Assembly (NCBI RefSeq): GCF_001194135.2
Contig: NC_068991.1
Span: 27,460,849 to 27,497,179 of the forward strand
Length of the DNA stretch: 36,331 nucleotides
Reading direction: 5' to 3'
From: Octopus bimaculoides
Lineage: Eukaryota
Each line of letters begins with the position of its first letter. Within the stretch, counting starts at the first letter, position 1. The notes beneath the pieces were generated by a model. The model made no database searches. It saw nothing but the letters and a program-made list of their open reading frames with translations, and was not told the origin of the DNA. Made by a program: the position numbers and the translations under genes. Shown here in pieces: positions 1 to 36,331 of the stretch.

Positions 1-40
<40 letters not shown>

Positions 41-519
41 GTATACACATACAAATATGTAAATATATATGAATGTGAGAGAGAGGAAGCGAGAGAGTTA
101 GGTGGCGAGTGGGTATCATTGCATGGCAACAAATAAGACGCTGTCAATACATTCAACTAAAATAAAGACATTTATTTTGAGGCTATCACCGTTACTGCTA
201 TCCATATTTTTAAAATTGTTATCTTATAACTGTTTATTCAAGAAGTATTGCTATTTCGACCCGTATGTCTTTGCTATCTATACAGCAGAACCCATTAGCT
301 AAATGGTAGCCTACAGGGTTTTACAATATACAAAACTAAACAATTAGACACATATATATGTGAACAGAGACACGGACATCCGTATTTCTACGAGCGCATA
401 TACACATCCGCTTATACACCTTCATATATATATACGTATGTATGGGTGCGCGTGCTTGTGTGTGGGTTAGCGAGATGTTATTGTACTATGTGTTAGCGTG
501 TTACATTGTTTACTTTCAG

Positions 520-651
520 TTTAAATTAGAAAATATATATAACTAAATATTATAGATGCATACAAAGATAGATAGATATGGACATGTAGATACATATATA
601 AATACATACATATGTATATATTTACACAAATATTTATATATATACATATAC

Positions 652-705
<54 letters not shown>

Positions 706-721
706 ATGTATATATGCATAG

Positions 722-757
<36 letters not shown>

Positions 758-911
758 GTATGTATATATGCATAGATATATAGGTATATATACATATATA
801 TATATATATACATACATACAAATATAGGTACATGCATATGTACATAAATACATACATATATATACACATATATATATATATATATACATATACGTTTATA
901 TATATACACAC
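520..911. repeat. (TA)n/(CA)n microsatellite field
   Basis: Read directly. Similar fields occur at 1-40, 14150-14880, 15085-15375, 32735-33006 and 36058-36331; these generate the Y/I-rich ORFs. Confidence 0.95.
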
Positions 912-1477
912 NNNNNNNNNNTGATCGTAGCGTGTGAGGTTCTCTTATATAGCGTGTGAGGTTCTCATTGAAAACGGGATATATTGGAAGTGGTAGTAGT
1001 AAAATAGAAAAAAAGAAACATTTACAGTCATAAAGTAATAAATAAGGAGAAAGAGAGTTGCTTTGATTTAACGAAATATTTCTGACCAATATTTCAGTAA
1101 ATATTTCTAAGTATCTGAAAAACGTCAAAAATTTTAATTTGTTTCTTTTACTCAATATTTTAAGCATTTAGTTTTACCGAAATAGGGCATGAGAGTAGGA
1201 GTATATACGTCTGTGTGTGGTATGTGCGTGTTTATGGCGTTTACATGTTTACATGTATACATATATATAATTGCAGCGTGGAAGGTGTTTATAAGCCATT
1301 TAAGAAATACACAAAAACCGTTAGATTCACGTCAACATTTAAATTTAAATGTTGAAGTAAATCTGACGGGTTTTTTTTGTTTCTTAAATGGCATATAAAC
1401 ACCTTCCACGTTGCAATTGGTTTCGTTTCAGCACACGATCTAAGATCAAGTCACTTACTATTTTCAAACCTTCTTTC

Positions 1478-1508
<31 letters not shown>

Positions 1509-2089
1509 TATAACGAGAGAGAGAGAGAGAGAAAGAGAGACAAAGAGAGAGACAAAGAGAGAGATACATACAAACGTATATGCATATACATATNNNNNNN
1601 NNNNNNNNNNNNNNNNNNNNNNNNNNNNNNNNNNNNNNNNNNNNNNNNNNNNNNNNNNNNNNNNNNNNNNNNNNNNNNNNNNNNNNNNNNNNNNNNNNNN
1701 NNNNNNNNNNNNNNNNNNNNNNNNNNNNNNNNNNNNNNNNNNNNNNNNNNNNNNNNNNNNNNNNNNNNNNNNNNNNNNNNNNNNNNNNNNNNNNNNNNNN
1801 NNNNNNNNNNNNNTATATACTTATACAGATATGTTTATATATGTGTATATATGTATTATGTATGTACGTATGCAGGCATGTATGCATGTATGTATGTGTG
1901 TATGTATTATGTATGTACGTACATAGAAGAGCCAGGTGCCATTTGCAAACCACTGTGGGTTGTCGGCATGTACAATACCTCCGTCAGGTTTTGATTGGTG
2001 TGCCTATGTAGTCGCGAACATACCCCTATCCCCTTTAACTGAGAGGTACATCGGACAATTCATAGCTAGGGAGAGACAGAGATTCCCCA

Positions 2090-2225
2090 GCAGCCAACTC
2101 GTTCTCATTTACTGCTGAATCGAATGGATAAACATGAAACGAATATCTTGTGCAAGAACGGAACCTGCTGCACGGTCCGACAACCCAGGTCACAAGAATG
2201 CAAGCGTAAACCCTAGGCCACGCGA
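2090..2225 (+). mobile_element. Degenerate SINE 3' fragment
   Basis: 'ctcatttactgctgaatcgaatgg...tatcttgtgcaagaac...ccctaggccacg' resembles a common cephalopod SINE 3' module; family recalled, not searched. Confidence 0.45.
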
Positions 2226-2390
2226 TAATCCCTAAGCCACGTTTCCTTGTGACAAGCTTTTTCCTTTAAATCACAGGTGCAATCCTTCCGACGGGTTTCC
2301 GCACATTCACAGTAAACTGTCTCCATTCTATAACTTTTTCCCCCCATGTGGTTTTTATTTTTTATTTATTTATTTATTTTTTGTCCACTA

Positions 2391-2936
2391 CACAGTATAG
2401 TAAGGAAAGTTGGACATCCTCCGTGAGAAAAACAGCACCATGATGCAATTCGCTCTGCCACAAATTTGAAAACAACATGCTGTACTGCTTGGCATTCGTG
2501 CCATAAGCTCCAAACGAACATTTCAGAGTGTTTGGATATCAGTCTGAGGACAGTGCAATCTGAGGACATGTACCGGGAATGATAAGAATAAAACATCCAG
2601 TCAGCATCATGGTATTTCGAGTGATCACAAGTGATGGCGACGTTATGCCTCCATCCATCTTTCCACACGTCCTCACACGCAACATGGAGGCCTACATCAA
2701 GTGCATGCAGGAGGTAGTGCTGCTCTGGGTCAAGAGAATGGCTTCTGGAAGACCCTATGTCTGACAACTATGTCTGACAACTATGTCTGACAACTATGCC
2801 TGACAACTATGTCTGACAGCTATGTCTCACTCTGCACCATGCCACACAAGCAGGGTAACACAGTCATGACTACCAAACAATTTTTGCGACTACATCACTC
2901 CCGAATATCTGGCTACCTAATTCCTCAGACCGCGTA
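2391..2936 (+). mobile_element. Internally deleted Tc1/mariner-superfamily (maT-like) transposase remnant
   Basis: HTH-like piece (ISECLDISLRTVQ) joined to a DDE-domain piece (KHPVSIMVFRVITSDGDVMPPSIFP...GRPYV), then SAPCHTS and a WPPNSPD-like motif (tggctacctaattcctcagac). Frameshifts and stops present. Confidence 0.75.
2755..2826 (+). repeat. 13-bp minisatellite (ctatgtctgacaa) x5.5
   Basis: Units start at 2755, 2768, 2781, 2794, 2807 and 2820 (partial). Confidence 0.97.
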
Positions 2937-2938
2937 TA

Positions 2939-3790
2939 TTAGGTCATTAAGAACAAAACGTCCGATTTTCTTATGCAACATTGAAGAGTTATGTCATCAC
3001 TATTCGAAATGCAATTCATAGTGTCTGATTATATTGTTTTCTCTTGTAAATCAATTTTTATGAACCCATGGATAGACAAAAAATATGTGTTTATCAATAT
3101 GAGTTCCATCGTAGAATCAATGCATCCCGGACAGCTCGAAACATCATTGAGGTGTGTGATGTAGTTGTGGCGAATGAGCACACTGTACGTCAATGGTTTG
3201 AGAAGTTCCGCTCTGGTGACTTTACTCTTGATAATCATCCCCGTGGTAGACCTGAGACCAAGGTGAATAATGATGAGCTGGAAACTGTAGTAGAAGCGGA
3301 TATATCTCAAACTATGCGTGAGTTAGCAGCAAGGTTTGATGTTTGGATTCCAACTATATTGGACCACCTGAAATAAATCGGCAAAGTAAAGAAGCTGGAC
3401 AAGTGGGGACCACACGGACTGAACGAGCATCAAGTGACACGCTGTCTTGAAACTTGTTGTTCTTTGCTGTCACGGCATAAAGAGAACCATTTTTATATTG
3501 TATTGTTACGTGCGACGAAAAATGGATTCTTTTCAACAATGGCAATCGTTCTACACGTTGGTTGGATAGAGACAAAGTGCCAAAACACAATCCAAGAAAG
3601 AATATTCACCAAAAAAGGTTAATGGTGTCTGTTTGGTGATCCAGAGCTGGTGTCATCCACGACAGCTTCATGAGACCTTGTAGGCAATTACAGCAGTTGT
3701 ATACATCAACTAATTAGATGAAATGATAAGTGAATTGCAATTAAACAACCAATATTAGTCAATATAATCAGGTCAATTCTCTTGGAGAAA
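2939..3790 (+). mobile_element. Mariner transposon remnant (transposase pseudogene)
   Basis: TA|ttaggtc TIR-like start. ORF 3068-3376 has the mariner N-terminus (YEF...TARNI...TVRQWFEKFRSGDF.L...RGRP), then after a stop IGKVKKLDKWGPH (WVPHEL-like) and TCDEKWI (first catalytic Asp). Confidence 0.9.
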
Positions 3791-3821
3791 ATTTGACTAA
3801 AATATTATTTGACTACATATA

Positions 3822-3904
3822 TTCACAAACTATCGACGTACAGTGTTCTCATTCGTCACATCTTTACCAAATACCTCACTGATGTCTCGAGCTGTCTGGG
3901 ATGC
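3822..3904 (-). mobile_element. Inverted fragment of the same mariner N-terminus
   Basis: Reverse complement reads ASQTARDISEVFGKDVTNENTVRR*F and is about 80% identical to 3122-3204. Confidence 0.9.
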
Positions 3905-4071
3905 CTTATATATGACTAAAATATGATTCCTCCTCTACATATATTTTACTAGGTATATATATTTTAAGGTTTTAACAATTTATTAAATTTACCTTCAATG
4001 AGTACTAATTCACATTTAAGTGCATATTTTCACCTTAGAACCTTGATACTCTATAATCCCCAATATCTTCA

Positions 4072-4137
4072 CTTTTGGTCGTTACCTTAAATGTTTCCTT
4101 TTGGTCGTTACCTTAAATGTTTCCTTTTGGTCGTTAC
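4072..4137 (+). repeat. 26-bp tandem repeat x2.5
   Basis: cttttggtcgttaccttaaatgtttc at 4072, 4098 and 4124 (partial). Confidence 0.95.
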
Positions 4138-4974
4138 TTCTCACATTTAAATTTTCTACACTTTCAACATCCCCCTTTTCTTAACTCAACCTTCTTCATT
4201 AATTTGATGCATTTTGTTTTAATTTAATTTTATCGATTTAAATTTTTGTCTGTTTAAACTTTGAAAATTTATTTTCATTTAATCCTATATCTTCTTTTCT
4301 TAGTTCCTTTTAATATCTTACACATTAATTTTCAACTTTCATTTTAACAACTAACGTGGTTTTCTCTGACCACTCCCCTTTTTGGTTTATACTATTTCTC
4401 TTTCACTCTCTATACCATCCCATTCCATTCATTTTTCCTGCTTATTTCCACTATAAAGTTTTAACCCATCGCTCTGAGTCAATTTTCCCGTCATATCTTC
4501 CTCCTCTCCACCATAAAACTTCCAGTGATACACAGATATATTCATATTTTTTTCTTCTATTTTCATTTATTTACGTATTTTTCTATATTTAACGTAACGC
4601 ATCTTAGTTTTCTCAAAAATTGGTACACTGCAAAATATTTCATCCAGTTATCATTTATTATATTTGAAATAACTTTCTTTCCTTTTATATCAATGACACA
4701 CTTACCAATAATTATCTAAACATTAGGATACTTTCTTTCTTTACATAGCCCCGATATATGGACAAATTTTTAATTCACCGTTCAATGTTTGCATTTTCGT
4801 ATTTTATTGAAGATTTCAAAGGATTGCTTTTAAATATTAATGCACTTTATATATTTATTTATTCATTAAATCCATTAAATTTCGTTTCAAATAGGTTCTT
4901 TCCAACTATTAGTGTCTGATCATAACCAGTTTCTTCCCTACTATGATGTTTGTTAATTAGCCAAGCAATTTTTT

Positions 4975-4983
4975 CTTCTCTTC

Positions 4984-5015
<32 letters not shown>

Positions 5016-5101
5016 TTCCCACTCTCCCTCTCTTTTTCTCGCATTATCTTTGTCACTCTCTCTCTCTCTCTCCCGATCTGTCTTAATTTCTCTCTTTCTC
5101 T

Positions 5102-5136
<35 letters not shown>

Positions 5137-5260
5137 TCTTTCTCTCTCTCTTCTAAATTCTCTCAATTAATTTCTTTCTCTCTCCTAAGTTCTCCCTCTT
5201 AACTTCTCTCTCTCTCTTCTGAGTTCTCGCTCTTTATTTTTCCCTCTCTCTCTCTCTTTC
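4975..5260. repeat. Interrupted (CT)n polypyrimidine tract
   Basis: Read directly from the sequence. Confidence 0.9.
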
Positions 5261-5974
5261 TGTATTTTTGTACTTCTCTTCCGCTGCGCTGCTTACACTA
5301 CACTGTTCATTTTCCTTTTCATTCTCGCAACCTGTCTATCTTTCTATAAACATAAACAAATCAATTTAGACAGAAATTTACAGACAGACAGAAAACTCTA
5401 CGTCTATGAAAACTTTCCTTTCTTTTATCTTTGTGTTTTTCTCCAATCCATCAGTTTTTTTTTATTTTTCACCCCACTCTCTCTTCTATATATTTGCAAA
5501 AGCTTCCCAAAAGCTTCGATATATTTGAAAAACTTCATATCTATATATTCTTGCACATGACATAATTTTACACTCAGTTCATAAGATCGCAAGAATGAAA
5601 CATACTGAAGTTTGCTCTGAAGGTTAAACATCCATCAATAAATACAGCTAAGAGTGTTTCAGACTTTTACATTGCAATCATGAGTATATGTGTTCCATAC
5701 TATTGCATGGAATTTTAAGCAAGTGTTTACTAAAGTCCCTCAGGACCTATACCATATGAATCAATTTGTGTAGTCGAAACTGTGTAATAGGCTCTCAACT
5801 ACCAATACCTTCAATTAAATACACAAGCCTCCTTACTTTACCATGTTGATTTTTTTAAATACTTAATCATATAGGTTGATATATGCACATAAATATGTAC
5901 ATTAATATGCATATATAAATTTGTATGTGTGTGTGTGTGTGTATTTATATTTATATATTCATTTATTTATATAT

Positions 5975-6390
5975 ACACCGAAACCCTACTACCTGCTCGT
6001 TAGAAAGATCCTGCCTCTCTAAAGTATACAGAGCCATCCTTACACTTTTACACCATCCGATGGCATTACTAGGCGCTGTGCTAGAACGACAGCCAATGAC
6101 TTCAAGGGAAGATACGCCCAGAACTAGCATTCATTTAGACCCAGGGACAGAGAGAACTCCACTTCACTGTCGGGCTTTCTCTGGAAACTTCGTGACCTCC
6201 GAGACGAAACACTCAGTTTCAAGTGGACTATTGTGGACAGGGCGTCACCATATTCACCCTGTGCTCCTAATTCCGAGATTTGCCTCCGCGAAAGACTGCA
6301 TATCATCTACCAACCAACAGTATCCATTGATAAGAAATATGCGATATCTTATTGCTGTCACCAGATGTACACGCTTCTGGTAAATTTCAA
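5975..6390 (+). mobile_element. Penelope-like element GIY-YIG endonuclease remnant (Naiad/Chlamys type)
   Basis: Frameshifted translation: TCSLERSCLSKVYRAILT...TANDFKGRYAQN*HSF...NSTSLSGFLWKL...FKWTIVDRASPY...ICLRERLHII...IDKKYAISYCCH. This matches the CPL.G.CL / VY.A / FK.RY..H..SF / T.LS..W.L / W.I...A.PY / CL.EK / LNKR...CRH motif series of that PLE clade. Confidence 0.8.
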
Positions 6391-6574
6391 GCCACTAGCC
6401 ACCAGCAACCCGGATATACCTCCTTAATGCCAGCTACCTCCAGCGCTGCCTGCACCAAGGTCACCGTCATAAACTAATCCCCATGAACAGAACCGCAAAT
6501 CACCAATCCCCAACACTTCTCCATGCCTGTCTACTCGCATACTCTCAACCTTTGTGCATAACCACACGAGTATA

Positions 6575-6970
6575 TGTGCACATACACACGCGTCTGCGTG
6601 AGTGCGCGTATCTCATCTGCTCACCGTACGCATAAGCACGGACATGTGCACACTGGTGTACACGTGCGCGCTTGCATCCCATATACATGTGTACTCGTGC
6701 GTATTCGTGTATGTACACGTACACACGTTTGTGTGGGCATGTGCTCATATGCCTATGTACATGGAAATAAAAGTGCGCGTGCGCGTGTGAGTGAGGGTGT
6801 GTGTTTGTGCGTGTGTGTAAATGTTGCGCACATGCGTGCGCGTCTGTATGCATGTGCGTGTGCGTGTGTGTGTGTGTTTGTGTGTGTGCGTGCGCGCGCG
6901 GTTGAGTAGATGTACATCTACGCACACATACAGACTGGTATATGTATGGATGCATACACGCAGATATATG
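6575..6970. repeat. Cryptic alternating purine-pyrimidine (GT/CA/GC/AT) low-complexity tract
   Basis: Read directly from the sequence; it produces the spurious C/V/H/T-rich ORFs. Confidence 0.85.
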
Positions 6971-7189
6971 GGCATATACATGTACAAATATTGACATATA
7001 TACTCCCATACTTACTTCTCCTTCCCACTTTCCGTAACCACGTGACCGATTTCCTGTCTATCATGCAGTCGATTTCCTGCTCACCATGCGGTTTTCTCCA
7101 AGTAATTGTTGTCGCTGCAATACCAACATCAAACTGCCACACAATGTGACCTTTCTCGACCAATCGCAGACTATCGTCCAGTAGTAAGG

Positions 7190-7384
7190 AATGCGATCGG
7201 AGATAGAAAAGATACGTAATGGGTGTATGTGCATATTTCAAGTCTTATTGCCCTTTCATCAGAACTACATCCAACGCATGATCTACCACATTGCTTAAAT
7301 ACCCACTGGTGCTGATGAAAGACCAATAACTCTACAAATGAGCATATACACCCATTACCTGTATTTTCTATCTTCGATCGCATT
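7190..7384. other. Imperfect inverted repeat, 76-bp arms, 43-nt loop
   Basis: 7190-7265 versus reverse complement of 7309-7384: gapless, 62/76 identical. Confidence 0.95.
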
Positions 7385-7808
7385 GGTTACATAGACGTTT
7401 TCGTTCACGTCCAAATACATTCATACATTGATACATTTTTCTTTATTTATATCACTTCAATTAGAATTTTGAGTTTACGCTCAAACAGAAATGTAATGTT
7501 ATAGGGTAACTTTATTAAACTTATTCTTTCTGACTAACTTAGCTCCAAACATCGTGATATGTCTATTCACGTATAATAATTCTAATATGGAAATACATGC
7601 AATATTCTTTCTACAACTAGGTCTTGCAAGAACATATAAATGAGTACGTTATGGTAAAATCTATCCTGTAGCAGTTTCACTTATTACTAAGTAACTCTAC
7701 ACATATACAAATTATCACGAAATTACATAATTTAGATAGATAGAAATATAATCATACTAATAATGATAATAAAACACCCTCAATAAACACATATATATAT
7801 ATATAAAT

Positions 7809-7967
7809 AAATTATTGATATAGTATTCAATATCACAGGTTTCTTCCAAATTCCAAAAACGACCTTTTAAGTCTACAGTTAAAATTATTGATATTATATT
7901 AAATATCACAGGTTTCTTCCAAATTAGTGGAACGGTAGATTAAATGTCACGGGTTACTTCCAATGTT
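7809..7967 (+). repeat. Degenerate ~73-bp tandem duplication
   Basis: aattattgata...aatatcacaggtttcttccaaatt occurs twice, plus a third decayed aaatgtcacgggttacttccaa. Confidence 0.8.
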
Positions 7968-8443
7968 TTATATTTTTCTCATTTGTATATCTTTTTATTT
8001 CCGTGTTTTGTTTTGTTCTTTTTTTCTTCTGTCAATGGAATGATAAAAATAATGGTGTAGGTATAAGATAAAGAGAAACTGAACATAATCTAACAGTCCT
8101 TTGGACCATACTCATTGAGACATGCATGTATACTGCTATTGATGATTCAATATTGAGTATAATTTATATATATATAAAGTTCAGCAATTACCAGCTAATA
8201 ATGATGCGTTGAAACAACTGTAGCGATTTCTAATAAAGCCTGTTCATTCCATCTTCTCGTATCAAAATTATTTTGTATATGTTCTATGGATGCTTGCGGA
8301 ATTCTTTTGTGTATACTCTACCGATACTTAAGGATAACCAATAAAAGGAGAATTATTACTGTATAATAGCATCTGGTAGCCGATACGCGAAAGGGACCTT
8401 GGACAGCATGCTATAAGGCTATTACCCAGATAATATAAAATGC

Positions 8444-8481
<38 letters not shown>

Positions 8482-9635
8482 NNNNNNNNNNNNNNNNNNN
8501 NNNNNNNNNNNNNNNNNNNNNNNNNNNNNNNNNNNNNNNNNNNNNNNNNNNNNNNNNNNNNNNNNNNNNNNNNNNNNNNNNNNNNNNNNNNNNNNNNNNN
8601 NNNNNNNNNNNNNNNNNNNNNNNNNNNNNNNNNNNNNNNNNNNNNNNNNNNNNNNNNNNNNNNNNNNNNNNNNNNNNNNNNNNNNNNNNNNNNNNNNNNN
8701 NNNNNNNNNNNNNNNNNNNNNNNNNNNNNNNNNNNNNNNNNNNNNNNNNNNNNNNNNNNNNNNNNNNNNNNNNNNNNNNNNNNNNNNNNNNNNNNNNNNN
8801 NNNNNNNNNNNNNNNNNNNNNNNNNNNNNNNNNNNNNNNNNNNNNNNNNNNNNNNNNNNNNNNNNNNNNNNNNNNNNNNNNNNNNNNNNNNNNNNNNNNN
8901 NNNNNNNNNNNNNNNNNNNNNNNNNNNNNNNNNNNNNNNNNNNNNNNNNNNNNNNNNNNNNNNNNNNNNNNNNNNNNNNNNNNNNNNNNNNNNNNNNNNN
9001 NNNNNNNNNNNNNNNNNNNNNNNNNNNNNNNNNNNNNNNNNNNNNNNNNNNNNNNNNNNNNNNNNNNNNNNNNNNNNNNNNNNNNNNNNNNNNNNNNNNN
9101 NNNNNNNNNNNNNNNNNNNNNNNNNNNNNNNNNNNNNNNNNNNNNNNNNNNNNNNNNNNNNNNNNNNNNNNNNNNNNNNNNNNNNNNNNNNNNNNNNNNN
9201 NNNNNNNNNNNNNNNNNNNNNNNNNNNNNNNNNNNNNNNNNNNNNNNNNNNNNNNNNNNNNNNNNNNNNNNNNNNNNNNNTGGCGTAATTTTCTTTCACT
9301 CTTCCTTTAAATAATATAGTTCTAAGTTGATGAAAACACACTAATTTCTTGTGTAAATATGGCAAATAGTTAACTAATGTAGTTTTCCTGATCAGTTGCA
9401 TATATCGATAACTGACTCTTCCTGCTGCTTGTAGGAAGAAGTTTCTTCGCTGTGTTATATCGTTGATAGTATCTGAATCCACTGAAGTTTACTTCATTAC
9501 GTATGTAGCGATTGTTTCCGCTTTCAGTTCTATTTATGAACAAGCCTGAACCAAAAAATGCTAGTGCATTCTTCATATGCACCTGGCACCACATTATATT
9601 TTTATAGTTATGTATGTATATACATACATACACAC

Positions 9636-9668
<33 letters not shown>

Positions 9669-10455
9669 ACAAAATATCGTGCTTCTGCTAAGAAGATTTC
9701 GTTACTTATACTTCTTTCTAATTTATTCTGATGTAACAAGCGGCAGGAAATTCATTTCGAAGAAAGTCCATTACACCATTAGTGGAAAGACCGGAAATCC
9801 TAGAAAAGGAAACTGACTTAAAACTGGAGAGCTAGCTACTTATATACACTGCTGTTTTCCATTGTCGTTTGTGTTTATTTTTGTGATATTTTTTATGTTG
9901 TATGGAGGATTTATGCTCGTTTATTTTTAAGTATCTAAATGTTATTTTCTGTTTCTAACTATAATACTTTGGCTTTAAGTAACTTACCAAACTGTTTAAA
10001 CTATAATACATTGGCCAGTAGAAAACTTGCACTGACAAGCCGCGTGTCGTAAATATCCATTCAATTAAATTTCTTTCCTACGTTTTACATAATAGTGATG
10101 CAAACAGGCATGAGATTTAAAACAAAACAAAGAAACACAAAACGTACGTAGATTAAAATAAACAATAATGTTAATGTGGGTGAAGATTCTCTTTGGTTAT
10201 TTTGTGGGGTGTGAGTGGGATAACATTGTGCAGCAGACTTCTTTTCAATTTTTCCTTCAATATTAAGTATAATCAGTTTTTGAATAGTTGTGCTAGAAAT
10301 GACAGATTGATATGTACTGTTAGATTTGTTGACAGTTGCCGTTGAGGGTAAAGGTGACGGTGTTCAGTTTTTCTTATAGTTTCTACAGTTCCTGCACGCA
10401 TACATAAATACATGTATAATATATTTATCTATATATGTGTGTGTGTGCGTGTGTA

Positions 10456-10660
10456 GGCTCCAAGGTTTTGCACAAGGCCATCAATTTTGGGGAAAGGTGT
10501 AAGTCTATTATATTGATCACTGTACTCAACTGGTATATATTTTATCGACCGCGAAAAGATGACAGGTAAACTTCGGCAGAATTTAAATTCAGATCATAAA
10601 GATGGACGAAATGAAGCTAAGCATTTTATCCGCATGTTAATGATTCTGCCAGCTCACCTT
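10456..10660 (+). mobile_element. SINE family A (octopus-type)
   Basis: 'actcaactggtatatattttatcgaccgcgaaaagatgacaggtaaacttcggcagaatttaaattcaga'; homologous to 34708-34900. Confidence 0.8.
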
Positions 10661-10678
10661 TATATTTTTTAGAGTATC

Positions 10679-10751
10679 TAAACAATATTATAACTATAAT
10701 AATGTATTTTAAACAATATTATAACTATAATTATGTATTTTGAACAATATT
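10679..10751 (+). repeat. 31-bp tandem repeat x2.3
   Basis: taaacaatattataactataat(a/t)atgtattt at 10679, 10710 and 10741 (partial). Confidence 0.93.
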
Positions 10752-11648
10752 TAATGAATGCATATTAATATTGTTTTTCCACATACTTGTTTTATATGCT
10801 TTAATCTATCCAAATATACAATACAAATTATATCAATCTTCTACATTATAACTTATTCGCTATTTACTTATGTATTTGAACCTTTAATCTTAAATTTAAT
10901 ATTCTTCTTCTTGACATATCAAACTCAATATTTTGTCAACCTTGTCTCTGTACATATATGATTTTTCTCTCTTTATACCAAAACTATCAAATAATCATTT
11001 ATTAATATCTTAATAAATCTCCCTTCTCATCTTAGCAAATTTAGCAAATTAATTTATATTGATTTTATTCTCATTGTTTTCCATACATTCTATGAATATT
11101 TTAAAAATATTTACTTATATCTTCAAATTTCTTACTGTTTTAATTTAATAATGTTCATATTTTATTGCTGATATCAATCCCTAAATTTCGTAAATATTGT
11201 CTCTAAATACATTTATTTACTTATATTTTGTTATTACGATGATAATCATTGTTATTATTTTCTTTATTTTACGATCTTTAATTTCTAGTTTTTTAGTAAT
11301 AAGTATATCTCTTTTCTTTTATTCTAATAATATCTGCTAGTTACTTTTGAATTACATTGTGAAAATTCCCTTCCATTTATTAGACAATCCTCTTATCATT
11401 TTGTATCAATTTTATTATTACTGTCTTCTATAATATTTTAAATTTTGACTTTGCATTCTTGTAACGTTACGTCAAGATTTTTTTTTTGCATTTTGAATAA
11501 ATTTAGACATGTAAGTAATTCATTTATTATTAAATATAATAATATAAATTATTTACGTGTTTTAAGATACGGAACAATTTGTTCTGATATTTGAATTTTC
11601 CTTTTGCTAAATAATATTTCATAAAAATACTTCTCTCTCATTTATTAT

Positions 11649-11689
<41 letters not shown>

Positions 11690-11769
11690 CAACTGATATA
11701 TGAGCATATGCATGTATACATACATATAAGTACATACCTACATCTACATGTATATATAGATGCATATCC

Positions 11770-12420
11770 GAGTACAGGACGTCAAAAAATATGGACAAAA
11801 CAGGAACGGGAACATAATCAAAGCACAAAAAAACGGACTTTTTTACGGACAAGAGACTGAACACATAGGAAAACAGACAAGCCACTTATGGAACTTTTCC
11901 TTCATCAGCTGCCTCTATTCTAAACTAGGCGTTTCGAAGATGAGGCAGAACGCACTCTTAGAATAGCTCTTCCCGCGAAGTGGATTAACCTGCTTAGCGG
12001 AGGATTCCAAAGTAGCAAACAAAAACCAAGACAGGAAAAATTAAACAGTGAAAACAACTTTAAGGGCCGTTAAGCCGAACGCGTTGAGATACTGAACGCT
12101 GTGATGTGACGAAATTGAGCGGAGAGACATAGTAGTTCGTCTTGCCTTTATGTAGAGGGAAGAAAAGGGAGGAAGTGGAACAAAGGTGAGCGACGAGAGA
12201 CAGGGAGGAGGTAATATAAATATAGTCAATTCAAACATGAACAAGCAAGAAAAAACAGGAATAAACACGAAAAAACAACAACACGTGGACGTGGAATAAG
12301 TAGTGTTATTGGACGCTCGCGAAAGGAAAGAAAAGAAAGAGGACTACACGTTTCGAGCGGAGCTCTTCATCAGAAGTATAGGAAAAGTCCAAAGGAGGGA
12401 AGACGGAGAAAGAAAATCGC
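11770..12420 (-). mobile_element. Probable Penelope-like element 3'/pseudo-LTR-derived repeat carrying hammerhead-like motifs
   Basis: Pyrimidine-rich minus strand with two CTGATGAAG and two CGAAACG motifs, as in PLE termini. No clear protein motif. Confidence 0.45.
12341..12377 (-). ncRNA. Degenerate minimal type-I hammerhead ribozyme motif
   Basis: Minus strand: acuu-CUGAUGA-A-GAGC(ucc)GCUC-GAAAC-GUG-uagu. Core and stem II are intact; the cleavage triplet and first stem-I pair are non-canonical. Confidence 0.5.
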
Positions 12421-12456
12421 CAACGATGCACACGCAGTCATACACACACACATATA

Positions 12457-12487
<31 letters not shown>

Positions 12488-13493
12488 TATTTTGTTTAAA
12501 AGAGTTTCAACACTGTCTGTTTTTTATGTTTTATTTATATTCCTGCAGAACCAATGTGGGGTATAGAATATGGAATATACAANNNNNNNNNNNNNNNNNN
12601 NNNNNNNNNNNNNNNNNNNNNNNNNNNNNNNNNNNNNNNNNNNNNNNNNNNNNNNNNNNNNNNNNNNNNNNNNNNNNNNNNNNNNNNNNNNNNNNNNNNN
12701 NNNNNNNNNNNNNNNNNNNNNNNNNNNNNNNNNNNNNNNNNNNNNNNNNNNNNNNNNNNNNNNNNNNNNNNNNNNNNNNNNNNNNNNNNNNNNNNNNNNN
12801 NNNNNNNNNNNNNNNNNNNNNNNNNNNNNNNNNNNNNNNNNNNNNNNNNNNNNNNNNNNNNNNNNNNNNNNNNNNNNNNNNNNNNNNNNNNNNNNNNNNN
12901 NNNNNNNNNNNNNNNNNNNNNNNNNNNNNNNNNNNNNNNNNNNNNNNNNNNNNNNNNNNNNNNNNNNNNNNNNNNNNNNNNNNNNNNNNNNNNNNNNNNN
13001 NNNNNNNNNNNNNNNNNNNNNNNNNNNNNNNNNNNNNNNNNNNNNNNNNNNNNNNNNNNNNNNNNNNNNNNNNNNNNNNNNNNNNNNNNNNNNNNNNNNN
13101 NNNNNNNNNNNNNNNNNNNNNNNNNNNNNNNNNNNNNNNNNNNNNNNNNNNNNNNNNNNNNNNNNNNNNNNNNNNNNNNNNNNNNNNNNNNNNNNNNNNN
13201 NNNNNNNNNNNNNNNNNNNNNNNNNNNNNNNNNNNNNNNNNNNNNNNNNNNNNNNNNNNNNNNNNNNNNNNNNNNNNNNNNNNNNNNNNNNNNNNNNNNN
13301 NNNNNNNNNNNNNNNNNNNNNNNNNNNNNNNNNNNNNNNNNNNNNNNNNNNNNNNNNNNNNNNNNNNNNNNNNNNNNNNNNNNNNNNNNNNNNNNNNNNN
13401 NNTAATCGTGTCATGCGGACATTTATTGTGGTTTTAGAGTCAGGTTTTGACTGCTATTTTTTTAGCGTGGTGGTATCTCTTGATACCCTGTAT

Positions 13494-13532
<39 letters not shown>

Positions 13533-13559
13533 TATCTTTTACGTGTTTCAACTATTTGA

Positions 13560-13725
13560 CTGCTGCCATACTGGGGCATCTGCTTGAAGAGATTTACTCA
13601 AACAAATGGAACCCAGGTCTTATATTTTTTACATTGGTACATTCAATGGTTTTCTTTTGCCGAACCCCTAAATTAGGGAGACGTAAACAGACCAACACTG
13701 GTTTCCAAGCGTAAGATGGGGTCAA
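13560..13725 (-). mobile_element. SINE family B 3' fragment
   Basis: Reverse complement is homologous to 27000-27187 (cttttgccgaac..., agcaccgtcttgaaag-like segment). Confidence 0.75.
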
Positions 13726-14657
13726 ACACAGACCTAAAGACACACATAGATAGGCATATACATATATATAGAATCGACGGGCACTTGTTAAAATTTTGAT
13801 GAACACTTAGGTAGCTTCACTACCTACAATAAATAAATAAATATGCTTCACTTTATGTATTGGGTTCTATTTCTCCTGCTTGAAATAGAAAAAGAGAGAA
13901 TGAGAGAGTATACGTCAGTATCTCTCAATATCTCATCAACATGCGTGTGTAAAGCAGAGTGCGTACGGAAATGTCTACATAAGGCATAGAATTGCATCTC
14001 ACTAAAACGTAATATACGGCGAGCAAAGGAAATGCTATAATACAACAAATATCAAATTATTTTTTTTTTTGCCGCGAACCGAAACGAAAATGGGGTTTCA
14101 ATAATTGCATTATAAATTGAATTATACGCCAAACATCACGCATATGTCTAGTGCAGTATGTATGTGTGTGTGTGCGTGTGTGTGAGCGCGTGTGTGTGTA
14201 TACGTGTGTGTGTGTGTGTCCATATACGTGTACGTGTGTGTATATGGATGTATGTGTGTATGTGCAAGTATATAGATAAATACATATATGCACGCATAGG
14301 GTGTATAATTTATATATNNNNNNNNNNNNNNNNNNNNNNNNNNNNNNNNNNNNNNNNNNNNNNNNNNNNNNNNNNNNNNNNNNNNNNNNNNNNNNNNNNN
14401 NNNNNNNNNNNNNNNNNNNNNNNNNNNNNNNNNNNNNNNNNNNNNNNNNNNNNNNNNNNNNNNNNNNNNNNNNNNNNNNNNNNNNNNNNNNNNNNNNNNN
14501 NNNNNNNNNNNNNNNNNNNNNNNNNNNNNNNNNNNNNNNNNNNNNNNNNNNNNNNNNNNNNNNNNNNNNNNNNNNNNNNNNNNNNNNNNNNNNNNNNNNN
14601 NNNNNNNNNNNNNNNNNNNNNNNNNNNNNNNNNNNNNNNNNNNNNNNNNNNNNNNNN

Positions 14658-14723
<66 letters not shown>

Positions 14724-15084
14724 TACATACATATGTGTTTGTGCACTACGCTCATGTGTATATATATACATGCACGCATGTCTGTATCCATGCTTATATA
14801 TACATGCTTATATATACATCCATATAGAGGTTTGGAAACATACATATCCGTGCATAACTCCATAAATACACACACATATTAATTTTCCCGGTCTTTCAGA
14901 TAATTCCAATTCTCTCGAACTATGTTGTGAATATATTAGTACATCTTAACACTTCATCATAATACTGAAGTGGTAAGAACAATGAACAAAACAGTATAAA
15001 TTTCCAATGTCTTCATCACTATTTCTGAGATGCCTACAGAAATATTTAGATGTCGTTTGTGTATAGAGAGAACAGTTTAATTAC

Positions 15085-15131
<47 letters not shown>

Positions 15132-15476
15132 CGCGTGTGTACGCGTGTGTGTGAGTGTGTGCTTTTGTGTGTGCGTGCGTGTGTGTGTGTGTGCATGTGT
15201 GTACGTATGTATACATACGCATATCTATATATATGTATGTATATATATGTGTGTATATATTTATATACCTGTATATGTATATAAATAGATACATACACAT
15301 ATATATACATATATATAATATGATGCAAAATAATGCATGTGTGTATTTGAAATGTGTGTGTGTGTGTGTGTGTATTTGTGTGCTTGCATTTTATTTAGTC
15401 ACTATAGTGACTCCAACAAAAGTAGCTAGGGAAAGTGTACCAAAATTAATAATGTAGAGTAGTTAATAATGGCAAA

Positions 15477-15690
15477 TAAGGCGGCGTGCTGGCAGAATCA
15501 TCGTCACACCGGGCAAAATGCTTAATGGACTTTCATCCGACTTTATATTCTGATTTCAAATTCTGCCGAGGTCGACTTTGTCTTTCATTCTTTTAGTGTT
15601 GATGAAATAAATACCAGTTGAACACGGGCCAATATAATCAACTGACAATCCTCACCCGAAATTGCTGGCCTTTTGCCAAAATTTGAAATC
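15477..15690 (-). mobile_element. SINE family A
   Basis: 'aaattctgccgaggtcgactttgtctttcattc' is the reverse complement of the family A core. Confidence 0.85.
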
Positions 15691-16133
15691 AATGTTAATA
15701 ATGAAGAATGGTTGAGCAATACTGTTACAGATATCATTATTGCTGATACCACGTAGTAGATGTGTGGATCGATGGACGAACGGACGAACGGGGGTCGGAC
15801 GGATAGACGAAGAGAAGTGAACTTTTCCGACCAACTTTAGGAATTTAACTCTATTCAGCAGTACATACCTCAAGAAGATTATGTCAAATGCACCAGCAAA
15901 TATATATCTATGGTTGTGTGTGTGGTGCTGTGTATTCTTATGTATATACGTGTACGCGCACATATGGATCTTCGTACTCTTTCGGACTCAATCTTCATGG
16001 ATCTCACTGGCTATCTTCGTCGAAGTAAATCGCTCTAATCTACCAGGACTTTTGAACTTTCTGAACTTGCGGAACTTTTAAACTCCTCATCCCCCATGTT
16101 AGACCACTGAAGTTTGCATATAATCAATGGAGA

Positions 16134-16193
16134 GCTCCTTACATACTGAATAACAGCATGTGTTTCCATGCTGTTATTCAGTATGTAAGGAGC
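16134..16193. other. Perfect 27-bp inverted repeat with 6-nt loop
   Basis: gctccttacatactgaataacagcatg-tgtttc-catgctgttattcagtatgtaaggagc. Confidence 0.98.
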
Positions 16194-16479
16194 ACTGCAT
16201 CCATTAGGATGTAAGTGAATATATATGAATATACGTCAGTTTTTTTCCTGAAGAGGTTTTTACCTTTTAAATTCATTATGCAATTTTAATTGTAAAATAT
16301 GAATGAAGGTGGGAATTGAAACGTGCGTAGGCGACAAGGAGTTGACTGCGTTCATACTCTTCATTTTCTTTATGTTATGTGTGTGTGTGTATACTTCTAA
16401 ATTAATTCTATTGAATTTTAATGGGCACTTTACTTTAAGATGTTGCCATGAATTTAGAAAGACATTGAGATAGCTCAAT

Positions 16480-17370
16480 TATTAATTATAATTTTTAATT
16501 ATTATATTATAAGGTTAATTCCTTTAATTATTATAAGGTGTTTCATAAAATGTGTAATAAATAGATATTTAATTATTTTATTCTGTTATGTCTGGGGAGA
16601 GTCATTCTCTTTTAGTGCCTTATAATTTAACATACTCACCTGTGAGTGTGTTAAATTGTAAGGCACTAAAAGAGAATGACTCTTCCTAGACACGAAAGAA
16701 TATGCTTCAGCACACGAACTCACATAAAGAATCTTGAAAACCAAATCCAAACACGAAATAATTATTTTGTTATTTTTATACTTTAGTTATCCAGCGAAGT
16801 CATCAATAATTATATATACTATTAATTATATTTTTCAATTATTATAAAATAAAGTTAATTCCTATAAAAGGGCTTAATATGATAAATAAATAGGAATTTA
16901 ATTATATGTGTTCTTTTTTCTTTAGTTATCCAGTGAAGTCATCAATATTTATACATATTATTAATTATAATAATTTTTCATTTATTATATATTAATGTTA
17001 ACTCCTATAAAAGTGTTTAATATATTAAATAAATAAACAATTATTGCGACGTAAAGTATCAAAGTTTCTATTAAGTATTACGGAGAAGTGATATTTGAAG
17101 TTTTTATTCTTTAGTAATCTATAAAGCACAACGTAAAATTCTTTTCTGTAGTTTTTATTTTTTAGTTATGCAGCGACGTCATCAATAATTGTATATCAAA
17201 ATATTCCTTTTTTGAGTCACATTTTTAGGTTATATTTTTCGAGCATTTTGTTTAGATTATTTTTCTATGTAGATTTCAAATTGTCGAAAAATATAGAATA
17301 TAGAATTAGTATGATATTTTCTATTTTTTATTTTTATAACGTAGGTTAGTTATTCAATGACGTCGTTATT
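16480..17370 (+). repeat. Degenerate AT-rich ~140-bp tandem repeat array
   Basis: Anchor 'ttagttatccagcgaagtcatcaata' at 16783, 16922, 17162 and (decayed) 17346; the 'aaggttaattcct' half-unit also occurs near 16510. Confidence 0.75.
16589..16692. repeat. 104-bp near-perfect palindrome
   Basis: Arms 16589-16639 and 16642-16692 differ at 4 positions. Confidence 0.97.
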
Positions 17371-17544
17371 GGTTGAATGAATGAATGCCTTAAGTTCAAT
17401 TTGATTTAGGCGTTCCTTATTATTAGCGTTTTTAACAGCTTCAATTTTTTCAGATGTTCAGTTGGAATTCTACCAATTTGGATAACCTTGATAATGTTGT
17501 GTTGACATATATTTTCGGAGATGATAATACTCTCTCTATATATA

Positions 17545-18735
17545 TCAGGTCATCCCATAAGTTCTGTCCGAATTTTGAATAAAGAAAACAAGTGATCAAA
17601 TGTTATATCTAATTGAAATTTAATTATCAATGTACTTTCCCTGATTATCTATGACTTCCATTTATTTACAAGCTTTTTAATCCTATCAATGTAAAACTCT
17701 TTTGGTTTCAAAGCAAAGAACTATGAANNNNNNNNNNNNNNNNNNNNNNNNNNNNNNNNNNNNNNNNNNNNNNNNNNNNNNNNNNNNNNNNNNNNNNNNN
17801 NNNNNNNNNNNNNNNNNNNNNNNNNNNNNNNNNNNNNNNNNNNNNNNNNNNNNNNNNNNNNNNNNNNNNNNNNNNNNNNNNNNNNNNNNNNNNNNNNNNN
17901 NNNNNNNNNNNNNNNNNNNNNNNNNNNNNNNNNNNNNNNNNNNNNNNNNNNNNNNNNNNNNNNNNNNNNNNNNNNNNNNNNNNNNNNNNNNNNNNNNNNN
18001 NNNNNNNNNNNNNNNNNNNNNNNNNNNNNNNNNNNNNNNNNNNNNNNNNNNNNNNNNNNNNNNNNNNNNNNNNNNNNNNNNNNNNNNNNNNNNNNNNNNN
18101 NNNNNNNNNNNNNNNNNNNNNNNNNNNNNNNNNNNNNNNNNNNNNNNNNNNNNNNNNNNNNNNNNNNNNNNNNNNNNNNNNNNNNNNNNNNNNNNNNNNN
18201 NNNNNNNNNNNNNNNNNNNNNNNNNNNNNNNNNNNNNNNNNNNNNNNNNNNNNNNNNNNNNNNNNNNNNNNNNNNNNNNNNNNNNNNNNNNNNNNNNNNN
18301 NNNNNNNNNNNNNNNNNNNNNNNNNNNNNNNNNNNNNNNNNNNNNNNNNNNNNNNNNNNNNNNNNNNNNNNNNNNNNNNNNNNNNNNNNNNNNNNNNNNN
18401 NNNNNNNNNNNNNNNNNNNNNNNNNNNNNNNNNNNNNNNNNNNNNNNNNNNNNNNNNNNNNNNNNNNNNNNNNNNNNNNNNNNNNNNNNNNNNNNNNNNN
18501 NNNNNNNNNNNNNNNNNNNNNNNNNNNNNNNNNNNNNNNNNNNNNNNNNNNNNNNNNNNNNNNNNNNNNNNNNNNNNNNNNNNNNTAATTCTGTTATTCT
18601 TCAAAATAATATTAGTTTAAATGTACACAAATGCATAAAAATAATTTTTAATTCCATTGGACATTCTAAAATACTATTAAATTTCATTAAATTTTTACAA
18701 ATGTAAAATCGGAGAGAACTTATGGGATGACCTTA
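17545..18735 (-). mobile_element. Mariner element with both TIRs, interior lost in an N gap
   Basis: TIRs tcaggtcatcccataagttctgtccgaattt and aaatcggagagaacttatgggatgacctta, each flanked by TA. Minus-strand C-terminus FFALKPKEFYIDRIKKLVNKW/VIDNQGKYIDN*. Span about 1.2 kb. Confidence 0.9.
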
Positions 18736-19597
18736 TATATATAGCAAATGAAAGACGTCAGATGGAATATACGAGAATTTATTATTAATCACGGCAATTG
18801 TTTTGACACATCTAGCATCGATTCCTCATGGGTGGGACACTCAACAACTGGTTCAGGAGTATCCGGTGGTACAGATGTTATCTCGTTGGGTGATAGATAA
18901 ATATATCTCATTAAAATGACTGTTCCGCAATATAACTTTCCGTTTTGTAGAAAGAAAATCAGCCAGACGGAGGAAATATCTTCATTTATATAGAAGATCA
19001 AGAATAAAGTCACTGATGGCAAAAAGAGAAACGAACTCGCAATCCAGCGAGAAAAGTATTAAAAATAACCGTTAACAAATATGGACGTATAAACGCCCTC
19101 GAGTAAACTGCATGGCGCGAGTACACTCCCTCATACAAGCATCCGCAAAAATGCGAGGATACGCACACGTGAGGGTTTGGTGCACTCATGATCACAAAGC
19201 GAGTTAGTTACCTACTTGGTGTTTATAAGAATGGGGAGGTTAAAAGTAAACTTAAGCCATCCATACCTTAAATCAAATTAAATCAAGTTAACGGTTACTC
19301 AAAATTCATTCTCGTTGCATTGTGAGAAAGTATATTTATATGCGTGTATGCGTACAGGATGGTGTAGTGACTAAAAGAATTGGAAACATGATGTATTTAA
19401 TAAGCAGCCAACGATGGGAGCATAAACGATACCTAAATCAATTAAAAACAGACATCGAGAATAAAGGAAGGAAATTCCACTGGAGGTGTTTTACGACATG
19501 TTCGATGTGCCAGCACCAAAACAGAAAACGTAAGCGGAAGCAGAATTTCAAAAGGAGGAGTTATTGGAAAGAATAAGAATATTATTATTATTATTAC

Positions 19598-19824
<227 letters not shown>

Positions 19825-20404
19825 AACACTGAACGAACTGGGTGTTTTCACGTCTTTTTACCATAAGAGAGATTATTTCTTCACGGTAACTGCAGTGTAT
19901 TTGCCTTTAGCATTTGAAATATGTGACAAACATATTTCAACTAACCTAAATATATGTCTAAATATATGTCTAAATATATGCTTGTATGTGTGTGCACACA
20001 GACAGATAAACAGACACAGACAGACAAACAGACTCAGACAGAAAAACAGACACAGACAGACAGTGACACACCAAGTGATAGATTGTGGGTTAAGCGTATA
20101 CATTAATAGATAGAAATAGGGAACCTTAACGAAGGGAAGAAGGCATGAAAAGGAGAGAGAGAGAATTGGAGCACAAGGTGAATGATAAGAAAAATATCAA
20201 CTTTGAAAATAACTGCAACGTTATGATAGCGCTGAGACAGATTTCCATTCAAAAGACAAAAAATATCTACTTTCCCATTAATCAGGCACAGATGTAAGAA
20301 CATAATATTTTCTTTTTTTGCCGCTTCGTCGTCTCCGTTTTCTTCTTACCGTTATTGTTCTCTTTAGGAATATTTTCCAATAAATATGACGATCAAAAGA
20401 ACAT

Positions 20405-20670
20405 GACCTTGTCTTAAAAAACTACTTAAAAATGGACGAATGAATCGTACAGAAGTTAAATGTCTACAAGTTGGTAATCTTCTTAGATTCCAGGCAAGAA
20501 AATAATCTTGCTATAATTCTTGAATCTGTTGTTTCTCACTAGTCTTTAAATCTTGCCTTATCTAGTCTTGTATCGTCTAGACTTTAACAATCTCTCGACA
20601 TATATCGATATACAGTTAGTAAATGTCACGTTAAACGAAATGGAATTCTTAACATCTTATGTTTTTGCAC
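20405..20670 (+). repeat. Unclassified dispersed repeat, copy 1
   Basis: Aligns with 26080-26337 at roughly 70-75%; shared 'tataattcttgaa(t/c)ctgttgtttctcact(a/g)gtcttt'. Confidence 0.85.
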
Positions 20671-20777
20671 TAACTGTCATTACAATTGCTAAATTTTACA
20701 ATAATATGCTAACAACAGAACCGGTAGAATTGCGTTCAAAATGTCTTGCTGCATTTGATTTAGCCACATTCTTTTAA

Positions 20778-20875
20778 GTACGGAGCTTAAATTCAGTTGG
20801 GGTAGGTTTTACCATTCGTTGTTCCTGGGTCAATAAAATAAAGTACAAGAGAACTACTGGCACTATGTAATCATA
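20778..20875 (-). mobile_element. SINE family A fragment (decayed)
   Basis: 'gggtcaataaaataaagtac' resembles the reverse complement of the family A core. Confidence 0.55.
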
Positions 20876-22529
20876 GTCTTTATGTAAGCTATAGTCTTTA
20901 GCCTAAGTCATAATTATGTTGCACGGTAGCAGCTGGCTGAATTGTTAGGGAAACAGAGAGAGGGNNNNNNNNNNNNNNNNNNNNNNNNNNNNNNNNNNNN
21001 NNNNNNNNNNNNNNNNNNNNNNNNNNNNNNNNNNNNNNNNNNNNNNNNNNNNNNNNNNNNNNNNNNNNNNNNNNNNNNNNNNNNNNNNNNNNNNNNNNNN
21101 NNNNNNNNNNNNNNNNNNNNNNNNNNNNNNNNNNNNNNNNNNNNNNNNNNNNNNNNNNNNNNNNNNNNNNNNNNNNNNNNNNNNNNNNNNNNNNNNNNNN
21201 NNNNNNNNNNNNNNNNNNNNNNNNNNNNNNNNNNNNNNNNNNNNNNNNNNNNNNNNNNNNNNNNNNNNNNNNNNNNNNNNNNNNNNNNNNNNNNNNNNNN
21301 NNNNNNNNNNNNNNNNNNNNNNNNNNNNNNNNNNNNNNNNNNNNNNNNNNNNNNNNNNNNNNNNNNNNNNNNNNNNNNNNNNNNNNNNNNNNNNNNNNNN
21401 NNNNNNNNNNNNNNNNNNNNNNNNNNNNNNNNNNNNNNNNNNNNNNNNNNNNNNNNNNNNNNNNNNNNNNNNNNNNNNNNNNNNNNNNNNNNNNNNNNNN
21501 NNNNNNNNNNNNNNNNNNNNNNNNNNNNNNNNNNNNNNNNNNNNNNNNNNNNNNNNNNNNNNNNNNNNNNNNNNNNNNNNNNNNNNNNNNNNNNNNNNNN
21601 NNNNNNNNNNNNNNNNNNNNNNNNNNNNNNNNNNNNNNNNNNNNNNNNNNNNNNNNNNNNNNNNNNNNNNNNNNNNNNNNNNNNNNNNNNNNNNNNNNNN
21701 NNNNNNNNNNNNNNNNNNNNNNNNNNNNNNNNNNNNNNNNNNNNNNNNNNNNNNNNNNNNNNNNNNNNNNNNNNNNNNNNNNNNNNNNNNNNNNNNNNNN
21801 NNNNNNNNNNNNNNNNNNNNNNNNNNNNNNNNNNNNNNNNNNNNNNNNNNNNNNNNNNNNNNNNNNNNNNNNNNNNNNNNNNNNNNNNNNNNNNNNNNNN
21901 NNNNNNNNNNNNNNNGGAAGAGAGGGAGAGAGTGGAAGAGAGGGAGAGAGGGGAAGAGAGAGAGAGAGCTACAGTGTGAAAGAAAGTCATCCTCCTTAAT
22001 GTTTTACATTCAAATTTCATTAAGGTCGACTTCACATTTTATTCTTCACTGTCAAGTAATTGAATAGATTTATTCGATTACACCACTGTAATGCGTTGCC
22101 TTGTGTTTATATTGGCTGTAGATATTAAACTTTTGAAACCGAGTGTTACAGAGCAGAATTGATTTAGATTCGGACAAAAATCTTTCGTTATTAGTAACAT
22201 TTCTCTGCATTCTGATTTCGAATTCCATGAAGCTTGAATTTATCTTCCATCCTCCTGAGATGAATTTAAATAAGTATGGAATTGATTTTGCTTATTGCAT
22301 TGCTATCCTTTGTCCTTTCGTGGATTATACCAAATGAATTAGTAATATAGTAAAATATTTAGTGTTACAGTTAAATAACTTGTCTGTTTTCAGATTTTAT
22401 GTAGTTTTTCATGCTAATTAAGATAACCACGACCGTGAATTTTTTGTGTGTGTGTGTGGTGGGGGGGTAAGGGGTGTTTATTTTTCTGTTTTTCTTTAGC
22501 AAAATTCATAAGGATTTCTGATTGCTAAT

Positions 22530-22727
22530 GACCAGCAATTTTGAAGGAATTCATTTAATCGACTCTGTCGATCCCAGTGCTTGACTAGTATTTTTTTTAT
22601 CTACTATAGAAAGTTCACAGGCAAAGGTGACCTCGGAATGAATTACATTCAAAACGTTAAGAATCGGAAGAAATGTCACAAGTTATTATTCCGACACGTG
22701 AACTATTCTGCCGGCTCACCGCCCTTT
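22530..22727 (+). mobile_element. SINE family A (decayed)
   Basis: 'gatcccagtgcttgactagtatt...ggcaaaggtgacctcggaatg...ttctgccggctcaccgccctt'. Confidence 0.7.
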
Positions 22728-23080
22728 TGGAAAAATTTAGGCAAAAACAACTAACTTTGACCCGAGAGGGTTAGTCGAAGTTCTGAAAATGAAAAACTTA
22801 ATGCAGAAGAAGCTAGTAATTTTGGAAGTAATATTTGGGATAAGCNNNNNNNNNNGCAAAGGTGACCTCGGAATGAATTACATTCAAAACGTTAAGAATC
22901 GGAAGAAATGTCACAAGTTATTATTCCGACACGTGAACTATTCTGCCGGCTCACCGCCCTTTTGGAAAAATTTAGGCAAAAACAACTAACTTTGACCCGA
23001 GAGGGTTAGTCGAAGTTCTGAAAATGAAAAACTTAATGCAGAAGAAGCTAGTAATTTTGGAAGTAATATTTGGGATAAGC
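22621..23080. other. 225-bp exact duplication across a 10-N gap (assembly artefact)
   Basis: 22621-22845 equals 22856-23080; Ns at 22846-22855. Confidence 0.9.
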
Positions 23081-25383
23081 CAGTCAATCGTAATGGAGAT
23101 TTAGTATGGTTAAAGTAAGTCGGGGAAGTAGTGAATGAGATGCAGCCAAATCTAAGACTAACTAGTGCATTAATGAGTAAACTTTTAGGGAAAATGCTGA
23201 ATTGGAAGGGCACATGACCAGATTTAATTCAAGGCTACTCACTAAAGAAATTTGGCAGTTTACATGGGAGGCTGAGGGAACAACTTCAGAGTTACCTAAA
23301 TAGAGGAATAATATCAGATTGGAACACTAGAGGGAAGACAATACTCCTTAGGAAAGATAAAAGCAAAGGTAATACAACTAGCAATTATAGACCAATCACT
23401 TGCTTATCATTAGTGTGGAAGCTGTTAATAGGAATGCTTTCAGAAAGCATTTACGAGCAGCTTGACGACCAGAAGTTACTGCCAGAAGAACAGAAAGGTT
23501 ACAGGAGAAAGGCGAGAGGAGCGCATGCTTTTTTTATACAGAGACAAAGCAGTTCTAAAGGAAGTAAAAGCTATAAAGAAAACTCTAACAATAGCATGGA
23601 TAGATTATAGAAAAGATTATTACATGATCCCACACTCATGGATAAGTGAACGTTTGAGTATATTCAGTATAGCAGACATTAGGGAATTAATCACCTTTAG
23701 AATAAAGAAATGAGAAGTAGATCTTTACTCAGTTGACAGAGTATTAGGGAACGTTAATATCAAAAGAGGAATTTTCCAGGGAGACTCGTTGCCCCCTTTA
23801 ATATTTGTCTTATGTTTGATCCCCCCCTCTGTTTAGTATTTAGGAAGGCAAAGGCAGGGTATCGTCTGAGAAATCGTAAGGGGAAAATTAACCATTTGCT
23901 CTACATGGATGATCTGAAGCTTTTTAGTAAGAATGAAAAAGAGATAGATTCCTTAATACAGACTGTAAGACTCTTCAACAAAGATGAATTTGACATAGAT
24001 AAATGTGCAATGTTAGTCATGAGAATGAGACAGGTAGTCAACAGCGAAGGCGTCCAACTACCAGGTAGCCAGACATTAAAATGTTTGAAAGGAGGAGAGT
24101 GTTATGAGTATCTAGGAGTATTAGAATCTGACAAAGTACTAACTATAGAAATGAAAGCAAAAATTGAGAAGGAGTACAACAGAAGGGTGAGGAAACTAAT
24201 GAAGTCAAAGCTAAATGGCCTTAATCTAGTGAAGGCTTTAAATACTTTGCCAGTACCATTATTAGATACTCAACAGCTTTTGTAGGTAGGACAAAAACTG
24301 AATTAGCAAAGCTAGACAGAAGAATTAGGAAGGCATTCAAAATGAATGGCGGACTCCACCCGAGACCAGAAGTAGCAAGATTATATTTACCTAGAAAGGA
24401 AGTTGGAAGAGAGTTAATATCAGTAGAAGACTGTGTTGAGTGAGCTAGAGTAAATATAGACTCTTACGTACGAGAAGGTTTGTTAAAAGTTGCTTGGATC
24501 ACAGCAAGACAAGGAAACCAAAAACCCAAACGAAGTTAAAAACCTAAAAAAAAACTGAAATTATCTGACTGGCAGAAGGCGTTGCGTGGTAGATTCCCTA
24601 AGATAGTTGCAGCAAATAGAAGTAGTGAGACGAGGTTGTGGTTGCAGAAAGGACAGCTGAAAAAGGAGACAGAGAATTTGTTAGTAGCAGCACAGGATCA
24701 AGCATTAAGGACTAATTGGATAAAAGCCAAGATAGACAAAAACGAAGCGGATTCCCAGTGTAGGTTATGCAAATCAAAAGAGGATAGCATTACTCATATA
24801 GTAAGTGAATGTAGCATGCTGACACGGAAAGAATGCAAGATATGACAAACTAGGGAGAGTAATCCACTGGGTGTTATGTAGAAAGCTAGAATTTGAACAT
24901 ATTGATAAGTGGTATGAACATGAACTTAGTAAAATACTATAAGGTAAGAAATACGAGATGCTGTGGGACTTCAACATTCAGACTGACAGAGTAATAGAAG
25001 CTAGAAGGCCTGATTTAGTAGTAGTAGGTAAAGAGAGTAGAAAATGCCAGATAATTGACTTTACAGTCTCACGTGATGAGAAAATCAATATGAGAGGTAT
25101 AGAAAAAATAGCAAAGTACCAGATCCTAGCTATTGCACTACAGAGACTATGGGAATTGTTGGTAAAATGTAACCAAGTAGTTATAAGTGCATTAGGAACT
25201 ATCCTTAAAGATTTGAACAGATGGCTAGTGGAAATAGGCATAAAACCCAGTTTAGTACAGCTCCAGAAAACAGTGTTAGTAGGGACAGCTGGGATACTTA
25301 GGAGAGTTCTTGGCATCTAAGTTTACTTGTTTAGCCCAATATTAGTTTTTTTTCTTTTCCAACAGTATAATCTGTTGTGCGTA
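23018..25383 (+). mobile_element. 5'-truncated R4/Dong-clade non-LTR retrotransposon, copy 1 (pseudogenised RT, CCHC, RLE)
   Basis: NYRPITCL, EEQKG, IPHSWI, RGIFQGDSL and NHLLYMDDLKL (YMDD at 23902); CRLC...H.VSEC knuckle near 24759; LWDFNIQTDRVIEARRPDL...IIDF...EKIAKY restriction-like endonuclease; stop at 25320. Multiple stops and frameshifts. Confidence 0.92.
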
Positions 25384-25474
25384 GAAGAAGAAGAAGAAGA
25401 AAAAGAAGAAGAAGAAGAAGAAGAAGAAGAAGAAGAAGAAGAAGAAGAAGAAGAAGAAGAAGAAGAAGAAGAAG

Positions 25475-25512
<38 letters not shown>
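25384..25512 (+). repeat. Compound microsatellite (GAA)31(CAA)12
   Basis: Counted directly; one AAA interruption in the GAA tract. Confidence 0.97.
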
Positions 25513-26085
25513 ATCAGTAGCAACAGAATTGATTATTTAACACAGGGTAGAGGAGATTTTATAACCAAATAAATAGGGGAGAAGAAAGTACTGAAGATGA
25601 GATACTTAATGCAGAAGAAGTTAGAAAGTGTGGGCGTAATATTTGATATAAGCCAGTCAATCATAATGGAGATGCAGTATGATTAAAGAAAGTGAGGGAA
25701 GAAGTGAGTGCGAAGCAGCCAGACCTCAGACTAACTACTTCATTAATGAGTAGGGTTTGTAAAAATGCCTAATTGGAAAGACCCTGGACCAGATTTAATT
25801 CAAGAGTGCTGGCTAAAGAAATCTTGTATATTCAGTATAGCAGACAACATTAGAGAATTAATCACCTTTAGCATGAAGAAATGGAAAGTAGCTCTCGATT
25901 CAGGTGACAAAGTCTTGGGAAAAATTAAATTCAAAAGAGGAATTTTTCAAGGAGACTCGTTAATCCCTTTAATATTTGTCTTATGTTTGATCCCCATTAG
26001 TTTGGTATTAAAGAAGGCAAAGGCAGGGTGTCGGTTCAGAAATAGTAAGGGGAAAATTAACCATTTGCTCTACATGGATGATCTT
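25513..26085 (+). mobile_element. R4/Dong-clade element, copy 2 (internally deleted, ends at YMDDL)
   Basis: QN*LFNTG*RRFYNQIN...MPNWKDPGPDLIQ, then a deletion, then KRGIFQGDSL...NHLLYMDDL. Collinear with copy 1. Confidence 0.9.
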
Positions 26086-26337
26086 GTCAAAAAACGAAAA
26101 CTACTTAAAAACGAACAAACAAATCATGCAGAAGATAGATGTCTTCAATTGATAATGTTCTTAGACTCAAACAAGAACATCACCTTGTATAATTCTTGAA
26201 CCTGTTGTTTCTCACTGGTCTTTCAAATCTTGCTTTATCGCTTATTAGACTTTAACAATCGCTCAGAATATTGGTATACATCCAGAGAATATCATGTAAA
26301 TCGAAATTAAATCCTTAACCCTTTTTTCGTTTTGCAC
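26080..26337 (+). repeat. Unclassified dispersed repeat, copy 2
   Basis: Homologous to 20405-20670. Confidence 0.85.
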
Positions 26338-26809
26338 CACACTAAGTCGAAAGTCGTAGTATCCATTTCATCATGTTACTCTGAGCACATACAGCAATTT
26401 CAGCCTGAGAAGTATCGAGATTAGTTTCAGTTGATTGACTGATATTGAAGCAAATTTTATTTTTTATGGGTTTGTAACTTTTTCATTATTGCTTTTCCAA
26501 AACAATTATGATATTCCTAATTGACATAGAATCTAAATGTTCAGACATATTAGATGAGTAGTGTCAAATTGAAAAGATTCATTAACTTTGGGATATTGCC
26601 TCAGAGTCTACGAGAAGAGAAGTGTGAGTAAATTACTAGCTTTAATGAACGATATTGTTTATCGTAAAATTTATTGTAAAATTTATGACAATATTATTAC
26701 CAGGCAACTGATGAGTTATGCAGTAAAATAGAAAAGTCTTTGCTGATGACAATAAGCTTCAGAAAGTAAGCAAGGATGCATTGACCGAAGAGAACTTCAT
26801 CTGTACCTG

Positions 26810-27187
26810 TGTGTTAAGAAGCTCGATACCCAACCACGTTTCCGGGTTCAGTCCCACTGATGGTACCTTGGGCTTCTAATAGTCTTCTATTATAGCCTCG
26901 GGTCGACCAAAGATTTGTGAGTGGATTTGGTAGACGGAAACTGCGTGTATTTATATACCTATGTGTTTGTGGCTTTGTGTCTGTTTTTGTTCTCCATCAC
27001 CGCTTGGCAAACGGTGTTGGTGTGCTTATATCCCCCTAACTAAGCTGTATGGCAAAAGAGACCGATAGAATAAGTACTGGGCTTAAAAGGTGAGTCCTAG
27101 GGTCGATTTGTTCGACTAAGACCTTTCAAGACGGTGCTCTAGCATGACCGCAGTCAAAGGGCTGAAACAGGTAAAGGAGTAAAAGGA
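26810..27187 (+). mobile_element. tRNA-derived SINE family B, near full length
   Basis: B-box-like 'gggttcagtccca', then 'gtgagtggatttggtagacggaaactg' and 'gaccgatagaataagtac', with an aaagga-like tail. Confidence 0.85.
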
Positions 27188-28021
27188 TTAGTGTGATGGA
27201 ATAAAGTCATTATTGTCTACAGCATGTGTTCATGCATCCTTAGAACTTTCCAGTTAAAAAGACCTTTATACCAACCAACATCGTTCTCTTCTCAACATTT
27301 GCCAAATCTCACTTTGAATACTCCTGCTCACTGTAGTTTCCTTATACGAAAGAAAATATTATGAGAATTGAAGCAAATCGGAAATCAATCATATAACAAA
27401 ACAAAATAGCATGGCAGACCTTGGCATTTGGATCGCCTCAACATTTTCAAACCCCATTTTTCTCCAATATCACCATAAACGCAACTAGATTTGTATAATG
27501 TGAAAAATATTCCATCAATACTGTCCAAATGATGCCGGTATCATATCGCCGCAAAATAAACCCTCACCCGTTCTATAATCCCCCTACAAAAATAGAGCTT
27601 GCATCACACCATATCTAAATATATGTTTAATAAATCTCTCATTTATGACTCACATAGCCCTATGCGCGAGCGCGTATGTGCATGTACGTGTGTGTGTATG
27701 AAACGTAATCTGTGTTTGCTTGGATGAATCTGTATGCCACTCTGTTCATTATGTTAAAACCCGAAGGCAGTGTGTAAGGGAGATAATTCTCTTATAAAAA
27801 TTACCCAAGCGTTAATAGTGCTATGTTTTGTTGCTATTTTATTATAACCGGCTATAGTTTGTGTTGCAGTCGAGAAGAGTGTATTCAATGGACATCAAAT
27901 ATATAATTTACTTTTTTCTACCAATATGATCTAAATATTAAAAATAGTAATCATAAATAATTCTACTTGGACATTTTCGAGGTTGAACAATTTAAACACA
28001 TACAACGATTTCATATAATCA

Positions 28022-28090
28022 TTGTTGTTGTTGTTGTTGTTGTTTTTGTTGCTGCTGCTTCTGCTGCTGCTGTTGTTGTTGTTGTTGTTG
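28022..28090 (+). repeat. (GTT)n/(GCT)n compound microsatellite
   Basis: Read directly from the sequence. Confidence 0.9.
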
Positions 28091-28539
28091 CTATTGTTTT
28101 CTTTTCCGTTACTTTCTATTTCAAATCTTTTCTGTTTTTTTTTTCCAGTTCCTATAGATGTCCTGTATTCTATTAATCTTCCGTTTTCTTCTCAAAAATG
28201 TATTTAAACATTTTAAAACAGCCATCGTTTCTTTTCTTGTAGATCATGTGTTCATTAACTGACATTAAAAAATTTTTTTCATTAAAAGTAATTTTAATTT
28301 TTTTACTATACAAATATAGAACGTATTTTTCTATTGATGAACTATAAATCAAACAACAAAAATACATACACAATTTCCATCAAGCACATATATTTAGTAT
28401 TCACCCAACGTAGTGTCGCAGAATAGATAGATCTCGGTCGATTTCGACGATGAGTATTCCAGTTCTTATACTAAGTGTACTACAAAATCTTTGAATTTCA
28501 GTATAATTAGCTGAGTATACCATAGAGAGGTGTACAATT

Positions 28540-28805
28540 AATGTAACCCCCAAGCAGAGACGTGACAAGCCTAACAATTTCAGTTAAGGGAGATTGTGTG
28601 GAAGCCCGCCGAGTGGATTGAACCTTTGATTCTATAGATTAAATCTATTCTGACCGGCTTCTACACAGTTTCTATCAACACATTTTCACTCTCATGGTAT
28701 GGATCAGACAGAGACTACAGGGCAAACATTGGCTCAACACTAGACACAGTGGTGTCGAACGTGCTGTCTCATGATATCAAAGCGAATTTCTTAATGACAC
28801 AGCTT
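28540..28805 (-). mobile_element. SINE family B 5' part (decayed)
   Basis: Reverse complement resembles the tRNA head and body of 26810-26940. Confidence 0.6.
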
Positions 28806-29181
28806 AATGACTCAACGTACGGAGATATACAAAAAGCACTGGTATACACGCACTGGTATACATTGAATGTGCATAAATGTGTACAAGCATTTACTCATAC
28901 ATGCACAGAGTAGAAGTCATCGGTCAATGGTTATTTTCAAGGCTAGCGAAATGTCCTTTGCTAAATCTCTTCAAAATGGAGCTATAATGAGGCTATCATA
29001 TATCTTATTTGTTAATTTATGCATTAATGTCTTCCTCTGTCGATTCCATCGTAGAATCTATCAATCTTGGTATTGTCTAGACATTAAGACATTTTAATGC
29101 TGAAATAAGATTCCCTCGTCAAAACATATTTCTCAACATAAACCATCAACACATAAATTTACTTTCAACCAATGATAAAGA

Positions 29182-29520
29182 GTACTTTTTAAGTGGGCAC
29201 TCGATTTGCTAGCAACACCAGCCAAACATTTTTTCAGATAATACTGTTCTATCACTGAAAAAGAAAGTCTAACACATTAGGCAATGTAGTCCTAGATATA
29301 CAATGCTTGTAAATAAGAGAAGATTGTCACAGGACACATCTAATTATAGCGTACTTTTCATGTGAGCGCTCGATTTCCTAGCAACAATAACCAAATTCTG
29401 CTCAGATTACACCGTTCTGTCATGAAAAAAGGAAGGATAACACATTAGGCAATGTAGTCCAAGATATACAATGCTTGTAAATAGGATAGTCACAGAACAT
29501 ATCTCATTATAAGCGTGCTC
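29182..29520 (+). repeat. ~168-bp tandem duplication x2
   Basis: 'taacacattaggcaatgtagtcc(t/a)agatatacaatgcttgtaaata' at 29270 and 29438; 'gtactttt...ctcgattt(g/c)ctagcaac' at 29182 and 29351. Confidence 0.9.
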
Positions 29521-29639
29521 ATTCAGACAACTCCTCTTGATGGTACTTAAACGATTTAATTTTCTTCAAATATTTTATAACTAGGAGAATCGTTCGAGTA
29601 ACAGAAAAAGTTCCTTGCTATATTTAGATGTGTATAATT

Positions 29640-29760
29640 ATGTCCTGAGTTCACACCGCGTTGATGTCGACTATATTTTCATTATTCCGCGGTCGATAAA
29701 TTAAAGTACTTATCAATTACTTGGCTCAATTTATTCGACTACACCTTCCTTAAAATCGAA
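29640..29760 (-). mobile_element. SINE family A (decayed)
   Basis: 'ctgagttcacaccgcgttgatgtcgactat...gcggtcgataaattaaagtac'. Confidence 0.65.
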
Positions 29761-31822
29761 GATTATGTACCTAAGTTTCAAACTAATATGTTGCTCATTG
29801 GTGAGCTAGACGTGGCCATCTCGGTTTTTATTTAGACAAAGTGTAATTAACGACCACATTTTCCTATGTGTACTTCCTTTTTTAAGTCATTATTATGTGT
29901 GTTAAGACAAATTTACTTTCTATTTCTAAAACGTCGAGTAGCCACCAGAAGGTTTTCTCATTGGTTTAACCAGTGTTGTTCTTGTTTTTCTCTTTTTTCA
30001 AATTTATCTTCTTTATTTGTAACGTCTTCTCAATATTCACATTTTATATCTCCTCTGGATGTACGTAAACCGGTGGCTTCTAAGGTTCAACTCCAAATCG
30101 TGTTGAAACTAGTAACGTTATTAAGAACGCCTATCGAATATGCTTTTTTAAAGCAATGGTGCCTGATTATTAACATATTATAGTTTGGTGGAATTAACGC
30201 TATTTGTGAGGATTTCTAGTATAACTACCTTAGTTAGTAAATGATAATATTATAGTATTATTATTACGAATAATTGTTATGATTATTATATTTATGAGCA
30301 TTACTGTAATGCGCTAAATCATTGGTGGTGTTTTCATTTTGATAGTTGTGTTAGTATTAATAGCACCATAAATGTAACTATCGTACGAAATAATTTTTTA
30401 CTATCATTATCATAAAAGCGTCAATCGTATGCGTGTTTAACACGTAATCCACTTGAGTTCTCTCCTCTAACTCGAATAACACAGTAGCAATTACAAATTT
30501 CCAGTTCATGTAGATGTGTCCAGTTCAAGCGAGAGTGTCACGTTTGAACTTAATTTTTGCAACGACAGTATTAACAGCCTTATCTGTACACTTCCAAGTA
30601 CCATAATCTAATAAGATTTTGACACAAGATTTGGTATATAAATTTGATCCCAAACACAATACCATGAAAATTGTCTACATTCGCTTTGCCGGATATTAAT
30701 CTATAAACTGCACGTTCATGCAGACTACGATGGAACATGTATACTGAATAATTACATTTAAATTATGTTTACTGTTGATCCAAGTATCTTTTTCCCGCTT
30801 GTATTTTCCGAATTATTATATTTCGTGGTGATCAACATCAAAATAGTTATAGACGTCATAACTGAGAAATATTCCTCATAGCATGTTGTTGAGGTATTTT
30901 TCCTTTGGGGTTTTGCACATGGTTTTGCGACACTTTTCCCTTTTTTTTTTTTTTTCGAACAAAACATAAACAAAAAATAACGGAAAATAATAAAGTATAT
31001 TGATTTAATACCTGGAAATGTATGACTTGTAGTACCAACTGATATCACAGGTATCAATATAAACTCTAACCCACTTATTGTGGACTTTTGTCTAAAGCGC
31101 TCAATAGAAAACATATCACATGTTTATATGAATATATATATGTTTGTATATAATGATTATAATTATATAAAAAGAATAATACGAACTGCTGCAATAATAC
31201 TCTCTTCTCAACACATGTAATACGTATGCACCTATGGGTGTGTTTGTACGTAAATATATATGTATATATGTATATATATATATATATATNNNNNNNNNNN
31301 NNNNNNNNNNNNNNNNNNNNNNNNNNNNNNNNNNNNNNNNNNNNNNNNNNNNNNNNNNNNNNNNNNNNNNNNNNNNNNNNNNNNNNNNNNNNNNNNNNNN
31401 NNNNNNNNNNNNNNNNNNNNNNNNNNNNNNNNNNNNNNNNNNNNNNNNNNNNNNNNNNNNNNNNNNNNNNNNNNNNNNNNNNNNNNNNNNNNNNNNNNNN
31501 NNNNNNNNNNNNNNNNNNNNNNNNNNNNNNNNNNNNNNNNNNNNNNNNNNNNNNNNNNNNNNNNNNNNNNNNNNNNNNNNNNNNNNNNNNNNNNNNNNNN
31601 NNNNNNNNNNNNNNNNNNNNNNNNNNNNNNNNNNNNNNNNNNNNNNNNNNNNNNNNNNNNNNNNNNNNNNNNNNNNNNNNNNNNNNNNNNNNNNNNNNNN
31701 NNNNNNNNNNNNNNNNNNNNNNNNNNNNNNNNNNNNNNNNNNNNNNNNNNNNNNNNNNNNNNNNNNNNNNNNNNNNNNNNNNNNNNNNNNNNNNNNNNNN
31801 NNNNNNNNNNNNNNNNNNNNNN

Positions 31823-32733
31823 TCCAGCCTTTGGAATGTCATCTTCGCTGTATGTGGTTGAGCTTTACCCTGATGGAAGAATACCAAAGATGGTCGTTTT
31901 TCTTCTAGCGCTGACTTAAGCCACTGAAGCTTCTCGCAGTAGTTCTCTTTGTTATCGTTTGGTTTGGGTTCAAAAGTTTCAAGTGGACTAAATCTTTCAT
32001 GCATCACCAAATAGATAACAACACCTTTCGTGGGTGACGACTTTTTTTTAGCCTGGGGTGCCGTTGTTTCTCCTTTCCCTACCCACTGTTTTCGGTGCTG
32101 AACATTTTTATAGAGAGTTCATTTCTCGTCACCAGTCACTATTCGGTCCAAAAAAGGTTCATTCGTGAGACGTGACATCAAAGAAGAGCACACATTCACT
32201 CTCTGCATGCGATTAGACTCTGAAGGTTTATGAGGAACCCATTGACCCAACTTGCTGACTTTTCCGATGACACGCAGGTATCGACGAATGACTGAATGAC
32301 CAAATCCAAGCTTCTCTGCTAGTTCGTCAACAGTTACGATGGGATTTTGTTCCACCAGGGTTTGCAGGACGTCCTCGTCGAGGTTTACATGTCTTCCAGG
32401 ACGAGGCTCGTCTTCTATGCTGTAGTTTCCGGCTCGGAATTTCTGAAACCACCGATGACACAGGATTATTGTACGATCCCCATATACTGCGTTAATATTC
32501 ATCACACTTTCCGTTGCGTTGCAGCCTTCATTAAACTCATTAAGCAGAATATGCCGAACATGCTCCTTTGTCAATTCCCCTTTATAGCTTTGGAAACATA
32601 ATTGTTAAAATCGAACTGCACTCTTGAAAACTTGAACTAAAAATAAGGACAAGGTAAAAGTTGATGCAGGTAGTTTACCCAGACTTTTAGTTCATGCAAT
32701 TGAAAAAACCGCATTATTTATGGGATGACCCAA
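31823..32733 (-). mobile_element. Mariner transposase pseudogene with 5' TIR
   Basis: TA|ttgggtcatcccataa TIR. ORF 32119-32574 MTKEHVRHILL...WVPHKP...RIVTGDEK*, with the conserved W mutated to a stop, continuing to ...VFFHQGKAQPH (HDNA motif decayed). The 3' end lies in the gap. Confidence 0.93.
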
Positions 32734-34707
32734 TACATATATGTTTACTTATATATAAACATATATATGTAAGTATATATACATGTATGTATATATATGT
32801 ATATATATATATATGTATATAGATACACACACACATACAATATATATACACATATATATGTACATATATGTGTACTTATTCATATATAAATATAAATATA
32901 TATGTATATTTATATATGTGTGTGTGTGCGTGTGTGTGTGTATGTATGTGTATATATATACATACACATATATTACACAGATATACACACACACACACAC
33001 ACATATNNNNNNNNNNNNNNNNNNNNNNNNNNNNNNNNNNNNNNNNNNNNNNNNNNNNNNNNNNNNNNNNNNNNNNNNNNNNNNNNNNNNNNNNNNNNNN
33101 NNNNNNNNNNNNNNNNNNNNNNNNNNNNNNNNNNNNNNNNNNNNNNNNNNNNNNNNNNNNNNNNNNNNNNNNNNNNNNNNNNNNNNNNNNNNNNNNNNNN
33201 NNNNNNNNNNNNNNNNNNNNNNNNNNNNNNNNNNNNNNNNNNNNNNNNNNNNNNNNNNNNNNNNNNNNNNNNNNNNNNNNNNNNNNNNNNNNNNNNNNNN
33301 NNNNNNNNNNNNNNNNNNNNNNNNNNNNNNNNNNNNNNNNNNNNNNNNNNNNNNNNNNNNNNNNNNNNNNNNNNNNNNNNNNNNNNNNNNNNNNNNNNNN
33401 NNNNNNNNNNNNNNNNNNNNNNNNNNNNNNNNNNNNNNNNNNNNNNNNNNNNNNNNNNNNNNNNNNNNNNNNNNNNNNNNNNNNNNNNNNNNNNNNNNNN
33501 NNNNNNNNNNNNNNNNNNNNNNNNNNNNNNNNNNNNNNNNNNNNNNNNNNNNNNNNNNNNNNNNNNNNNNNNNNNNNNNNAGAGAGAGAGAAAAAGAATA
33601 TAGGATAAAGTGGAAGACAAAAGAAAGCATTTAGAGTATAAATTGCCCTTGGAATAAATCATTTTCGTATGGAATATATGAATGTTTTTGGAATATCATT
33701 TACATATTGAATATAGAACTACATATTAATATGGATAAAGGTATGTTTATACCTTTATGTTAGTATTTTATATAAACATTATTTGCTGTTTGCAAACACA
33801 TGTTAACACAACCCAGCTCCATTCACTCATTCACGCACATATATACAGAATAGAGAATGGAAGGAGCGTGATACATGTATACACACACGCACACACACAT
33901 ACGCATGCACATAGTCACACACACACACATTTATTTATATGTATGTACATACATACATTCATGTTTGAATGCATACCTATAGATAGTCAGAAAGATTGAT
34001 AGACTGAGAGACAGACAGACAGATAGGGGAAACGATTCTCTTTAGCTAGCCTCTAATCACGACGGAAACGTAAGTATACTATATTCCCAGCATGGCTCTT
34101 ATTGTATATATGTTATGTGTGTCTTTATAAGAGCACAAAAATATAAGTGTGTGTGTGTGTGTGTGTGTTTGTATTGATGAGTTATATAGTTATTAAATTT
34201 GCTGTTACTGGGCAGCAAAGCTGAATACCCTTTTCTCTGGAATGTGATGCATCTTGGAGTAGCTACATTAACCTGTCAACGTTATTGGTCACTTTTGATT
34301 TGCTGGATATATATTCATGCATAATTTTCTACTGATATTAGGGTTGTTTTTTCCCTAAAATTTCTGTTTATATAGATAAATTCATCAACTCCTTTGTCAC
34401 AGGGTAGCTGTAGACTACGAAACCCTACTGAGGAGTATTTTCATCATCCCTTCAGATCGTTTTTTTAATGAGTGCATACTTGATTGATTCGTTTTTTTCC
34501 GTATTGTTCAGCAGATGTCTGTGATATAAAGCAACATATAAATCATTTAGACTAACCTAATGCCTCTACATCCGTCTCCCTACCAATCATTTCTGCCAAG
34601 GCCACTAATGCCATGGAAGTTACCAGTAGGTGATAATATCTTCCTTGTTGTCATATCTTTGTTGCGTATATCTTTATTTACCAAATTGTCCAATTTACCA
34701 AGTATTG

Positions 34708-34900
34708 GTTTCAAATTTTGGCTCAAAGCCAGTAATTTCGGGGATGGTGTAGGTCAATTACATCAACCCCAGTACTCAACTGGTAATTATTGTATCGACC
34801 CCGAAAGGATGAAAAGCAAAGTCGACCTCGACAGCATTTGAACTCAGAACGCACAGATGGAGGAAATGCTGCTATGCATTTTCCACGGAACGCTAGCTTC
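34708..34900 (+). mobile_element. SINE family A
   Basis: 'tatcgaccccgaaaggatgaaaagcaaagtcgacctcgacagcatttgaactcagaacg'. Confidence 0.88.
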
Positions 34901-35680
34901 AGTTTTCCAAATATTAGTAACAGATCTGGTATTGCAAAAGTGTTATGGTATATGTTCTTATTAAATAGACATCTATGGCTACCGTAGCTTCCGCTGTCTG
35001 CTGAGGTAATTTTTTATCATTTTAGCATAACTGACAGCACTAACATATGGAACATCTTCATGAACTTTGAGATATTTGTAGCTTTTGACATTGGAAATAT
35101 GGTGGATACATAGGTCATTGGTATCCATATTCGTGCTTTTGTCAATTATTTTTCTTAGTTTACATGTGAGTAGGAATAAGTATAGAGAAAAAATACACAC
35201 ACGCGTACAGACAAATGATCGTACACGTAACTTCACTGAGGAACACATACAGTCACACATGACACAATGTACCACGCATACAAAAACGACATCGCCACAC
35301 TTCTGACAAGCCAACACACATACACAAAATAACACCGACACGCAGAGAGACACATACCTGTCCTCTCATGTTCACTCTCCTGCCCAGAATTACTCCACAA
35401 CCTTACTCCATATCCCCGGTCAATTAGCAGCTCAACACCACAAGGGCTTTTGATGTGGAATCGGGTATTTGTTTCTTTTTTCGCTTTCTTTTACTATTTC
35501 CATCAGTTTTCCATTATCCGAAAAATACCAATTCCTAAAATGTCATAGCCATTGACATACATACATATATATGTATGTATGTATGTATATATANNNNNNN
35601 NNNTGTGTGTGTGAGTGTATGTAGTAAAGCGAGTTGCCAAATCAATGTGGTAGTTCAATGGTGCTACTAGTTTTCGGCAG

Positions 35681-35973
35681 AACGCTCTGGATCATTTATA
35701 TACAATATCGATAGCAGGGGGGAGCGAGCTCCTACTACCCTCCAGCAGTTAGCAGGATTACGGAACTGGTTCAGATTCGAGCTGTTTGGCACATCCTCAG
35801 CCGCGTTAGCGGAACCTGATCTAAGCTGTAACTCCAGTGCGCCGGTGCTCGCGGTTGAGGATGGGCTAAGCAGCACGAAACTGAGTCATCCCGCTATCCC
35901 GTTAGCTGCTGGAATGTACTAGGGATTCGATTCCCCTGCTACCGATGTATTGTATATAAAGAGTGCAGAGCGT
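35681..35973. other. 293-nt rod-like imperfect inverted repeat
   Basis: 35681-35809 versus reverse complement of 35846-35973: 99/126 aligned positions identical, 3 small indels, 36-nt loop. Confidence 0.95.
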
Positions 35974-36331
35974 TATATAGATAAAGGGTGCCTGGGGCTA
36001 AACAAGCATCAACATTCAACTGCCACTTGCGATTTTATAACTAGCTATTTTGCTTGCTATATATATATATTATACACATGTAAATATGGTGTATGCTTGT
36101 ATGTGTGTATATATGCATGTGTCTGCATGTATATATTTATATATATACATACATTTATACATATATACATATATATATATACATACATATCTATACATAT
36201 ATACCCATATATATATATAAATATATACATACATACCCATATAAATATATACATACATACGCATGCATTAATACACACATACAAGCATACACCATACTTA
36301 CATGTGTATAATATATATATATATATATATA

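What the first reader, a model, noticed from the sequence alone, without database searches (positions are those of the whole stretch)
35681..35973. 293-nt GC-rich rod-like foldback of unknown family
Seen: arms pair over 126 positions with 99 Watson-Crick pairs and 27 mismatches (11 would be G-U on the + strand, 7 G-U on the - strand, 9 transversions), giving about 87% pairing as a + strand RNA. Mismatches are evenly spread (longest perfect run 12 bp), and all 5 transitions in the innermost ~45 bp are + strand G-U. It is 51% GC and CpG-rich in an AT-rich region. I found no TSD, TE motif or meaningful ORF. Established: interrupted rods are typical of hairpin-RNA endo-siRNA loci, ADAR substrates (coleoid cephalopods edit extensively, and A:C mismatches are favoured sites) and viroid-/HDV-like RNAs. 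Inference: it may be a structured RNA or a new non-autonomous foldback element rather than a neutrally decaying inverted duplication. The mismatch spectrum alone cannot decide this.
Basis: partly seen in the sequence, partly recalled or inferred. Interest (0 to 1): 0.72.

Follow-up and report, generated by a model that had tools for sequence, protein, structure and literature searches.

The report
Old GC-rich DNA foldback, decaying neutrally
This is a real 294-base inverted repeat in a repeat-rich animal scaffold, but its arms differ as unconstrained DNA would, four other foldbacks lie in the same 36 kb, and nothing marks it as a functional RNA, so it is most likely an ordinary decayed foldback repeat.

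Summary
Window 35681-35974 (294 nt, one base longer than reported) is an inverted repeat of two ~126-nt arms around a ~42-nt spacer. It has 95 Watson-Crick positions of 123 aligned, 28 mismatches and 3 small indels. The predicted RNA fold is -162 kcal/mol on + (z = -13.8) and -148 on - (z = -12.0).

The functional-RNA reading finds no support:
- G-U-compatible mismatches are 11 on + and 7 on - (p = 0.48).
- The transition share (0.64) matches ten other diverged repeat pairs in the window (0.55, p = 0.43).
- Mismatch spacing is as random.
- CpG observed/expected (0.93) is unremarkable once the 51.5% GC is allowed for.
- Rfam, ARAGORN and ribozyme motifs give nothing.

There is no target-site duplication and no second copy in the window. 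Four unrelated foldbacks of 86-207 nt lie in the same window, so the kind is common here.

Copy number could not be tested. No collection on hand demonstrably holds this genome: a control ORF from the window's own four-copy repeat also found nothing.

Best reading: a relic of a palindromic non-autonomous element, or of a one-off inverted duplication, drifting neutrally. If transcribed it would be a passive dsRNA substrate. Interest is low.

The parts
35681..35806 (.). Left arm of the inverted repeat (~126 nt, begins AACGCTCTG)
   Evidence: pairs with 35849-35974 at 95 of 123 aligned positions. nhmmer profile of the two arms hits only these two places.
35807..35848 (.). Spacer or loop (~42 nt), only weakly self-complementary
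   Evidence: the terminal region of the predicted hairpin is mostly unpaired. In one search the alignment breaks down into transversions here.
35849..35974 (.). Right arm of the inverted repeat (ends CAGAGCGTT)
   Evidence: It contains a B-box-like string near 35921-35931, but neither ARAGORN nor Rfam finds a tRNA.
35604..35680 (.). Left flank: unique sequence between a 10-N gap with (TG)n and the foldback. Not complementary to the right flank and has no TSD.
35975..36057 (.). Right flank: unique sequence up to a 266-nt palindromic TA/CA microsatellite block (36058-36323)

Best explanation
The locus is a non-functional DNA foldback. A ~126-nt GC-rich unit is present twice in inverted orientation around a ~42-nt spacer, and the two arms have since diverged independently by ordinary neutral substitution.

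The most likely origin (inference) is insertion of a palindromic, non-coding, non-autonomous element of the foldback or MITE-like kind, whose target-site duplication has since eroded or never existed. A one-off inverted duplication made during repair or replication is almost as likely.

Shown: the structure, its statistical significance, its foreign composition, and the neutral-looking mismatch spectrum.

Inferred:
- The origin.
- The age. Jukes-Cantor distance between arms is about 0.27, so about 0.135 per arm. That is roughly 35-40 My if the octopus calibration quoted in PMC13282606 applies and the arms were identical at birth.
- The consequence: if the locus lies in a transcribed region, the RNA will fold into a long imperfect duplex. 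It would then be a passive substrate for ADAR or Dicer, as inverted or palindromic repeats are in animals (PMC5625713), without having been selected for that.
For: Structure:
- It is real and significant.

No RNA-level selection signature:
- G:U-compatible mismatches are 11 on + and 7 on -, binomial p = 0.48.
- Transition fraction is 18/28 = 0.64 against 188/343 = 0.55 in ten other diverged repeat pairs of the same window, Fisher p = 0.43.
- Placement of mismatches, judged by the longest perfect run, is as in random permutations.
- There are 3 small indels.

No known RNA family:
- Rfam at gathering score over the whole window, and at E <= 10 over 35500-36100, gives nothing on the element.
- No tRNA.

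The kind is common here:
- Four other whole-length foldbacks lie at 1269-1418, 7184-7390, 16121-16206 and 16579-16702. Arm identities are about 79-90%. They are unrelated in sequence, and none shows strand asymmetry.

Foreign composition and sharp ends:
- GC is 51.5% against 34%, and complementarity stops abruptly at AACGC/GCGTT.

Not an artefact or contaminant:
- About 22% arm divergence argues against an assembly palindrome (inference).
- There is no E. coli, plasmid or phage match and no bacterial or archaeal genome match.

Literature:
- PMC5625713 reports an exceptionally high fraction of loci forming long dsRNA in the octopus genome, and a palindromic ~200-bp Harbinger repeat in Xenopus that self-folds and is hyper-edited.
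Against: - No orthologue or paralogue could be obtained, so conservation and covariation are untested. A neutral-looking spectrum between the arms of one copy has low power (28 mismatches) and cannot exclude weak selection for pairing.
- No TSD and no second copy in 31 kb of non-gap sequence, so the 'inserted element' origin is not demonstrated.
- GC 51.5% with undepleted CpG after about 22% divergence is slightly odd for old junk DNA. The window as a whole also has CpG observed/expected of 0.81, so CpG decay is weak in this genome.
- Transcription status is unknown.
Confidence: 0.68

Rival explanations
1. It is one member of a dispersed, possibly high-copy, palindromic MITE-like family. This is the ordinary-transposon version of the best explanation, with many copies in the genome.
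For: - Whole-length inverted repeat, small size, no coding capacity, sharp ends, and composition foreign to its surroundings.
- Mariner remnants and other foldbacks in the same window show a genome rich in class II debris.
- Palindromic MITEs that self-fold are documented (PMC5625713).
Against: - No TSD of 4 nt or more near either end.
- No other copy or arm-like fragment in the window, even with a profile search.
- 51% GC is atypical for MITEs.
- Zero hits in metagenome, viral and prokaryotic-genome pattern scans. These collections are not shown to hold the source genome, so this weighs little.
Confidence: 0.35
2. It is a one-off local inverted duplication, made by fold-back priming, template switching or hairpin-capped break repair. 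It was never mobile and has been decaying since.
For: - Single copy in the window.
- No TSD.
- A short spacer between the arms.
- A neutral spectrum.
Against: - Both arms are much more GC-rich than the surroundings. A purely local origin would need a pre-existing GC-rich patch.
- Four other foldbacks in 31 kb suggest a recurrent process or recurrent elements rather than a unique accident.
Confidence: 0.3
3. It is a functional long-hairpin RNA gene. Either it is an hpRNA-type endo-siRNA precursor, or it is a duplex maintained as an ADAR substrate.
For: - Very stable predicted rod on both strands, somewhat better on + (-162 against -148 kcal/mol).
- The five innermost transitions are all G:U on +.
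- The octopus genome is reported to hold an exceptionally high fraction of loci that can form long dsRNA, and to be heavily hyper-edited (PMC5625713).
Against: - The overall wobble asymmetry is not significant (p = 0.48).
- The transition/transversion ratio is like that of neutral repeats.
- 10 transversions and 3 indels disrupt the stem.
- No Rfam family.
- No homology to any gene that could be a target.
- Four unrelated foldbacks nearby show that such rods arise here without any function being needed.
Confidence: 0.06
4. It is a viroid-like, HDV-like or retrozyme-type element: a DNA copy of a rod-like circular RNA with self-cleaving ribozymes.
For: - Rod-like fold of about 300 nt with about 51% GC.
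Against: - No hammerhead, HDV-like, twister, hairpin or other ribozyme model matches, even at E <= 10.
- Not tandemly repeated.
- Embedded as a single copy in an animal scaffold between microsatellites.
- No match in 2.9 million viral contigs for three patterns.
Confidence: 0.01
5. It is an assembly artefact: a chimeric palindrome created by library preparation or scaffolding of a gap-rich draft.
For: - The window is a draft scaffold with 5125 N in 11 gaps.
- A 10-N gap lies 78 nt upstream of the foldback.
- A perfect 225-235-nt duplicate abuts another 10-N gap at 22621-23080.
Against: - Artefactual palindromes are near-perfect (established knowledge). These arms differ at 28 of 123 positions and by 3 indels.
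- The foldback lies wholly within contiguous sequence.
Confidence: 0.03

Closest known systems
Palindromic (self-folding) MITEs, e.g. the ~200-bp Harbinger-derived repeat of Xenopus tropicalis described in PMC5625713
   Same: - Short, non-coding, whole-length inverted repeat.
- Folds on itself into a tight long duplex with a short loop.
- If transcribed, it is a ready ADAR substrate without needing a neighbouring inverted copy.
   Different: - No TSD. PIF/Harbinger elements make a 3-bp one, and here the flanks are CAG and ATA.
- No further copies seen.
- 51% GC.
- The termini were not matched to those of any transposase superfamily. This rests on recollection of typical termini, not on a test.
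- Arms are about 22% diverged.
Foldback-type inverted-repeat elements and inverted pairs of dispersed repeats in animal genomes
   Same: - Long arms making up nearly the whole unit, a short spacer and no ORF.
- Several unrelated examples in the same window.
   Different: - Classical Foldback elements have arms built of internal tandem subrepeats and are usually much longer. No subrepeats are present here.
- The arms are not copies of the window's SINE-like repeat.
Drosophila-type hpRNA (endo-siRNA hairpin) loci
   Same: - A long imperfect hairpin on the scale of a hundred or more base pairs.
   Different: - hpRNAs are defined by Dicer-2-dependent siRNAs and by homology to target genes. Neither could be shown.
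- No target-like homologue was found.
- The mismatch pattern shows no strand preference.
Viroid-like RNAs and retrozymes
   Same: - Predicted rod of about 300 nt with moderately high GC.
   Different: - No ribozyme.
- No tandem copies.
- It is a single-copy stretch of scaffold DNA.

Membership tests
MITE (non-autonomous class II element) | Terminal inverted repeats | tested here: met
   Whole-length inverted repeat; the termini AACGCTCTG / CAGAGCGTT pair perfectly.
MITE (non-autonomous class II element) | Target-site duplication flanking the ends | tested here: not met
   No direct repeat of 4 nt or more within +/-8 nt of either end. Only chance-level 2-3-mers were found. Erosion with age cannot be excluded.
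MITE (non-autonomous class II element) | Multiple dispersed copies in the genome | not testable with these tools
   - None in the 36-kb window.
- No collection on hand is shown to hold the source genome.
- A control ORF from the window's own four-copy repeat also found nothing, so the nil results are uninformative.
MITE (non-autonomous class II element) | Small size and no coding capacity | tested here: met
   294 nt. Its ORFs have no Pfam hit or homologue.
hpRNA / endo-siRNA locus | Long intramolecular hairpin | tested here: met
   Predicted only: 115 pairs, -162 kcal/mol, z = -13.8.
hpRNA / endo-siRNA locus | Transcription and 21-23-nt small RNAs mapping to both arms | not testable with these tools
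   No expression data are accessible.
hpRNA / endo-siRNA locus | Pairing maintained by selection on the transcribed strand (excess of wobble or compensatory changes) | tested here: not met
   - G:U on + 11 against G:U on - 7, p = 0.48.
- Transition share equal to neutral repeats.
- Power is low with one copy.
Viroid-like / HDV-like / retrozyme | Self-cleaving ribozyme motif | tested here: not met
   No Rfam ribozyme family at E <= 10 on either strand of 35500-36100.
Viroid-like / HDV-like / retrozyme | Tandem or multimeric genomic copies, or circular RNA | tested here: not met
   Single copy, no tandem array. RNA circularity is not testable here.
tRNA-derived SINE | tRNA-like head with A and B boxes | tested here: not met
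   A B-box-like string lies near 35921-35931, but ARAGORN finds no tRNA and Rfam tRNA does not match at E <= 10. The arms are unrelated to the window's SINE-like repeat.
pre-miRNA | Hairpin of about 60-90 nt matching a known family | tested here: not met
   The only miRNA-model hits fall on the (TA/CA)n microsatellite at 35555-35623 and are far below gathering scores. The stem is about 126 bp.
ADAR substrate (works-like, not a family) | Long dsRNA plus clustered A-to-G mismatches in RNA reads | not testable with these tools
   The duplex is predicted. No RNA-seq is accessible.

The most novel reading that the evidence does not exclude
The foldback is a transcribed, selectively maintained long-hairpin RNA locus in a cephalopod-like genome. 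It would be either an hpRNA-type source of endogenous small RNAs or a dedicated long duplex engaging ADAR. Alternatively, it is the first seen copy of an undescribed GC-rich foldback family lacking TSDs.
Probability: 0.07. Interest if true: 0.5.

Novelty: new member of a known kind. Interest (0 to 1): 0.15.

Why it matters
As it stands it matters little. It is one more inverted repeat in a genome that, on the evidence of this window alone, carries about one foldback per 6 kb of non-gap sequence.

Its modest value is as an example of the raw material for long dsRNA in such genomes. If the source is an octopus, that fits the published observation that the octopus genome holds an exceptionally high fraction of loci able to form long dsRNA and is heavily hyper-edited (PMC5625713).

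It would become interesting only if orthologues showed covariation or small-RNA or editing data showed a discrete product.

Tried and rejected
1. Known RNA family. Rfam at gathering score over the whole window and at E <= 10 locally gave nothing on the element. The only hits were miRNA models on the neighbouring microsatellite. ARAGORN found 0 tRNAs.

2. tRNA-SINE idea, prompted by a B-box-like string in the right arm. Rejected. A shuffle-controlled Smith-Waterman comparison with the window's four-copy SINE-like repeat gave z between -1.6 and +2.4.

3. Other copies in the window. blastn with word size 7 and an nhmmer profile of the two arms at --max found only the two arms.

4. Copies elsewhere by DNA pattern. 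All returned 0:
- Two metagenome scans.
- Three viral scans.
- Two bacterial/archaeal genome scans.

5. Copies elsewhere through translated frames. All were nil:
- The search for homologous proteins on the 79-codon frame.
- The exhaustive search of 1.84 billion representatives.
- Exact look-up of the 69-aa ORF.
- Control: an ORF from the window's own repeated SINE-like element also found nothing. Exact look-ups of mariner and RT ORFs also failed. These databases therefore do not cover this genome's repeats, and the nil results say nothing about copy number.

6. Relatives of the window's mariner. They led to JGI sample 3300002938. Its two contigs share only the mariner with the window, at 81-85% nucleotide identity, and carry neither the SINE-like repeat nor the foldback. 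It is probably another organism.

7. Contamination or vector. blastn against E. coli genomes, plasmids and phages found no match.

8. TSD search over offsets of +/-8 nt and lengths 2-10 found nothing of 4 nt or more.

9. Hammerhead core by eye. One CTGANGA-like string lies on the - strand, but without the GAAA partner. Rfam agrees there is none.

10. A simulation from an idealised perfect palindrome was deliberately not made. The binomial, Fisher and permutation tests on the sequence as it stands were used instead.

11. The organism could not be identified. I recall the SINE-like repeat as resembling an octopus SINE, but that is memory and was not tested.

Full report
**1. The observation**

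The sequence at 35681-35974 is an inverted repeat running from AACGC to GCGTT.

A restricted inverted-repeat scan recovers it as four collinear arm pairs. Aligning the left arm to the reverse complement of the right arm gives 123 aligned positions, 95 of them complementary. There are 28 mismatches and three indels of 1-2 nt. The spacer is about 42 nt, at 35807-35848.

As RNA the + strand folds at -162.3 kcal/mol (shuffles -91.2 +/- 5.1, z = -13.8). The - strand folds at -148.2 kcal/mol (z = -12.0). The minimum-energy folds have 115 and 112 pairs.

GC is 51.5% against 34.2% for the window, the 99th percentile of 300-nt windows. CpG observed/expected is 0.93 against 0.81, only the 64th percentile. 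'GC-rich' is therefore right, and 'CpG-rich' is just a consequence of it.

**2. The setting**

The window is a draft eukaryotic scaffold. It has 5125 N in 11 gaps and many TA/CA/CT microsatellites. It also carries:
- Two mariner N-terminal remnants with Pfam HTH_48.
- Fragments of a reverse-transcriptase-bearing LINE.
- A SINE-like repeat in four copies.

I could not identify the organism. Exact look-ups of window ORFs are not on record. Mariner homologues at 64-79% identity come mainly from one JGI sample, 3300002938. Its contigs share only the mariner with the window. 'Cephalopod' therefore stays an assumption.

**3. Does the arm divergence show selection for an RNA structure?**

Every transition between paired positions gives G:U on one strand or the other. 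The counts are 11 on + and 7 on -, binomial p = 0.48.

As an internal neutral control I counted substitutions in ten other diverged repeat pairs of the same window. They gave 188 transitions and 155 transversions, a transition share of 0.55. The foldback gives 18 and 10, a share of 0.64, Fisher p = 0.43.

The longest perfect run lies within what random placement of the mismatches gives. Ten transversions and three indels break the stem.

Nothing departs from neutral decay. With a single copy and 28 differences the power is low, so weak constraint cannot be excluded.

**4. Is it a known RNA or element?**

- Rfam gives nothing at gathering score anywhere in the window. At E <= 10 over 35500-36100 it gives only sub-threshold miRNA-model hits on the adjacent microsatellite. 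That means no hammerhead, HDV-like or other ribozyme, and no tRNA, snRNA or miRNA on the element.
- ARAGORN finds no tRNA. A B-box-like string in the right arm led nowhere.
- The arms are unrelated to the window's SINE-like repeat.
- The arms match nothing else in the window or in the two fetched loci, by blastn or by an nhmmer profile.
- No TSD of 4 nt or more lies near either end.
- The longest open frames (69 and 79 codons) have no Pfam hit and no homologue.
- blastn against E. coli genomes, plasmids and phages finds nothing.
- Pattern scans of prokaryotic genomes, viral contigs and metagenomes find nothing.

**5. What the negative searches are worth**

As a control I searched the protein database with an ORF from the window's own four-copy repeat, which must be abundant in the source genome. 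It found nothing either.

The available collections therefore do not cover this genome's repeats. The nil results for the foldback say nothing about its copy number. This is the main limitation of the report.

**6. Base rate in the window**

A self-comparison of the window shows four further whole-length foldbacks:

| Coordinates | Length | Arm identity |
|---|---|---|
| 1269-1418 | 150 nt | 88% |
| 7184-7390 | 207 nt | about 79% |
| 16121-16206 | 86 nt | about 90% |
| 16579-16702 | 124 nt | about 88% |

They are unrelated in sequence to each other and to the finding. None has an obvious TSD (by eye, from the flanks printed). None shows +/- wobble asymmetry.

That makes five foldbacks in about 31 kb of non-gap sequence, spanning a range of arm divergence. 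The pattern looks like recurrent birth and neutral decay. The finding is simply the longest and most GC-rich of them.

This fits PMC5625713. That paper reports that the octopus genome has an exceptionally high fraction of loci able to form long dsRNA. It also describes a palindromic ~200-bp Harbinger repeat in Xenopus that folds on itself and is hyper-edited.

**7. Best explanation**

It is a non-functional DNA foldback, decaying neutrally (confidence about 0.68).

Origin is an inference. Either a palindromic non-autonomous element was inserted, which the foreign composition and sharp ends favour. Or a one-off inverted duplication occurred, which the single copy and absent TSD favour. I cannot separate these two here.

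The Jukes-Cantor distance between the arms is about 0.27, computed from 28/123. If the arms were identical at birth, and if the octopus calibration quoted in PMC13282606 applies (JC 0.09 about 25 My, 0.2 about 56 My), the event is some 35-40 My old. Both conditions are assumptions.

If the locus is transcribed, for instance inside an intron, the RNA would fold into a long imperfect duplex. It would be edited or diced passively.

**8. Rivals**

| Rival | Confidence | Main reason |
|---|---|---|
| Functional hpRNA or ADAR-substrate gene | about 0.06 | No positive evidence beyond the fold itself |
| Viroid-like or retrozyme | about 0.01 | No ribozyme, no tandem copies |
| Assembly artefact | about 0.03 | Arms too diverged |

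**9. Novelty and score**

The sequence has no known family, but the kind is well known, so it is a new member of a known kind. Interest is 0.15. The most novel reading not excluded is a selected long-hairpin RNA locus or an undescribed TSD-less GC-rich foldback family, with probability about 0.07.

Noticed in passing
window 1269-1418, 7184-7390, 16121-16206, 16579-16702: Four other whole-length foldbacks (150, 207, 86 and 124 nt; arm identity about 79-90%). They are unrelated in sequence to each other and to the finding. None has an obvious TSD or +/- wobble asymmetry. That is about one foldback per 6 kb of non-gap sequence.
   Followed up: partly
window 1427-1438 and 16706-16717: Two of those foldbacks (1269-1418 and 16579-16702) are each followed, 8 and 3 nt downstream, by the same 12-mer TTCAGCACACGA. 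Identity is 19 of 24 over the next 24 nt. These are the only two such 12-mers in the window. This is unexplained. It might be a hairpin-plus-tail end of some element.
   Followed up: partly
window 34704-34888, 15509-15693 (-), 10466-10653, 19584-19721: A SINE-like dispersed repeat of about 185 nt in four copies at 72-75% identity. One copy lies 800 nt upstream of the finding but is unrelated to it. An ORF across it has no hit in the 5.8-billion-protein database.
   Followed up: partly
window 3068-3376 (+) and 32119-32574 (-): Two mariner transposase N-terminal remnants (Pfam HTH_48, E = 3e-9 and 3e-13). Relatives at 64-79% amino-acid identity and 81-85% nucleotide identity sit on eukaryote-like contigs of JGI metagenome sample 3300002938.
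   Followed up: partly
window 23462-26199 (+): Broken non-LTR retrotransposon.
- Weak RVT_1 fragments, duplicated in part: 25586-26084 resembles 23013-23915 at 80-85%.
- A CCHC-type motif in ORF 24582-24845.
- ORF 24958-25320 has a sub-threshold Pfam hit to L_protein_N (24.3 bits, cut-off 27).
- I read that hit as a PD-(D/E)XK-type endonuclease of an R2/R4-like LINE (inference).
   Followed up: no
window 22621-23080: A 225-235-nt unit repeated in tandem at 100% identity. The second copy starts right after the 10-N gap at 22846-22855. This is probably a gap-closing or scaffolding artefact.
   Followed up: no
window 36058-36323: A 266-nt block of TA/CA microsatellite that is itself a palindrome (arms of 132 nt, 83% complementary), directly downstream of the finding. 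A similar block lies at 551-911. These are low-complexity foldbacks, distinct from the GC-rich one.
   Followed up: no
window, whole: 14% of the window is N (5125 bases in 11 gaps, three of them exactly 10 N). Any statement about what is absent from the window applies to about 31 kb only.
   Followed up: yes
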